From the NCBI GenBank assembly GCA_050943735.1, contig JBMNPT010000008.1, forward strand, positions 15,531-79,530: a stretch of DNA of 64,000 bases. The letters run 5' to 3'. The translations under genes and the position numbers were made by a program. Under the pieces are notes generated by a model, which did no database searches, had not been told where the DNA came from, and saw only the letters and a program-made list of their open reading frames with translations. Of this stretch, positions 1-64,000 are shown in pieces (positions within the stretch are counted from its first letter, which is position 1; each line of letters opens with the position of its first letter). Source of the DNA: Eubacteriales bacterium. GTDB taxonomy: Bacteria > Bacillota > Clostridia > Oscillospirales > RGIG577.

Positions 1-68
1 AGCGCAGCTGGTAGCGTGCTTGACTGGGGGTCAAGAGGCCGTGGGTTCAAGTCCCGCTACTCCGACCA
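1..68 (+). tRNA. tRNA-Pro (anticodon GGG), 5' end cut by window
   Basis: D arm AGCGCAGCTGGTAGCG; anticodon arm CTTGA-CTGGGGG-TCAAG; T arm GGGTTCAAGTCCC; ends TCCGACCA (encoded CCA at 66-68). Confidence 0.95.
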
Positions 69-78
69 TCTACTGAAG

Positions 79-118
79 AATCCGAACAAATTCCTTAAGG
101 AATCTGTTCGGATTTTTT
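79..118 (+). terminator. long hairpin plus U-tract after tRNA-Pro
   Basis: AATCCGAACAAATTCCTT/AAGGAATCTGTTCGGATT near-perfect inverted repeat followed by T run. Confidence 0.7.
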
Positions 119-165
119 GTTTTATCGGTCATTCCAAATCTATCCATATCATGAAACTGTAAAAT

Positions 166-198
166 AAAAAGACGCTGCCAGCGGGCAGCGTCTTTTTT
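166..198. terminator. bidirectional intrinsic terminator after trpB2
   Basis: AAAAAGACGCTGCC-AGCG-GGCAGCGTCTTTTT. Confidence 0.85.
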
Positions 199-209
199 CT
201 TTTTCTTAT

Positions 210-1589
210 TTACTCCTGAATCCCGGGCAGTTTGGGCAGGGAGGCAAATCCCTTTTCCAAATCCGCATCGGTGGGGATATAGTCGGTCATCCGGCCTTCC
301 AAATAGGCAGAGTACGCAGTCATGTCAAAGTAGCCGGTACCAGTCAAACCAAAGAGGATGGTCTTGGCTTCGCCGGTTTCCTTACACTTGAGTGCCTCAT
401 CAATGGCCGCACGAATGGCATGAGCCGATTCGGGAGCGGGCAGGATGGTCTCCTTCTTGGCAAAGTACACAGCAGCTTCAAACACCTTACTCTGCTCCAC
501 CGAAGTGGCTTCCATATACCCATCGTGATACAGCTTGGAGAGAATGGGGCTCATGCCGTGATACCGCAGGCCGCCGGCGTGGTTGGGAGAGGGCATGAAC
601 CCACTTCCCAGGGTGTACATCCGCGCCATAGGAGTGATTTTACCGGTGTCGCAGTAATCGTAGGCATACCGGCCCCGGGTGAGAGAGGGACAGGATGCAG
701 GCTCCACCGCCACAATGCGGGGGTTGGCCTTACCGGTGAGTTTATCCTGCATAAAGGGAGCGATCAGACCACCCAGGTTGGAGCCGCCACCAGCGCAGCC
801 AATGACCACGTCGGGGTATTCGCCCAGAATTTCCATGGCCTTTTTGCTCTCCAGACCGATGATGGACTGGTGCAGCAGCACCTGGTTGAGCACCGAACCC
901 AGTACGTACCGACAGCCGGGGGTTTTCACAGCGGTTTCCACCGCTTCGCTGATGGCACAGCCCAAGCTGCCGCCTGTCCCCGGATTTTCGGCCAGAATTT
1001 TCCGGCCGATCTCAGTGGTTTCACTGGGGCTGGCAATCACCTTGCCGTCAAAGGTCTGCATCACCGATTTACGGAAGGGCTTCTGCTCATAGGATACCTT
1101 CACCATATAAACAGTCAGAGGGATACCGAAGTAGCTGCAAGCCTCCGACAGAGCGGTGCCCCACTGACCAGCGCCTGTTTCGGTGGTCAGACTGGTCAAG
1201 CCCTGCTCCTTGGCGTAATAGGCCTGGGCAATGGCAGAATTGAGCTTGTGGCTGCCGGAAGTGTTGTTGCCCTCAAATTTGTAATAGATACGAGCGGGAG
1301 TATCCAGCGCCTTTTCCAAATTGTACGCGCGGATCAGAGGAGAGGGACGGTAGATTTTGTACATCTCCAGCACTTCTTCCGGAATGTCAAAATACCGGGT
1401 GGTGCTATCCAGCTCCTGACGGGCCAGCTCGGTGCAGAACACCGGATACAGATCCTCCAGCTGGGCAGGTTTCATGGTGGCGGGATTGATCAGGGGATCG
1501 GGTTGTTCTTTCATATCTGCCCGCACATTGTACCACTGCTTGGGCATCTCATCTTCGCTTAAGTAAAATCTGTGGGGAATCTTTGCCAT
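210..1589 (-). CDS. trpB: TrpB2-type tryptophan synthase beta-like PLP enzyme
   Basis: SGSHKLN (PLP Lys), TETGAGQWG, GGGSN, HAGGLRYHG and PAPES motifs; N-terminal extension typical of TrpB2. Confidence 0.93.
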   Translation of the reverse strand: MAKIPHRFYLSEDEMPKQWYNVRADMKEQPDPLINPATMKPAQLEDLYPVFCTELARQELDSTTRYFDIPEEVLEMYKIYRPSPLIRAYNLEKALDTPARIYYKFEGNNTSGSHKLNSAIAQAYYAKEQGLTSLTTETGAGQWGTALSEACSYFGIPLTVYMVKVSYEQKPFRKSVMQTFDGKVIASPSETTEIGRKILAENPGTGGSLGCAISEAVETAVKTPGCRYVLGSVLNQVLLHQSIIGLESKKAMEILGEYPDVVIGCAGGGSNLGGLIAPFMQDKLTGKANPRIVAVEPASCPSLTRGRYAYDYCDTGKITPMARMYTLGSGFMPSPNHAGGLRYHGMSPILSKLYHDGYMEATSVEQSKVFEAAVYFAKKETILPAPESAHAIRAAIDEALKCKETGEAKTILFGLTGTGYFDMTAYSAYLEGRMTDYIPTDADLEKGFASLPKLPGIQE

Positions 1590-1634
1590 GGTTCATGCAC
1601 TCCTTTCAAATCATTGGCTCCCAAAAGGGAAAAT

Positions 1635-1912
1635 AAAAAAGGCTCTGTCTCAGAAAATTCTTTCTGGGACAAAAGCCTTGTTGAATACGGTCTTTTGCGG
1701 TACCACCCGGATTGACGCAACGCGTCCACTCATTTCGCGGCCAAAACAGCTGCGCTCCACTGATAACGGACAGAGTTCCCGTCAGGCACTACTGAGTTTT
1801 CACCGTTCGTCCTGCCCTCCGCAGTCCATTCGTTCGGATGCGCAAACCGCGGCAATCTCAGCCCCTGCCGCTCTCTGTGGGTGTTTCTCCGTCTACTCTT
1901 CTGCGTCATTGG
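1635..1912 (-). promoter_or_regulatory. T-box riboswitch (Trp specifier UGG) with terminator
   Basis: Minus strand: AGTA (1894-1897), AGAGAG, GGCTGAG, GAACGAA-TGG-A specifier (1826-1828), T-box GGGTGGTACCGC (about 1697-1708), terminator AGGCTTTTGTCCCAGAAA...TTTCTGAGACAGAGCCTTTTTT. Confidence 0.92.
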
Positions 1913-2894
1913 TTTGGTTGTTTGTGGCTTCAGTATAACAAACTCCCCTCGCGCTGTCAACCCCCTCCCCGGGAATTTTTACGCGCTGGGCACTATAGTA
2001 CTCCTGCACAAAACGAAAAAAGATCCGCTCAGACCGGGCCATGGGCTGCCGGGGATCGTGAATGAGATAGATGGGCCGCTCCACCTTCCCCTGCACCAAC
2101 GGAAAGGATAACAGTCGTCCTTCCCGGCATTCCTCCTCCACTGCTTTTCCCGTCATGATGGAGATACCCACCCCCTGAGCAATGGCCCGTTTGATGGTCT
2201 CCTGATCATTGATGCGGGCCACCACCCGCAGCCGCTGCTCCTCAACGCCCATGCTGTGCAGATAGTTTTCCGCCTCTTTGCGGGCGCCGGAGGAAAACTC
2301 CCGCAGGATCAGCGGCTCCTGCAGCAGTTGTTCCAACGGCGCTTGCTGCTCCCACAGAGCTCGGTAATAGAAGGTGTTGGGCGTCACCAGCACCAGCCGG
2401 TCCACATAGACCGGCTGAGCGGTACAACCCTCCAGGCGGGTGGGGTCCATGAGCCCCACCAACGCCAGAGGAATCTCCCGGCTGCGTACCTGTTCCAACA
2501 GCTGTGCGCTGGTGCCGTACACCACCCGAAAAGAACAATCGGGGTATTTGCGGCGAAAATCCGCCAATAGCTGAGGTAGCATGTATTTGGAAGGGATGGT
2601 GGACGCCCCCACCGCCACCTCCTGCGCCTGGGGCTCCTGGGGCACACCGAACTGCTCCAGCACCTGATCTCGCAGGGCAATCATTCTGCGGGCGGTACGA
2701 TACAGCTTTTCCCCCGCAGGGGTCAGACGCGCGGACCGGGTGGAACGTTCCAGTAGTTTTTCTCCCAGCTCCCGTTCCAGCGACGCAATGTGGGCGCTGA
2801 CGGTGGGCTGGGTGAGATACAGCCGCCGGGCGGCCTCCGAAAAACTACTGCCCTGGGCAATGAGCACAAAGGCCTCCAACTGCCGCAAATCCAT
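1893..2894 (-). CDS. LysR-family regulator (selenium metabolism-associated type by context)
   Basis: N-terminal HTH MDLRQLEAF...SFSEAARRLYLTQPTVS; CysL-like substrate domain (GASTIP, REFSSGAR); last gene of the Mo operon. Confidence 0.9.
   Translation of the reverse strand: MDLRQLEAFVLIAQGSSFSEAARRLYLTQPTVSAHIASLERELGEKLLERSTRSARLTPAGEKLYRTARRMIALRDQVLEQFGVPQEPQAQEVAVGASTIPSKYMLPQLLADFRRKYPDCSFRVVYGTSAQLLEQVRSREIPLALVGLMDPTRLEGCTAQPVYVDRLVLVTPNTFYYRALWEQQAPLEQLLQEPLILREFSSGARKEAENYLHSMGVEEQRLRVVARINDQETIKRAIAQGVGISIMTGKAVEEECREGRLLSFPLVQGKVERPIYLIHDPRQPMARSERIFFRFVQEYYSAQRVKIPGEGVDSARGVCYTEATNNQTNDAEE
1932..1960 (-). promoter_or_regulatory. sigmaA promoter of the T-box-trpB2 unit
   Basis: TTGACA-N17-TATACT on the minus strand, inside the 3' end of the LysR ORF. 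Confidence 0.8.
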
Positions 2895-2918
2895 GGTGTT
2901 CCCCCCTTTCCCCTGTGT

Positions 2919-3407
2919 TCACCGGGCGCACTCATCGGTGCGGCCCAACAGAATTTCCAGACCGTGCTCCACACTGTCCAGCACCAGTGCCAGACTCTCC
3001 CGCACTGCTTTGGGGCTACCGGGCAGATTGATGATCAAAGTCTGTCCCCGCAGCACACTCACCCCCCGGCTGAGCATCGCACGAGGGGTATAGGCCATAC
3101 TGCCTGCCCGAATGGCCTCCGCAATACCGGGCGCCATCCGGTGCGCCACCGCCAGAGTGGCCTCCGGGGTCACATCCCGGGGAGAAAAGCCTGTCCCTCC
3201 GGTGGTCAGCACCAGCTGACAGCCCTCCAGATCGCACAGACGCCGGAGTTCCTCTTCCAACAGCAGCCGGTCATCGGGCAGCACCTTCAAACTCACCACC
3301 TGATACCGGTCGGAAGGGAGCATCTCCTGAATGGCGGGGCCGCTGCGGTCTTCCCGCAGGCCGGCCGCACCCTGATCGCTGGCCACCACAATGCCTACTC
3401 GATACAT
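2919..3407 (-). CDS. mogA: MogA/MoaB molybdopterin adenylyltransferase
   Basis: SD..AAG.REDRSG, TTGGTGFSPRDVTPEA, NLPGSPKA; start re-called at MYRVG behind a GGAG SD. Confidence 0.9.
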   Translation of the reverse strand: MYRVGIVVASDQGAAGLREDRSGPAIQEMLPSDRYQVVSLKVLPDDRLLLEEELRRLCDLEGCQLVLTTGGTGFSPRDVTPEATLAVAHRMAPGIAEAIRAGSMAYTPRAMLSRGVSVLRGQTLIINLPGSPKAVRESLALVLDSVEHGLEILLGRTDECAR

Positions 3408-3838
3408 ACTTCCATCTCCTCTCCCTCCTGCACCCAGCCGCCTTTCAGCACCCGGGCAAACACCCCCTGGGTGGGCATGATGCACTCTCCCATCCGGCGG
3501 TGAATCTCACAGTGGCTGTGACACTCTTTGCCAATCTGGGTCATCTCCAGCAATACCTCTCCGCAGCGCAGGCGGGTACCCACCGGCAATGCGGCAAAAT
3601 CAATGCCTTCCACCACCAGATTTTCCCCAAAAGCACCGTCTTCCACCTGGGCTCCCCGATCCCGGAAGGCCTCAATCCGATCATGAGAGAGCAAGCTCAC
3701 CTGCCGGTGCCATTCTCCGGCGTGAGCATCTCCCCGGATACCCCAGTTTTCCACCAACTCCGCCCGGTGGACATTCTGTTTGGGAGTGCCCCGCGCCGGG
3801 CTGGTACACACCGCCACAATCCGTCCCATTCCTCTCAA
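3395..3838 (-). CDS. MOSC domain protein
   Basis: GDAHAG.WHRQVSLL, FGENL, TQIGKECHSHC, CIMP..GVFA motifs. Confidence 0.9.
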   Translation of the reverse strand: MRGMGRIVAVCTSPARGTPKQNVHRAELVENWGIRGDAHAGEWHRQVSLLSHDRIEAFRDRGAQVEDGAFGENLVVEGIDFAALPVGTRLRCGEVLLEMTQIGKECHSHCEIHRRMGECIMPTQGVFARVLKGGWVQEGEEMEVCIE

Positions 3839-4800
3839 CCTCCAATCTGATTCATCCGCCGGTCACGCTGGGGTCTGCTTCCCAGCTGGTGCCCCGCCGG
3901 CTTACGCCCAATGGCTTCTTCCATGGCCCGGCACAAAGCATCCTCCCCCACACCGCTTCGCAGTAAGGCCCGTACGTCCACCCCTTCCTCGCTGGCCAAA
4001 CAGAGCCGAAGCTGGCCATCTGCCGTCAGCCTCACCCGGTTGCACCGGTCACAAAAAGGCCCGTGCAGCGCGCTGATAAACCCCACATAGCCGGTGCCAT
4101 CTGGCCAGCCCCAATAGGTGGCCGGTCCGTTGCCCAGCTGCCGGTCCACCGGTTCCAGCCCGGGCAACGCCTGACGCAGCCGATGGAGCACCTCTTCTCC
4201 CGGCACGCCCCGGGCCGTTACGCCCTCTCCCAAAGGCATCAGCTCGATAAAGCGCACCGTCCAGCCCTCCCGTCGGGCCAGAGAGGCAAAGGCCACCCAT
4301 TCATCCTCGTTGATCCCCCGTTGAGGCACACAGTTGAGCTTGACTTCCAATCCCACCTGGCGGGCTGTTTCCATGCCTCGCAGCACCTGTTCCAGCCCCT
4401 CTCTGCGGGTGATATAGGCAAACCGGTCGGGCCGCAGGGTGTCCAGACTCACATTCACCCGCCGCACCCCGGCTTCATACAGTGGCTGAGCCTGCTCCGC
4501 CAGCAACACCCCGTTGGTGGTGAGCGTCACCTCTTCCACCCCCGCCTGCTGCCGCAGCATCCCGGCCAGACGGGCCACGCCCCGCCGCACCAGCGGTTCA
4601 CCACCGGTGAGCTTTACCCGGCGAAGTCCCAACCGCACCCCACACCGGCACACCTGCACCAGTTCCTCGTAGGTGAGAATATGGGCATGCTGCAAGGGTT
4701 CCACGCCCTGTTCAGGCATGCAGTACCGGCATCGCAGATTGCACCGGTCGGTCACCGACACCCGCAGGTATTCAATTTCCCGGCCCAGGCCGTCCCGCAT
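3835..4800 (-). CDS. moaA: GTP 3',8-cyclase MoaA
   Basis: YLRVSVTDRCNLRCRYC radical SAM motif; FCDRCNR...CL second cluster; C-terminal IGG. Confidence 0.96.
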   Translation of the reverse strand: MRDGLGREIEYLRVSVTDRCNLRCRYCMPEQGVEPLQHAHILTYEELVQVCRCGVRLGLRRVKLTGGEPLVRRGVARLAGMLRQQAGVEEVTLTTNGVLLAEQAQPLYEAGVRRVNVSLDTLRPDRFAYITRREGLEQVLRGMETARQVGLEVKLNCVPQRGINEDEWVAFASLARREGWTVRFIELMPLGEGVTARGVPGEEVLHRLRQALPGLEPVDRQLGNGPATYWGWPDGTGYVGFISALHGPFCDRCNRVRLTADGQLRLCLASEEGVDVRALLRSGVGEDALCRAMEEAIGRKPAGHQLGSRPQRDRRMNQIGG

Positions 4801-4811
4801 CTCCCTTCACC

Positions 4812-5294
4812 TCATTCGTTTCGTCTGTAGTGGCCGCTCCGGCCTCCGTCCTTTTCCATCAGGCAGATCTCGCCCAGCACCATCCCCCGGTCCATGGCCT
4901 TGCACATGTCATAGATGGTGAGCAGTGCCGCGCTCACCCCAGTGAGGGCCTCCATCTCCACTCCGGTGGGCCCAAAGGTACGAACAGTGCACACCGCTTC
5001 CACCGTAAGGGTCTCCCGGAACATGTGAAACTCCACCTCGCAGCCGGTAAGGGCCAGCGGATGACACAGGGGAATCCACTCCCCGGTGCGTTTGGCGGCC
5101 ATAATGCCCGCAATGCGGGCCACGCCCAGCACATCTCCCTTTTTGGCCCCGCCCCGGGCGATGGTGTCAAAGGTCTCCTCCTGCATGTGGATGACCCCTC
5201 GAGCCACCGCCATCCGGTGGGTAGAGGGCTTTTCCCCCACTTCCACCATCCGGGCCTGGCCCCGCTCATCAAAATGCGTCAGTTTCTCTCCCAT
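4812..5294 (-). CDS. moaC: cyclic pyranopterin monophosphate synthase MoaC
   Basis: [36 protein letters not shown]. Confidence 0.96.
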
Positions 5295-5296
5295 GA

Positions 5297-6322
5297 TTAC
5301 CAGCCCTTTCCAAATCCGCAATTGGGGTAGTGACACTCCGGACAGTTCAGGCACAGACCGCCCTCTCCCAGCCGGGCCAGCTCCTCCGCCGTCACCGGAT
5401 CATCGGCCACCAGCCGGGGCAGCACCAGATCGAAAATGGTGCGCCGGGCGTACATCACACAGCCGGGCAGCCCCACAATGGGTACCCCCTCCTCTGTGTA
5501 GGCCAGCAAAAACATGGCTCCGGGCAGCACCGGTGCTCCGTAACTCACCACCCGCGCTCCTGTGTTGCGGATGGCCAGCGGTGTGCGGTCATCCGGGTCC
5601 ACACTCATGCCGCCGGTGCACACCACCATCTGAGCCCCTGCCGCCAGCCAATCCTGAATGGCTCCGGTGGTGCGCTGGGGATCATCGTCCACAATGGTCT
5701 GCCCCAGTACCTCACAGCCATACTCTTCCAGCTTGGCTTTCACCACCGGCCCAAAGGCATCCTTGATGCGCCCGTGATACACCTCACTGCCGGTGGTCAC
5801 CATTCCCACCCGTTTGGGCCGGAAGGGCAGCAGCTGGAAAATCGGCCCACCCTGACAGAGGGTTTCCGCCTGTTCCAAACGGCTCTTGGCAATGACCAGC
5901 GGGATCACCCGGGTACCGCACAGCTTGTCTCCTTTTTTCACCGGTGTGTTGCCGTGCCGGCTGGCGATCATCAGCTCTCCCACCGAGTTGACCGCCCGGA
6001 GCTTGTCCCCATCCACCTTCAAAAGGCCGTCCATCTGGGCGATCAGTTCAATCTTGCCCTCTTTCACTGGAGTGGGCTCCATTCCCTCTCCTCGGCACAG
6101 GCGGCACAGCCACTGAGCTCCCTCGTCTTCGTGCAGCATGCCCTCCTGCTTTTCCCACACGTACAGATTTTCCTTTCCCAGAGAGAGCAGCACCGGGATG
6201 TCCTCCGCCGTCACAATATGCCCTTTGCGGAACCGGGCGTCCTTTACCACGCCGGGGATGATCTGGGTGATGTCATGGCACAGCACATGCCCCACCGCGT
6301 CCTCTGTTCTGATGCATTTCAT
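5297..6322 (-). CDS. MoeA-like molybdopterin-binding protein with C-terminal Cys4 motif
   Basis: [23 protein letters not shown] motifs; C-terminus [12 protein letters not shown]. Confidence 0.85.
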
Positions 6323-6327
6323 GTTCC

Positions 6328-7482
6328 TTACACTCCTTTTGTCAGCTGGGTCAGCGCTTCCACCGCCCGGTCAATCTCCTCGTGGGTAGTCTGGTGCCCC
6401 ACCGACAGCCGCACCGTTCCCTGGGGATAGGTTTTCAGCGTCCGATGTGCCGACGGGGCACAATGCATCCCCACCCGGGTGAGAATGCCGAATTCCTGCT
6501 CCAACCGCCAGGCTGCCTGGGCGTTGTCCATCTCCAAAAATTCCACCGACACCACCCCCACCCGGCCCTGTACGCCGGGCAGTCCTGCCAGCCGCAGACC
6601 GGGCAGTGAGGCGATTCCCCGCAGCAGGCGGCCGGTGAGTTCTTCTTCCCGCCGCCGCACGCTGTCCTCCGGCAGGCTCATCAAATACTCCACTGCCGCT
6701 CCCAATCCCAAGATTCCCGGCAAATTGAGAGTGCCGGGTTCCAGCCGATCAGGCAAAAAGGGAGGAACCTCCTCCTGATCGGACAGGCTGCCGGTGCCGC
6801 CGCTCACCAGCGGTTCCAGCGCCTGGGCCAGCGGCTCACTGAGGGCCAAACCGCCAATTCCCTGGGGGCCCAGCAGACCTTTGTGGCCCGGAAAAGCCAC
6901 TCCATCCAGTTCCATCTCTTCCAGCGAAATGGGCAGGATCCCAGCGGTCTGAGCGGCGTCCACCACACAGAAAATTCCCCTTTGCCGGCACAGATGCCCC
7001 ACCTGGGCCACCGGAAGAATGGTCCCGCACACATTGGAGGCATGGGTGAGCAGTACCAGCCGGGTATTGGGCCGCAGCATGGCCTCCACCCGATCTGCCT
7101 CCAGCCGCCCCTGCTCATCACAGGGTACCCGATCCCATTGCACTCCCTGCCGGGCCAGCTGGGTCAGCGGCCGCATCACCGCATTGTGCTCCACGGAACT
7201 CACCAGCGCGTGATCCCCCGGACGCAGCAGACCTTTGAGCACCAGATTCAGCGAAAAGGTGGCTCCGGGCGTAAACACCACCTGCTGGGGCTTGGGACAG
7301 CCCAACAGCCCGGCCAGAGCAGCGCGCACTTCCAGCACCCGGCTGCCCGCCTCATAGGCGGGAGAATAGCCGCCCCGACCGATATTACAGCCGTTGTGGA
7401 TGAGATAATCCGTCATGGCGCGGACCACTCCCGGCGCCTTGGGGAAGCTGGTGCTGGCCTGATCCAGATTGATGCTCTGCAT
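6328..7482 (-). CDS. class V PLP aminotransferase / cysteine (selenocysteine) desulfurase family
   Basis: LDQASTSFPK, EHNAV, THASNV, DAAQT, GHKGL.GP.G, RVGMHCAP. Confidence 0.9.
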   Translation of the reverse strand: MQSINLDQASTSFPKAPGVVRAMTDYLIHNGCNIGRGGYSPAYEAGSRVLEVRAALAGLLGCPKPQQVVFTPGATFSLNLVLKGLLRPGDHALVSSVEHNAVMRPLTQLARQGVQWDRVPCDEQGRLEADRVEAMLRPNTRLVLLTHASNVCGTILPVAQVGHLCRQRGIFCVVDAAQTAGILPISLEEMELDGVAFPGHKGLLGPQGIGGLALSEPLAQALEPLVSGGTGSLSDQEEVPPFLPDRLEPGTLNLPGILGLGAAVEYLMSLPEDSVRRREEELTGRLLRGIASLPGLRLAGLPGVQGRVGVVSVEFLEMDNAQAAWRLEQEFGILTRVGMHCAPSAHRTLKTYPQGTVRLSVGHQTTHEEIDRAVEALTQLTKGV

Positions 7483-7519
7483 GGAAGTCCTCCTCTCCTG
7501 TACGCTCACTTGTGGCTCT

Positions 7520-7632
7520 ATTATAGCACCAAACCGCCTGTCTCTCAATCCCCAATTGATAGACTACATCTATAAATCTTTGTGGTTTATCGGCTTTTTG
7601 CTGTTGTGGGCCCGGCCTCGCAATGCTACAAT
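7520..7632. promoter_or_regulatory. divergent sigmaA promoters with LysR T-N11-A box
   Basis: Minus TTGAGA-N17-TATAAT (7548-7520); plus TTGTGG-N17-TACAAT with TG extension (7604-7632); dyad ATAG-ACTACAT-CTAT at 7559-7573. Confidence 0.65.
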
Positions 7633-7682
7633 AAATGGGTAAAAGAAACCAGCCTTACGGCTGTGTGTTGGGAGGTTTTTCA

Positions 7683-8735
7683 TTGCGTACGGAAAAAAGA
7701 AATCTGCTGCTGGCCGGAGTTGTCATCGGCCTGATCTCGGTACTGCTGGTGTGGCAGGGCAATCCTGCTAACATGGGCTTCTGCATCGCCTGTTTCCTGC
7801 GGGATACCGCCGGAGCATTGGGCCTGCAGCGGGCGGAAGTGGTACAATACCTGCGGCCGGAGATCATCGGATTGGTGCTGGGCGCCTGCGGCATTGCCCT
7901 GTGGAAAAAGGAATTTGTCCCTCGGGGCGGTGCTTCGCCTTTCACCCGTTTTATTCTGGGCTTTTTTGTGATGATCGGCGCCCTGATGTTTTTGGGCTGT
8001 CCCTTCCGCATGATCATCCGGCTGGCGGGCGGTGACTGGAACGCCCTGCTGGGTCTGGCCGGTTTTGTGTGCGGCATTGGAGCCGGTGTGTTTTTCCTCA
8101 ATCGGGGATACACCCTGCGCCGTACCTATCCCCTCTCCACTGCAGAAGGCGCGGCCTTCCCAGTGGTGCAGCTGGTGCTGCTGGTCCTGCTGGCTGCGGC
8201 GCCCGCCCTGCTCTTTTTCAGTGAGAGCGGTCCCGGCTCCCAGCACGCCCCCCTGCTGCTCTCTCTGGCGGCCGGTCTGGTGGTTGGCGCGCTGGCCCAG
8301 CGTACCCGTCTGTGCATGGTGGGCGGTATCCGGGATCTGATGCTCTTCCGGGACACCACCCTGCTCACCGGATTTGTTGCCATTTTTGCCACCATTCTGG
8401 TGGCCAATCTGGCAACCGGCGGCTTTGTGCCCGGCTTTGCCGGTCAGCCGGTGGCCCACACCGACGGTCTGTGGAATTTCCTGGGCATGGTGACGGTGGG
8501 CTTTGGCAGCGTGCTGCTGGGCGGCTGTCCCCTGCGGCAGCTGGTGCTGGCCGGTGAGGGCAACACCGACTCCGCCATCACCGTACTGGGACTGATCGCC
8601 GGAGGCGCTTTTGCCCATAACTTCGCCCTGGCCTCCTCCGCGGAGGGCCCCACCCTGCGGGGACAAATCGCGGTGGTGATCGCTCTGGTGGTTATCACAA
8701 TCATCGCCCTGCTGGGCTGCAAAAAGAATCAATGA
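7683..8735 (+). CDS. yedE: YedE-family putative selenium/sulfur transporter
   Basis: GNPANMGFCIACF.RD, GCPFR, RLCMVGG, GGCPLRQ; multiple TM helices; TTG start after GGAGG. Confidence 0.9.
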   Translation: MRTEKRNLLLAGVVIGLISVLLVWQGNPANMGFCIACFLRDTAGALGLQRAEVVQYLRPEIIGLVLGACGIALWKKEFVPRGGASPFTRFILGFFVMIGALMFLGCPFRMIIRLAGGDWNALLGLAGFVCGIGAGVFFLNRGYTLRRTYPLSTAEGAAFPVVQLVLLVLLAAAPALLFFSESGPGSQHAPLLLSLAAGLVVGALAQRTRLCMVGGIRDLMLFRDTTLLTGFVAIFATILVANLATGGFVPGFAGQPVAHTDGLWNFLGMVTVGFGSVLLGGCPLRQLVLAGEGNTDSAITVLGLIAGGAFAHNFALASSAEGPTLRGQIAVVIALVVITIIALLGCKKNQ

Positions 8736-8749
8736 AGGAGGACCATGCC

Positions 8750-8959
8750 ATGTTGACCATCGATGCCAGAGGACACTCCTGTCCCGAACCTGTACTGCTG
8801 ACCAAAAAGGCGCTGGCCTCCCACCCGGACCAGTGCACCGTCCTGCTGGACAACATTGTAGCAGTGGAAAATGTGACCCGTTTTGCCGGGTATTCCCACT
8901 ACCGGGTGGAACGCTCAGGAGAAAACGGGGAATTCCAGCTGCTGCTCACCCGGGAGTGA
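8750..8959 (+). CDS. TusA/SirA/YedF-family sulfur/selenium carrier
   Basis: IDARGHSCPEPV motif. Confidence 0.9.
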   Translation: MLTIDARGHSCPEPVLLTKKALASHPDQCTVLLDNIVAVENVTRFAGYSHYRVERSGENGEFQLLLTRE

Positions 8960-8964
8960 GCGCC

Positions 8965-9195
8965 ATGGAATACATCGCCACCTTTTTTTCTCATTTCGGC
9001 GCGCTGAATTTTGCCCGCCAGCTGGGAAAATCGGCCCAGCTGATGCCCGTTCCCCGGTTTCTCAGCTCTTCCTGCGGCACTTGTGTGCGCTTTTGTCAGG
9101 AGCAGCTGCAGCTGCCTCCGGTGCTGGATGAACTGGACGCCGTCTATCTCACCGACGAAACCCCACCCCGGGTGGTCTATCGCCACCCCCATTGA
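8965..9195 (+). CDS. DUF3343-like small protein
   Basis: ATFFSHFGA...MPVPR.LSSSCG motif; typical position in yedE-yedF-selD clusters. Confidence 0.8.
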   Translation: MEYIATFFSHFGALNFARQLGKSAQLMPVPRFLSSSCGTCVRFCQEQLQLPPVLDELDAVYLTDETPPRVVYRHPH

Positions 9196-9209
9196 AAGGA
9201 GCCCTGTCC

Positions 9210-10247
9210 ATGTCTGACGCTGTCAAACTCACCAGTATGGTGAAAACCTCCGGCTGTGCAGCCAAGCTGGCCCCGGAAGTACTGCACCAGGTGCTGTCCG
9301 GGCTGCCCCAGGTGAAAAGCGACCGTCTGCTGGTGGGCTATGAAACCAGCGACGACGCGCTGGCCTATCAAATCGACGACCACACCGCCCTGCTGCAGAC
9401 GGTGGATTTCTTCCCGCCCATGGTGGATGATCCCTTTCTATTTGGGCAAATTGCCGCGGCCAACGCCATCAGCGATGTATACGCCATGGGTGGCACGCCG
9501 GTCACCGCCATGAATCTGCTGTGTTTTCCCGCCTGCCTGCCCACCCAGGTGATGCGCGACATTTTGGAAGGGGGCGCCTCCAAAGCCAAGGAGGCGGGTG
9601 TGGTGATCGCCGGCGGGCACACCATCTCTGACCCCACGCCCAAATATGGATTGTGTGTCACCGGACTGTGTCATCCACAGCGCATCCTGCGCAACAGCAC
9701 CGCCCGTCCGGGGGACCTGCTGGTGCTCACCAAACCGCTGGGAGTGGGGGTGTACAACACCGCCCACAAGGCGGAATTGCTCACCGAGGAGCAATTTGCG
9801 CCGGCGGCGGCCTCCATGTCCACCCTCAACCGGCAGGCGGCGGAGTGCGCCCGGGAGGTAATCGTCCATGCCTGTACCGATGTCACCGGCTTCGGGCTGA
9901 TGGGGCACGCCTGCGAAATGGCGGAGGGAAGCGGCTGTACCATCCGGTTGTGGAGTGAGAAGCTGCTCTTTTTGCCCCAGGCCGAAGAGCTGGCCGCCAT
10001 GGGACTGCTGCCCGAAGGAATGTACAACAACCTGCATTACCTGCGGGAGAAGTACGTGCTGAGCCGTCCGCTTTCCCAGAGCCGGGTGGACCTGCTGTTT
10101 GATCCTCAGACCTCCGGCGGATTGCTGCTGGCTCTGCCGCCCCAGGCGGCCCGGGAGTACCTCTCCCGGATGGAGCAGTTCACCGGCTGGGCCCGAATCA
10201 TCGGCGAAGTGCTGCCCCAGGGGGATTGCCCTCTGGTGGTGGAATGA
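9210..10247 (+). CDS. selD: selenide, water dikinase (Cys form)
   Basis: SGCAAK, TSDDA, QTVDFF, AANAISDVYAMG, GGHT, TDVTGFGL.GH, DPQTSGGLL. Confidence 0.96.
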   Translation: MSDAVKLTSMVKTSGCAAKLAPEVLHQVLSGLPQVKSDRLLVGYETSDDALAYQIDDHTALLQTVDFFPPMVDDPFLFGQIAAANAISDVYAMGGTPVTAMNLLCFPACLPTQVMRDILEGGASKAKEAGVVIAGGHTISDPTPKYGLCVTGLCHPQRILRNSTARPGDLLVLTKPLGVGVYNTAHKAELLTEEQFAPAAASMSTLNRQAAECAREVIVHACTDVTGFGLMGHACEMAEGSGCTIRLWSEKLLFLPQAEELAAMGLLPEGMYNNLHYLREKYVLSRPLSQSRVDLLFDPQTSGGLLLALPPQAAREYLSRMEQFTGWARIIGEVLPQGDCPLVVE

Positions 10248-10260
10248 CTCTCACTACAGC

Positions 10261-10300
10261 AAAAAGCCTCTTATGCCAACTGGCATAAGAGGCTTTTTTT
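10261..10300. terminator. bidirectional terminator between selD and yqeB
   Basis: AAAAAGCCTCTTATGCCA-AC-TGGCATAAGAGGCTTTTT. Confidence 0.9.
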
Positions 10301-11090
10301 ACAGCTGTAAACCGGACAAGTGCAGTAGGGCTTCCAGCACCCCGCCGCCAATGGCCCGGGCCTTGTCCGATACCGAAAAGCAATTTTCCCGCCGGCAGCG
10401 GGGGTCCACATCCCCCGCCTTCATGCCTTGCCACACCGGCACGCCGTCCTGCAAAAGGCCCCGCACCACGCCGCCAATCTGGGAGCGCATGGTACTCTCC
10501 CCCACATAGCCGGTGATCTGTCCCGGCTGCACAGTGTCACCAATGGACACCGCCCCCCGGAAAATTCCCTCCGCGGGCGCCCGCAAAATCCGCTGGGTGG
10601 TATAGCCTCCGATCTCACCGGGCACACCGGTGTTGGGCTGGGCACTACCCCGGTACAAGCAGCGTCCCAGATCGTGCCCCCGCATGGTCTCCACCACACA
10701 TTGACAGTCCTCCCCCGCGGTGAATCCCGGTCCCACGCCGATGACCACCGGTGCATCCGAAAGAGAGGTCCCCATATTCCGTTTGGCGATGATGGCGTCC
10801 ACTACCACCTGGGGCTCCCACAGGCGTGCCCGCTCCCCGGCGGGATCGGCCATCACTGCGATGTACCCCGCCGCCACCGCCCGGCGGCAGGCTTCCACAT
10901 CCTGGCAAAGCACTCCGGTGACTCCTTCCACCCGGGCCTCTCCCTGATACACCGCCGGGGAAAAGGCCACCGTCCGGCGCACCGTAGTGGGCACCGGCAA
11001 TTCGGTCATCACAATGGAAAACCCGCAGGCGTGCAGCCGGCAGGCAATACCGCTGGCCAGATCTCCCGCACCTTTGATCCACACTCTCAT
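10299..11090 (-). CDS. yqeB: selenium-dependent molybdenum cofactor biosynthesis protein YqeB
   Basis: KGAGDLASG, VRRTVAFS, DAIIAKRN, ETMRGHDLGR, KAGDVDPR, SDKARAIGGGVLEA. Confidence 0.93.
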   Translation of the reverse strand: MRVWIKGAGDLASGIACRLHACGFSIVMTELPVPTTVRRTVAFSPAVYQGEARVEGVTGVLCQDVEACRRAVAAGYIAVMADPAGERARLWEPQVVVDAIIAKRNMGTSLSDAPVVIGVGPGFTAGEDCQCVVETMRGHDLGRCLYRGSAQPNTGVPGEIGGYTTQRILRAPAEGIFRGAVSIGDTVQPGQITGYVGESTMRSQIGGVVRGLLQDGVPVWQGMKAGDVDPRCRRENCFSVSDKARAIGGGVLEALLHLSGLQL

Positions 11091-11093
11091 CTC

Positions 11094-12101
11094 TCATTCC
11101 TCCATGGGCTCCAAAGCCACCCGCAGCCGGCCGCCGCACCACATCCCCAATGCCCCCGCTTCTTCGTTGTTGAGGGCATAGCTGCGGCACACACAGCCGC
11201 CTTTCTGCTCCAACAGCCGCCGGGCTTCCTCCACCACTGTGAATTCCACCTTTCCTCCGCCAATGGTCCCCACCGTATCATGGGGACGAATCAGCATTCG
11301 GGCGCCCACGCCTCGGGGCGCGGAGCCCTCTTTGGCCACGATGCGGACCAAGACAGCAGGCCCGCTCTGGTGCAGAGCCTCCGCCACCTGCTCGTCCAGA
11401 TAGCATTCCAGCCCCACCCGGTTTTTCTCCTGAATCATCTCCGCCGCAATGCTCACCGCGATCTCCTCCGGCGTCTGCCCGCCGATGTCCAGCCCGATGG
11501 GAGTGTGAACTCGATCAAAGACCTCAGTTGCAATCCCCTTTTCCTCCATCAGCGCCCGGGTGCGGGCAATTTTTTTGCGACTGCCCAGCATACCCACATA
11601 GCCGAAGGGCCGGCGCAAAATGGCTTCCAGACAGAGGGCGTCGTGGGCGTGTCCCCGGGTGGCAATGACGTAATACCAGTTGCCCGGCTGCTGCGGCTGT
11701 GCAAAATACTCCGAAAACTCCATCTGCTGCACCCGGGCCTGGGGGAATCGCTCCTGACGGGCAAATTCCGCCCGGTCCTCCACCACCGTGACCGGCCAGC
11801 GCAGCAGGTCCAACAGGGTGCACAGGGCTTTGGAAATGTGCCCTCCCCCCAGAATCACCACCTGGGGTGCCCGGTACAGCCGCTCTCCAAAAACCTCGTC
11901 CTCTCCCCACCGGTATACGCCCGGCAGCGGATGGGCAAAATCCGCGAGCCGCTGCTGCCACCAGCTTTTCTGGTCCGGAACACAGCGCAGTTCTCCTGTC
12001 CCAATCGCCGCCTTCCACCCGGCATGAGGGCCCTCCAGCACCGTATAACTCTGTACCCCCTCGCTGCCGCACCAGTCAGCCAATTCCGCGTACCAGTTCA
12101 T
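11094..12101 (-). CDS. XdhC-family molybdenum hydroxylase maturation factor (Rossmann then CoxI domain order)
   Basis: GGGHIS, ATRGH..D, YVGMLGS, TPIGLDIG..TPEEIAVSI.AE; C-terminal GSAPR..GARM...CGG. Confidence 0.88.
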   Translation of the reverse strand: MNWYAELADWCGSEGVQSYTVLEGPHAGWKAAIGTGELRCVPDQKSWWQQRLADFAHPLPGVYRWGEDEVFGERLYRAPQVVILGGGHISKALCTLLDLLRWPVTVVEDRAEFARQERFPQARVQQMEFSEYFAQPQQPGNWYYVIATRGHAHDALCLEAILRRPFGYVGMLGSRKKIARTRALMEEKGIATEVFDRVHTPIGLDIGGQTPEEIAVSIAAEMIQEKNRVGLECYLDEQVAEALHQSGPAVLVRIVAKEGSAPRGVGARMLIRPHDTVGTIGGGKVEFTVVEEARRLLEQKGGCVCRSYALNNEEAGALGMWCGGRLRVALEPMEE

Positions 12102-12834
12102 CCCGTTCCTCCTCTGTAAACGCAGTGCGAACGCACCACTCCACTCCTCTTTGCCGCAGCTGTACGGCAATTTCCTCTGCCGCCGCTCTTCGCCCAGGGG
12201 TATCCGCCTTGTTGAGCACCACCCGAAACAGCCGGTCTTCCACTCCTTTTCGCCCACCCAGCGGATGGGTCAGCAGAGCCGCCGCTTCTGCCGGGGAAAG
12301 CCATTGGTCAGGCGTTTTCCCCAGCAGAGCGCACACTCGTTCCGGCCGGTGGCAAACCTCTCCAATGGGGCCTTCCAATCCATCCAGCCCCAGCAGGACG
12401 ATCACCGCCGGACTGGCGGGCCACAGCGCCGGCTCATGGGCGGCGGGGGCTTTGCAGGGCAGCCCTCGGGAACCGTCCGCTTCCACCAGAATGGTACACC
12501 CCAGCTCCTGCGCCGCCCGCCGGCGCTCCTGGAGCAGCGGCCCCAGTTTGCCCGCGGCCGCGGGCAGGCCCGCCACCACCGGTCCCTTTTCCCACCGCAG
12601 CTTTTCCGGCTCTTCCAGCCCGGTCACCTGATATCCCTCCGGCCGCCAGATGTGAGTGGTGGTGGTGAGTAGCACCCGCCCCGTCTGGCGATGCCGTTCC
12701 CAGCCCAACCGGTAGAGCAGGGTGGTTTTTCCGCCGCCCCCCACCAGACAGGCTCCTTCCTCCGGCAGCTCCAGTGCCTGCCACAGAGAATCACAGGTGC
12801 AGCATCCCTGTGCCGTCAACCGCGCACAATCCAT
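12076..12834 (-). CDS. yqeC: selenium cofactor biosynthesis protein YqeC
   Basis: VGGGGKTT, TTTTHI, VEADGS..LP.KAP..HEP motifs. Confidence 0.9.
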   Translation of the reverse strand: MDCARLTAQGCCTCDSLWQALELPEEGACLVGGGGKTTLLYRLGWERHRQTGRVLLTTTTHIWRPEGYQVTGLEEPEKLRWEKGPVVAGLPAAAGKLGPLLQERRRAAQELGCTILVEADGSRGLPCKAPAAHEPALWPASPAVIVLLGLDGLEGPIGEVCHRPERVCALLGKTPDQWLSPAEAAALLTHPLGGRKGVEDRLFRVVLNKADTPGRRAAAEEIAVQLRQRGVEWCVRTAFTEEERDELVRGIG

Positions 12835-12845
12835 ACTCTCTCTCC

Positions 12846-13883
12846 TTATGCCTGCCGGTGCAGCGCCATACGGATGGCATAGTCAATGGCGTTGACCAGA
12901 CTGGTCTCGTTCTGGATTCCCTTCCCAGCCTGATCAAAGGCGGTGCCGTGGTCCACCGAAGTGCGGATAATGGGCAGTCCCAGCGTCACATTGACCCCGC
13001 TGACCGAGCTCCATTTGCCCGCCTGCCGGTCATAGACAAAGCCCACCACCTTGAGAGGGATATGCCCCTGATCGTGGTACATGGCCACCACAATGTCATA
13101 CCAGCCGCCCCGGGCTTTGGAAAACAGAGAATCGGGAGGAATGGGACCCTCCACCTGCATACCCTCCTGGCGGGCCTGGGCAATGGCGGGTGCGATCTCC
13201 TCAATCTCCTCGGTGCCAAACATTCCGTTTTCTCCCGCGTGGGGATTGAGGCCCGCCACTCCAATGCGAGGCTGCTCGATGCCCAAAGACCTACAAGCCT
13301 GATGAGCAATGCGGATCACATCCAGCACCCGGTCCTTTTTCACCCGATCGCAGGCCTCCCGCAGAGAAACATGGGTGGACACATGCACCACCCGCAAATC
13401 CTCATGGGCCAGCATCATGGTGTACTTGGGGGTGTTGGTGTAATGGGCATAGATCTCGGTGTGCCCGGAGAAATGATGTCCCGCCAAATTCATGGCCTCC
13501 TTGTTGAGAGCGTTGGTGACGGTGGCGTCCACCTGTCCCTCCATGGCCAGCTCAATCACTTTGCGCACGCACTGAAAAGCCGCCTCACCGCACATGGCGG
13601 ACACTTTCCCGTAGGCAAACTTGGCCGGGTCGATAAGGTCCATGTGGTATACATCGATCACCCCGTACTCAAACCGAGCCTCTTCCACCCGGCTGACCCG
13701 ACGGACACTGAGCTCCTGTGCCCCCACCATCCCAATGGCGTCCTCAATCATGGCGGCATCCGCCACCACCAGCGGACGGCACCGCTGATACAGTTCTTTT
13801 CTCCGCAGCGCCTTCACGGTGAGTTCCGGTCCGCCGCCCGCAGGGTCTCCCATGGTAATTCCAATGACAGGTCTAGTTTCCAT
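12846..13883 (-). CDS. pdxA: PdxA2-type 4-phospho-tetronate / 4-hydroxythreonine-4-phosphate dehydrogenase
   Basis: GITMGDPAG.GPE, GHTE, STHVSL, GLNPHAGE, MYHDQGHIP.K, IRTSVDHGTAFD; coupled to a DUF1537 kinase. Confidence 0.92.
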   Translation of the reverse strand: METRPVIGITMGDPAGGGPELTVKALRRKELYQRCRPLVVADAAMIEDAIGMVGAQELSVRRVSRVEEARFEYGVIDVYHMDLIDPAKFAYGKVSAMCGEAAFQCVRKVIELAMEGQVDATVTNALNKEAMNLAGHHFSGHTEIYAHYTNTPKYTMMLAHEDLRVVHVSTHVSLREACDRVKKDRVLDVIRIAHQACRSLGIEQPRIGVAGLNPHAGENGMFGTEEIEEIAPAIAQARQEGMQVEGPIPPDSLFSKARGGWYDIVVAMYHDQGHIPLKVVGFVYDRQAGKWSSVSGVNVTLGLPIIRTSVDHGTAFDQAGKGIQNETSLVNAIDYAIRMALHRQA

Positions 13884-15114
13884 TGTGTTCTCCTCTCCCG
13901 CGCAGATATTCCACCGCGCGCACCAGTGCATCCTCTTGCCCAAATCCGCCCGACTTGGTCACCATCCGCAGACCATCCCGGGCGCCGCCCAGCATCCGGC
14001 CCGCCGGAATGCCCGGCGCCACCTCACCCTCCAGGGTCAGGCGGCCAGTGCCCATAGCCCGGCACACCTGCAGCGCAGTGTCCCCTCCGGTGGCCACCAC
14101 GCCGGTCACCCGCTCATCCACACACAGCTGACGGGCCATTTCTCCCAACTGCTCCACAATCTGCCGGGCCTTCTCATATTGCTCGGGCGTATCCCGCAGA
14201 ACCATCTGAAAGGGCTTGTACAAACTGTCCACCGCCAACAGCAGTTCCCGGCTGCCCTGCCCCAGCTGCCGCCGCAGCTCTCCCAGGCATCGTTCCAACT
14301 CCCGCTTAGGGTTCTCCCACAGAGCGTCTGTGTCCAGCAGTACTGGCTGCAGCCCAAATCGCTGCCGCAGTTCTTCCACCTGCTGGGCGGTTTCCCGGTT
14401 CCGGGACCCCACCACTGTCAGCACCGCTCCATCGGTTTCTTCCTCTGGGGCAAACTTGGGTGTCAATCCCATCCGGGCCGCCAGCTGGTCCGCCACCGCT
14501 CCTGCCAGTCCGGCCGAGCCGCACAGCACCACCCGGGGCAATTTTTCGGCCGCCTGGGCCACACTGGCCAGATCCTCCCTAGTCACTGCGTCAGCCACCA
14601 GTGTCTGCACCCCTGCCTGCCGGGCCTGCCGGAGCCACTCCACCAGCTTGTCCGGCCCCTGCCGCACCTGCTGCAGCGGCAGCGGTTCCACCCGGCCGGT
14701 CATTCCCTGCCGGAACAGCGCCAATCCATCGGTGCTTCCCCCGGGCCAACGGAGAATGCCTTTCTCCATGGTACGTTGGTTTTCGGGATAGGCCGGCGCC
14801 ACAATGGCCAGAGCATCCCCCAGCGCCTCCAGCACCCCTTCCAGCTCGCTGTCCGGGTTGCCCCGCAGCAGAGAGTCTATTTTCTTGTAGATGGGCTGTT
14901 CGGTCCCCAGTGCCAGCAGAGTCTGTTTCACCCGCTGTTGGGCCTCCTGAGGAAGCAGCGGCCGGGAATCGGTGTTCACCGCCAACAGGTCACAGTCGGG
15001 CATTTTTCGATCTTCCGATCCTTCCAGCACCTGCACCACCACCGAAAATCCCCGTTTGGAAAACTGTACCGCCGCGTCGTTGGCGCCGGTGAGATCATCT
15101 GCCAGCAACAGCAT
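13873..15114 (-). CDS. four-carbon acid sugar kinase (DUF1537 family)
   Basis: ADDLTGAND, NTDSR, YKKIDSLLRGN, GSAGLA, TGGDTA, TKSGGFG. Confidence 0.92.
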   Translation of the reverse strand: MLLLADDLTGANDAAVQFSKRGFSVVVQVLEGSEDRKMPDCDLLAVNTDSRPLLPQEAQQRVKQTLLALGTEQPIYKKIDSLLRGNPDSELEGVLEALGDALAIVAPAYPENQRTMEKGILRWPGGSTDGLALFRQGMTGRVEPLPLQQVRQGPDKLVEWLRQARQAGVQTLVADAVTREDLASVAQAAEKLPRVVLCGSAGLAGAVADQLAARMGLTPKFAPEEETDGAVLTVVGSRNRETAQQVEELRQRFGLQPVLLDTDALWENPKRELERCLGELRRQLGQGSRELLLAVDSLYKPFQMVLRDTPEQYEKARQIVEQLGEMARQLCVDERVTGVVATGGDTALQVCRAMGTGRLTLEGEVAPGIPAGRMLGGARDGLRMVTKSGGFGQEDALVRAVEYLRGRGEHNGN

Positions 15115-15134
15115 CTGTTCTTCCTCCTTCCAGT

Positions 15135-15168
15135 AAAAAAACCCGTCCCGGGGTTGCCGGGACGGGCC
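15135..15168 (-). terminator. intrinsic terminator between the aldo/keto reductase and the kinase
   Basis: Minus CCCGTCCCGG-CAACC-CCGGGACGGG-TTTTTTT. Confidence 0.75.
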
Positions 15169-15181
15169 GAAATCCTCTGCG

Positions 15182-16165
15182 TCAGCGGGTGGCTTTTTCT
15201 GCGTCGGCACGCATCCGAGCCACATCGGCGGCATCCAGCTGCAGTGCCGCACTCTTTAGATTCTCCTCCACATGGTGAATCTTGCGGGCACCGCACAGTA
15301 CATTCATCTGCTCGCTCTGTGCCATGGTCCAGGCGATCACCAAATTGGACAGTTTGCAGTCATACTTGTCACACAAATCCTGCCAGCCGTCCAGCATGGC
15401 CACCACCTTGGCTCGTTTTTCAGGCTGGTACCACTCGATTTTCTTGCGGTACTCCAGGTCTCCCACCTGATAATCCATGCGGAACCGTCCGGTCAGCAAC
15501 CCCTGCTCCAGCGGAGAATAAGCCTGCATGGTGATTTTTTCCTTTTCACAGATGGGCAGCAGCTCTTTCTCCACCCGGCGGGACAGCATGCTGTATTTCT
15601 CCTGAATCAAATCCACCTGTCCGTATTTCAGATATTCCTTCACATGCCAGGGCTCCACATTGGACACGCCAATGGCCCGAATCTTGCCCTCTTTTTTGAA
15701 TTCCAACAGCTGGTTCATGGTCTCCTCAATGGGCACCATAAAGGGCTCGATGCACTGCCAGTGTGTGATATAGATGTCGATGTAATCGGTTTTCAGGCGG
15801 CGCAGGCTGTTTTCCAGCTCAATGCGCATGGCCCGGGGGCTCAGATTCCGGTATACCGTCCGGCCGTCCCGCTGGGTGTGGATGCCGCCCTCGTCGTCTT
15901 CCCACCACAGGCCGCATTTGGTGGACAGCACCACTTTGTCGCGAATGCCTTCCAATGCCTTGCCCACCACTTCCTCGCTGTGGCCGAAACCATAAGCGGG
16001 CGCGGTGTCCACCAAAGTGATGCCCCCATCAATGGCCGCCCGGATGGCCTGAATCGGGATGGAGTCATCCTGTTTGCCCCAGAAGTCATCTCCACCGGCA
16101 GCCCAGGTGCCAATGCCCATGGCAGACGCTACAATGCCCGATTTTCCAATTTCACGCATTTTCAT
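15182..16165 (-). CDS. aldo/keto reductase, E. coli YdjG-like
   Basis: GIGTWA.GG, DTAPAYGFG.SE, TKCGL.W, DYIDIYITHWQ, YSPLEQGLLTG; close resemblance to YdjG from memory. Confidence 0.9.
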   Translation of the reverse strand: MKMREIGKSGIVASAMGIGTWAAGGDDFWGKQDDSIPIQAIRAAIDGGITLVDTAPAYGFGHSEEVVGKALEGIRDKVVLSTKCGLWWEDDEGGIHTQRDGRTVYRNLSPRAMRIELENSLRRLKTDYIDIYITHWQCIEPFMVPIEETMNQLLEFKKEGKIRAIGVSNVEPWHVKEYLKYGQVDLIQEKYSMLSRRVEKELLPICEKEKITMQAYSPLEQGLLTGRFRMDYQVGDLEYRKKIEWYQPEKRAKVVAMLDGWQDLCDKYDCKLSNLVIAWTMAQSEQMNVLCGARKIHHVEENLKSAALQLDAADVARMRADAEKATR

Positions 16166-16333
16166 GATTTGTTTCCTCCAGACATACAATCAAACAAGGC
16201 AGCACTGTATCAAACAGGCGGCCGCTGTCATTTTCCACCACTTGCATGGTAGCACAGCCGCCGCCTGTTTTTCAATCCTTTTACTGAAAAATCTCAATTT
16301 TTATCAGCCGTTTTCAGCCAATTCACACAAACC

Positions 16334-17074
16334 TCAGTATCCAAAGGCCAGTGCGCCGCCGTCTACCGCCATATCCTGTCCGGTCACGTACTCGGCTTCA
16401 TCAGAGAGCAAATAACAGATCATTGCTCCGATATCCCGGGGATGACCGTATTTGTGCACCGGCATGCGAGCTAGAATCTTCTGCTGGCGCTGAGGGTCCA
16501 TCACCTTTTTGGTGAGTTCCGATGGGAACCAGCCAGGAGCCACCGAATTGACATTGATGTGATCCTCTGCCCATTCCACTGCCAGACCCCGAGTGAGCCC
16601 CAGCACAGCGGATTTGCTGATGCAGTAGGGCACCACCTCACTGAAGCCCAAATGGGCCGCCATAGAGGAAATATTCACCACCCGGCCCCGGGCAGGCGCC
16701 TTTTTAAGATGGGGATAACACAGACAACTGAGCTTGAACAGGCTTTTCACATTGGTCTGCAAAATGCGGTCAAATTCCTCATCAGGGAACTGTTCCGCTC
16801 TGCATTTATAAGTGATGCCCGCGTTGTTCACCAAAAAGTCAATGCCACCTTCTGCGGCCATCTCTTCCACCAGCCGGGCCGCCTGTTGGTAATCATTCAC
16901 ATCTGCCTGCAGGTGATGAATCCCCGGGTGGATTTCTCTGCCATCCCGCGGAGCGCCGCTGCGGCTCCAGGCATATACCTGTGCGCCTGCTTCCGCCAGT
17001 ACCTGGGCCACTTCCAGTCCAATGCCGCTGGACCCGCCTGTTACAATGCCCCGTTTTCCTGTCAAATCAAACAC
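16334..17074 (-). CDS. short-chain dehydrogenase (gluconate 5-dehydrogenase/KduD-like)
   Basis: TGGSSGIG, NNAG, YCISK, NSVAPGWF, VDGG; GTG start after AGGAG. Confidence 0.9.
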   Translation of the reverse strand: MFDLTGKRGIVTGGSSGIGLEVAQVLAEAGAQVYAWSRSGAPRDGREIHPGIHHLQADVNDYQQAARLVEEMAAEGGIDFLVNNAGITYKCRAEQFPDEEFDRILQTNVKSLFKLSCLCYPHLKKAPARGRVVNISSMAAHLGFSEVVPYCISKSAVLGLTRGLAVEWAEDHINVNSVAPGWFPSELTKKVMDPQRQQKILARMPVHKYGHPRDIGAMICYLLSDEAEYVTGQDMAVDGGALAFGY

Positions 17075-17103
17075 TGCGCTTCTCCTCTTTTCCTCTGATT
17101 TTT

Positions 17104-18135
17104 TCAAAATGTCTGCGCCGGAGGGGCTGTGGATTCCCGCACCCTAAATTCCAAAGGCAATACGGTGTGTCTAGGTGACTGCTTCCAGGATTCCCGATCC
17201 CGGCAGGCTTCCAGCACCATGTTGGCCGCCATTTCAGCCATCAATGCCGAAGGGTGAATGTTGGCGGTGACATGGGGACGGATGACATCTCCCAGCACTG
17301 TATCATCAAACCCATCGTAAGCCGCCACTGACAGTCGGTGAGGCACCAGAATGCCGGCTTGCTCACAGGCCTTGAACACCCCGGCTGCCAACTGGTTGTT
17401 GTCACAGTACACCGCCGTAGGAAGGGGCGCTACTGTCCGGAAAATATCCATCATAGCTTCATAGCCGCCTTGCACTGTGTTGTTGCAAAAACGGATAATC
17501 AACTGATCCCGGTCCAGATTGTTTTCTTCGATGGACTGCTGCACGCCGCACCAACGACCCACGCTGGTAGAAATACACAGTGGTCCATTGAGGAGAATGA
17601 TCCGCCGGTGTCCCAGTTCTACCAGATAGTCCATGGCCTTTTTGGCACCGTTCACATTGTCAGACTCAATGCTGTGGGCATTTTTCACCGCCAGATAACG
17701 CCCCACAAACACCACCGGTATTTGCTGTGCAGCGGCTTCATACACCGATGGAGGACAATTGAAGGAAGGGCAGGAGATGATGGCATCCACCCGCCAGCTG
17801 AGCAATTTTCGCACCGCTTCAGCCTCAATTTCAGGATTTTCATGGGTATGCAAAATGGAAATCATATAGCCGTTTTGTTTGAGGATCTCTTCACAGCCTG
17901 CCAGCAGACCGGTGAGAAAGGGGCTCTGCACAGTGGAAATCACCATTCCCACCAATTTACTCTGACGGCTCACCAGGCTGCGCGCCACCGCACTGGGGCT
18001 GTAATTGAGCCTTTTGATGGTCTCCAGCACCAGTTCCTTTTTTTCCTGTGCCACATATCCGTTTTCGCGGATCACCCGGGATACGGTGGAAACAGAAACT
18101 CCTGCTTCCCGGGCCACATCCTTGATGGAAACCAT
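17104..18135 (-). CDS. LacI-family regulator
   Basis: SIKDVAREAGVSVSTVSRV HTH plus periplasmic-binding-protein fold. Confidence 0.93.
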   Translation of the reverse strand: MVSIKDVAREAGVSVSTVSRVIRENGYVAQEKKELVLETIKRLNYSPSAVARSLVSRQSKLVGMVISTVQSPFLTGLLAGCEEILKQNGYMISILHTHENPEIEAEAVRKLLSWRVDAIISCPSFNCPPSVYEAAAQQIPVVFVGRYLAVKNAHSIESDNVNGAKKAMDYLVELGHRRIILLNGPLCISTSVGRWCGVQQSIEENNLDRDQLIIRFCNNTVQGGYEAMMDIFRTVAPLPTAVYCDNNQLAAGVFKACEQAGILVPHRLSVAAYDGFDDTVLGDVIRPHVTANIHPSALMAEMAANMVLEACRDRESWKQSPRHTVLPLEFRVRESTAPPAQTF

Positions 18136-18214
18136 CGGGTCACCTCCTCTCTTTGCTGTATATTTACTGTTTTTATAGTACCATTCCTGCCAAAAAAGTC
18201 AATTCTCTTCCTTC

Positions 18215-18448
18215 TGGTATCGTTATCATTTTACTCAAATTCTTATCACTATTCCAATATATAATGGTACTATTTTTAGACAATTTTTTTAATTTTTTAA
18301 CGATATTACCAATTTTGTTTAAAATCCTTCTGTCATATTGTAGATTTTTTTGCAGGTGTATTGACAATTATAGGGAACAACGACTACAATGTAGGCGTGC
18401 GGTAACGTTACCACATTTTATTTTACCGTTTTTGTAGTATCGTTATCA
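18215..18448. promoter_or_regulatory. TRAP promoter and LacI operator set
   Basis: TTGACA-N18-TACAAT (18361-18390); perfect palindrome GGTAACGTTACC (18401-18412); variants TGGTATCGTTATCA (18215-18228) and TAGTATCGTTATCA (18435-18448). Confidence 0.75.
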
Positions 18449-18496
18449 TCTAAAATTCAAAAACCAAAATATTTTTTAAGAAATGGGGTATTTGTT

Positions 18497-19543
18497 ATGA
18501 AAAAAGCACTGGTTTCCACCCTGGCGGCTCTGTTGGCTCTCTCCATGACAGCCTGCGGCGGCGACACTTCCACCGACACCTCCACTTCTACCTCTACTTC
18601 TACCTCTACTTCTGACGGTGGCGGTTCTACCAACAGCGAAGTGAAGCTGACACTGGCCAGCCATCTGGCTCCCGAAGCTTCTCAGCCTCTGGCCATGACA
18701 CAGCTGGCTGATGAAATCAACAACGCTGGCGTGGGCTTCTCCGCTGCCACTTCCTTCTCCGCACAGCTGGGCGGCCAGCGTGAGCTGATCGAAGGTGTAA
18801 ACCTGGGCACCATCGAAATCGCCTTTGGCGAATCGGGTCTGTACTCCAACTACTACGCTCCCTTCGGCGCCATGGTACTGCCCTTCCAGTATGAAAATAC
18901 CGAACACTTCTACAACGTAATGGACGGCGAAGTGGGTCAGCAGCTGGCCGACGGTCTGGAAGCCAACAGCAACCTGAAGATTCTGTGCTGGTACGACGGC
19001 AGCCCTCGTGACATTTACTCCTCCAAGGAGCTGACTGGCATCGAAAGCCTCAAGGGCCTGAAGATCCGGACTCCCGAATCCCCCGTATATGTGAGTACCT
19101 TTGAAGCGCTGGGCGCGAACCCCACTCCCATCGCTGCCAACGAGATGTATTTCTCCATCCAGTCTGATGTAGTATCCGCCATGGAAGGCTCCAGCGAAAC
19201 CGCCTATACCTATAAGATCCAGGAAGTTGCCAAGTACTGCCTGGAGAGCGGACATATCTGGACCGACGGTTCTCTGGTAATCAACAAAGCTCTGTGGGCT
19301 TCTATGAGTGAAGAGCAGCAGAAGGTGCTGCAGACCGCTGCTGACAACAGTGAGACCTTCCAGCGCGAAACTGCCACCACCAAGGCCGATGAATACAAGC
19401 AAATGCTGGCCGATGAAGGTATGCAGTTTATCGAATGCGATAAGGAAGCTGCCAAGGCCATGTGCGAATCGGTATACACCGATTTCATCGGAGGCGACTC
19501 TGAGATTCAGGCCATTGTAGACGCTATCGCAGCCGCCAAGTAA
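18497..19543 (+). CDS. TRAP transporter substrate-binding lipoprotein (DctP)
   Basis: Lipobox MTAC, Ser/Thr linker, QLGGQRELIE, LKGLKIRTP, GANPTPI...E.Y motifs. Confidence 0.92.
   Translation: MKKALVSTLAALLALSMTACGGDTSTDTSTSTSTSTSTSDGGGSTNSEVKLTLASHLAPEASQPLAMTQLADEINNAGVGFSAATSFSAQLGGQRELIEGVNLGTIEIAFGESGLYSNYYAPFGAMVLPFQYENTEHFYNVMDGEVGQQLADGLEANSNLKILCWYDGSPRDIYSSKELTGIESLKGLKIRTPESPVYVSTFEALGANPTPIAANEMYFSIQSDVVSAMEGSSETAYTYKIQEVAKYCLESGHIWTDGSLVINKALWASMSEEQQKVLQTAADNSETFQRETATTKADEYKQMLADEGMQFIECDKEAAKAMCESVYTDFIGGDSEIQAIVDAIAAAK
18566..18613 (+). repeat. short tandem repeat encoding a (TS)n linker
   Basis: ACTTCTACCTCT units in the DctP linker. Confidence 0.6.
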
Positions 19544-19608
19544 TCTGATTTGTATACCGCGGCAGGCCCATATGGCCTGCCGCGATTTCCCGAAAGGAGT
19601 GAAACTCT

Positions 19609-20103
19609 ATGGAAAAACTGCTGCGAAAGTTCATCTATCATGCTTCGGCGTTGGTATTTGCAGCAGTGGTGGTAATTGCCTTTATCCAGGTAATCTGCCG
19701 CTACGTCTTCAACAACTCCCTCACCTGGTCAGAAGAACTAATGCGTTACATGTTCATCTGGATGTTCTTTGTGGCCATGGCGGAAAGCACCCGTACCGGC
19801 GCTCATTTGGGGCTGGACATCGTGCCTGATATCTGCAAAAAGAATCCCACCGCCAACCTTATTCTGCAAACCGTTATTGATGTGCTGTGCATTTCCTTCC
19901 TGGTTTTCCTGGTGTACTTCGGATTCGAAATCTCCGGAGTCAATATGGGACAGAAATCAGCCGCTTTGCTCATTCCTCTGGGCTATATTTACGCGGCTCT
20001 GCCGGTGGGCGCCATCCTGATGATTTTCTATCAGGTGCGCAACATCATCATTCGTTTCCGTGACTATGCCAAGCTGAAGAAAGGAGGCGCTTCCGAATCA
20101 TGA
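19609..20103 (+). CDS. TRAP small permease (DctQ)
   Basis: QVICRYVFNNSLTWSEEL, GAHLGLD; 4 TM. Confidence 0.92.
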   Translation: MEKLLRKFIYHASALVFAAVVVIAFIQVICRYVFNNSLTWSEELMRYMFIWMFFVAMAESTRTGAHLGLDIVPDICKKNPTANLILQTVIDVLCISFLVFLVYFGFEISGVNMGQKSAALLIPLGYIYAALPVGAILMIFYQVRNIIIRFRDYAKLKKGGASES

Positions 20104-21386
20104 TTGCCGTACTGTTTATTTCCTTCCTGGTGCTGTTGATTCTGGGTGTGCCCATCGCTTTCTGCACCGCTATTTCTTCTCTGTTATCTCTGCTGGTTGG
20201 CATGCCCAATGCCATCATCACCATCCCCGCCAAAATGTTCGGTGGTTTGGATTCCTTCTCTCTGATGGCCATTCCGCTGTTCATCCTCTCCGGCAATCTG
20301 ATGGAAGTGGGCGGCGTATCCCGCCGTCTGGTAAACTTCGCTCAGTTGCTGGTGGGCTGGATTAAGGGTGGTCTGGGCATGGTGGCCGTTGTGGCCAGCA
20401 TGATCTTCGCCAGCATTTCCGGTTCCGCTGCCGCTACCACCAGCGCCATCGGCGCCATGATGGTTCCCTCCATGGTAGACGCGGGCTATCAAAAGGAATG
20501 GAGTGCCTGCTGTGTAGCCGCAGGCGGCGTGGTAGGTCCCATCATTCCTCCTTCTGTGTTGGTGATCCTGTACTGCGCAGCCACTGGTCTGTCTGTAGGC
20601 GCCATGTTCATCGCCGGTGCCATTCCTGGAATCCTCATGGGTCTGTTTATGATGGTCATCTGCTATCGCTATGGAGCCAAGCATCCTGAAACCGGCCAAT
20701 ATGCCCGGGAAGCCATCACCACAAAATATGTAATCAATACAATTGTTGGTGCCATCCCGGCCATGGTGATGCCTCTTATCATCATCGGCGGCATTCTCTC
20801 CGGCGCGTTCACTCCCACCGAAGCTGCCGCAGTTGCCTGCGTATACTCTGTTCTGGTAGGTCTTTTCCTCTATCGCGGCATGAATCTCCAGCAGCTCTGG
20901 GACATTCTGGCCAACTCGGCCTTCACCAGTGCCAAACTGATGTTCATTGTATCCTCCGCCAACCTGTTTGGCTGGATTATGAGTAAGGAACAGTTCCCCC
21001 AGACAGTGGCCAACACCCTCACCAGTATGACCGACAGCAACACCGTTATCATGATTCTCATCATTCTGGTGCTGATGTTTGTAGGCTGCTTTATGGAAAC
21101 CACTGCCGCACTGGTCATTCTGACCCCTGTGCTCTATCCCATTGGACAGCAATTTGGGTTTGATCCCATCCATTTCGGCATTGTCATCATCGTAATGCTG
21201 GTCATTGGCGCCATCACTCCTCCTGTGGGCGTGCTGGTATACATCGGCGCTTCCATCGCCAAGACCTCCTTTACCAAATGTATTCCCTATCTATTCCCCT
21301 TCTTTGCGGCACTGATGCTGGCCGGTCTGCTGACCGCTTTCTGGCCGCCTCTCACCACCTGGTTGCCTGCCGCCATGGGATTCTAA
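20100..21386 (+). CDS. TRAP large permease (DctM)
   Basis: AIPLFIL.G, SGSA.A, IIPPS, FTPTEA, ITPPVG. Confidence 0.94.
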   Translation: MIAVLFISFLVLLILGVPIAFCTAISSLLSLLVGMPNAIITIPAKMFGGLDSFSLMAIPLFILSGNLMEVGGVSRRLVNFAQLLVGWIKGGLGMVAVVASMIFASISGSAAATTSAIGAMMVPSMVDAGYQKEWSACCVAAGGVVGPIIPPSVLVILYCAATGLSVGAMFIAGAIPGILMGLFMMVICYRYGAKHPETGQYAREAITTKYVINTIVGAIPAMVMPLIIIGGILSGAFTPTEAAAVACVYSVLVGLFLYRGMNLQQLWDILANSAFTSAKLMFIVSSANLFGWIMSKEQFPQTVANTLTSMTDSNTVIMILIILVLMFVGCFMETTAALVILTPVLYPIGQQFGFDPIHFGIVIIVMLVIGAITPPVGVLVYIGASIAKTSFTKCIPYLFPFFAALMLAGLLTAFWPPLTTWLPAAMGF

Positions 21387-21408
21387 GCTGACAAAAGGAG
21401 TGAACGAT

Positions 21409-22581
21409 ATGTATTTTACAAAAGAACAGATTCTCGCCGCCGACCTGCCCCGCCTCAAGGAAATGGCTTTGGCTACGCTGGAAAGCGACGAAAACAAACA
21501 GCTTTTGAACAACAACAACCGTGTAAAGCTGAAATTTGGCATTGGGCGTCCACTGTACGCCAATGCGCTGGGCTTTAAGACCATGGATTATTTCACCGAT
21601 CCGGAAGTTTCCGTAACCGCCCAGCTGCGCTGGAAACTGGTGGTATTCCATCTGCTGCGGGATGACACCCCCTTTGACCTGGACATCGGCATTGACTACG
21701 CCAGTGCTCTGGAGCCCAATATGCTGGGTGTGGAGATGATCGAAGGCGAAGGCAAAGAGCCAAGCTACGGTCATCCCATCATCCACGAATACGATGATCT
21801 CAAGAAAATCCCCATGCCCGATTTTTACAAGTCCGGCAAGATGCCTCATGTACATCGCATGTATGAGGCGTTCCAGGAAATTCTCGGAGAACCCTTCCGG
21901 GTATTCATGCCCGGCTGGGCCCGGGGCCCTTGGAGCATCGCCAACATGCTGCGTGGCTTCACTGAATGCTTCATGGACAGCTATGACAATCCGGAATTTC
22001 TCCACGATTTGATGCAGTTTGCGGTAGATGCCCGCATTTCTTTTGAAAAACAGCGGTGCAAGTTCCTGGGGATTGATCCCACCGACCACAGCTACACCTG
22101 GAAATATTGCGTATACCGCATCAACCACAGCAGTGACTGCTTCGAAGACGAAGTGGATGGCGCCCTTTTTGGCGTACCTTTCTATCGGGAATTTGTACTT
22201 CCCTATGAAAAACAGCTTTCTCAATTCTACAATGGATTGGATTATTACCACAGCTGCGGCACCATGACTCCTTTCCTGGATGACATCGGCAAGGAGCTCA
22301 ACGTAATTGGAATGCAGCACGTAAGCGCCTGGACCAGTCTTTCCAAGGCAGCGGAAGCCCACAAGGAAAACGTTCTGCTCCAGTATTCTCTCAATGCGCT
22401 GGATGACGTATTTGGCTCCACGCCCCAACAGATGGAAGACCGGGTACGCAAGCTCATCGAAGAGTCAGGCAACCATCCGCTGGATGTGTGTGCTGACGCC
22501 ATTTACAACGGCAGCTGGCCTCAGCTGGAACAGGTTATGGTGTTCCGGGATGCCTTCCGCCGGGTCAATGGACAGTTGTAA
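21409..22581 (+). CDS. uroporphyrinogen decarboxylase / MtaA-CmuA fold protein
   Basis: PDF...G.MP, RGPWSIA.MLRG...F..D.YDNPE, FYREFVLPYEK, YHSCG (HxC Zn motif). Confidence 0.75.
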   Translation: MYFTKEQILAADLPRLKEMALATLESDENKQLLNNNNRVKLKFGIGRPLYANALGFKTMDYFTDPEVSVTAQLRWKLVVFHLLRDDTPFDLDIGIDYASALEPNMLGVEMIEGEGKEPSYGHPIIHEYDDLKKIPMPDFYKSGKMPHVHRMYEAFQEILGEPFRVFMPGWARGPWSIANMLRGFTECFMDSYDNPEFLHDLMQFAVDARISFEKQRCKFLGIDPTDHSYTWKYCVYRINHSSDCFEDEVDGALFGVPFYREFVLPYEKQLSQFYNGLDYYHSCGTMTPFLDDIGKELNVIGMQHVSAWTSLSKAAEAHKENVLLQYSLNALDDVFGSTPQQMEDRVRKLIEESGNHPLDVCADAIYNGSWPQLEQVMVFRDAFRRVNGQL

Positions 22582-22614
22582 TTTTCACATTTTCCTCCTA
22601 CACAATATCAGCAG

Positions 22615-22648
22615 AAAAGCCGGTCCATAGGACCGGCTTTTCTTTTTT
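22615..22648. terminator. bidirectional terminator
   Basis: AAAAGCCGGTCC-ATA-GGACCGGCTTTT. Confidence 0.88.
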
Positions 22649-22693
22649 ATGTGTATTGCTCTTTAACGTTAAAGCCTCGGCTCTTTGGATGAG

Positions 22694-23722
22694 TCATTCT
22701 TTCTCTTTCATGGAAGACGCTCTCAGTTCCAGCCGGTTGCCCAAAATCACCTGCCGCGGCAGCATAGAAGGATCTTTCATCCGCTCCAGCAGCAATTGTG
22801 TACCCACCTGGCCAATCTCCTCATAGGGCTGATGCACAGTGGTCAGCGGCACACTGAGATGTTCCGCCGATTCCACATCATCATAGCCCACCACCCGCAC
22901 TGCGTCGGGTACTCCAATATGTGCCTCCCGTAGGGCCTTGAGTGCGCCAATGGCAATCATATCACAGGCGCATACCACCGCATCCACCTGAGTACCCTGT
23001 TCCAACTCCTGACGCATGGCCTCATAGCCCGCCTGAATGTTGGGCTCTGTAATATGAAACTTTTGGTCCCGAGGCTCGATTCCATGCTCCTTCAACGCCC
23101 GGGCATACCCCATCATACGCTCTGTTCCTGAAGTGATGACCGCAGGCAAAGCCAGAAACAAAAAGGTCCGGCATCCCTGCTCCAGCAGATGACACATCAT
23201 CCGGTGGGCGCCGCCCACATTGTCATTGAGACAGGCATCGGTGAGATTGTACTCATCCCGCCGCAGCAAAAATACCAGTGGGATGCCAAACTCCTGAATC
23301 CGTCTGATCTCCTGCACACCCATACTCACTGGCGCAATGATCAACAGCCCATCCACCCGGCGGTTGAGCAAGTTGTTGATGGCCTGTTGTTCCCGATCAT
23401 ATCGCTCATCGGTACTGGCAATCAATGTGGTATAGCCCGCTGCTTCGGCTGTCTGTTCAATGCCCCTCCAGACCTTGCCGAACACAGTGGCTGATGTGTT
23501 GGAATTGACCACTCCCAAAGTATGAGTCTGATCTTTTTGCAGACTGCGTGCCACATTGTTGGGCACATAATTCAGTTCTCTGGCCACCCGGCAAATTTTT
23601 TCCCTTGTTTCCGCCGAAAGCCCCGGCTTACCATTGAGAGCCAGAGAAACCGCCATATTGGACACCCCCGCCTGTTTGGCAATGTCCTTAATCGTAGCGC
23701 GTTTTTCCTTTCCCTGCACCAT
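22694..23722 (-). CDS. LacI-family regulator
   Basis: TIKDIAKQAGVSNMAVSLAL HTH; VVGYDD...PLTTVHQP. Confidence 0.93.
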   Translation of the reverse strand: MVQGKEKRATIKDIAKQAGVSNMAVSLALNGKPGLSAETREKICRVARELNYVPNNVARSLQKDQTHTLGVVNSNTSATVFGKVWRGIEQTAEAAGYTTLIASTDERYDREQQAINNLLNRRVDGLLIIAPVSMGVQEIRRIQEFGIPLVFLLRRDEYNLTDACLNDNVGGAHRMMCHLLEQGCRTFLFLALPAVITSGTERMMGYARALKEHGIEPRDQKFHITEPNIQAGYEAMRQELEQGTQVDAVVCACDMIAIGALKALREAHIGVPDAVRVVGYDDVESAEHLSVPLTTVHQPYEEIGQVGTQLLLERMKDPSMLPRQVILGNRLELRASSMKEKE

Positions 23723-23877
23723 TTTGGGATTCCCTCCTGCTTTCTTTCCCTTTCTTACTTATCACAATACAGGAAATTGCATGATTTTGCAAGGTCTTCT
23801 GTCAATCCACAGTATTTTCCTGTGGAGTACTTATCAAGTTGTACAAAAATTTCCGGGCCATTTGTTTTGCTTCTCCC

Positions 23878-23936
23878 TTGACGATGGTTTTTTTTGCTGT
23901 TACTATAAACATGTAGAGATCATTTTAACGTTAAAG
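23878..23936 (+). promoter_or_regulatory. transaldolase promoter and LacI-type operator
   Basis: TTGACG-N17-TACTAT; TTTAACGTTAAA palindrome at 23924-23935. Confidence 0.7.
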
Positions 23937-23962
23937 TTAACAAGAGAAATGAGGTTTTGAAC

Positions 23963-24991
23963 ATGTCTAAGAATTATCTGCAGTGGATGAGCCAGGAAAC
24001 CCCCACCATTTGGTGGCATGATTCGGCGGTACAGGCCAATATGGACGCAGCCATGAAAAATGGCGCCACCGGTATGACCACCAATCCCTTTTTGATGGCC
24101 TCTTCCCTGTATGCCGACCCGGCCAGCTGGGCGGATGTACTCAAGGATCTGCCTGAGCTCACCGGCGATGCCAAGGCACTGGAACTGGAACGCCGTCTGG
24201 GCAGCTATTATGCCAACATGCTGGCGCCCATCTACGAAAAAGGCAGACTGGGTGAAGGCGGTGTGTGCGCACAGGTAACTCCGGCCAAAACAGGCAACGC
24301 GGAGCTGATGACCCAGCAGGTACATACCATCGCCACCTTTGCACCCAACATTTTCATCAAAATTCCCGCTACCAAGGCAGGTCTGGTGGCTTTTGAAGAG
24401 GGTATCGCCTCCGGCTACAACATGGTTTCTACTGTGAGCTTCTCGGTTCCCCAGATGGTCGCCGCTGCGGAAGCACAGATCCGCGGTGAAAAGCGGGCAG
24501 TGGCAGCCGGCAAAAAGCCCGGTGTAGGTGTAGCGGTATTGATGGTAGGCCGTCTGGACGACTACCTCCGGGACGTGGCTGCGGACAACCAGCTGAACAT
24601 TCCCGAAAGCGACATCATCCAGGCAGGATTGGCCTGCATGAAGAAGGCCTATGGCATCTTCATGGAAAGAGGATACAAGACCCTGCTCATGCCCGCCGCT
24701 GGCCGGGGTATCTATCACGTGACCGAATTGGCAGGCGCCAAAAACATGGTGATGTCGGTGGCTCCCTCCATTGAAAAAATGCTGCTGGAAGCCAATCCCG
24801 CCCAGGAAATGCGCATCGATGTGCCCATCGCCCAGGATGTCATTGACCGGCTGTCCACCATGGCGGAATTCCGCAAGGCCTTCAACGAAGATGGTATGGC
24901 TCCCGAAGAGTTCATCACCTTTGGCCCCACCAACCGCACCGCCACCCAGTTTGTGGAAAGCGGCTGGAACAAGCTGATTCAATTCAAATGA
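23963..24991 (+). CDS. transaldolase-family protein
   Basis: WWHDS, GMTTNP, CAQV, IKIPAT (Schiff-base Lys), STVSFSVPQ, MVGRLDD. Confidence 0.88.
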   Translation: MSKNYLQWMSQETPTIWWHDSAVQANMDAAMKNGATGMTTNPFLMASSLYADPASWADVLKDLPELTGDAKALELERRLGSYYANMLAPIYEKGRLGEGGVCAQVTPAKTGNAELMTQQVHTIATFAPNIFIKIPATKAGLVAFEEGIASGYNMVSTVSFSVPQMVAAAEAQIRGEKRAVAAGKKPGVGVAVLMVGRLDDYLRDVAADNQLNIPESDIIQAGLACMKKAYGIFMERGYKTLLMPAAGRGIYHVTELAGAKNMVMSVAPSIEKMLLEANPAQEMRIDVPIAQDVIDRLSTMAEFRKAFNEDGMAPEEFITFGPTNRTATQFVESGWNKLIQFK

Positions 24992-25022
24992 TTTGGGGGT
25001 TTGATTCTCCCTTCAACAAACC

Positions 25023-25055
25023 AAAAGGACAGACTCATAAGAGTCTGTCCTTTTT
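25023..25055. terminator. bidirectional terminator
   Basis: AAAAGGACAGACTC-ATAA-GAGTCTGTCCTTTT. Confidence 0.88.
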
Positions 25056-25060
25056 GCATT

Positions 25061-25783
25061 TCACTTGCGTTTTTCACCATTGAGCCGATGGGCCTGAGAG
25101 ATGGTCACATCCAAATGTTCCTCCATCAGCTTGCCCGCCCGCTCCGGGTCGCGGTTGCGGATGGCCTCAATGATTTGCGGATGGTACACAAAGGTGTATT
25201 TGGGCCCCACAATGTCCTGAATCAACACCTGATTGACCACCAACGCGTCTTTCACAATGGAATACACCCGATTGAGCACGCTGTTGCGGGCACACCGCGC
25301 AATGGTTTCATGAAAATACATGTCATCCCTGGCAAATTTCTTCTTGTCATAGGGCTGGTTTTCCTGCACTTCCCGACGCATGCGGTCCTCCAGCTCCTGC
25401 AATTCCTGAATTTCTTCGGGTGTGGCGCGCTGCGCCGCTAGTTTCACCGTCTCAATTTCAATGATTTTACGAAACTCCAGAATCTCCTGCAGCTCAAAAT
25501 TCCCCCACATCAGAGAGGGCAGCAGAGAATTAAAATAGATGTTGGAAGCGGATTCATTGCTGACAAAGGTGCCCTCTCCCTGCCGGGACTCCAACAGCCC
25601 CAGTGCACTCAGCTTTTGCAGAGCCGCCCGCACCGAATTACGGCTCACCTGAAACATGGCTGCCAGTTCATTTTCCGACAGAATTTTTTCTCCGCACTTC
25701 CACTCTCCCGCGGAAATCATAGACAGCATCTGGTCGAAAATCTGATCGCTGACACTGGCTTTTTTGATGGATTTGATGGGCAT
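25061..25783 (-). CDS. GntR/FadR-family regulator
   Basis: SENELA.MF.VSRNSVR.AL wHTH; FCD domain D..FH..IA. Confidence 0.92.
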   Translation of the reverse strand: MPIKSIKKASVSDQIFDQMLSMISAGEWKCGEKILSENELAAMFQVSRNSVRAALQKLSALGLLESRQGEGTFVSNESASNIYFNSLLPSLMWGNFELQEILEFRKIIEIETVKLAAQRATPEEIQELQELEDRMRREVQENQPYDKKKFARDDMYFHETIARCARNSVLNRVYSIVKDALVVNQVLIQDIVGPKYTFVYHPQIIEAIRNRDPERAGKLMEEHLDVTISQAHRLNGEKRK

Positions 25784-26017
25784 ACCGTTCCAACTCCTCT
25801 GCATCCTTTCCCAAGGACCAGTCAAAATTCCTTTGTTGTAGTACAATTCTACCTATACTTGTATCATAGGCCATTCCCTGCCAAAATGCAATCCCTTCTT
25901 TTCCGTCATTCTCACTGGATTTCACTTATAACAAACAACAAAATAAACAAACCCATCTGATAATCTGCATAAAAAAGAGCTGCCCATTTGGGCAGCCTTA
26001 CGATAGCCATTGCTAAC

Positions 26018-26320
26018 TCAATTGCAAAAACACGCGCCGTTTTCCCTGTGCCGGCGCAAAATATCCTGCAGCGCACAGGCGCTGCTGCTATGACTGCGCG
26101 CCACCGCTGCGGCACTCCTTCCCGCCTCCTGCAGAGCACTGCCCACCATTTTGTGAGAAACCGTACTGGTAAAGAGTACCAGCAAATCGGGACAGCCGAT
26201 CTGTTTTTTGAAATTGGCGGGCATTTTGGTAAACACTTTGGCTTTGTACCCATAGGTCTTGCAGATTTGCCGGTATCGGCCCTCCATACACTCATTGCCT
26301 CCGATGATGACTACGCTCAT
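26018..26320 (-). CDS. DUF2325-family protein
   Basis: MSVVIIGGNECM...Y, PDLLVLFTSTVSHKM, HSSS; GGAGG SD. Confidence 0.85.
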   Translation of the reverse strand: MSVVIIGGNECMEGRYRQICKTYGYKAKVFTKMPANFKKQIGCPDLLVLFTSTVSHKMVGSALQEAGRSAAAVARSHSSSACALQDILRRHRENGACFCN

Positions 26321-26347
26321 AGAAACCTCCTTTGTGCCACCGATTTC

Positions 26348-26401
26348 ACTTTGGTTAGCGTTTGCTAACCAAAGTATAACATAGCCGCTGCTGTTTGTCA
26401 A
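26348..26401 (-). promoter_or_regulatory. sigmaA promoter with DtxR-like palindromic operator
   Basis: TTGACA-N17-TATACT; 12-bp inverted repeat ACTTTGGTTAGC-N4-GCTAACCAAAGT overlapping -10/+1. Confidence 0.75.
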
Positions 26402-26428
26402 CCACAGGTCAAATAAAAGCCATTCTCC

Positions 26429-26806
26429 TCACTCTCGGGGAGAATGGCCGGCAATGTGATCCTTCAGACACTGAAAAGTCTGTGGACTGATGTCATGCTC
26501 CATACGGCAGGCGTCCTCCGCCGCCACTTGAGGGTCCACTCCCAACCGGATCAGCCATTGAGTCAGCAGCTGATGCCGTTCAAAAATGGTTTGGGCAATG
26601 GCCTGGCCACTCTCAGTGAGTTCCAGCCACCCTTCCTCATCCATGGTAATGTGGCCATTTTCCCGCAGCAAACTCATAGCCCGGCTCACACTGGGCTTGG
26701 AAAAATTCATATGCCGGGCCACATCGATGGAACGGACCTTGCCCTTTTCACCTTTTATCATCAGGATGGCCTCCAGATAATTTTCCGCCGATTCCTGGAT
26801 CTTCAT
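26429..26806 (-). CDS. DtxR/MntR-family metal-dependent repressor
   Basis: ESAENYLEAI, RSIDVA...FSKPSVS, ERH..L, DACRMEH. Confidence 0.92.
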   Translation of the reverse strand: MKIQESAENYLEAILMIKGEKGKVRSIDVARHMNFSKPSVSRAMSLLRENGHITMDEEGWLELTESGQAIAQTIFERHQLLTQWLIRLGVDPQVAAEDACRMEHDISPQTFQCLKDHIAGHSPRE

Positions 26807-26983
26807 GTGAATCACTCATTTCCGCAAAAGATATTTTTAATATTATAACACAAACGGGGGAAAAAGTGATATATTTTATATGAACAGACTCCACCGGAAT
26901 GGTAACTGAATCACTGAGCGGGGGACGGGCTGTATGGTACAGTAAACTCATAAAAAATCACTTGACCAGAAAGGCGGATTTTG

Positions 26984-27304
26984 ATGAGTTTCTTGAATTT
27001 ATTTTCCCGCGGTTCTTCTCTGAAAGCGGGTTTGCAGCAAGCACAATCCACCCCCGGCGCCATCCTGCTGGATGTGCGTACCCCCGAGGAATATGAGCAG
27101 GGTCACTTGCCCGGCAGTCTCAATCTTCCTCTGGCTGAGATTCACACCATTTCCCTTCCCACCGAACAGCCCCTGTTTGTCTACTGCCTCAGCGGAGGCC
27201 GGAGCGCACAGGCCTGTTCTCATCTCAGAAAACGCGGATATACCGCAACCAACATAGGCGGTCTGATGGGATATCAGGGACCGCTGCAACAAGGAGGAAA
27301 CTGA
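26984..27304 (+). CDS. single-domain rhodanese
   Basis: LLDVRTPEEY..GHLPGS; active loop YCLSGGRS. Confidence 0.9.
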   Translation: MSFLNLFSRGSSLKAGLQQAQSTPGAILLDVRTPEEYEQGHLPGSLNLPLAEIHTISLPTEQPLFVYCLSGGRSAQACSHLRKRGYTATNIGGLMGYQGPLQQGGN

Positions 27305-27305
27305 C

Positions 27306-29000
27306 ATGAAGGTATTGATTATCGGCGGTGTGGCAGGCGGCGCCACTGCGGCGGCCCGTCTGCGGCGGCTGGACGAATCGGCAGAAATTGTCATTCTGGA
27401 GCGTACCGGCTATGTGTCTTACGCCAACTGCGGGCTTCCCTACTACATCGGCGGCACCATCCAGAACAAACGGGCACTCACCCTGCAGACTCCCCAGAGT
27501 TTTGCATCTCGATTCCGCATTGATGTGCGAGTGCATCAGGAAGCCCTTTCCATCGACCCGGCCGCCAAAACCGTACAGGTGAAAAACCTGGAAACCGGCG
27601 AGGTATACACCGAATCCTATGACAAGCTGATCCTCTCTCCCGGCGCCAAGGCCGTCCGGCCCTCTATGCCGGGCATCGACAGCAGCCGGATCTTCACCCT
27701 GCGTACCGTAGAGGACACCTTCCGCATCCGGGAAACCCTGGACCAGCTGGCGCCCCGCAAAGCGGTGGTGATCGGCGGTGGCTTTATCGGCCTGGAAATG
27801 GCAGAAAATCTGGTGCATGCAGGCATCCAGACCACCCTTCTGCAGCGCAGCGGCCAGGTGATGCCTCCGCTGGATTCCGATATGGCGGCGTTGGTGCATG
27901 CCTATCTGCGTACCCAGCAGGTGGACCTGCGGCTCCATCAGGCAGTTGTGGGCTTTGAAGAGCGGGATGGACAGATCTATACCCTGCTGAAGGAAGGCGA
28001 ACCGGTAGCGGCCGACGTGGTCATTCTGGCCATCGGTGTGACCCCCGATTCCCATTTGGCCAAGGATGCAGGCCTACAGCTGGGCGCCAAGGATTCCATC
28101 GTCACCAACGAGCACATGCAGACCTCTCAGCCCGACATCTACGCGGTGGGGGACGCAGTGGAAGTGCGTCATTTTGTCACCGGCAAGCCCGCTCTCATCG
28201 CTCTGGCCGGTCCCGCCAACAAACAGGGCCGCATCGCCGCCGACCATATCTGCGGCCTGAACCGCGCATTCACCGGTTCTCAGGGCTCTTCGGTACTGAA
28301 GCTGTTTGATATGACCATCGCCGCTACCGGCATCAGTGAAAAAACTGCCCGGGCCAGCGACATTGCCTGCGACAAGGTGGTTACCTTCTCGGCTTCTCAC
28401 GCCACCTACTACCCCGGCTCCACCGATATGACCATCAAAACCATTTTCGACCCCCAGACCGGCAAGATTCTGGGTGCGCAGATTGTGGGCTTTGAAGGGG
28501 TGGATAAGCGAATCGACGTACTAGCCACTGCCATTCACGCGGGCATGACCTCTGCCGATCTGGAAGAGCTGGATCTGGCCTATGCTCCTCCCTATTCCTC
28601 TGCCAAAGACCCGGTCAACATGGCAGGCTTTGTCATTGAAAATCTGCGGACCGGTCTGGTGCGGCAGCATCACTGGGACGAAGTGGAGCAGCTGCCCCAG
28701 GATGGCAGTGTGATTCTGCTGGATGTGCGCACCACCGGAGAATTTGCCCGGGGTTCCATTCCAGGCGCGGTCAATATCCCGCTGGATGAACTTCGGGACC
28801 GGCTGGCGGAACTGGACCCCTCCAAGAAGATCTACGTCAACTGCCAGAGCGCTCTGCGCAGCTATCTGGCCTGCCGTATCCTCACCCAGCATGGCTTCTG
28901 GTGCAGCAACCTGTGCGGAGGATATCGCTTCTATGATTATATGATGCAGAATCGCTGCTTTGACAGCGACCCCGCCTATCCCTGCGGCATCAAAATGTAA
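27306..29000 (+). CDS. CoA-disulfide/persulfide reductase with C-terminal rhodanese domain
   Basis: GGVAGGA, SYANCGLPY, GGGFIGLE, YAPPYS; rhodanese NCQSALRS. Confidence 0.92.
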   Translation: MKVLIIGGVAGGATAAARLRRLDESAEIVILERTGYVSYANCGLPYYIGGTIQNKRALTLQTPQSFASRFRIDVRVHQEALSIDPAAKTVQVKNLETGEVYTESYDKLILSPGAKAVRPSMPGIDSSRIFTLRTVEDTFRIRETLDQLAPRKAVVIGGGFIGLEMAENLVHAGIQTTLLQRSGQVMPPLDSDMAALVHAYLRTQQVDLRLHQAVVGFEERDGQIYTLLKEGEPVAADVVILAIGVTPDSHLAKDAGLQLGAKDSIVTNEHMQTSQPDIYAVGDAVEVRHFVTGKPALIALAGPANKQGRIAADHICGLNRAFTGSQGSSVLKLFDMTIAATGISEKTARASDIACDKVVTFSASHATYYPGSTDMTIKTIFDPQTGKILGAQIVGFEGVDKRIDVLATAIHAGMTSADLEELDLAYAPPYSSAKDPVNMAGFVIENLRTGLVRQHHWDEVEQLPQDGSVILLDVRTTGEFARGSIPGAVNIPLDELRDRLAELDPSKKIYVNCQSALRSYLACRILTQHGFWCSNLCGGYRFYDYMMQNRCFDSDPAYPCGIKM

Positions 29001-29031
29001 AACAAAACCCCTCCCACCGGGAGGGGTTTTT

Positions 29032-30378
29032 TCACATGGCCAGGGAGCCGTTGTCGTCTTCCACCAGCAGGAGCAGTTCTTCCTCCCGGCCGGTCTGGGC
29101 ATTGATATACACCAGATATTTGCGATCCTCCTGATTGGTACACAAAAAGCCGTGTACCACCACTTCGCTTCCATCGGGACGCGGAATCACCGCCAGCTCA
29201 TACCCCACCGGAGTCAGCCGGCTATTGAGAGATTGTTCTGCCTCGGCGCGGCTGATGGCCGGCGGCTCAATCTCCCTCTGATGGTGATTCATCAGATAAT
29301 CTCCACTCTGCAAAAAGACGATTTCTCCATCATCCAGCGCCACACCAATCTCCACCAGATCGGGATAGCAGGTGTAGCCATGCTGCATGGCGGCATAACT
29401 GAGAGTCAGTACTCCATCCCGCTGCAGCGCATACCGCTGCCGCAAATCGGTGAACCCCTGCTGCAGCAGAAATTCCTCCGCCTTACGGGCCGCCCCATCA
29501 TGAGACAGACGAATTTCTCCCACTGTTCGGCTGTTGAGCAGCGACAGCGGATATCCGCCCTGTTGGGTGATTTCCACATACATTCGCTGACCATCTTCCT
29601 TCTCATGGACAAAACTGAAAGTGGGCATATTTCCCTCTCCTGCTCCCTCCATGGTGCATTCCTCAGGAGATACCCCCAGCAGCTGCGCGGCCCGTTCCTG
29701 TGCCTGCTGCTCAGACACCACAGGCTGGTCCTTCAAAAATACGCTCTCCCGCTGGGACATATGGTCGGAATAGGGACCGTCATACACCAGTGTGGGCAGA
29801 TCCACAAACTCTCCTTCCACCTGCGAAAAGGCATCCGCCAATGCGGGTAAGCCGTCCTGGCTCTGCCGGGTCATGCTGCGAATTTCCCATACTGTCAATT
29901 CTCCGTCGTTCACCTGCTGCTCCATGGTGCCCAATGCGCCGGACAGAGAGCTGGCATATTGAGAAAGAGTATCTAAGGTGGCCTGCTGTTCCGCGGAAGG
30001 TTCTTCTCCTCGGGCAGCCTTGAGGGCCACTGTCAGGGTATAGTCTCCCACCTGACTCATAAAGCGGGAGAGCTGATCCATCTGTACGCTGCTGAGGGGC
30101 AGCTGACCCATGGCGGCCTTGGCACTGCCCGCCTCTGCCCACAGTCGATTGGACAACTCCACCAGCCGATCCACCGAACTGGTGTGAATTCCTTTTTCCA
30201 AGGTGGCATCCACCGTTTTTACATAGTCCACCAAATCATAAAAAGCCCGCTGATAACTGGCTTCCACCGCTTGTCGATATTGTTCGGCTCGATGATACTG
30301 ATACACTGCCGCACCGCACAGCACCGCAATGGCGCATAGTGTATAACTCACCGCCCGCACCTGATCCCGTTTGGTCAA
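29032..30378 (-). CDS. ypeB: germination protein YpeB
   Basis: N-terminal TM, YQRAFYDL, QLPL, F.SQVGDY, PTLVYDGPYSDH, YPDLV, VYINA.TG.EE; TTG start likely (GTG at 30387 is an alternative). Confidence 0.92.
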   Translation of the reverse strand: MTKRDQVRAVSYTLCAIAVLCGAAVYQYHRAEQYRQAVEASYQRAFYDLVDYVKTVDATLEKGIHTSSVDRLVELSNRLWAEAGSAKAAMGQLPLSSVQMDQLSRFMSQVGDYTLTVALKAARGEEPSAEQQATLDTLSQYASSLSGALGTMEQQVNDGELTVWEIRSMTRQSQDGLPALADAFSQVEGEFVDLPTLVYDGPYSDHMSQRESVFLKDQPVVSEQQAQERAAQLLGVSPEECTMEGAGEGNMPTFSFVHEKEDGQRMYVEITQQGGYPLSLLNSRTVGEIRLSHDGAARKAEEFLLQQGFTDLRQRYALQRDGVLTLSYAAMQHGYTCYPDLVEIGVALDDGEIVFLQSGDYLMNHHQREIEPPAISRAEAEQSLNSRLTPVGYELAVIPRPDGSEVVVHGFLCTNQEDRKYLVYINAQTGREEELLLLVEDDNGSLAM

Positions 30379-30405
30379 TCTGTTCACATCCTTTGGCTTT
30401 TTTCA

Positions 30406-30435
30406 TAGCATGTGCCAAAGAAGGAGATTTCATAC
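30406..30435 (-). promoter_or_regulatory. sigmaG-like promoter of ypeB
   Basis: GTATG-N18-CATGCTA matches the forespore sigmaG pattern. Confidence 0.7.
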
Positions 30436-30451
30436 CCCACATTGCATACAT

Positions 30452-30491
30452 AAAAAGAACGGCGCCGGTCCAAACAGACCAGCGCCGTTTT
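30452..30491. terminator. terminator after gdhA
   Basis: AACGGCGC.GGTC-CAAACA-GACC.GCGCCGTT with A/T tails. Confidence 0.75.
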
Positions 30492-30522
30492 ATGATTCAC
30501 TTATGAGTGTGCCACAACAAAA

Positions 30523-32016
<1,494 letters not shown>

Positions 32017-32242
32017 TCAGAGAAATGTACGGAATTTCCCGGTAAAAAACCAATAATTTTTCCATTTTATTCTTTTTTTATGAAAGTTAATTCCATTATT
32101 ATGAATAAATTCCTGCATTTTTGCCATTTTACTCATCGTTGTGGCCGGCGTGCCAAATCAGCCTGTTCAGCCCCCTCTTCCCCCTGGATTCGGCTTGTGG
32201 TATAATGGTGCGGAAGTTGCAAAAAGGAGAGAGTATCTACTG

Positions 32243-33616
32243 ATGAAACCCTTGACACTCATCAATTTTCAGCTTTTGCGGCATATCTGCATCATTGCCA
32301 TTCCCATCGCGCTGCAAAATGTACTAGTCAACTGCCTCAATATGATGGACACCCTGATGCTTAGCCGGTTTGGTGAAAATCCGGTGGCGGCGGTGGGACT
32401 GGCCAATCAGCCCTTTTTTATCAGTACCATGATTATTTTCGGCCTCAGCTGTGGAGCGTGTGTGCTCACCAGCCAATACTACGGCGTGGGAAACTGGGAG
32501 GCCATCCGCAAAGTGCTTTCCATCGCCATGTCCATGGCGCTGGTGGTGGGAATCTCTATCTTCCTGCTGCTCTTTTTCTTTCCCCAGGAGGTGATGGGGT
32601 TTTATACCGACAAACCCCTGCTCATTGAAATGGGTGCCCAATATTTACGCATTGCCTCCTTCTCCTACTTTTTTATGACCCTCTCGACCACCTATCTGGG
32701 GATCGTGGTATCCATCGGCGCACCCCAGCTGCCCCTCAAAATCAATGTGCTGGCGCTGGTGCTCAACACCACACTCAACGCCATCCTCATCTTTGGCTTG
32801 CTGGGTTTTCCGGCACTGGAAGTCCGAGGGGCCGCTATTGCCACCGTCATCGCCCGAATGGTGGAATTCGCTCTGGTGGCCTACTTTCTGTTTGGCCCCC
32901 GCAGTCTGGTGCGGCTGCGTCTGAGCGACCTGTTTCATTTTGACCGCCCACTGTTTCAGGACTACATCCGATATGGTATGCCGGTGCTGTGCAACGAATT
33001 CCTGTGGGGATTCGGCACCTCTCTGTATTCAGTGATTTTGGGACACACTTCGGAATTTGTGGTCACCGCCTACAATTTTGTCCTGATTGTGGAACGGATG
33101 GTCAATGCCTATGTGCTGGGAATCGGCCGGGCCGCCGGAGTGCTGGTGGGCATGGAAATGGGACGCAACAATCCCAAAGAAGCCTACCGGCAGGCTAGGT
33201 ATATGCTGGTATTCGCCGCAATCATGGGAGCACTGTCCCTGCTGATCTATCTGTTTCTCCGCATACTGGTGGGCCTGCCCATCACCGCAGAACTTTTGGA
33301 TTTTGAACCGGCCACCATGCAGGCTCTGTCTGCCATGATGCTGGTGGAAGTGCTCATCGCCATTCCCCGGGGTGTGCAGACGGTATGCATCATCGGCGTC
33401 CTGCGGGGCGGCGGCGATACCTTTTTCGCCACTCTGGCGGACACCGGCCCCATCTATCTGGGCTGTCTGCCTCTGGGGTTTCTTGGATTCAAATTGGGCG
33501 CCCCAGTCTTTGTACTCTATTTGCTGTTACGCAGCGACGACATCATCAAACTGTGCCTGGTGCTGTGGCGATTCCGCAGCCGTCGATGGATGCGAAATGT
33601 CACCCGTCCAGGTTGA
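32243..33616 (+). CDS. MATE-family efflux transporter
   Basis: IAIPIALQN...MDTLM, AAVGLANQ, GAAIATVIAR, GVLRGGGDT; about 12 TM. Confidence 0.92.
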   Translation: MKPLTLINFQLLRHICIIAIPIALQNVLVNCLNMMDTLMLSRFGENPVAAVGLANQPFFISTMIIFGLSCGACVLTSQYYGVGNWEAIRKVLSIAMSMALVVGISIFLLLFFFPQEVMGFYTDKPLLIEMGAQYLRIASFSYFFMTLSTTYLGIVVSIGAPQLPLKINVLALVLNTTLNAILIFGLLGFPALEVRGAAIATVIARMVEFALVAYFLFGPRSLVRLRLSDLFHFDRPLFQDYIRYGMPVLCNEFLWGFGTSLYSVILGHTSEFVVTAYNFVLIVERMVNAYVLGIGRAAGVLVGMEMGRNNPKEAYRQARYMLVFAAIMGALSLLIYLFLRILVGLPITAELLDFEPATMQALSAMMLVEVLIAIPRGVQTVCIIGVLRGGGDTFFATLADTGPIYLGCLPLGFLGFKLGAPVFVLYLLLRSDDIIKLCLVLWRFRSRRWMRNVTRPG

Positions 33617-33651
33617 CAAAAACGCCGTTCCCAAATGGGAACGGCGTTTTT
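33617..33651. terminator. bidirectional terminator between MATE and sleB
   Basis: AAAAACGCCGTTCCCA-AA-TGGGAACGGCGTTTTT. Confidence 0.9.
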
Positions 33652-33653
33652 CA

Positions 33654-34352
33654 CTATTTGGCAAAGACGTGGCTGCCGATGGTTTTGATCACCGGGCGGC
33701 TGTAAATCCACTGGCTAGTGGCTGTTTTGGGGTTGTAGTAGTAAATGGCACCGCCACTAGGATCGGCGCCGCTCAGCGCCATATCGGCTGCGCGGTAACA
33801 GCTCTCTTCCATTTCAGCGTCAATCTGCCCATCGGCCACAGCAGTAAAGGCCAGGGGTTGATACACCACGCCGGCAATGGTATTGGGGAAGGAGGGGTGC
33901 TCCACCCGATTGAGTATCACCGCTCCTACCGCCACCTGTCCGGTGAAAGGCTCTCCTCGGGCCTCTCCATTGATCACCCGGGCCAACAAGTTACGGTCAC
34001 TAGCGCTGACACTCTGGGTGCCCCCAGTCTGGGCACTGCCATCCTCCTGGATACCCAGAGCCGCCAACGTTTTGGGGCCCACCACTCCATCTGCCTGCAG
34101 TCCGTTTTTCTGCTGGAAATAGATGACCGCCTTACGGGTCTGTTCCCCGTAAATGCCGTCGATGGTGCCGTTGAAATACCCCCAGTTGGTCAGCTTTTTC
34201 TGAATCACCCGAACGGTCTCCCCCCGGCTGCCTAGGGTGATCACCGCCGTTTCCACCGCATCCTGCTGGGCCTGCTGACATCCTGCGGCCAGCAGCAATG
34301 TCAGGGTCAGCAGCACTACGGCCTGCAAAACCTGTATCCATTTTCGTCTCAT
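33654..34352 (-). CDS. sleB: spore cortex-lytic enzyme SleB
   Basis: Signal peptide, PG_binding_1 domain, LLARVINGEARGEP..GQVAVGAVILNR, YYYNP. Confidence 0.93.
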   Translation of the reverse strand: MRRKWIQVLQAVVLLTLTLLLAAGCQQAQQDAVETAVITLGSRGETVRVIQKKLTNWGYFNGTIDGIYGEQTRKAVIYFQQKNGLQADGVVGPKTLAALGIQEDGSAQTGGTQSVSASDRNLLARVINGEARGEPFTGQVAVGAVILNRVEHPSFPNTIAGVVYQPLAFTAVADGQIDAEMEESCYRAADMALSGADPSGGAIYYYNPKTATSQWIYSRPVIKTIGSHVFAK

Positions 34353-34354
34353 AG

Positions 34355-34418
34355 AAAAAACCTCTCTTACACAGCTGATCTTTCACTGCCAGTTTGTGCA
34401 AAAGAGGTTTTTTTATGC
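34355..34418 (-). promoter_or_regulatory. sigmaG-like promoter embedded in an RBS-occluding terminator hairpin
   Basis: GCATA-N17-CAAACTG; stem AAAAAACCTCTTTTGCACA / TGTGTAAGAGAGGTTTTTT includes the sleB SD. Confidence 0.7.
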
Positions 34419-34429
34419 GTTTTTCTGTA

Positions 34430-35044
34430 TCAGGAGGCGGTTTGCTCCACAGCCGCGGCTTGTGCCACCAGCTGCAGTTCATCACCGCTGTCCGCTCGGT
34501 AGGTGGCAATGCTCTGGCGCATATAGTCGCTGTCGTCCACCTGCATTTCGCCGGTGCGAGGATGTACCGTCACATATATCTCTGAAGGCTCCACGTCGGG
34601 GGAGGAATTGGTGGCGGCCTTTACCACAAAGTAATAAACACCCTGCAAACTCTCCCGGCTGCTCCAGTCTTTGGGCTGGAAAGTGGGGAGCGAAAAACAG
34701 TACGCCGCTCCATATTCATCGGCCACCTTTTGCGCTGCCTGCTGAAAGGTCACCCGGGGCGTCGTCATGGCAAACAGCACCAGAATCACGGTGATCACAC
34801 CGCCGCCCAGAGCCAGCCGGCCCCATTGCTTTTTCATACCCGCCTCAATGACAAAGGGCAGGCAGGCCACCGCAATGGCCGCGGCATTGATATAGTTGAG
34901 GCTGTACAGCCACAAAAAGTCCGAGCTATTGCGCAGGTGTAAATACCCGGCGGTGAGCAGAAACAGCAGCACCGACACCCCCAGCAGCCACAGACGGCTG
35001 CGGGGAGAACGGCGGGCAGAAGAAGTCTGTCTGGCTGTCATCAT
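34430..35044 (-). CDS. hypothetical membrane protein (3 TM plus soluble domain)
   Basis: Starts 3 nt after the thrS stop; three hydrophobic helices. Confidence 0.65.
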   Translation of the reverse strand: MMTARQTSSARRSPRSRLWLLGVSVLLFLLTAGYLHLRNSSDFLWLYSLNYINAAAIAVACLPFVIEAGMKKQWGRLALGGGVITVILVLFAMTTPRVTFQQAAQKVADEYGAAYCFSLPTFQPKDWSSRESLQGVYYFVVKAATNSSPDVEPSEIYVTVHPRTGEMQVDDSDYMRQSIATYRADSGDELQLVAQAAAVEQTAS

Positions 35045-35047
35045 TCG

Positions 35048-36997
35048 TCACCCAATGACCTTGCGGTCCACTACGTCCACGATTTCCGCCACGAAGTCCT
35101 GACAGGACATCACACGGTTTGCCTGCTGGCCCCGCAGACGCACAGACACTTCGCCCTTTTCCACCTCGCTGTCGCCGATGATCAGCATATAGGGGATCTT
35201 TTCCATCTGGGCTTCCCGAATCTTAAAGCCGGTCTTTTCGCTGCGGGTATCCACCGTCACCCGGATGCCCTTAGCTTCCAGAGCGGCCTTCACCTGATCG
35301 CAGTAGTCGTTGTGCCGGTCGGCGATGGGCAGAATCCGTACCTGTTCCGGACACATCCAGCAGGGCAGAGCGCCGGCGTATTTTTCGATCAGCAGAGCCA
35401 GGGTACGTTCGTAGCAGCCCATGCTGGTACGGTGGATGATATAGGGATTGACCTTCTTGCCATCCCGGTCCACATATTCCATGCCAAACTTTTTGGCCAG
35501 CAGCAGGTCGATCTGAATGGTTACAAGAGTATCTTCCTTGCCGAACACATTCTTGCACTGGATGTCCAGCTTGGGACCATAGAAAGCCGCCTCATCAATG
35601 CCCACAGTGTAGTCCACACCCAGATGATCCAGAATGCGGCCCATGATGCTTTGAGCTTCATCCCATTGCTCGGGAGTGCCCTCGTACTTGTTTTCCGGAT
35701 TGGCCGGATCCCACTGAGAGAACCGGAAGGTGCAGTCTTCCAACAGGCCCAGGGTACCAAGGCAATATTTGGCAAGATCCAGACAGCCCTTAAATTCCTC
35801 TTCCAGCTGGTCGGGACGGATAATCAGATGACCCTCGGAAATGGTGAACTGCCGCACCCGGATCAGGCCGTGCATTTCGCCGGAGGCCTCGTTGCGGAAC
35901 AGCGTGGAGGTCTCGCCCAGACGCATGGGCAGATCCCGGTAGGAGCGGCCCCGATTGAGGAATACCTGATACTGGAAGGGACAGGTCATGGGGCGCAGCG
36001 CAAAGCACTCCTTGGTCTCATCATGAGGATCGCCAATGATGAACATGCCGTCCAGATAGTGATCCCAGTGGCCGGAAATTTTATAGAGATCGCTCTTGGC
36101 CATCAGAGGAGTCTTGGTGAGTTGATAGCCGCGCTTCTGTTCCTCGTCCTCAATCCAGCGCTGCAGCAGCTGAATCACCCGCGCGCCCTTGGGCAGCAGG
36201 ATGGGCAGGCCCTGACCTACGCAGTCCACCGTAGTGAAGTACTCCAGCTCCCGGCCCAGTCGGTTGTGATCCCGCTTTTTGGCCTCCTCCAACTTGGTCA
36301 GATGCTCTTCCAGCATAGCCGCCTTGGGGAAGGAAACGCCGTAGATCCGGCGCAGCATTTTGTTTTTCTCGCTGCCCCGCCAGTAGGCACCGGTGACGCT
36401 GAGCAGCTTGATGGCCTTGATGCCGGAGATGTCCTGCAGATGAGGACCGGCGCACAGGTCGGTAAACTCATCACCCTGTTTGTAGAAGGAGATCACAGCG
36501 TCCTCGGGCAGGTCACGGATCAGCTCTTCCTTGTAGGGCTCGTCCTGCTCTTTGGCCCAGGCCAGCGCCTCTTCCCGAGACAGTTCAAACCGGGTGAGAG
36601 CCAGCTTTTCCTTGACGATCTTCTTCATCTCGTCCTCAATGCGGGAAAGCTCCTCCGGGGTCCACTGCTCCTCGGTGTCAAAATCATAGTAAAATCCATT
36701 GTCGGTGGAAGGGCCAATGGCCAGCTTCACCTGAGGGTACAACCGCTTGACCGCCTGGGCCAGCACATGAGAAGTGGTGTGCCAGAAGGTCTTTTTGCCC
36801 TCCATATCATCAAAGGTCAGCACTTTGAAGTCACAATCAGTGGTGAGCGGAGTGTTCAAGTCCATGGTAGTGCCATTGATCTGCACCGCCATGGCGGCCC
36901 GATACAGCCCCATGCTGATGTCCTTGGTCACCTGCGCTGCGGACACACCGCTTTCGTACTCTTTTTCGCTTCCGTCTGCCAGTTTGATCTTGATCAT
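35048..36997 (-). CDS. thrS: threonine-tRNA ligase
   Basis: TGS domain, WHTTSH, DLCAGPH, RDHNRLG, RPMTCP, FRNEASG, AAFYGPKLD, IHR. Confidence 0.97.
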   Translation of the reverse strand: MIKIKLADGSEKEYESGVSAAQVTKDISMGLYRAAMAVQINGTTMDLNTPLTTDCDFKVLTFDDMEGKKTFWHTTSHVLAQAVKRLYPQVKLAIGPSTDNGFYYDFDTEEQWTPEELSRIEDEMKKIVKEKLALTRFELSREEALAWAKEQDEPYKEELIRDLPEDAVISFYKQGDEFTDLCAGPHLQDISGIKAIKLLSVTGAYWRGSEKNKMLRRIYGVSFPKAAMLEEHLTKLEEAKKRDHNRLGRELEYFTTVDCVGQGLPILLPKGARVIQLLQRWIEDEEQKRGYQLTKTPLMAKSDLYKISGHWDHYLDGMFIIGDPHDETKECFALRPMTCPFQYQVFLNRGRSYRDLPMRLGETSTLFRNEASGEMHGLIRVRQFTISEGHLIIRPDQLEEEFKGCLDLAKYCLGTLGLLEDCTFRFSQWDPANPENKYEGTPEQWDEAQSIMGRILDHLGVDYTVGIDEAAFYGPKLDIQCKNVFGKEDTLVTIQIDLLLAKKFGMEYVDRDGKKVNPYIIHRTSMGCYERTLALLIEKYAGALPCWMCPEQVRILPIADRHNDYCDQVKAALEAKGIRVTVDTRSEKTGFKIREAQMEKIPYMLIIGDSEVEKGEVSVRLRGQQANRVMSCQDFVAEIVDVVDRKVIG

Positions 36998-37012
36998 TTT
37001 TTCTTCTCCTTT

Positions 37013-37121
37013 CGACGCGGCACTACGAACGCCGCCGCCATTGCATCCGCGACTCTGCCGCGGACAGACGCCCTTTTGCGTCTGTATGTTCTATTATAGG
37101 AGTGTCAAATTGGAATGTCAA
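37013..37121 (-). promoter_or_regulatory. thrS promoter and three-hairpin leader with CGU anticodon-like loop
   Basis: TTGACA-N17-TATAAT (37121-37093); hairpins ACAGACGC/GCGTCTGT, TCCGCG/CGCGGA and GCGGCG-TTCGTAG-TGCCGC next to SD AAAGGAG. Confidence 0.7.
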
Positions 37122-37149
37122 CCGCCAGAAGCCGCCAGTTAGGCCAAAT

Positions 37150-37185
37150 AAAAGACGGGGAAGAAAGCTCTTCCCCGTCTTTTTG
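37150..37185 (-). terminator. terminator after the sugar kinase
   Basis: AAAAGACGGGGAAGA-AAGC-TCTTCCCCGTCTTTT. Confidence 0.85.
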
Positions 37186-37195
37186 CACTGTTTTG

Positions 37196-38143
37196 TCAGC
37201 GATAAATCGCTTCGATGTGATTGAGTACCCGATCCAGTTCTCTTCTGGGACGATATCCTTCCATGTCACCCCGCACACTGATGGCAAAAGCGCCCATGAT
37301 ATTGCCCATTTTTCCGCACAGCTCCAGGGATTTGCCCTCCAGGAAACCGCACAGAAAACCTGCGTCAAAAGCGTCGCCGGCGCCCACCGGGTCCACCTTT
37401 TTGGCGGGATGGGGATCGGACATGATCTGATCACCCCGGTCAGCCACCACAGCACCCTTGCTGCCCAGCTTGATGGCCATGGAACGGGCGCCGAATTCCC
37501 GCAGCTGCCCGATGATGGTGTCCACATCCCGGGTGCCCAGCAGAATTTCCGCCTCGTCCAGTCCCATCAGCACAATGTCCGACTTTTTCAGGATGGGTAG
37601 CAGGGTTTCCTTGGCCTTTTCCCGACTCCACAGCCGCAGACGGATGTTGGGGTCAAAGCTGACCAGCACGCCGTCCTTTTTGGCCACATCCACAATGTGC
37701 ATGGTGGCCCGGGCACAGTCATCACTGAGCGCGGGGGTAATGCCCGTCACATGGACCACCCGGGCATCACGGATGTAATCCTCATCGATGTCCTCCGGCA
37801 CCAGCGTGCTGGCGGCACTGCCTTTCCGGTAGTACATGACGGTGGTTTCCTCACCCTCATTGATCTGCTTGAACATCACACCGGTGGGATGGGTGGGGTC
37901 CATCACCACGCGGCTGGTATCCACGCCTTCCCCGCTGATTTCCTTGATGATGTACTCACCAAATACGTCGTCTCCCACCTTGCTGATCCAGCCGGTGGAA
38001 TGCCCCAGCTTTTTCAGTCCGGTGGCAAAGTTGCTCTCCGCACCCGCATACCGCTTGCGGAATTCACTGACATACTTGAGAGACCCGCTGTCTCTGGGAA
38101 CAAACAACACCATAGCTTCACCTAAGGTCACTACTTCCGGCAT
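37196..38143 (-). CDS. PfkB-family sugar kinase (KdgK-like)
   Basis: GAESN.A, GDD.FG, HVTGIT, FDPNIR..LW, DPVGAGDAF. Confidence 0.92.
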   Translation of the reverse strand: MPEVVTLGEAMVLFVPRDSGSLKYVSEFRKRYAGAESNFATGLKKLGHSTGWISKVGDDVFGEYIIKEISGEGVDTSRVVMDPTHPTGVMFKQINEGEETTVMYYRKGSAASTLVPEDIDEDYIRDARVVHVTGITPALSDDCARATMHIVDVAKKDGVLVSFDPNIRLRLWSREKAKETLLPILKKSDIVLMGLDEAEILLGTRDVDTIIGQLREFGARSMAIKLGSKGAVVADRGDQIMSDPHPAKKVDPVGAGDAFDAGFLCGFLEGKSLELCGKMGNIMGAFAISVRGDMEGYRPRRELDRVLNHIEAIYR

Positions 38144-38161
38144 GATCATCTCTCCTTTGTT

Positions 38162-38917
38162 TCAAATATTCAAATGAATGATATATCTGCTGGCCTGTTT
38201 TGCGGCGTCCGCAAGCAGACGCCGAATCAGCCGCATTTTCTCCTCGTTCCAGCGGAACACCGGCACCGTCACACTGAGAGCGGCCACTGCCCGGCCCTCT
38301 GTTTCCACCGGCACCGCCACGCAGCACACATCCCGGTCGGATTCCTCCCGTTCATAGGCAAACCCGCTGCGCCGCACCTCCCGGCACTCCTCCAGCAGCC
38401 GGTCCACACTGGTGATGGTGTGGGGCGTCAATGGCTCTAATCCCTGGGGATAAAGAGCCTCCAGCTCTGCCTGATCAGTGTCCCGCAGCAGCGCCTTGCC
38501 GATGGCGGTGCCATAGGCGGGAATCCGCCGCCCGATGGTGGACACCATTCGTACCGGATTGGGGGAATCCACCTTGGCCAGATAGAGCACACTGCCGCCC
38601 TCTAGCACCCCCAGATGGCAGGTTTCCCCGCAGGCTTCCACCACTTCCCGCATCAGTGACACCACATTTTCATAGGCGTCGCTGCCGCTGGTGTAACGGC
38701 TGCCTGCTTCGAATAGCCCCACTCCTGCGTGATATCGCTGGGTATCGGGTTGAAAAGCCAGATATTTGTGATCCCGCAAGGTGTGTAGAATGGGGGTAAG
38801 TGTGCTGGCTGGAATGTCCAGTTCATGGGAAATCTGGCTGAGGGTGTATCCCTGCCGGCAGCGGGAAACCAGCTCCAACACCTGAATCACCCGCCAAGTG
38901 GGTTTATGGTCCGCCAT
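38162..38917 (-). CDS. IclR-family regulator
   Basis: N-terminal wHTH; GETCHLG, PAYGTAIGKA, CVAVPV...AALSV. Confidence 0.92.
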   Translation of the reverse strand: MADHKPTWRVIQVLELVSRCRQGYTLSQISHELDIPASTLTPILHTLRDHKYLAFQPDTQRYHAGVGLFEAGSRYTSGSDAYENVVSLMREVVEACGETCHLGVLEGGSVLYLAKVDSPNPVRMVSTIGRRIPAYGTAIGKALLRDTDQAELEALYPQGLEPLTPHTITSVDRLLEECREVRRSGFAYEREESDRDVCCVAVPVETEGRAVAALSVTVPVFRWNEEKMRLIRRLLADAAKQASRYIIHLNI

Positions 38918-38930
38918 TTCCTCGCCGCCT

Positions 38931-38995
38931 TTCGTATATGCGAATAGCATTCATAATTACGAATTGATTGTACCACAGTCTTTCTCCCCTGTCAA
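38931..38995 (-). promoter_or_regulatory. IclR promoter with tandem operators
   Basis: TTGACA-N17-TACAAT; dyads TTCGTATATGCGAA (38931-38944) and TTCATAATTACGAA (38950-38963). Confidence 0.7.
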
Positions 38996-39045
38996 TGCGG
39001 GAAGATACAAAAATCCCGCAGACCAGTAAGGTCCGCGGGATGCTG

Positions 39046-39672
39046 TTACGGCTCGTTGGACATCCCGTAACACAGGGTCATCAGGCTGTCGCTCAAATGC
39101 ACATTTTCAAAACACACGCCATCCCGCTGGATATCCATATTGGAAAAGTTCCAAAAACCGGTGACGCCCAGACCAATCAGCTCATCCACAATGGCGATGG
39201 TCTCTCCCTTGGGTACAGTGAGGATGGCCATATCCACCCGGGTTTCCTGCACCAGCTGGGGAATTTCACTCACATGCCGCACCGGTACCCCATTGATGGT
39301 CCGGCCGATCACTGCGTCGCTCACATCAAAAATGCCCACCAGCTGAAAACCCCGGCGTTTGAAATTGATGTGATTGCTCAGCGCGCGGCCCAGATTGCCG
39401 GCGCCCACCAAAATGGCGTTTTTGATGCGGTCCAGCCCCAAAATGCTGCCGATTTCATTGTACAAAATCTCCACATTGTAGCCGTACCCCTGCTGGCCAA
39501 ACCCGCCGAAGCAATTGAAATCCTGGCGGATCTGAGAGGCAGTGAGTCCCATTTTTTCGCTCAGGTCCTTGGACGACACCTTGGTGATGTCATTGGCCAG
39601 CAATTCGCCCAAATAGCGATGATACCGCGGCAGCCGGCGGACAACGGCCATGGAGACTCTGTCTTTGCTCAT
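39046..39672 (-). CDS. rex: redox-sensing repressor Rex
   Basis: VVRRLPRY.RYL, ASQIRQD...FG.FGQQGYGY, VGAGNLG, WNFS, VHLSDSL. Confidence 0.96.
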   Translation of the reverse strand: MSKDRVSMAVVRRLPRYHRYLGELLANDITKVSSKDLSEKMGLTASQIRQDFNCFGGFGQQGYGYNVEILYNEIGSILGLDRIKNAILVGAGNLGRALSNHINFKRRGFQLVGIFDVSDAVIGRTINGVPVRHVSEIPQLVQETRVDMAILTVPKGETIAIVDELIGLGVTGFWNFSNMDIQRDGVCFENVHLSDSLMTLCYGMSNEP

Positions 39673-39804
39673 ACTGATTCACCCTTTCTAAACGGTCCTG
39701 TAGACCGGCAATTGGCCGGAAGGTTACTCCGCCGGCTATGTTGGCAGCCATGAGGGACCCTTCTTTACAAAGTGCCCCAATTCGCTGTGGTTGGTTCTGC
39801 TTTT

Positions 39805-39833
39805 ATTGTATAAAACTTCTAGCACTTTGTCAA
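39805..39833 (-). promoter_or_regulatory. sigmaA promoter of rex
   Basis: TTGACA-N17-TACAAT. Confidence 0.75.
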
Positions 39834-39873
39834 TCCTGTAACGATGTCTTTGCACCCATCTGGTTGCCAGCTT

Positions 39874-40019
39874 TCATGCACAATCTTTGGTATGTTTGCA
39901 GAGTTTCCACCGGGTATCCACAGTATCCACAATGTTATCCACAGATAAAACCGCCAAACTACGCCTTTTGTTCACACTTTGTTGACATTTAGCGTCACAG
40001 TTCATCCACAGAAGCCACA
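39874..40019 (+). promoter_or_regulatory. DnaA-box cluster
   Basis: Perfect TTATCCACA (39935-39943), one-mismatch GTATCCACA x2 (39914, 39923) and TCATCCACA (40002), plus weaker boxes, all in the same orientation. Confidence 0.8.
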
Positions 40020-40042
40020 GGGCACCGCCGTTTTGGGGCCGT

Positions 40043-41053
40043 TTAGCAGAAATCAATATGTAGTTGTGCCCGTCCATTGAGAGCACTATTTGCAACATGG
40101 CCCGCCAAAAATTCGTAATAAGCCTGGGCTCCGATCATAGCCGCATTGTCTCCGCACAGATGCAGCGGCGGAATACACAGGGTAAAACCCTCCTCTTTGG
40201 CGGCCTGCTGGGCCTTTTCCCGCAAAATGCTGTTGGCGCCCACGCCCCCTGCAATGCACACTGTCCGGGCTCCTGTTTCCCGGGCCGCCCGAGCCAGTTT
40301 ATCACACAGCACACCGGCCACCGCCTCGTTGAAGGAGGCCGCCACATCGGCCCGATTCACCGGCAGACCCTTTTGCTCCTGGTTGTGTACATAATTGATG
40401 ACCGCCGTCTTCACCCCGCTGAAGGAAAAATCATAGGGTGCGTCCTTGAACTGCACCCGGGGGAAGGCAATGGCATCCCGATTGCCCTGCCGGGCCAGCC
40501 GGTCGATCTGCACCCCACCGGGATAACTGAGTCCCAGCACCCGGGCTGCCTTGTCAAAGGCCTCTCCCGCGGCGTCATCCCGGGTACGGCCCAAAATCTC
40601 AAAGGATGTGTAGTCTTTGACCCACACAATGTGGCTGTGTCCCCCCGAAGCCACCAGACACAAAAAAGGCGGAGTCAGCTGGGGGTACTCCAAATAGTTG
40701 GCGGCGATGTGTCCCCGGATGTGATGCACCGGAATGAGGGGTTTGCCGGTAGCTGCCGCCAGTCCCTTTGCAAAATTCACCCCCACCAGCAGCGCGCCGA
40801 TGAGCCCCGGCGCAAAGGTGACTGCAATGGCATCCATATCCCGCAGGATCAGCCCAGCCTCCTCAATGGCCTGCTGCGCCACCTGGCTGATGCACTCACT
40901 GTGCTTGCGGCTGGCGATTTCAGGCACCACCCCTCCATACAGCTTGTGTATTTCAATCTGGCTGGCCACCACATTGGAGAGGATGCGCCGACCATCCTCC
41001 ACCACCGCGCAGGCGGTTTCATCACAGGAACTCTCAATTGCCAATATCCTCAT
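40043..41053 (-). CDS. tsaD: tRNA t6A synthase TsaD (Gcp)
   Basis: [55 protein letters not shown]. Confidence 0.96.
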
Positions 41054-41065
41054 CGTTCTTCCTCC

Positions 41066-41275
41066 TCAGTTGAGCACCATCACGCCCATCATACAGCAGC
41101 AGATCCCCATGGAGATCCACACCACTTCCCGCTGCTGCTCCTTCATCTCCTGTTCCAGCGGTTCTCCCGCTTTGAGCCGCCGGCTCAATTCCGCATACCG
41201 TTTGCGCGCGCGAAAATACAGAAACAAAAGCCCACCGCCCAAAATCCAGCAGGCCCAGTTCAACAGAGTTTCCAT
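41066..41275 (-). CDS. small two-TM hypothetical protein
   Basis: TGATG overlap with the rimI stop; 69 aa with two hydrophobic segments. Confidence 0.55.
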   Translation of the reverse strand: METLLNWACWILGGGLLFLYFRARKRYAELSRRLKAGEPLEQEMKEQQREVVWISMGICCCMMGVMVLN

Positions 41276-41721
41276 CAGCCCACTCCCTTCTTCCACCAGC
41301 TCATCAAAACAGCGTCTTCCACCGGCTGCCGATAATACTTTTTGCGCCGGCCTTCCTCTATAAATCCCATCTCTTCATACAGCCTCCGGGCAGGCTGGTT
41401 GCTCTCCCGCACCTCCAGCATGAGCCGCTCCACACCGCGTCCGGCACACTGCTCCAGCATGGCCTGCACCAACCGGCGGGCGATGCCCTGCCGGCGGGCC
41501 TGCGGGGCCACCGCCACCTGCATCACATCCGCCTCGGGCCCCATCAGCCGGATGCCCATATACCCCAGCACCTGGTCGCCTTCTATGGCTGTCAGCCAGC
41601 AGGCGTCGGGGTTTTCCAGTTCCTCTTCCAGCTGCGCCCGGCTCCATGGATCGGAAAAGCACTGCTGTTCCAGACGGCTAACCGCATCCACGTCTTCCGG
41701 CTGCATATTTCGTATTTCCAT
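41275..41721 (-). CDS. rimI: RimI-like N-acetyltransferase
   Basis: LEQQCFSDPWS, VAV.P.ARRQGIA, LEVRESN.PA..LY...GF, RKKYY..P.EDA. Confidence 0.9.
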   Translation of the reverse strand: MEIRNMQPEDVDAVSRLEQQCFSDPWSRAQLEEELENPDACWLTAIEGDQVLGYMGIRLMGPEADVMQVAVAPQARRQGIARRLVQAMLEQCAGRGVERLMLEVRESNQPARRLYEEMGFIEEGRRKKYYRQPVEDAVLMSWWKKGVG

Positions 41722-41725
41722 ATCC

Positions 41726-44293
41726 TCACCCCTTGGCACTGAACCAGCTGTCACCGGTGTGCATGTCCACCTCCAGCGCCACTCGCAGCTGGCAGGCATG
41801 TTCCATCTTATCCCGCAAGATGGCCTGTACCTCTTCCAGCTCTTCCCGCCAGGTGTTGATGATCAGCTCATCGTGCACCTGCAGCACCAGATAGGAACGC
41901 AGCCCCCGAGCTTTCAGCTCCCGGTACACCTCCACCATGGCAATTTTAATAATATCCGCGGCCGTTCCCTGAATGGGGGTATTCATGGCGCACCGTTTGC
42001 CAAATTCCCGAATGTTGTGATTTTTGCTCTGCAACTCCGGAATATACCGCCGGCGGCCGAACAGCGTGGTCACATACCCATCCTGTTTGGCCTGCTCCAC
42101 CACCTGCTGCATGTATTCCCGCACACCGTGGTAGGTGGAAAGATAGCTGTCAATGTAATGTTTGGCTTCTTTGCGGGAAATATGCAAGTCCTCCGCCAAC
42201 GAAAAATCTCCGATGCCGTAGACAATGCCGAAATTCACCGCTTTGGCACTGCTGCGCATCTGGGGAGTGACCTCCTGCAGCGGCACGCCAAAGGCGGTGG
42301 ATGCGGTGAGGGCATGGATGTCCACCCCCCGGGCGAAGGCGTCGATCATGGTTTCATCCTGAGCGATGTGGGCCAGCACCCGCAATTCAATCTGGCTGTA
42401 GTCCGCATCCAGCAATACGCAGCCCTCTTCAGGTACAAAGACCTTGCGTACCTCCCGGCCCATTTCCAGCCGTACCGGAATGTTCTGCAAATTGGGCTCG
42501 GTGGAAGACAGCCGTCCGGTCTGGGTGATGGTCTGGTTGAAGGAGGAGTGAATCCGTCCGTCCGGCCCCAGCACCGCCAACAGACCGTCCACATAGGTGG
42601 ACTTGAGTTTGGTGAGCTGGCGGTACTGCACAATGGCCTCGGCAATGGGATGATACCGCACTAGCTTGTTCATCACGTCGATATCGGTGGAGTAGCCGGT
42701 CTTGGTCTTTTTGATCACCGGCAGCCCCAGTTTTTCAAAGAGGATGACCCCCAGCTGTTTGGGAGAGTGAATGTTGAATTCCTCGCCCGCCAGCTCATAT
42801 ACCTGCTGTCGGACTGCCTCAATGCCACCGTCCAGCTGCTGACCGAATTGCTCCAGCATGGAGGCGTTGACCGCAAATCCCCGGTTTTCCATATCGGCCA
42901 GTACTTCACAGAGGGGCTGTTCCACTTCATAGTACAGCTGGTGCTGACCGTTGTCCTCCACTTCCTGCATCAGCCTGTCCGCCAGACGGGGAATTCCCCG
43001 CAGACCAGCGGCAATATACGCTTCATCCCGACCGGTTTTCTTGTCCAGGGGAATGTCCACTCCCAAATACAGCCGGTTGAGCTCCGCCAGCTCATAACTG
43101 CTGCGGGAGGGATCTGCCAGATAAGCCCCCACAAAAATGTCAAAGGTACAGGAGGGGGGCTCTATGCCCAGCTGCTGCAACTCCACCAACAAACTCTTCC
43201 AGTCATGCACATACCAGGGGCCTTCCAGCTTGCAGACCTGGGCCAACAATGGGGAATAGTCCTCCCGTTCCCGGGCCAGCAGCCGCACCTCATTTCCATC
43301 GGAAAATCCCCAGCCGCCATCGTACCGGGCCGCGCACACACAGGCCCACTTGGCCAGTTGTTCCGGCCGCTCCAATGGCTCCCAGTCCGCCTGTACCCCA
43401 CAGGGTGCTGGCTCCGGCTCCGCCGGCTCACTGCACATCCGGGTGATGAGCTGTTTGAGTTCCAGCTTTTCCAGCAGAGGACGCAGAGCCCCCTGGTCAT
43501 AGGACTGCAGAGCGGCCTCTTCCAGCCGGAATTCCAGCGGCACATGGGTGTCGATGGTGGCCAGTTCATAGCTCAGATATGCCATTTCCCGTCCTTCCAG
43601 CAGTTTTTTCTTCACACCCGGTTTTTCGTCGCTCTGCTCCAGCGCTTCATACAGGGCTTCCACCGTTCCATACTTCTCCAAGAGGCGCTGGGCGGTTTTT
43701 TCGCCTATCCCCGCCACCCCGGGAATGTTGTCGCTGCTGTCCCCCATCAGCGCCTTCAGGTCAATCATCCCGCTGGGCGGCAGATGGTACTTCTCCCGAA
43801 AGCTCTCCTCATCCATCACTGTGGTGGTGGTCTGCCCCATACGGGTGGTGATCAGCTGCACCTTTACCAGGGGGCCAATGAGCTGCAAATCGTCCTTGTC
43901 CCCGGTGACAATGTGGCACTCCACTTCCTGTTCCGCACACATGCGGGCTACAGTGCCAATGATGTCATCCGCCTCGTACCGGGGCAGCTCCAGCTGCCGT
44001 ACCCGCATAGCAGAAAGCACCTCTTTCAGCAGTGGCAGCTGCATGGCCAGCTCTTCCGGCATGCCGGTACGCTGGGCCTTGTACCCCTCATACCTCTCAT
44101 GGCGGAAGGTGGGTTCCCGGCGGTCAAAAGCCACGCAGACACAGTCCGGTTTCAGCTCCTCCAAAAATTTCAGGTAAATATTCAAAAAACCGTAGATGGC
44201 GTTGGTATAGACTCCCTCCCGATTGGAGAGCAGCCGGATGCCGTAAAACGCCCGGTTGATAATGCTGTTTCCATCAAAGATGACCAGTTTCAT
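41726..44293 (-). CDS. polA: DNA polymerase I
   Basis: DGNSIINRAFY 5'-3' exonuclease; TGRLSS..PNLQNIP, DYSQIELR, KAVNFGIVYG, QVHDEL. Confidence 0.97.
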   Translation of the reverse strand: MKLVIFDGNSIINRAFYGIRLLSNREGVYTNAIYGFLNIYLKFLEELKPDCVCVAFDRREPTFRHERYEGYKAQRTGMPEELAMQLPLLKEVLSAMRVRQLELPRYEADDIIGTVARMCAEQEVECHIVTGDKDDLQLIGPLVKVQLITTRMGQTTTTVMDEESFREKYHLPPSGMIDLKALMGDSSDNIPGVAGIGEKTAQRLLEKYGTVEALYEALEQSDEKPGVKKKLLEGREMAYLSYELATIDTHVPLEFRLEEAALQSYDQGALRPLLEKLELKQLITRMCSEPAEPEPAPCGVQADWEPLERPEQLAKWACVCAARYDGGWGFSDGNEVRLLAREREDYSPLLAQVCKLEGPWYVHDWKSLLVELQQLGIEPPSCTFDIFVGAYLADPSRSSYELAELNRLYLGVDIPLDKKTGRDEAYIAAGLRGIPRLADRLMQEVEDNGQHQLYYEVEQPLCEVLADMENRGFAVNASMLEQFGQQLDGGIEAVRQQVYELAGEEFNIHSPKQLGVILFEKLGLPVIKKTKTGYSTDIDVMNKLVRYHPIAEAIVQYRQLTKLKSTYVDGLLAVLGPDGRIHSSFNQTITQTGRLSSTEPNLQNIPVRLEMGREVRKVFVPEEGCVLLDADYSQIELRVLAHIAQDETMIDAFARGVDIHALTASTAFGVPLQEVTPQMRSSAKAVNFGIVYGIGDFSLAEDLHISRKEAKHYIDSYLSTYHGVREYMQQVVEQAKQDGYVTTLFGRRRYIPELQSKNHNIREFGKRCAMNTPIQGTAADIIKIAMVEVYRELKARGLRSYLVLQVHDELIINTWREELEEVQAILRDKMEHACQLRVALEVDMHTGDSWFSAKG

Positions 44294-44714
44294 GGCTAGT
44301 ACTCCCTTCCCTGCCCGCGCCTCCCCCCCGATTTTCCCATGGGTGGAAGGGCAAAGTGCCCGCAGCGGCGGCCATTGCCCCGCAATGGTTCTCCGGCTTC
44401 GCCGGCCCCCTGCGCGCCTTGGGCGCACAGGGCCGCTGCGGTTATTATACCACAAATCCCATGGAAAATCGTGGCGTTTGGGGCAAAAAATCCATTTGTT
44501 TTTGTGTTTTATTCTGTAAAACGCCGTTACGTGATTTGAAATTAAATTGAGAAAATCATTGAATCCCCCAGCAATCTATGGTAAAATAAAGCCAACAGGA
44601 TATCACTGACCCGCCCACAGGACATACCCCCGGAGGATTCCCCGTGCTGCGGGCTTTTTTGTCAGTGCTGAGAAAATTTCAGTCACCAATCATTCAAAAG
44701 GAGGATTTCAAAAC

Positions 44715-45815
44715 ATGCTGGATCTGAAGCTGAGAGACAAGAAGGACTGCTATTTTGATGAACTTTCCCTGGGCGAAGTTATGCTGCGGTTCGATCCCGG
44801 CGAATATCGTGTAAAGGTGGCCCGTAACTTCCGGGTTTCCGAAGGCGGCGGCGAATACAATGTGGCCAGAGGCCTGAAAAAGTGCTTTGGCATGCGCACC
44901 GGCGTCATCACCGCGCTGGCTAAGAACGACGTAGGCGTGCTGGTAGAAGACTGCATCATGCAGGGCGGCGTGGACACCAGCCTCATCAAATGGGTGGACT
45001 TTGACGGCGTGGGCCGTACCGTCCGCAATGGTCTGAACTTTGTGGAACGGGGCTATGGCAAGCGGGGCGCGCTGAGCGTATCTGACCGCGGCCTGACCGC
45101 CATCTCCCAGGTGAAGCCCGGTGATTTTGACTGGGACTACATCTTTGGCGAACTGGGTGCCCGTTGGCTGCACACCGGCGGTATCTTTGCCGCTCTGAGC
45201 GAATCTTCCGCTGAAACCTGCATCGAAGCCGTAAAGAAGGCCAAGCAGTACGGCACTGTGATCTCCTACGACCTGAACTACCGTCCTTCTCTGTGGAAGA
45301 GCATCGGCGGACAGGCCAAGGCTCAGGAAGTGAACAAGGAAATTGCCAAGTACATCGACGTGATGATCGGCAATGAGGAAGATTTCACCGCCTGCCTGGG
45401 CTTTGAAGTGGAAGGCAACGATGCCAACCTGAAGGAACTGAACATCGAAGGCTACAAGAAGATGATGGACCAGGTGGTAAAGACCTACCCCAACTTCAAG
45501 GTAATGGCCACCACCCTGCGTACCGTAAAGACCGCTACCATCAATGACTGGAGCGCTCTTTGCTGGGCTGACGGCACCATTTACAAGGCCAACCAGTACG
45601 ACGGTCTGGAAATCATGGACCGTGTGGGCGGCGGCGACAGCTTTGCTTCCGGCCTGATCTATGGTCTGATGACCACCGGCGACGCTGAGAAGGCTGTAAA
45701 CTACGGCGCAGCTCATGGCGCACTGGCTATGACCACTCCCGGCGATACCTCCATGGCTTCCAAGGCTGAAGTGGAAAAGCTGATGGGCGGCGGCAGCGCT
45801 CGTGTGGATCGCTGA
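44715..45815 (+). CDS. kdgK: 2-keto-3-deoxygluconate kinase-like PfkB kinase
   Basis: LGEVMLR.DPG, GGGEYNVA, HTGGIFAAL, YDLNYR..LW, DRVGGGDSF; promoter TTGAAT-N17-TAAAAT at 44559-44587. Confidence 0.85.
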   Translation: MLDLKLRDKKDCYFDELSLGEVMLRFDPGEYRVKVARNFRVSEGGGEYNVARGLKKCFGMRTGVITALAKNDVGVLVEDCIMQGGVDTSLIKWVDFDGVGRTVRNGLNFVERGYGKRGALSVSDRGLTAISQVKPGDFDWDYIFGELGARWLHTGGIFAALSESSAETCIEAVKKAKQYGTVISYDLNYRPSLWKSIGGQAKAQEVNKEIAKYIDVMIGNEEDFTACLGFEVEGNDANLKELNIEGYKKMMDQVVKTYPNFKVMATTLRTVKTATINDWSALCWADGTIYKANQYDGLEIMDRVGGGDSFASGLIYGLMTTGDAEKAVNYGAAHGALAMTTPGDTSMASKAEVEKLMGGGSARVDR

Positions 45816-45833
45816 TTTTCTCCAACTGAATAC

Positions 45834-45869
45834 AAAAAGCAGAGGCGTTTGCCTCTGCTTTTTCTTTTT
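45834..45869. terminator. bidirectional terminator
   Basis: AAAAAGCAGAGGC-GTTT-GCCTCTGCTTTTT. Confidence 0.88.
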
Positions 45870-46528
45870 CAATCCACCAGTTCTTCTACCGTCCAGTGAA
45901 TCCCCAGCAGCACCGCGATGAGCACCAGCCACACACTCCAGTGCAGCACCAGCGCGGGCCCGGTAATCCACACCCGCAGGGCAGTCACCACAATGAAAAA
46001 CGCCACCAGCAGCACAAAAAGCTTCCAATTTTGCAGGGGCGGCCGTTGTTCAAAGCTGGTGCGGCACACCAGCTGCACCACCGCTGTGGCGGCCAGTACA
46101 ATAAGCAGCCAGCTGAGTCCCTCTCCCAATGTCATGGACAGCATCGGCCACTGCCCTTTGGCCCCGGCCAATGCCTCGATGCCGGAAAAAATCGCCTGAA
46201 TGCCCGCTACCACCGCCAGTACCAGACAAAGCCCACCCAGGGCCGACACCCACCGCCGCCAGGGAGCGGGCTTTGGCAATTCTTCCACCACGCTGTCGCA
46301 AAAGGCCCGATAATCCTCTCCAATCACTTCACTGGCCGAGGCACCCCGGGCCTCCCCCTCCAGTAGCATCTGCAAAATATCCCGATGCACCTGCTCCTGC
46401 TGCCAGGTGGAAAGCGCACTCCCCCGCAGGTACACCACCACATCGGTGAGGACCTGTTCATTCTGCTGACCCAGCTGCTGAGCAAGCCGCTGGTTTTCCT
46501 GCAATAACGCTTTGGTTTTCCGATTCAT
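45869..46528 (-). CDS. DUF1048/DUF1129-like membrane protein (PadR partner)
   Basis: D...YLR, DIL.M..E...G.....VIGEDY..FC followed by 4 TM. Confidence 0.75.
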   Translation of the reverse strand: MNRKTKALLQENQRLAQQLGQQNEQVLTDVVVYLRGSALSTWQQEQVHRDILQMLLEGEARGASASEVIGEDYRAFCDSVVEELPKPAPWRRWVSALGGLCLVLAVVAGIQAIFSGIEALAGAKGQWPMLSMTLGEGLSWLLIVLAATAVVQLVCRTSFEQRPPLQNWKLFVLLVAFFIVVTALRVWITGPALVLHWSVWLVLIAVLLGIHWTVEELVD

Positions 46529-46857
46529 ACCGCACCTCCTGTATGGTTCTTCAGCCGTTCCACCGCCCGGGTGAGTTCCTCATAATGGGCAAAAAAAGCG
46601 TCCCGCTCCATCTCCCCCTGCTGTGTGAGACGATAGTACTTGCGTTTGGGCCCCACCTCGGACTGGCGATACCGGGCGGTAATCAGCCCGTTTTTTTCCA
46701 GTCTCAGCAACAGGGGGTAGATGGTTCCCTCCACAATGGCCCCAAAGCCATACTCTTCCAACTGCCGGGAAATCTCGTACCCATAGGTTTCCTGCCGGCC
46801 AATGATGGCCAAAATACACCCTTCCAATGTCCCTTTGAGCATCTGCGAAGGAATCAT
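46525..46857 (-). CDS. PadR-family regulator
   Basis: SQMLKG.LEGCIL, TYGYEI, EGTIYPLL.RLEK, GPKRKYY. Confidence 0.93.
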   Translation of the reverse strand: MIPSQMLKGTLEGCILAIIGRQETYGYEISRQLEEYGFGAIVEGTIYPLLLRLEKNGLITARYRQSEVGPKRKYYRLTQQGEMERDAFFAHYEELTRAVERLKNHTGGAV

Positions 46858-46865
46858 TTCCTCAC

Positions 46866-46923
46866 CTACCTTGTAATGCAATGTAGTTTAGTATATTGTA
46901 TTACAAGGTATGTGCTTTGTCAA
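46866..46923 (-). promoter_or_regulatory. PadR promoter with long inverted-repeat operator
   Basis: TTGACA-N17-TACAAT; TACCTTGTAATGCAATGTA / TATATTGTATTACAAGGTA dyad. Confidence 0.72.
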
Positions 46924-46977
46924 CCCCCATACAAAAACCGGCGGAGCAGAAGAGACGTTCTGCTCCGCCGGTGCCTA

Positions 46978-48000
46978 TCATCCTTTTTTTCTTGTTGGGA
47001 AATTTTCCCCCATCATCCACCCCAGGCCCAACGCCCGAAGTCCCTCTGTACACAGAGTAGAGAGCACAAATGCCACCACCGTCGCCCCGGCCGCCAGCAG
47101 CCAGGCATGGATATCCTTGGGCCCCAGCCAATAAAACACTCCATAGAGAATCATGGGATGGAACAGGTAGATGCCAAAACCATCCCGATCCAGCAGGTCG
47201 GCCACCGGATGATTCAGCCATTTGGTGCGGCAGAGCCTTTCCGCCAGCCCCAGGAAAAACAGCGCAGCCACCAGCGCTCGGACAATCTTCACCGTAAAGC
47301 CCTCCCAGGGATAGAGCGCCACCGTAGCGGCTCCCAGTATCAGCCAGAGAAGCCAGTGCCGGTGCAAAAATCCCATCACTTCTTCCCTGTGGCGGTGCAG
47401 CACCACACCCATATAGAAAAAGATGCCATAGTAACAGCTCTGCGCCACCTGGAAATAATTTTTCACATAGGGAGCCAGCCAGGCCAGCCAGACCAACGCT
47501 CCAAAGCCGACAACCGTCCATCCCCATCCCCGCAGGGGCAGCTTGTGAAGCAGAGCGGCCGCCACAAAAATAAGGAACAGAGCGGGCAAAAACCACAGAT
47601 GACGGGCATTGAGGGACAGCACAATGCCCTCCCAGCAATACACTCCAAAGCTCTGCTGGGTGAATCCCAGCAGCACCATCACCGGCGCCACATAGAGAAT
47701 TCCAAAGAGGAAATAGGGCACCAGCAGCCGCTTGATTTTCTGGGTAATGGTGGGCCACACCTGTTGGTACCGCCCCGGCTTTTCCAGGCACACGCCATAT
47801 ACCAGACCAGACGCCAACATATAGAGAGGCATGTGAAAGGAATAGATATACCAGGCGATTTCCCCCAGCAGATGAGAGCCGTTTCGGGGTGTGATCACCC
47901 CCGCACCGCCGTAGAAAATGGTGACATGGCCCAACACCACCAGTACCGTCACCATCATCTTCAGCACTGCATATGGATTCCATGCCCTTTGCCCGGCCAT
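46978..48000 (-). CDS. acyltransferase_3 family membrane protein
   Basis: VLVVLGH, IYSFHMPLY, KIKRLLVPY, HLWFL, FGIYLFH; start uncertain (48000-48015). Confidence 0.88.
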   Translation of the reverse strand: MAGQRAWNPYAVLKMMVTVLVVLGHVTIFYGGAGVITPRNGSHLLGEIAWYIYSFHMPLYMLASGLVYGVCLEKPGRYQQVWPTITQKIKRLLVPYFLFGILYVAPVMVLLGFTQQSFGVYCWEGIVLSLNARHLWFLPALFLIFVAAALLHKLPLRGWGWTVVGFGALVWLAWLAPYVKNYFQVAQSCYYGIFFYMGVVLHRHREEVMGFLHRHWLLWLILGAATVALYPWEGFTVKIVRALVAALFFLGLAERLCRTKWLNHPVADLLDRDGFGIYLFHPMILYGVFYWLGPKDIHAWLLAAGATVVAFVLSTLCTEGLRALGLGWMMGENFPTRKKG

Positions 48001-48122
48001 ACTCATTTCCCCCATTTCCCTTTTGTTACCATCACTATACCATAGTGCCCGACCCCTTGTACACCCCCAGGTGCGCAAAAAAGCGGCTCGTAAGAGCCGC
48101 TTTTAATGGAGCTATGCTATTT

Positions 48123-49148
48123 TCAGTTACTGGTCTGCAGCCATACCCCTTCATTGAAGGCATCCACCTTGAGCTCGGCTTTGCGCAGTTCCAGCGCGGC
48201 GCTCCGCACCGCTTGCTCATTGAGCTTCTGTTGTTCTACTGCTGCCGTATACGCCACGTCCGAAAGCATTCCCAGCTCATACTGCTTTTCCGTCACTGCA
48301 AAATCTGCCTGCTGCTTTTCATAGATCTGCTGCGCTACCAGGTAGGAATCATATTTATTCATCATATCCTGGCAGGCGCTCTCATAGCTGATGCGCAAGG
48401 TTTGGGTGGTATTTTCGATCTGCCGCCGCATCACCGTGTACTGATGATTGCCCAGCTGACTGGCCTGGTACCGCATCAGTGCCAGAGAATTGTTGGCTTC
48501 TACCGCCTTGCCCACATCCTGCTTGCTCTCCAGCCGCTCTTTCATACCAGCCAGATCCTCCTGGCTGAAATCCTCCAGCTCCAGAATGTTAAGCTCCTCC
48601 ACCGTCACACCCAATTGGGTGGCCAGTGTGCCCTTGAGTTGTGCCAGTGAACTCTCCAGCGCCAGTTTGCCGTTAAGCAGCTGATTGTAGCTGTTTTTCA
48701 GTTCCAGCAGTTCCAGCTCGCTTTTCATGCCCAACTGCACCATGGTTTCCATCAGTGCGATATTGTCTTCCAACAGAGCCTGATTCACTTCCATCTCCGC
48801 GTAGCTCATCTGCGCGGTGTAGTAGCTGGCCAGCAGATTGCCAATGGTATAGGGAGCCGTTTCATTGGCGTCCTCATTCTGCATATCCTGAATGCGTTTC
48901 TGGACCAGGGTACTGCTGGTGTAATAGGCCGAGGTATACCCGCCCATACCGTCGGGCACCATGGTTTCGCTCATATCCTCCCGGACCGCATCGTTCATGG
49001 AATTGTTGTAGGCAATGGTAAAAGCATGTTCTTTGCCCACTTCATAATAATTGTCCATGGACAGATCCAATGCGGAAACACTGGCGGTTCCGGCGGCCAA
49101 TGCCGCAACCAGGCCCAGTGCCAGCCAACGTTTACTGTGTTGTTTCAC
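48123..49148 (-). CDS. secreted TolC/OEP-like helical protein
   Basis: Signal peptide; two coiled-coil repeats each with ..LGM.S..(E/D) as in OEP helices; last gene of the RND operon. Confidence 0.65.
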   Translation of the reverse strand: MKQHSKRWLALGLVAALAAGTASVSALDLSMDNYYEVGKEHAFTIAYNNSMNDAVREDMSETMVPDGMGGYTSAYYTSSTLVQKRIQDMQNEDANETAPYTIGNLLASYYTAQMSYAEMEVNQALLEDNIALMETMVQLGMKSELELLELKNSYNQLLNGKLALESSLAQLKGTLATQLGVTVEELNILELEDFSQEDLAGMKERLESKQDVGKAVEANNSLALMRYQASQLGNHQYTVMRRQIENTTQTLRISYESACQDMMNKYDSYLVAQQIYEKQQADFAVTEKQYELGMLSDVAYTAAVEQQKLNEQAVRSAALELRKAELKVDAFNEGVWLQTSN

Positions 49149-52100
49149 TGGTCACAACCTCCTTTTTTCTATTTTTCCGATTGACCCAGCTCAGGCGTTT
49201 TTTCCACTTGGCGGGCAGTTTATTGAAATACACATACAACACCGGTACCACAAACAGGGTGAGGAAAGTGGAAGTGGTGAGGCCGCCGGCCACCACCAGG
49301 CCCATACCGCGCTGCATTTCGGCACCATCCGCCATGGAGAAAATCATGGGGAACATGCCCAGAATGGTGGTGAGGGCTGTCATAAGGATAGGCCGCAGAC
49401 GCTTGGGAGCCGCTTCCAGAATGGCGTCTTCCACCTGCATGTTGTATTCTTTGCGCTGGTGGTTGATGGAATCCACCAGAATGATGCCGTTGTTTACCAC
49501 GATACCCACCAGCATGAGGAAACCGATGAGGGAGGGCATACTGAGGGTCTGCCCGGTGATAAACAACAGGAAAAAGGAACCAATGGTGGACAGAGGCATG
49601 GTAAACATGATGATGAAAGGATAGAGCAGCGATTCAAACTGAGCGGCCATCACCATGTACACCAGTGCAATGGCCATGACCAGCACCAATCCCATACTGC
49701 CAAAAGCATCCATCATTTGTTCCACTGAACCGCCCTGAGAAACTGAGTAACCAGTGGGCAAGTTCATTGTCTCAATGATGTGATTCACATCCCGGCTGAC
49801 ACTACCGGTATCCCGTCCATAGATGGAGGCGCTCACTGTAGCGTATCGGCCCTGATCCATACGGCTGATGCTGGTGGGTGTATCTTCCAGAGAGATCTCC
49901 GCTACAGCAGACAGGGGCACATAGCCTCCCATGGGAGTGCGAATGGTGATATACTGCAAACTTTCCACATCGGTGATGTGATTGTTGGGATAGGTGAGCC
50001 GGATGTCTTCCTCATCGCCGTCCTTTTTCAGAGTGGTGGCCACTGTGCCGTCCACCGCAGTGCGGATGCCTGAGGCGATATTGGCTCCCACCAATCCATA
50101 TTGCCGGGCTTTATCCCGGTCGATGTGCACTGCCACCTCTTTGGAAGCATCCTCCAGAGAAGAAGTGACTTCGCGGGTGCCTTCCACCTTTTCGATCTGA
50201 TAAATCAGCTGGTCGCACACATCCCGCAGCACATCCAGATCTTCGCCTCGCACCTCCAGAGAGATGCCGGCGCTGCCCAGAGAGGAAGAACCTCCCATCA
50301 TGGAGTTCGCGGCGCTCACCGAAATTTCACATCCGGGAATCTGCCGGGTACCCTGCCGAATCGCGTCCGCCACATCATCCGTAGAGCGATCCCGCTGATT
50401 TTTGTCCACCAGAGAGACGGTGATAGAACCTCCACCGCTGCTGAGCATAGAACCACTGGAACTGCCCGACACCTGTGTGGAAACCTTCTCCACTTCGGGA
50501 ATGGTAGTGAGGAACTGCTCCACTTGAGCAGTCACCTCATTGGTGGTTTCCAAATTGGTTCCTTTAGGCATGTTTACACTGATGGAAATGGAACCTTCAT
50601 CCGCCGCGGGCATCAGTTCCATACCGATAAAGGGCAGCAGACACAAAGAGCCCACAAACAGCGCCAACGCTCCTGCCAGCACACTTTTGCGTTTGCGCAG
50701 TGCCACCGCCAAAGCCTTGGAGTAAATCACATTCAGGTACTTGATGGTCCGATCCACCCAACTGATAAATCGATTGATGAAATTCAGCTGTTTGGGGGCA
50801 TGATTGCGGTGGATGTTGTTGACCACATTGCCAGCCAGCATGGGTACCACCGTCATGGCCATCACCAGAGAGGCCAGCAGCGAGAAGATAACCGACATAG
50901 CCATATCCCGGAACATATCCATGATGAGGCCGGTGGCAAAGGCAAAGGGCACAAAGATTACCACGGTGGTCAAAGTAGAACCCACAATGGAATTGGTCAT
51001 CAGCCGAGTTCCTTCATAGGTTCCTTCCACCTTGCCCATACCGGCGTTGCGGTGGCTGTAGATGCTCTCAATGACCACCACCGAGTTATCCACCAGCATG
51101 CCCACACCCAGCGTCAGGCCGCCCAGGGAGAGGATGTTGAGGGTGGTGCCGGAAAAATACAGCAATACAAAGGTGGCGATGATGGACATGGGGATGGACA
51201 CGCCGATTACGGCGGTAAGCCCCACGTTTTTCAGGAAGATAAACAAAATAAAGATGGCCAAGCCACAGGCCAGGAAGATATTCTGCACCAATCCGCCGAT
51301 TACCAGCTCAATATATTCTGCCTGGTCGTTGACCATTTCACAGGTGAGTTCTTTGTAATCGCTGTTGATGCTCTCCAGTTCTTTTTTGATGTTGTTGACT
51401 GCTTCCACCGTATTGGCGTCACTGGCCTTGGTCACGCTGAGCATGATACACTCTTCGCCATTGACCCGGCTATAGCTGCTCACATCTTTTTGCCGTTCCT
51501 GAACGTTGGCGATGTCCTGCAGCTGAATCACTGTGCCGCTGGGCAGAGAAATGGGGGTTTCCTTTACATCCTCTAGGCTTTTCATCTGGAGCTTGGAACT
51601 GATGGTATAGGTCTTGTCGCCATAGTCCACACTGCCGCCGGGAATGTTGGTGTTTTCCGCAGCCAAGATTTGAGATACAGTAGACATTTCCAGCCCCAGG
51701 CCCTCCATGCGGTCCTGGTCCAGTTCCACCACAATTTCCTTTTCGCTGCCACCGTACAAATCCACAGAGGCCACGCCTTCCTGGCTCTCCAGACGGGATT
51801 CAATCTTGTCCTCCACCAGTGCTTTGAGTTCATTGGCGTCCAGATTTTCCGACTGAATGGTCATCATGGCGATGGGCATGGAGTTCATGTTCAGCTTCAT
51901 GATGGTGGGATTGTCAGCCCCTTCGGGCAAATACCCCTTGACCATATCCACGCCTTCTCGCAGCCAGTTGGTGGCATTGTCCATATTGGTATCATCCACA
52001 AACTGGATCATTACCATACTGGTGCCCTCAGAAGAGCTGGACATGATGGTATCCACATTTTCCACATTGGCCACTGCACCCTCGATGGTTTTGGTGACCA

Positions 52101-52287
52101 GATTTTCCACTTCTTCCGGACCGGCACCGGAATAGCTGGTATATACAATGGCCACGGGAATTTCCATTTTGGGCATCAGGTCCAGTTTCATCTGGCTGAG
52201 GGACACACCGCCCAGCATCAGTACGATGAACATGACCATCAGCACCGTGACCGGTCGTTTGATACATGTTTTAATAAGTTGATTCAT
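49132..52287 (-). CDS. RND efflux permease (AcrB/SwrC family)
   Basis: KRPV, GAGPEEVE, GMLVDNSVVVIE, MAAQFES, VNNGIILVD, RLRPILMT. Confidence 0.95.
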   Translation of the reverse strand: MNQLIKTCIKRPVTVLMVMFIVLMLGGVSLSQMKLDLMPKMEIPVAIVYTSYSGAGPEEVENLVTKTIEGAVANVENVDTIMSSSSEGTSMVMIQFVDDTNMDNATNWLREGVDMVKGYLPEGADNPTIMKLNMNSMPIAMMTIQSENLDANELKALVEDKIESRLESQEGVASVDLYGGSEKEIVVELDQDRMEGLGLEMSTVSQILAAENTNIPGGSVDYGDKTYTISSKLQMKSLEDVKETPISLPSGTVIQLQDIANVQERQKDVSSYSRVNGEECIMLSVTKASDANTVEAVNNIKKELESINSDYKELTCEMVNDQAEYIELVIGGLVQNIFLACGLAIFILFIFLKNVGLTAVIGVSIPMSIIATFVLLYFSGTTLNILSLGGLTLGVGMLVDNSVVVIESIYSHRNAGMGKVEGTYEGTRLMTNSIVGSTLTTVVIFVPFAFATGLIMDMFRDMAMSVIFSLLASLVMAMTVVPMLAGNVVNNIHRNHAPKQLNFINRFISWVDRTIKYLNVIYSKALAVALRKRKSVLAGALALFVGSLCLLPFIGMELMPAADEGSISISVNMPKGTNLETTNEVTAQVEQFLTTIPEVEKVSTQVSGSSSGSMLSSGGGSITVSLVDKNQRDRSTDDVADAIRQGTRQIPGCEISVSAANSMMGGSSSLGSAGISLEVRGEDLDVLRDVCDQLIYQIEKVEGTREVTSSLEDASKEVAVHIDRDKARQYGLVGANIASGIRTAVDGTVATTLKKDGDEEDIRLTYPNNHITDVESLQYITIRTPMGGYVPLSAVAEISLEDTPTSISRMDQGRYATVSASIYGRDTGSVSRDVNHIIETMNLPTGYSVSQGGSVEQMMDAFGSMGLVLVMAIALVYMVMAAQFESLLYPFIIMFTMPLSTIGSFFLLFITGQTLSMPSLIGFLMLVGIVVNNGIILVDSINHQRKEYNMQVEDAILEAAPKRLRPILMTALTTILGMFPMIFSMADGAEMQRGMGLVVAGGLTTSTFLTLFVVPVLYVYFNKLPAKWKKRLSWVNRKNRKKEVVTSETTQ

Positions 52288-52342
52288 AGCGTCGCTTCTC
52301 CTTTACTGCCACATGTCTGTTTCCGCATCTTCAGGAGTTGCG

Positions 52343-53626
52343 TTACTCTATGATTTCCAGCAGGGTACCATCGGCCAGATAATCCTGTCCCGATACCACC
52401 ACCCGGTCATTCTCCTCCAAACCGGAGAGAATTTCCACGCTTTCACTGTTTTCCATGCCAGTGGTTACAATCACCTTTTTGGCTCGGCCGTCTTCGCCAG
52501 CCACATAAACGTAGGTTTCGCCATTTTTCTCAATGACGGCATCCAACGGCAGAGAAATCACATCTGTCTTGGTTTCCAGCACCAGCCGCACTGTGGCAAA
52601 CATGCCGGGCTTGATGAGATGCTGGGCATTGTCAATGTAAATTTCCACCGGATAGAGCATGGTTTGGCTGTCCGCGGCGGGCGCCACAGTGGACACCGTC
52701 CCTTCAAACTGCTGTCCATCCAGGGCGTCAATGGTGATGTACACCTGACTGCCCACCTGAATTTTATTGATGACCGAATCAGCCACATTGATGGTGAGTT
52801 TGACACGGTCCATATCCACAATGGTCATGGCCACACTGCTCTGAGAGGCCATGGAGCCTTCGGTGACGGTACAGCTACCCACCACGCCGCTGATAGGAGC
52901 CTTCACCTGGGTATTGCTCACCTGATTGGCCGCGCTCTCATAGGCAGCCTGGGCCTGATTCACCCCGGCCTGGGCACTGCCCACACCCGCGGCAGCCGCC
53001 TTGGCGCTCTCGGCTGCAATTTTGTCCCGGGTGAGCTCATAGGTCTGCCGGCTGCTCTCCAACTGCTGCTGCAGCTGCTGCGCCTGGGTTTCCAGGGCTT
53101 CCACATCGGTTTTGGAAGCTCCACCCACTTCATACAGCTGACGGGTCCGCTCCAGATTGCGCATCAGCTCATCGTATTGGAGCTGGGTGCTCTCCATGGC
53201 GCTCTCCAGCTGAAGCAGCTGGCTTTGCAAAGTGCCGCCCACTGTGGACTCATACTGTGCCTGGGCGCTGCTGAGCCCTGCCTGAGCGGTGCCCACACCC
53301 GCTTGCGCCTGCTGCAATGCCAGCGCGTAATCGGTATCATCAATGACAAACAACACCTGTCCTTCCCGCACCGCATCGCCGGGCTGCACCTGGACTTTTT
53401 CCACTTGCCCGGCCACTTTGGGCAGTACCATTACCTCATTTTGAGCACTTACTTTGGATGAAACCTGTATGTAATCCTCCATTTCTCCCCGCTGCAATTG
53501 CTGCAGAGAAACGGCAATGCCAATTTCCTGGGTTTCTTCCTGGACTTCCCCGCCGCAGGCTGTGAGAGGCAGTATACACAACATACCTGCCATCACCGCC
53601 GCGGTCCACCGCGTTGCTTTGTTCAT
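52343..53626 (-). CDS. RND membrane-fusion adaptor lipoprotein
   Basis: Lipobox LTAC, lipoyl halves, long coiled coil, KAPISG, IKPGMF. Confidence 0.92.
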   Translation of the reverse strand: MNKATRWTAAVMAGMLCILPLTACGGEVQEETQEIGIAVSLQQLQRGEMEDYIQVSSKVSAQNEVMVLPKVAGQVEKVQVQPGDAVREGQVLFVIDDTDYALALQQAQAGVGTAQAGLSSAQAQYESTVGGTLQSQLLQLESAMESTQLQYDELMRNLERTRQLYEVGGASKTDVEALETQAQQLQQQLESSRQTYELTRDKIAAESAKAAAAGVGSAQAGVNQAQAAYESAANQVSNTQVKAPISGVVGSCTVTEGSMASQSSVAMTIVDMDRVKLTINVADSVINKIQVGSQVYITIDALDGQQFEGTVSTVAPAADSQTMLYPVEIYIDNAQHLIKPGMFATVRLVLETKTDVISLPLDAVIEKNGETYVYVAGEDGRAKKVIVTTGMENSESVEILSGLEENDRVVVSGQDYLADGTLLEIIE

Positions 53627-53652
53627 ATCGTTCCTCCAATTGTCTGTTTGCC

Positions 53653-54087
53653 TCATAATTTACTTAAAATCATATTCATCCGATCAATGGAATCTTCCAA
53701 CTCTCGCCGATCCTCTTCACTCAATACCGCCAAAGCCTTTTCCACCTGACGAGTCATAATCTCCTGCAGTTTATGGGCCACCTCCATTCCCTTGTCGCTC
53801 AATACAATGTTGATCCGCCGTCTGTCTTGGGGATCCTGTTCCCGACGAATTACCCCAAGTTCTTCCATTCGGTTAACAGTCTGTGTCGCCTGTTGTTTGC
53901 TCATATTGAGCCGCTGTGCCACACTGCTCATGGAAAGACTGCCTTGATTTACCAATGCCGCCAAAATGTGAATTTGAATCACATTGACTCTGTACTCTTT
54001 GGCGGGCCACTCCACTTTACTCACTTTCCAGAAAAAACGGGGCAGCTGGGCAAATATTTTTCCCAAAATGGCCTCCTGTTGTTTCAT
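53653..54087 (-). CDS. MarR-family regulator
   Basis: MS.VA..L.MSKQ..T..V..ME..G...R..DP.DRR. Confidence 0.9.
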   Translation of the reverse strand: MKQQEAILGKIFAQLPRFFWKVSKVEWPAKEYRVNVIQIHILAALVNQGSLSMSSVAQRLNMSKQQATQTVNRMEELGVIRREQDPQDRRRINIVLSDKGMEVAHKLQEIMTRQVEKALAVLSEEDRRELEDSIDRMNMILSKL

Positions 54088-54272
54088 TTTCCCCTCCCAA
54101 AATTAGTACACTTTTATGAACTATCGTTTTCATTTTATCATACAATTCCCCTCTGTCAACAATTCCCTCACACAATTTACATTTTATTCATTTGTCTGGA
54201 ATTCCGTGGAAAAGTAGTATATAATGAAGAAGATATGTCTTAGGCGCAACTCTGAGAAAGGAGCTTTCTCCC

Positions 54273-54977
54273 ATGTTCACCCTCAATTGCATCCGGCTGG
54301 CCATACGGACCGCTTTGTTGGGAGCGGTGGTGTATAGTTATCTGGGCTATAGCCCTTTGCTGGAGCATATGATCACCTTTCGACTGGAAACTTCGCCCTG
54401 GTGGATGCATCTGCTATGGCTGCTTCTCATGTTTGAAATGCTGACCCAACTGATTCCCAAGCTGGATGCGCAGCTGGGCTGCGGCAAACAATACCGGCGG
54501 CATTATCAGCCCCAACCCTATGACGAATACCGCCTGCTCAAATCCATGATGCTGGCCAATCGACGGGCAGCGGTGACCATGCTGCTGTGGATGCTGGCCA
54601 ATTCCTTTTTTGGCCTTTTGTATTTGCTGCATATCATTCAGTACCGGGAATTGCTGGTACTGTCCTTCTTTTTCTGCGTATGCGATCTGGTGTGTGTGCT
54701 TTTCTGGTGTCCATTCCAATACATCAATAAAAACCGGTGCTGTGTCACTTGCCGGATTTATAACTGGGGATTTTTTATGATGTATACTCCCATGTTATTC
54801 ATCCGCAGTTTTTTCAGCTGGAGCCTGTTTTTGATGGGATTGGTGGTACTGCTGTTTTGGGAATACATGATCAGCCGGTATCCAGAACGCTTCTGGGAAG
54901 GGTCCAACCAATCTCTCAGCTGTCAGCATTGCACCGACAAAATGTGCCGCATCAAACGGCCCTATATACAAAAATAA
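54273..54977 (+). CDS. conserved-looking hypothetical membrane protein, Cys-rich
   Basis: GAAAGGAG SD; about 5-6 TM; motifs CDLVC...WCPF, NRCCVTCRIYNW, LSCQHC.DKMC. Confidence 0.8.
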   Translation: MFTLNCIRLAIRTALLGAVVYSYLGYSPLLEHMITFRLETSPWWMHLLWLLLMFEMLTQLIPKLDAQLGCGKQYRRHYQPQPYDEYRLLKSMMLANRRAAVTMLLWMLANSFFGLLYLLHIIQYRELLVLSFFFCVCDLVCVLFWCPFQYINKNRCCVTCRIYNWGFFMMYTPMLFIRSFFSWSLFLMGLVVLLFWEYMISRYPERFWEGSNQSLSCQHCTDKMCRIKRPYIQK

Positions 54978-55003
54978 AGACGCGGGAATCACCCGCGTCT
55001 TTT

Positions 55004-55909
55004 TTATTGGCTGCTTTCCAGAACTTCTTGCCCGTTGTTTTCAGGTGGATTTTCCTGGTTTTCCTGAGGAAGATCTTCTGATGGCTCTTCACTGGGCTGC
55101 ACCACTGTCTGACTCTCTGTCAGCTGTTGCTGCAGCTCTTCCAGCAGTTCCTTCACCTCTTGCAGTTTTTCTTTCCACTGCTGTATCAATTCCTGCTGCA
55201 GAACTTCATTTTGCTTCTGCACAGAATCCTTTTCTTCCTGTTCCTGAGAGGTATCCTCTTCTTCTCCGTTGTACACTGCCGGAGTACCACTTTGCTGTGT
55301 GGGTTTGGGAGTTTCTTTGACAGGAGGCTTCTGCACCGTTGCAGGAGGGGGATTTTTCACCACAGGCGGATTCCCCTTCGTCTGTTCAGCGGGCTGCTGA
55401 GAAGATTCTGGGACTTCTGTTTCAGGCATATTGTTCACCGGAGGCTCCGCCTGAACCTGACCATCGGGCGAATCGCTCCCTTCCTGAACACCACGCTGCT
55501 GGGAAGAACCCACCGAGCTGTCAGGAGTGGTCTGCACAGTGGAGGGATTCTCCACCACAGGCTGACTCTCCTGAGGCAGCTTGCTGGCATAGACAAATAC
55601 CAGACACACCGCAGCCGCAGAAGCAGCCCAGGCCACCCACCGACGGCGATGCCGTCCAGCAGAAATGGGGGTGACTTCTGTCTGTTTCACCCGGCTCATC
55701 ACCTGGCGCACAAACTCTTCACTGTTTTCCAGGGGAGGCTGTTCCCACTGACCCAGGGCGTCCCGCACCTGTCGCATTTCTTCATAATAAGTTCTGCAGG
55801 CGGGGCACTGTTCCAAATGTTCCCGCAACAGATTTTGTTGCACAGGCGAGGCAAATCCATCCAACTCCATGTGGATGATTTCCCGCCATTTTGCACATGG
55901 GGTTTGCAT
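55004..55909 (-). CDS. zinc-binding anti-sigma factor
   Basis: HLEQCPAC (HxxxCxxC), one TM, low-complexity extracellular tail; follows the ECF sigma. Confidence 0.85.
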   Translation of the reverse strand: MQTPCAKWREIIHMELDGFASPVQQNLLREHLEQCPACRTYYEEMRQVRDALGQWEQPPLENSEEFVRQVMSRVKQTEVTPISAGRHRRRWVAWAASAAAVCLVFVYASKLPQESQPVVENPSTVQTTPDSSVGSSQQRGVQEGSDSPDGQVQAEPPVNNMPETEVPESSQQPAEQTKGNPPVVKNPPPATVQKPPVKETPKPTQQSGTPAVYNGEEEDTSQEQEEKDSVQKQNEVLQQELIQQWKEKLQEVKELLEELQQQLTESQTVVQPSEEPSEDLPQENQENPPENNGQEVLESSQ

Positions 55910-55970
55910 ACAGCTCCCCTCCTTTCTTGTGTTCTATGTTGTTAGACGAATCCGAATACGAAAAAGTTCC

Positions 55971-56540
55971 CTATGAATCAGAAAAATATCCGTTGGTTTC
56001 CAATCGCTCCCGCAAAGCCTCCCGGGCCCGATTGAGTCGGGATTTCATGGTGCCTTCGCTGCACCCCACAATCTGACTGATTTCGCTGTACGACATTCCC
56101 TGTACATCCCGCAGGATGAGTACAGTGCGATGTTTTTCATTCAGCTGGGCAATGCTCTCCCGTAAAATCCTGCGTTTTTCCTCCCGCTCGGCCTCCTGAT
56201 GGGGAATGCCTTCCCGGCTGGGCAGGTCCAATGCCTTTTGTCCCTCTTCCGCTTCCATACTGAGGGATCGGCTGCGCTCCCGGGTCTGCCTCCGCTGAAA
56301 ATCAATGCACACATTGACGGTGATGCGATACAGCCAAGTGCTGAGACTGCTCTCCTCCTTAAAGCGCCCTATGGAGTTCCACACTTTCAAAAACACCTCC
56401 TGGGCAGCGTCCCAGGCCAGCTGTTCCTCTCCCAGCATCCGCAGAGCGGTGCGGCGTACCTTTGGCTCAAATTCTCGAACCAGCTCTTCAAATGCCGCCG
56501 GATCTCCCCGTTTCAATTGTTCCACTCGCTGATCCTCCAA
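55971..56540 (-). CDS. ECF sigma factor (SigW-like)
   Basis: GD..AFEEL, DAAQEVF, STWLYRI..N, LRD.QG.SY.EI, GT.KSRL.RAR; TTG start after GGAGGT. Confidence 0.92.
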   Translation of the reverse strand: MEDQRVEQLKRGDPAAFEELVREFEPKVRRTALRMLGEEQLAWDAAQEVFLKVWNSIGRFKEESSLSTWLYRITVNVCIDFQRRQTRERSRSLSMEAEEGQKALDLPSREGIPHQEAEREEKRRILRESIAQLNEKHRTVLILRDVQGMSYSEISQIVGCSEGTMKSRLNRAREALRERLETNGYFSDS

Positions 56541-56570
56541 AGGTACCACCTCCCCTCGGTCGGAATACAA

Positions 56571-57539
56571 TCAGCCGTACAGTTCTTCTGCCTGCCGCAG
56601 CACCCGTTCCATATCTTCCAGCGAAACAATGGTGTTGGCCGCGGCTTTGATCACCCCGCTGTGAGGCAATCCCTTACAATACCAGGCGATGTGTTTTCGC
56701 GCCTCCAGCATGGCCACCCGTTCGCCCTTTTTCTCGGCCATCAGCCGCAGATGCTGCCGGGCCACCTGGATTTTCTCCAGAGGCGTGGGAGGCGGCAGCA
56801 ATTCTCCCCGTTCCAGATAGGCGGCGATCTGTCCAAAGAGGAACGGGTTTCCCAGAGCTGCCCGTCCCACCATGATAGCGTCACAGCCAGTCTGTTCCAG
56901 CAAAGCCTTGGCCTCCTGAGGCGTGGTGACATCACCGTTGCCGATCACCGGAATGGAAACGGCCTGTTTCACCCGGGCGATGATGTCCCAATCCGCCGAA
57001 GGAGCGTAAAACTGACTGCGAGTGCGTCCATGAACGCATACAGCACTGGCACCGGCCGCTTCGGCCATCTGGGCAAATTCCACCGCGTTGACCTGTTCAT
57101 GGGTAAATCCTTTCCGGAATTTCACCGTCACTGGCAGGGTGGAATGAGCCACCACCTGGCGTATAATGGCCTCCGCCTTTTCTGGCTGGGTCATCAGCCG
57201 GCACCCTTCACCGTTGTTGACAATTTTGGGAGCGGGACAGCCCATATTGATGTCAATGGCTCTGAAACAGCCCATCCCACACAGTTCTTCTGCGCCCCGG
57301 GCCATCACGTCCGGCTCACTGCCAAACATCTGCACCACCACATCCTGTTCTGCGGGGTCCAGCTCCAACAGCCTCCGAGTCTTTTTATCTCCAAAGCTCA
57401 GGGCCTTCATGCTCACCATTTCGGTATAGGTGAGCTTTGCCCCCTGCTGCTGACACACCACTCGAAACGCACTGTCCGTCACCCCTGCCATGGGAGCCAA
57501 TATGAGATTGTGTTTCCGGATAAATGCGCGATATTCCAT
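56571..57539 (-). CDS. dusB: tRNA dihydrouridine synthase
   Basis: LAPMAGVTD, TEMVS, DINMGCP, VHGRT, NGDV, MVGR.ALGNP. Confidence 0.93.
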   Translation of the reverse strand: MEYRAFIRKHNLILAPMAGVTDSAFRVVCQQQGAKLTYTEMVSMKALSFGDKKTRRLLELDPAEQDVVVQMFGSEPDVMARGAEELCGMGCFRAIDINMGCPAPKIVNNGEGCRLMTQPEKAEAIIRQVVAHSTLPVTVKFRKGFTHEQVNAVEFAQMAEAAGASAVCVHGRTRSQFYAPSADWDIIARVKQAVSIPVIGNGDVTTPQEAKALLEQTGCDAIMVGRAALGNPFLFGQIAAYLERGELLPPPTPLEKIQVARQHLRLMAEKKGERVAMLEARKHIAWYCKGLPHSGVIKAAANTIVSLEDMERVLRQAEELYG

Positions 57540-57685
57540 GAATTTCTCCTTTTTGCCATAGCCTTCGGAGGCCATTATACCACAAAACACACCGGGTGGC
57601 AAAGCAGAGCGATTGCTTTTCCGCCATTTTTCCGCTATAATGCAAATAACATCCTCAGAAAGGAGCCCCAGAGGGGAAATTGCGC

Positions 57686-58687
57686 ATGAAACGTATTGCT
57701 GCTTTGGCTATTTGCTGCTTGCTGTTGGCACACACCGGATGTGCTTCCCAGCAGCCCATGACCCAGACCATTCTGGCCTTGGATACCGTCATCCAGGTCA
57801 CTTATTATGATGCACAGGATGAGCAGGCCGTACAGGAATCTCTGCAATTGTGTCAGGAGTGGGAAGCTCTGCTGTCCAAAACCATTGAAGGAAGCGATAT
57901 TTACCGCATCAACCACGCCCAGGGCAAAGCGGTGGAAATCGATCCCATCACCTATCAGCTCATCGAACAGGCCAACTACTATTCCCAGTTGTGCGGCGGA
58001 GCTTTTGACATCACCATCGGCTCTGTCACAGCCCTGTGGGATTTCCATCAGGAAGAAAATGCGGTGCTGCCTGACCCGGACCAACTGGCCCAGGCGCTGA
58101 CGCTGGTGGACTATCAGCAAATTCACCTCTATCAGGCGGGAGAACGATACTACTGCCAAGTGCCCGCCGGCGTGCAGTTGGATTTGGGTGCCATTGCTAA
58201 GGGATACATCGCCGACCAGATGGGCGCCTACCTCCAACAGCAGGAAGTGGAAAACGCAGTGTTGGATTTAGGCGGGAATATCCAGACGGTGGGAGATAAA
58301 AATGGCGATGGGTACCGCATCGGAGTCAAATCTCCCTCGGACCCCACCCAGGTGATTGCTACACTGGATGTTTCTGGTGCCAACGTGGTCACATCCGGTG
58401 TATATGAACGATATATCGAGGTAGATGGCCAACGGTATCACCATATTCTGAACACCCACACTGGCTATCCGGTAGAAAATCATGTGGCCAGTGTAACCAT
58501 TCTCTCCTCGGATGGTGCCAGCGCTGATGCGCTCTCCACTGCCTGCTTCACACTGGGAGAGGCGGATGGCTTATCGCTGCTGGAGAGTCTGCCCTACGCA
58601 GAGGGAATTTTCATCATGGATGAAGGCCAGATCATCACCACCAGCGGCATCAGCCAATACAATTTTACCGTACTGGAAAATGAGTGA
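57686..58687 (+). CDS. apbE: FAD:protein FMN transferase lipoprotein
   Basis: Lipobox, FDITIG, DLGAIAKGY, LGGN, TSG.YER, YHHI, ADALST. Confidence 0.93.
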   Translation: MKRIAALAICCLLLAHTGCASQQPMTQTILALDTVIQVTYYDAQDEQAVQESLQLCQEWEALLSKTIEGSDIYRINHAQGKAVEIDPITYQLIEQANYYSQLCGGAFDITIGSVTALWDFHQEENAVLPDPDQLAQALTLVDYQQIHLYQAGERYYCQVPAGVQLDLGAIAKGYIADQMGAYLQQQEVENAVLDLGGNIQTVGDKNGDGYRIGVKSPSDPTQVIATLDVSGANVVTSGVYERYIEVDGQRYHHILNTHTGYPVENHVASVTILSSDGASADALSTACFTLGEADGLSLLESLPYAEGIFIMDEGQIITTSGISQYNFTVLENE

Positions 58688-58700
58688 TTTTTGCATAAAT

Positions 58701-58735
58701 AAAAAGGAGACGCACATTAGTGCGTCTCCTTTTTT
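58701..58735. terminator. bidirectional terminator
   Basis: AAAAAGGAGACGCAC-ATTA-GTGCGTCTCCTTTTT. Confidence 0.88.
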
Positions 58736-58747
58736 GTTTACTGAAAA

Positions 58748-60121
58748 TTACATCAGACCGGGCAGGGAATTCTGCACCAGAGAGAGCAGAGAAACCACGA
58801 TCAGAATGGATACACCGGAAACGAAACCGCCCAGGGTCCAGCCGCGGATGGTATCGGTAACCGAAATACGGAAGAACCGGCTGATGGCCCAGAAACCGGA
58901 GTCATTGGGCAGAGAGAGACCAATACCACCGGCACAAATGGCGATGGCACACAGGATGGGAGACACCCCGCTGGCCATAATGGTGGAATTGAGGATGGCG
59001 GCAGTGGTCATCAGAGCCACAGTGGTAGAACCCTGTGCGCAACGGATGATCTGAGAGATCAGGAAGCACAGCACCAGAATCGGGATGCTGAAATTCACCA
59101 GAGTACCAGCCACATAATCGGCAATACCGGTGGCCTGCAGCACTTTACCAAAAGCACCGCCCGCGCCGGTGATGAGCAGAATCAGACCTACCTGATCGGC
59201 GCCCTCGGTCATGATGTCACCGATGGGACGGGTGAGATAGGGCCGAGCCACCAGAGCGGCATACAGCACACCAATGAGCATAGCAGTGTTCTTGTCGCCC
59301 AGGAACTTGAGCACCGATACCACAGTACCCTCGTCGCCCAGGAACATGGGACCAAAACTGCCCAGCAGAATCAGAATGATGGGCACCAGCAGGATGGACA
59401 GGCACAGACCCACACCCATGGTCTTGCGGTCGGGCGCCTTGGCAGAAGCAATGGCTTCTTCCTCATCCAGGTCTTCAAAGGTATAGTGGTGGTTGTTCTT
59501 CTGGTCCTGCTTGTTCAGGATACCGCCGTATACAATACCGCCGAAGAACATACCAATAAAGGCACAGATCAGGGCGTAGAAGAAGAAGATACCCACATCG
59601 ATGCCCAGCTCGCCGGCCACAGCCAGAGGCGGAGCGGTGGGCAGTACCAGTGCAAAGGTACAGGTGGTGGCGGTGGAGATGGCACAGGCGTACCACACCA
59701 TGGAGATACCGGTCTTTTTGGACAGCACCCGCAGCATGGGGGCAAACATGATGTACACCACATCACCAAATACCGGAATACCAGTGATAAATCCGGAAAA
59801 TGCCACAGCCTGGGGAGAACGCTTGTCCCCCAATTTGGCCAGCATGGCAGTGGCCATGTTTTCGATACCGCCAGATTCAAACATGAATTTGCCCAGCATA
59901 ACGCCCAGGCCGGTCACAAGACCGATGCTGCCCAAGGTGCTGCCAAAGCCGCCGGAAATGGTGCTGCCGATGTCGCTCAGGGGCATACCCACCAGCAAAG
60001 CGGTCACCAAAGCGGTTACCAGCAGAGATACAAAGGCGTTGAGCTTGAACTTGATGATGCTGAGCAGTAGCAATGCGATGGAAAACAGGAATACTACGAT
60101 CAGCAATGGTCCAGTTAACAT
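58748..60121 (-). CDS. GntP-family gluconate/sugar-acid permease
   Basis: KLNAFVSL, GFG.TL, IPVF.DV, GAGGAFG, QGSTTVA, PNDSGFW. Confidence 0.92.
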   Translation of the reverse strand: MLTGPLLIVVFLFSIALLLLSIIKFKLNAFVSLLVTALVTALLVGMPLSDIGSTISGGFGSTLGSIGLVTGLGVMLGKFMFESGGIENMATAMLAKLGDKRSPQAVAFSGFITGIPVFGDVVYIMFAPMLRVLSKKTGISMVWYACAISTATTCTFALVLPTAPPLAVAGELGIDVGIFFFYALICAFIGMFFGGIVYGGILNKQDQKNNHHYTFEDLDEEEAIASAKAPDRKTMGVGLCLSILLVPIILILLGSFGPMFLGDEGTVVSVLKFLGDKNTAMLIGVLYAALVARPYLTRPIGDIMTEGADQVGLILLITGAGGAFGKVLQATGIADYVAGTLVNFSIPILVLCFLISQIIRCAQGSTTVALMTTAAILNSTIMASGVSPILCAIAICAGGIGLSLPNDSGFWAISRFFRISVTDTIRGWTLGGFVSGVSILIVVSLLSLVQNSLPGLM

Positions 60122-60203
60122 TCTTTTTCCTCCTCATTCATTGTTGCAGAGCGCGATTCGCTCCTCTTTCGTCATGGTTCCCCTCAGTGGCCTGTTTCAA
60201 TCC

Positions 60204-61226
60204 TTAATCTGCAAAAGAAATGACGATCTTGCACACCTGATCGGGATGTTCCATGGCCAGCTTCATGGCTTTGTCGATTTCAGTATAGTGGAAGACATGG
60301 CTGCGGATGAGTTCGGGCTTGATCTTCCCCTCTTCCATCCAACGGATTACATCCTTAAACTTAAAGTTGCTCAGACGGGAACCGGTGATGGTAAGTTCCT
60401 TTTTGGTGATGTTGGAAGGATCGATGGCAGCGGGCTTGTTGTTGGTGCTGAGGCAAACCATACGGCCAGCCTGGCTGGTTGCCTGCAAAGCCTGATCCAG
60501 TGTAGTGGGCTGACATACCGTATCAATGGCCACATTGACGCCCACACCATCGGTGAATTGCTTCACAGCTTCTTCCATGGGAGTGCTGCCAGTGTTCACC
60601 ACCAGATCGGCGCCCATGGAACGGGCCAGCTCCAGACGGCTGTCCAGAAGATCGGTCATCATCACCCGGGCGCCATTCATCTTGGCCACCTGCAGAATGG
60701 TCAGGCCGATGGGGCCGCAACCCATGATGAGTACTGTATCTCCCTCAGAAATCTGGCCTCTCCAGTTCACCTGTGCGCCGATGGAGAAGGGCTCTACCAG
60801 ACACAGAGTTTCAAAAGGCACGTCCATGCTGGTTTTGAAAAGGCTCTTGTAATTGGCCACCAGGTACTGAGAGAAACCGCCATCCCGGTGTACACCCATC
60901 ACTTCCAACGACTCACACACATTGTGCCGGTCATGAGTACAGGCGTAGCACTTGCCGCAGTACACCACAGGATCTACCGCCACCTTGTCGCCCACTGCAA
61001 TTCCTTCCACGCCTTCGCCGATCTCTTCCACCACAGCAGAGAACTCATGGCCGATGATGCGGGGATAGGTTGCCAGAGAATTGGTGCCCTTGTAGATACC
61101 CAGATCGCTGCCGCAAATACCGCCAGCCATCACGCGCAGCAGAACATCACCCGGTTTTTGAATGCGGGGTTTTTCCACCTCCACGATCTCCAGTTTGAAC
61201 GGTTCTGCCACTTTGATTGCCTTCAT
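60204..61226 (-). CDS. Zn-dependent sugar-acid/alcohol dehydrogenase
   Basis: GICGSD, GHE, CGKCYAC...C, GCGPIG. Confidence 0.92.
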   Translation of the reverse strand: MKAIKVAEPFKLEIVEVEKPRIQKPGDVLLRVMAGGICGSDLGIYKGTNSLATYPRIIGHEFSAVVEEIGEGVEGIAVGDKVAVDPVVYCGKCYACTHDRHNVCESLEVMGVHRDGGFSQYLVANYKSLFKTSMDVPFETLCLVEPFSIGAQVNWRGQISEGDTVLIMGCGPIGLTILQVAKMNGARVMMTDLLDSRLELARSMGADLVVNTGSTPMEEAVKQFTDGVGVNVAIDTVCQPTTLDQALQATSQAGRMVCLSTNNKPAAIDPSNITKKELTITGSRLSNFKFKDVIRWMEEGKIKPELIRSHVFHYTEIDKAMKLAMEHPDQVCKIVISFAD

Positions 61227-61541
61227 AGCTGTCTCCTCCTCTTCTATGAAACCTGTACACATGAAACACTGACCTCGTCCCTTTTGCACAAAGGAACCCA
61301 TCGTTAAGGTCATCATATCACCACCGGTATACAAAGTCAATCCGCTATCATTCATCCCGCCCAAAATTAGATGATTTACCTAAATATTTTTTGTTTTTAG
61401 TGTAATATTTGACATTTCCCTATATTTTCCTGATTTAATTCGCTAAAATACGTCAGATGTTTTTTGTGTCCTCTCTTGTGTTTTATGCGCCAATCCACTA
61501 TAATAGGAAACAGGAAGACACAATACAGAAAGGATACCATT

Positions 61542-62252
61542 ATGTCAGAAACTCTCCCCACTCACACAGCTGAGGAACATCCCTCTCTCACCCAGCGAGT
61601 CACCGATCAGATCATCCAATTGATTCTGCAAAAGGGCCTACAGGCGGGGGACAAGCTTCCCAATGAATATGAGCTGGCCCAGCTGCTGTCGGTGGGACGC
61701 AGCACTGTGCGGGAAGCCATCAAAGCGCTCACCGCCCGGCATGTGCTGGAAATCCGCAGAGGCGCAGGGACCTTTATCGCCCCCCGGCCAGGCGTGGCTG
61801 ACGACCCTCTGGGCTTGCAGTTCATTCCGGATCAGCGCAAAATGGCGGGAGATCTGCTGACGGTGCGCAGCATCATCGAGCCCACCATTGCGGGATTTGC
61901 GGCACAGCATGCCACCCCGGAACAGGTGGCTCAACTGGAAGCGCTGTGTGTGGAGATGGAGCAGTTGGGCAATGAAGCTTCCCTCCATTTGGAAAAGGAC
62001 CTGCTGTTTCACCAGAAAATCGCGGAATTCAGCGGCAACTGCGTGGTATCCAATCTGATGCCCATTATCAATGAAACCATTGTGTTGTTTTTGAATCTCA
62101 ATGTACAGGCTTCGGGACTGGGTGTGCTGCAGGATACCAACCGTTCCCATCGGGAAGTGCTGGAAGCCATCGCAGCCCACGATCCATTCGCCGCCCGGGA
62201 CGCCATGCTGGTGCACATCGCCCGCAACCGGCGCAATCTGGACCGAAGCTGA
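61542..62252 (+). CDS. GntR/FadR-family regulator
   Basis: GDKLPNE.ELA..L.VGRSTVREA, RRGAGTF, FH..IA..SGN. Confidence 0.92.
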   Translation: MSETLPTHTAEEHPSLTQRVTDQIIQLILQKGLQAGDKLPNEYELAQLLSVGRSTVREAIKALTARHVLEIRRGAGTFIAPRPGVADDPLGLQFIPDQRKMAGDLLTVRSIIEPTIAGFAAQHATPEQVAQLEALCVEMEQLGNEASLHLEKDLLFHQKIAEFSGNCVVSNLMPIINETIVLFLNLNVQASGLGVLQDTNRSHREVLEAIAAHDPFAARDAMLVHIARNRRNLDRS

Positions 62253-62316
62253 AATCCACATCGCGCGCAAAATCTTTCTTTATAGAAATATGAATGAAAC
62301 AAAGGAGGAACCCTCA

Positions 62317-64000
62317 ATGATCAGTCAGGACGTACGCAAACTGGCCCCCGAAATGGACCCCCTCAAAATCGGTATGGGCTGGACCGTAGAAGATCTCAGC
62401 AAACCTCAAATTCTGGTGGAAAGCACCTTTGGCGACAGCCATCCGGGCAGCGGCCACCTCTTTGGACTGGTGGAAGAAGCCTGCAAAGGCATCGCGGAAG
62501 CCGGAGGCCGGGGCGCCCGGTATTTTGCCACCGATATCTGCGACGGCATTGCCCAGGGCCACGACGGCATCAACTATTCCCTGGCTTCTCGGGACGCCAT
62601 CTGCAACATGATTGAAATTCACAACAACGCCTCGCCCTTTGACGCGGCGGTGTTCCTGTGCAGCTGTGACAAGGCGGTTCCCGCCCATCTGATGGGCATT
62701 GGCCGTATCAACACCCCTTCCATCGTGGTCACCGGCGGCGTAATGGAAGCCGGTCCCGATCTGCTGACTCTGGAACAGATCGGCATGTACAGCGCCATGT
62801 ACGAACGGGGTGAGATCAGCGAGGAACAGCTCACCTATTACAAGCATCACGCATGTCCTTCCTGCGGGGCCTGTTCTTTCATGGGCACCGCCTCCACCAT
62901 GCAGATCATGGCGGAAGCCCTGGGCCTGATGCTGCCCGGCAGCGCACTGATGCCCGCTACCTGTCAGGATCTGCGGGACTTTGCCAAGGCTGCGGGCCGG
63001 CAGGCTGTGGAGCTGGCGGTCAAGGGAGTCAAGCCCCGGGATATGGTGACCCTGCAGTCCTTTGAAAATGCCATCATGGTGCACGCCGCCATCTCCGGCT
63101 CCACCAATTCCCTGCTGCACATCCCGGCCATTGCCCACGAATTCGGCATCGACCTGGACAGTGATTACTTTGACCGGATGCACCGGGGTGCCCACTACCT
63201 GCTGGATATCCGTCCCGCCGGCAAGTGGCCCGCCGAATACTTCTACTATGCCGGCGGCGTTCCCCGCATCATGGAAGAGATCAAATCCATGCTGCACCTG
63301 GATCAGATGACCGTCACCGGCAAGACCCTGGGCGAAAATCTGGAGGATCTGAAGAAGAGCGGCTATTACGAAAAGTGCGACGAGCACCTGAAAAAGACCG
63401 GTCTGCAGTGGCAGGATGTCATCCGTCCCTTCGACCACGCCATCGGTACCAACGGCACCATTGCCATTCTCAAGGGCAACCTGGCTCCAGAAGGCGCAGT
63501 GATCAAGCACAGCGCTTGCCCCAAGGAAATGTTCAAGGCCACCCTCAAGGCCCGTCCCTTCGACTCGGAGGAAGAGGCCATCGCGGCGGTGCTGCGCAAG
63601 GAAATCCACCCCGGTGAAGCGGTGTTCATCCGATACGAAGGCCCCAAGGGCAGCGGTATGCCTGAGATGTTCTACACCGGCGAAGCCATTTCCTCCGACC
63701 CCGAACTGAGCCGTACCATCGCCCTCATCACCGACGGACGGTTCTCCGGCGCCTCCAAGGGCCCGGTGATCGGACACGTTTCTCCTGAGGCGGCGGAAGG
63801 CGGCCCCATCGCCCTGGTGGAGTACGACGACCTGATCGAGCTGGATGTGGAACAGCGGATTCTGCGCATTGTGGGCGTCAAGGGCGAGCACAAGACCCCC
63901 GAGGAAATGGAGGCCATTCTGGCCCAGCGCAAGGCGGCCTGGAAGCCTCACGACAACAAGTACAAGAGCGGCGTGCTGAAAATTTTCGCGGAGCACGCAG
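62317..64000 (+). CDS. IlvD/Edd-family dehydratase (probably a sugar-acid dehydratase), truncated at window end
   Basis: Not in the ORF track (no stop in window). MISQDVRK... reads open with DICDGI, SCDK..PA, CGACSFMGTASTM, SGSTN, GNLAPEG, EGPKG.GMPEM, TDGRFSG. Confidence 0.92.
   Translation, partial: MISQDVRKLAPEMDPLKIGMGWTVEDLSKPQILVESTFGDSHPGSGHLFGLVEEACKGIAEAGGRGARYFATDICDGIAQGHDGINYSLASRDAICNMIEIHNNASPFDAAVFLCSCDKAVPAHLMGIGRINTPSIVVTGGVMEAGPDLLTLEQIGMYSAMYERGEISEEQLTYYKHHACPSCGACSFMGTASTMQIMAEALGLMLPGSALMPATCQDLRDFAKAAGRQAVELAVKGVKPRDMVTLQSFENAIMVHAAISGSTNSLLHIPAIAHEFGIDLDSDYFDRMHRGAHYLLDIRPAGKWPAEYFYYAGGVPRIMEEIKSMLHLDQMTVTGKTLGENLEDLKKSGYYEKCDEHLKKTGLQWQDVIRPFDHAIGTNGTIAILKGNLAPEGAVIKHSACPKEMFKATLKARPFDSEEEAIAAVLRKEIHPGEAVFIRYEGPKGSGMPEMFYTGEAISSDPELSRTIALITDGRFSGASKGPVIGHVSPEAAEGGPIALVEYDDLIELDVEQRILRIVGVKGEHKTPEEMEAILAQRKAAWKPHDNKYKSGVLKIFAEHA

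Follow-up and report, generated by a model that had tools for sequence, protein, structure and literature searches.

The window, the whole 64-kb stretch of DNA that was analysed, carries thrS, the sole ThrRS gene in the 1.99-Mb, 19-contig genome. The encoded ThrRS has the full bacterial architecture, with a TGS domain, a second additional domain, the class II core and the anticodon-binding domain. The features of the locus are listed below, with positions counted in the window.

37196-38149: PfkB-family kinase gene, upstream of thrS (PfkB match, E 5.6e-61)
37143-37183, minus strand: intrinsic terminator of the PfkB-kinase gene, a 15-bp hairpin (37183-37150) followed by a U-run
37093-37121, minus strand: sigma-A type promoter TTGACA-17 nt-TATAAT, 12/12 consensus positions (shuffles give 0.5 sites)
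37064-37085, minus strand: hairpin HP1, perfect 8-bp stem with loop AAAAGG, pair probabilities near 1
37047-37063, minus strand: hairpin HP2, 7-bp stem and loop AGA, or alternatively a 5-bp stem and loop GCAGAGU
37014-37039, minus strand: hairpin HP3, 9-bp stem with bulged G37035, two G-U pairs and the 7-nt loop UUCGUAG
37006-37012, minus strand: Shine-Dalgarno (SD) sequence AAAGGAG, with GGAG at 37009-37006, 8 nt before the AUG
35048-36997, minus strand: thrS, an ORF of 649 aa with its AUG at 36997

The terminator hairpin (MFE -27.5 kcal/mol, z -5.0, 0/200 shuffles as stable) would insulate thrS from upstream transcription. Its 15-bp stem is preceded by an A-run and followed by a U-run and the element could therefore work in both directions; it was not listed by the consensus scan. 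From the position of the promoter, rather than from observation, we infer that the transcription start site (TSS) of thrS lies at ~37087-37085, which leaves a leader of ~88 nt up to the AUG. Perfect promoters of the form TTGACA-16..18-TATAAT occur 36 times in the 2-Mb genome, against ~0.7 expected by our own arithmetic, and thrS has one of them (examples are C1:195462(+), C5:71836(+) and C2:65017(-)). Two others closely precede T-box matches, and this pattern of perfect promoters at thrS and at two T-box leaders suggests strong promoters that are throttled downstream. One perfect promoter lies ~145 nt before the tRNA-Thr(UGU) gene at C1:195607.

No T-box was found at thrS. At the gathering score, Rfam recovered only a tRNA in the 64-kb window and no T-box (RF00230), and at E<=10 the region 36900-37300 again contained no T-box, with six sub-threshold chance matches (E 0.45-9). 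The leader itself has no T-box sequence, specifier stem I or terminator/antiterminator. A T-box further upstream was considered and rejected, because the PfkB coding gene and its terminator occupy that region; for the same reason a far-upstream TSS that would include a T-box, which a first-pass annotation of this DNA had named as evidence against its own reading, is not plausible. The perfect promoter, the short leader (given there as about 90 nt) and the lack of a T-box, all claimed in that annotation, thus stand. The genome as a whole has 13 T-box matches, of which 8 are over the cut-off, and none is at thrS. Within the window, a T-box match at 1662-1918 on the minus strand (C8:17192-17448) scored below the Rfam cut-off (81.9 vs 93 bits). 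The negative Rfam result says nothing on a ThrRS operator, since Rfam misses that of Escherichia coli too (locus L205, 0 matches at E<=1).

The thrS leaders of other genomes were compared in a survey of 276 leaders, of which 253 were unique and 246 had at least 120 nt upstream. The T-box core motif was present in 178 of these 246 and absent in 68, in line with the statement of the first-pass annotation that thrS of Firmicutes is usually T-box controlled. PMC2494555 gives a T-box for this gene in at least 29 of 34 Firmicutes. Judged from the distribution of the core motif (178/246 leaders), the T-box is the apparent ancestral state of thrS around this lineage. The motif proved a reliable guide where it was checked: RF00230 was matched at E<=3e-8 by each of the 9 loci tested that have the motif and by none of the 5 tested that lack it. 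One of these five, L003, looks by eye like a degenerate T-box.

The sample of the own order, in which the own genus is represented by one species only, contained ThrRS in 60/61 genomes (59/60 relatives plus the own genome), with a best identity of 73%. Among the 30 loci listed for this order, the core motif was present in 16 leaders and absent in 14. The wider Clostridia contributed 160 further loci from metagenome and genome contigs (118 with the motif, 35 without, 7 too short). Their ThrRS N-terminal identity was at most 68%, and very near records may be left out of this search; the closest named records were labelled Ruminococcus sp., Oscillospiraceae and Acutalibacteraceae. The Lachnospiraceae sample gave a ThrRS match in 115/121 genomes and 86 leaders, 30 from one set of loci and 56 from a further 60 upstream regions, the other four being unusable. 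In all four other genomes of the own family within the sample of the own order, thrS lies ~20 nt behind another gene in three and has a short unstructured leader in one. In several relatives (L011, L029, L031) thrS lacks a T-box and follows a promoter and a short leader without structure; unregulated thrS leaders are therefore viable. In about 21 of the 60 relatives (e.g. L007, L013, L014, L020, L023) the best ThrRS match begins only at residue 57-71 of the query, and these proteins appear to be without the N-terminal TGS domain.

A leader homologous to the one described here was found at none of the 276 thrS loci from the own order, the wider Clostridia and Lachnospiraceae. When the leader was searched by BLAST in 400 genomes of the order, all matches were chance ones of 17-41 nt (best E 0.001). 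Eight sequencing runs were listed for the species, none of them of RNA, and in the four other metagenome DNA runs compared it was present at low depth, as contigs of 151-264 nt. These covered the leader fully (X2), from 37004 (X6) or in part (X3, X5), with HP3 covered in X2 and X6 only, and where covered they showed no difference inside 36998-37092.

Folding of the 99-nt leader sequence gave the three hairpins at -36.5 kcal/mol (z -3.2, 0/200 shuffles as stable), and the three-hairpin leader proposed in the first-pass annotation is confirmed by this. The first base of HP1 lies 0-2 nt away from where the mRNA is inferred to begin. The loops of HP1 (AAAAGG) and HP2 (AGA or GCAGAGU) are neither of them anticodon-like. 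The last hairpin had been placed at 37040-37013 and directly against the SD. Its 7-nt loop with CGU at loop positions 3-5 was retained in our analysis, as was its proximity to the SD; the stem runs from 37039 to 37014, contains the bulged G and two G-U pairs, and its last pair is separated from GGAG by 4 nt. The loop occupies 37029-37023, with CGU at 37027-37025, U at loop position 2 and A at position 6. In the ensemble, pair probabilities of HP3 were 0.26-0.63, most of them 0.5-0.63. Suboptimal folds within ~1 kcal/mol of the optimum had the same HP3 stem throughout, with a loop of 7, 9, 5 or 3 nt, and the 7-nt loop was preferred by 0.7 kcal/mol over a 3-nt loop closed by U32-G38 and U33-A37. 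Taken alone and compared with shuffles of its own G+C-rich sequence, HP3 was not stabler (z +0.2, 109/200 shuffles as stable). The SD is predicted to be open, with an unpaired probability of 0.73-1.0, and the ensemble of the leader contained no alternative fold that sequesters it. None of the three hairpins is followed by a U-run of the terminator type. The overall structure of the leader and its promoter exceed chance, the anticodon-like loop only moderately so.

Two small ORFs lie in the leader on the minus strand. One (37046-37023) encodes MQWRRRS, and its UAG stop coincides with the last three bases of the HP3 loop; the other (37041-36994) encodes MAAAFVVPRRKEKKK, and its TGA stop overlaps the ATG of thrS (ATGA). 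Both are without a good SD and without a Thr codon. A leader-peptide attenuator was rejected on the missing Thr codons in both ORFs and the lack of a hairpin with a U-run. Neither the leader nor any of its hairpins recurs elsewhere in the genome, and a repeated element was rejected because the leader is unique there. A cloverleaf-like tRNA mimic made of the three hairpins was rejected because the anticodon-like arm is the last hairpin and not the middle one. HP3 as a mimic of a T-loop was rejected as well: UUCG fits, but the fifth base is U, whereas the own tRNA-Thr genes have A there in their T-loops.

For each of the anticodons UGU, CGU and GGU a single tRNA-Thr gene is present in the genome, with the anticodon loops UUUGUAA, CUCGUAA and UUGGUAA. 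The HP3 loop UUCGUAG fits their consensus YUNGUAA at 6/7 positions: U33, C34, G35, U36 and A37 are all in place and position 38 is G, not A. The region upstream of E. coli K-12 thrS, folded in the same analysis, has an SD-proximal hairpin GUGAUCU-UUCGUGU-GGGUCAC (operator domain 2), and the bases UUCGU are common to its loop and that of HP3. The likeness to the anticodon loop of tRNA-Thr that had been claimed for the last hairpin is thus borne out. In E. coli, ThrRS represses its own translation via two stem-loops that carry CGU and mimic the anticodon arm, and the N-terminus of the bound ThrRS clashes with the 30S subunit, as described in the review PMC7373986. The account in PMC3858243 likewise has two hairpins bound by ThrRS and describes the SD of E. 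coli thrS as weak.

How often such a hairpin arises by chance was estimated in the own genome. Hairpins whose stem has 6 bp or more and whose 7-nt loop fits U-NGU-R numbered 114 over both strands, which is 0.27% per 95 nt; with stems of 4 bp or more the rate was 1.65% per 95 nt. Crude gene starts were then called where the stem had, within 15 nt, an SD, a start codon and an ORF of 80 aa or more; 843 hairpins with a 7-nt loop were SD-proximal by this definition, and 14 of them were Thr-like. With a gene total of ~1,900 estimated for a 2-Mb genome, ~0.7% of the genes carry such a hairpin (14/~1,900), and the p value for thrS being among the carriers is ~0.007 in this genome. Ten of the other 13 carriers were scanned with Pfam; eight belonged to families unrelated to threonine, among them a lipase, a spore germination protein and ferredoxins, and two gave no match. 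A looser list added four carriers (a helicase, alanine dehydrogenase, a sulfatase and prephenate dehydratase), and in this list NGU loops made up 6 of 104 anticodon-loop-shaped SD-proximal hairpins, vs 6.5 expected at 1/16. A threonine regulon sharing the motif was rejected, as none of the 14 other carrier genes checked was related to threonine. The motif has an ordinary background, so look-alikes at thrS are to be expected by chance when very many genomes are scanned.

The survey of thrS leaders was also searched for hairpins whose 7-nt loop reads U-NGU-R and whose stem has 4 bp or more. Among the 68 T-box-less leaders one contained such a hairpin, and this was the ascertained thrS leader itself (1/194 seven-nt-loop hairpins). 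In the 178 leaders with a T-box, 6/792 seven-nt-loop hairpins fitted. The scan picked up the E. coli operator as a positive control. Thr-like hairpins are thus not enriched in T-box-less thrS leaders. The 86 Lachnospiraceae leaders sampled include 22 without a T-box, and none of these 22 had such a hairpin. Looser loops (5-9 nt) with U[CGU]GU in all leaders were discarded, being mostly artefacts of terminator U-tracts. A locus from a rumen metagenome, L076, has the T-box motif at -137 from thrS and, ~30 nt ahead of the start of thrS (where the match begins, 1501), a post-terminator 5-bp hairpin near the SD with the loop GUUGUAA. This loop resembles that of tRNA-Thr(UGU); the related locus L079 is without such a hairpin. 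Repeats were seen in the last 140 nt before thrS at three T-box-less Lachnospiraceae loci, namely two copies of a ~45-nt direct repeat unit starting ggctcgagggtgctgagaccgg in L153 and L232 and a tandem array of taagtagagtaagaag units in L300.

On one reading the leader would be a tRNA-mimicking operator that lets ThrRS repress its own synthesis at the level of translation and that arose independently of the one in E. coli. Free ThrRS would bind HP3 with its anticodon-binding domain and read G and U of the CGU loop as it does G35 and U36 of tRNA-Thr. With only 4 nt between HP3 and GGAG, ThrRS on the hairpin would keep the 30S subunit from binding, and uncharged tRNA-Thr would compete for ThrRS and so relieve the repression. 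This would fit a loop with U33, C34, G35, U36 and A37 that is like both the own tRNA-Thr and domain 2 of E. coli, a ThrRS that has all four domains including the N-terminal ones, a chance rate of ~0.3-1.7%, and a structured leader behind a perfect promoter with an SD that is otherwise open. Our own arithmetic, combining this chance rate with a log-uniform prior bounded by 0/67 other T-box-less leaders, puts its posterior at ~0.2-0.45. It has to be set against this that the leader is an orphan, with no homologue in 276 thrS loci or 400 genomes, and that the 68 T-box-less leaders show no enrichment, and several relatives get by on a short plain leader behind a promoter. Position 38 is G and not A, and pairing of U32 with G38 and U33 with A37, which would shrink the loop to 3 nt, costs only 0.7 kcal/mol. 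There is a single mimic hairpin vs two in the E. coli operator, and the strong SD AAAGGAG stands vs an SD that is weak in E. coli thrS, both as described in the papers cited above; a strong SD would make competition by a singly bound protein harder. Altogether, autorepression through HP3 seems possible and rather unlikely. Another factor, such as an RNA-binding protein, an sRNA or a small ligand, might instead act on the leader as a regulatory RNA, with the CGU loop incidental. The leader is indeed more structured than its shuffles and lies behind a perfect promoter, and the negative Rfam result says little here, as Rfam holds described families only and misses the E. coli operator. Still, the genome has no second copy of the leader or its hairpins and the relatives no homologue, no alternative fold sequesters the SD and no U-run follows the three hairpins, so that we give this reading only a small probability.

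We favour, at about even chances, the reading that the Thr-anticodon look of HP3 is a coincidence in a generic structured leader. The lineage would have lost the T-box of thrS and would transcribe the gene from its consensus sigma-A promoter with a lineage-specific three-hairpin leader. A 5'-terminal stem-loop can shield Firmicute mRNA against 5'-end-dependent decay, and HP1, at the very 5' end, would act as such a stabiliser of the mRNA. The SD would stay single-stranded, and threonine or ThrRS would probably not be sensed. The loop of HP3 would be a look-alike in a G+C-rich hairpin, picked from very many windows. The orphan state of the leader, the lack of enrichment and an HP3 that alone is no stabler than shuffles make the coincidence the most likely reading. 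What speaks against it is the low chance rate per leader (0.3-1.7% per 95 nt, ~0.7% of gene starts), and HP3 lies at a place where protein binding would obstruct the ribosome. The match to tRNA-Thr at 6/7 positions and the UUCGU shared with the E. coli operator loop would also be left to chance. Moreover, the leader is more structured than shuffles, and its perfect promoter fits throttling downstream.

The anticodon-arm likeness of HP3 was found in one species only and may be a coincidence. If the mimicry is real, it arose independently, because no relative examined has a homologous leader. It is then conceivable, although we find it doubtful, that a T-box-less clostridial lineage independently evolved feedback in the style of E. 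coli, with one mimic placed right against a strong SD. Such a ThrRS operator, with a single hairpin, would be minimal and the first case of its kind in Firmicutes. It would mean that evolution has found synthetase autoregulation by anticodon-arm mimicry repeatedly and that such regulation can replace the Firmicute T-box. A single hairpin against the SD would suffice, making a minimal and easily engineered protein-responsive translational switch, and a systematic search of T-box-less aminoacyl-tRNA synthetase leaders would be justified. If the likeness is a coincidence, the locus is a useful calibration case: in a 2-Mb genome, a hairpin resembling the Thr anticodon adjoins the SD at ~0.7% of gene starts.

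Full-text literature searches turned up no anticodon-mimic ThrRS operator in Clostridia or Firmicutes, which agrees with the statement of the first-pass annotation that no description in Clostridia was known to it. Among known systems, the 5'-terminal stabiliser stem-loops of Firmicute mRNAs resemble HP1 with its position 0-2 nt from the inferred 5' end, but leave HP2 and HP3 unexplained. The thrS T-box leader of Bacillus subtilis thrS/thrZ and most Firmicutes concerns the same gene, in the same position and phylum. A T-box loop carries the codon, whereas the HP3 loop carries the anticodon, in a leader of ~88 nt. In eukaryotes, a single look-alike of an anticodon stem-loop has been proposed to give the cognate synthetase control over translation of an mRNA, for yeast HisRS on its own mRNA (PMC6542539) and for ThrRS on RPC10 mRNA (PMC9956033). 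Neither is related by descent to the leader described here. The E. coli thrS operator is like the present leader in that a hairpin of the thrS 5' UTR closely precedes the SD and has a 7-nt loop of the form U-CGU-purine (UUCGUGU there, UUCGUAG here). It differs in several respects. In the cited papers, the ThrRS dimer of E. coli uses two mimics, domains 2 and 4, and the SD is weak, against the single HP3 and the strong AAAGGAG here. Its hairpin is spaced ~10 nt from the SD, compared with 4 nt to GGAG. The E. coli operator belongs to a different phylum, and beyond the five bases of the loop the two have no sequence homology.
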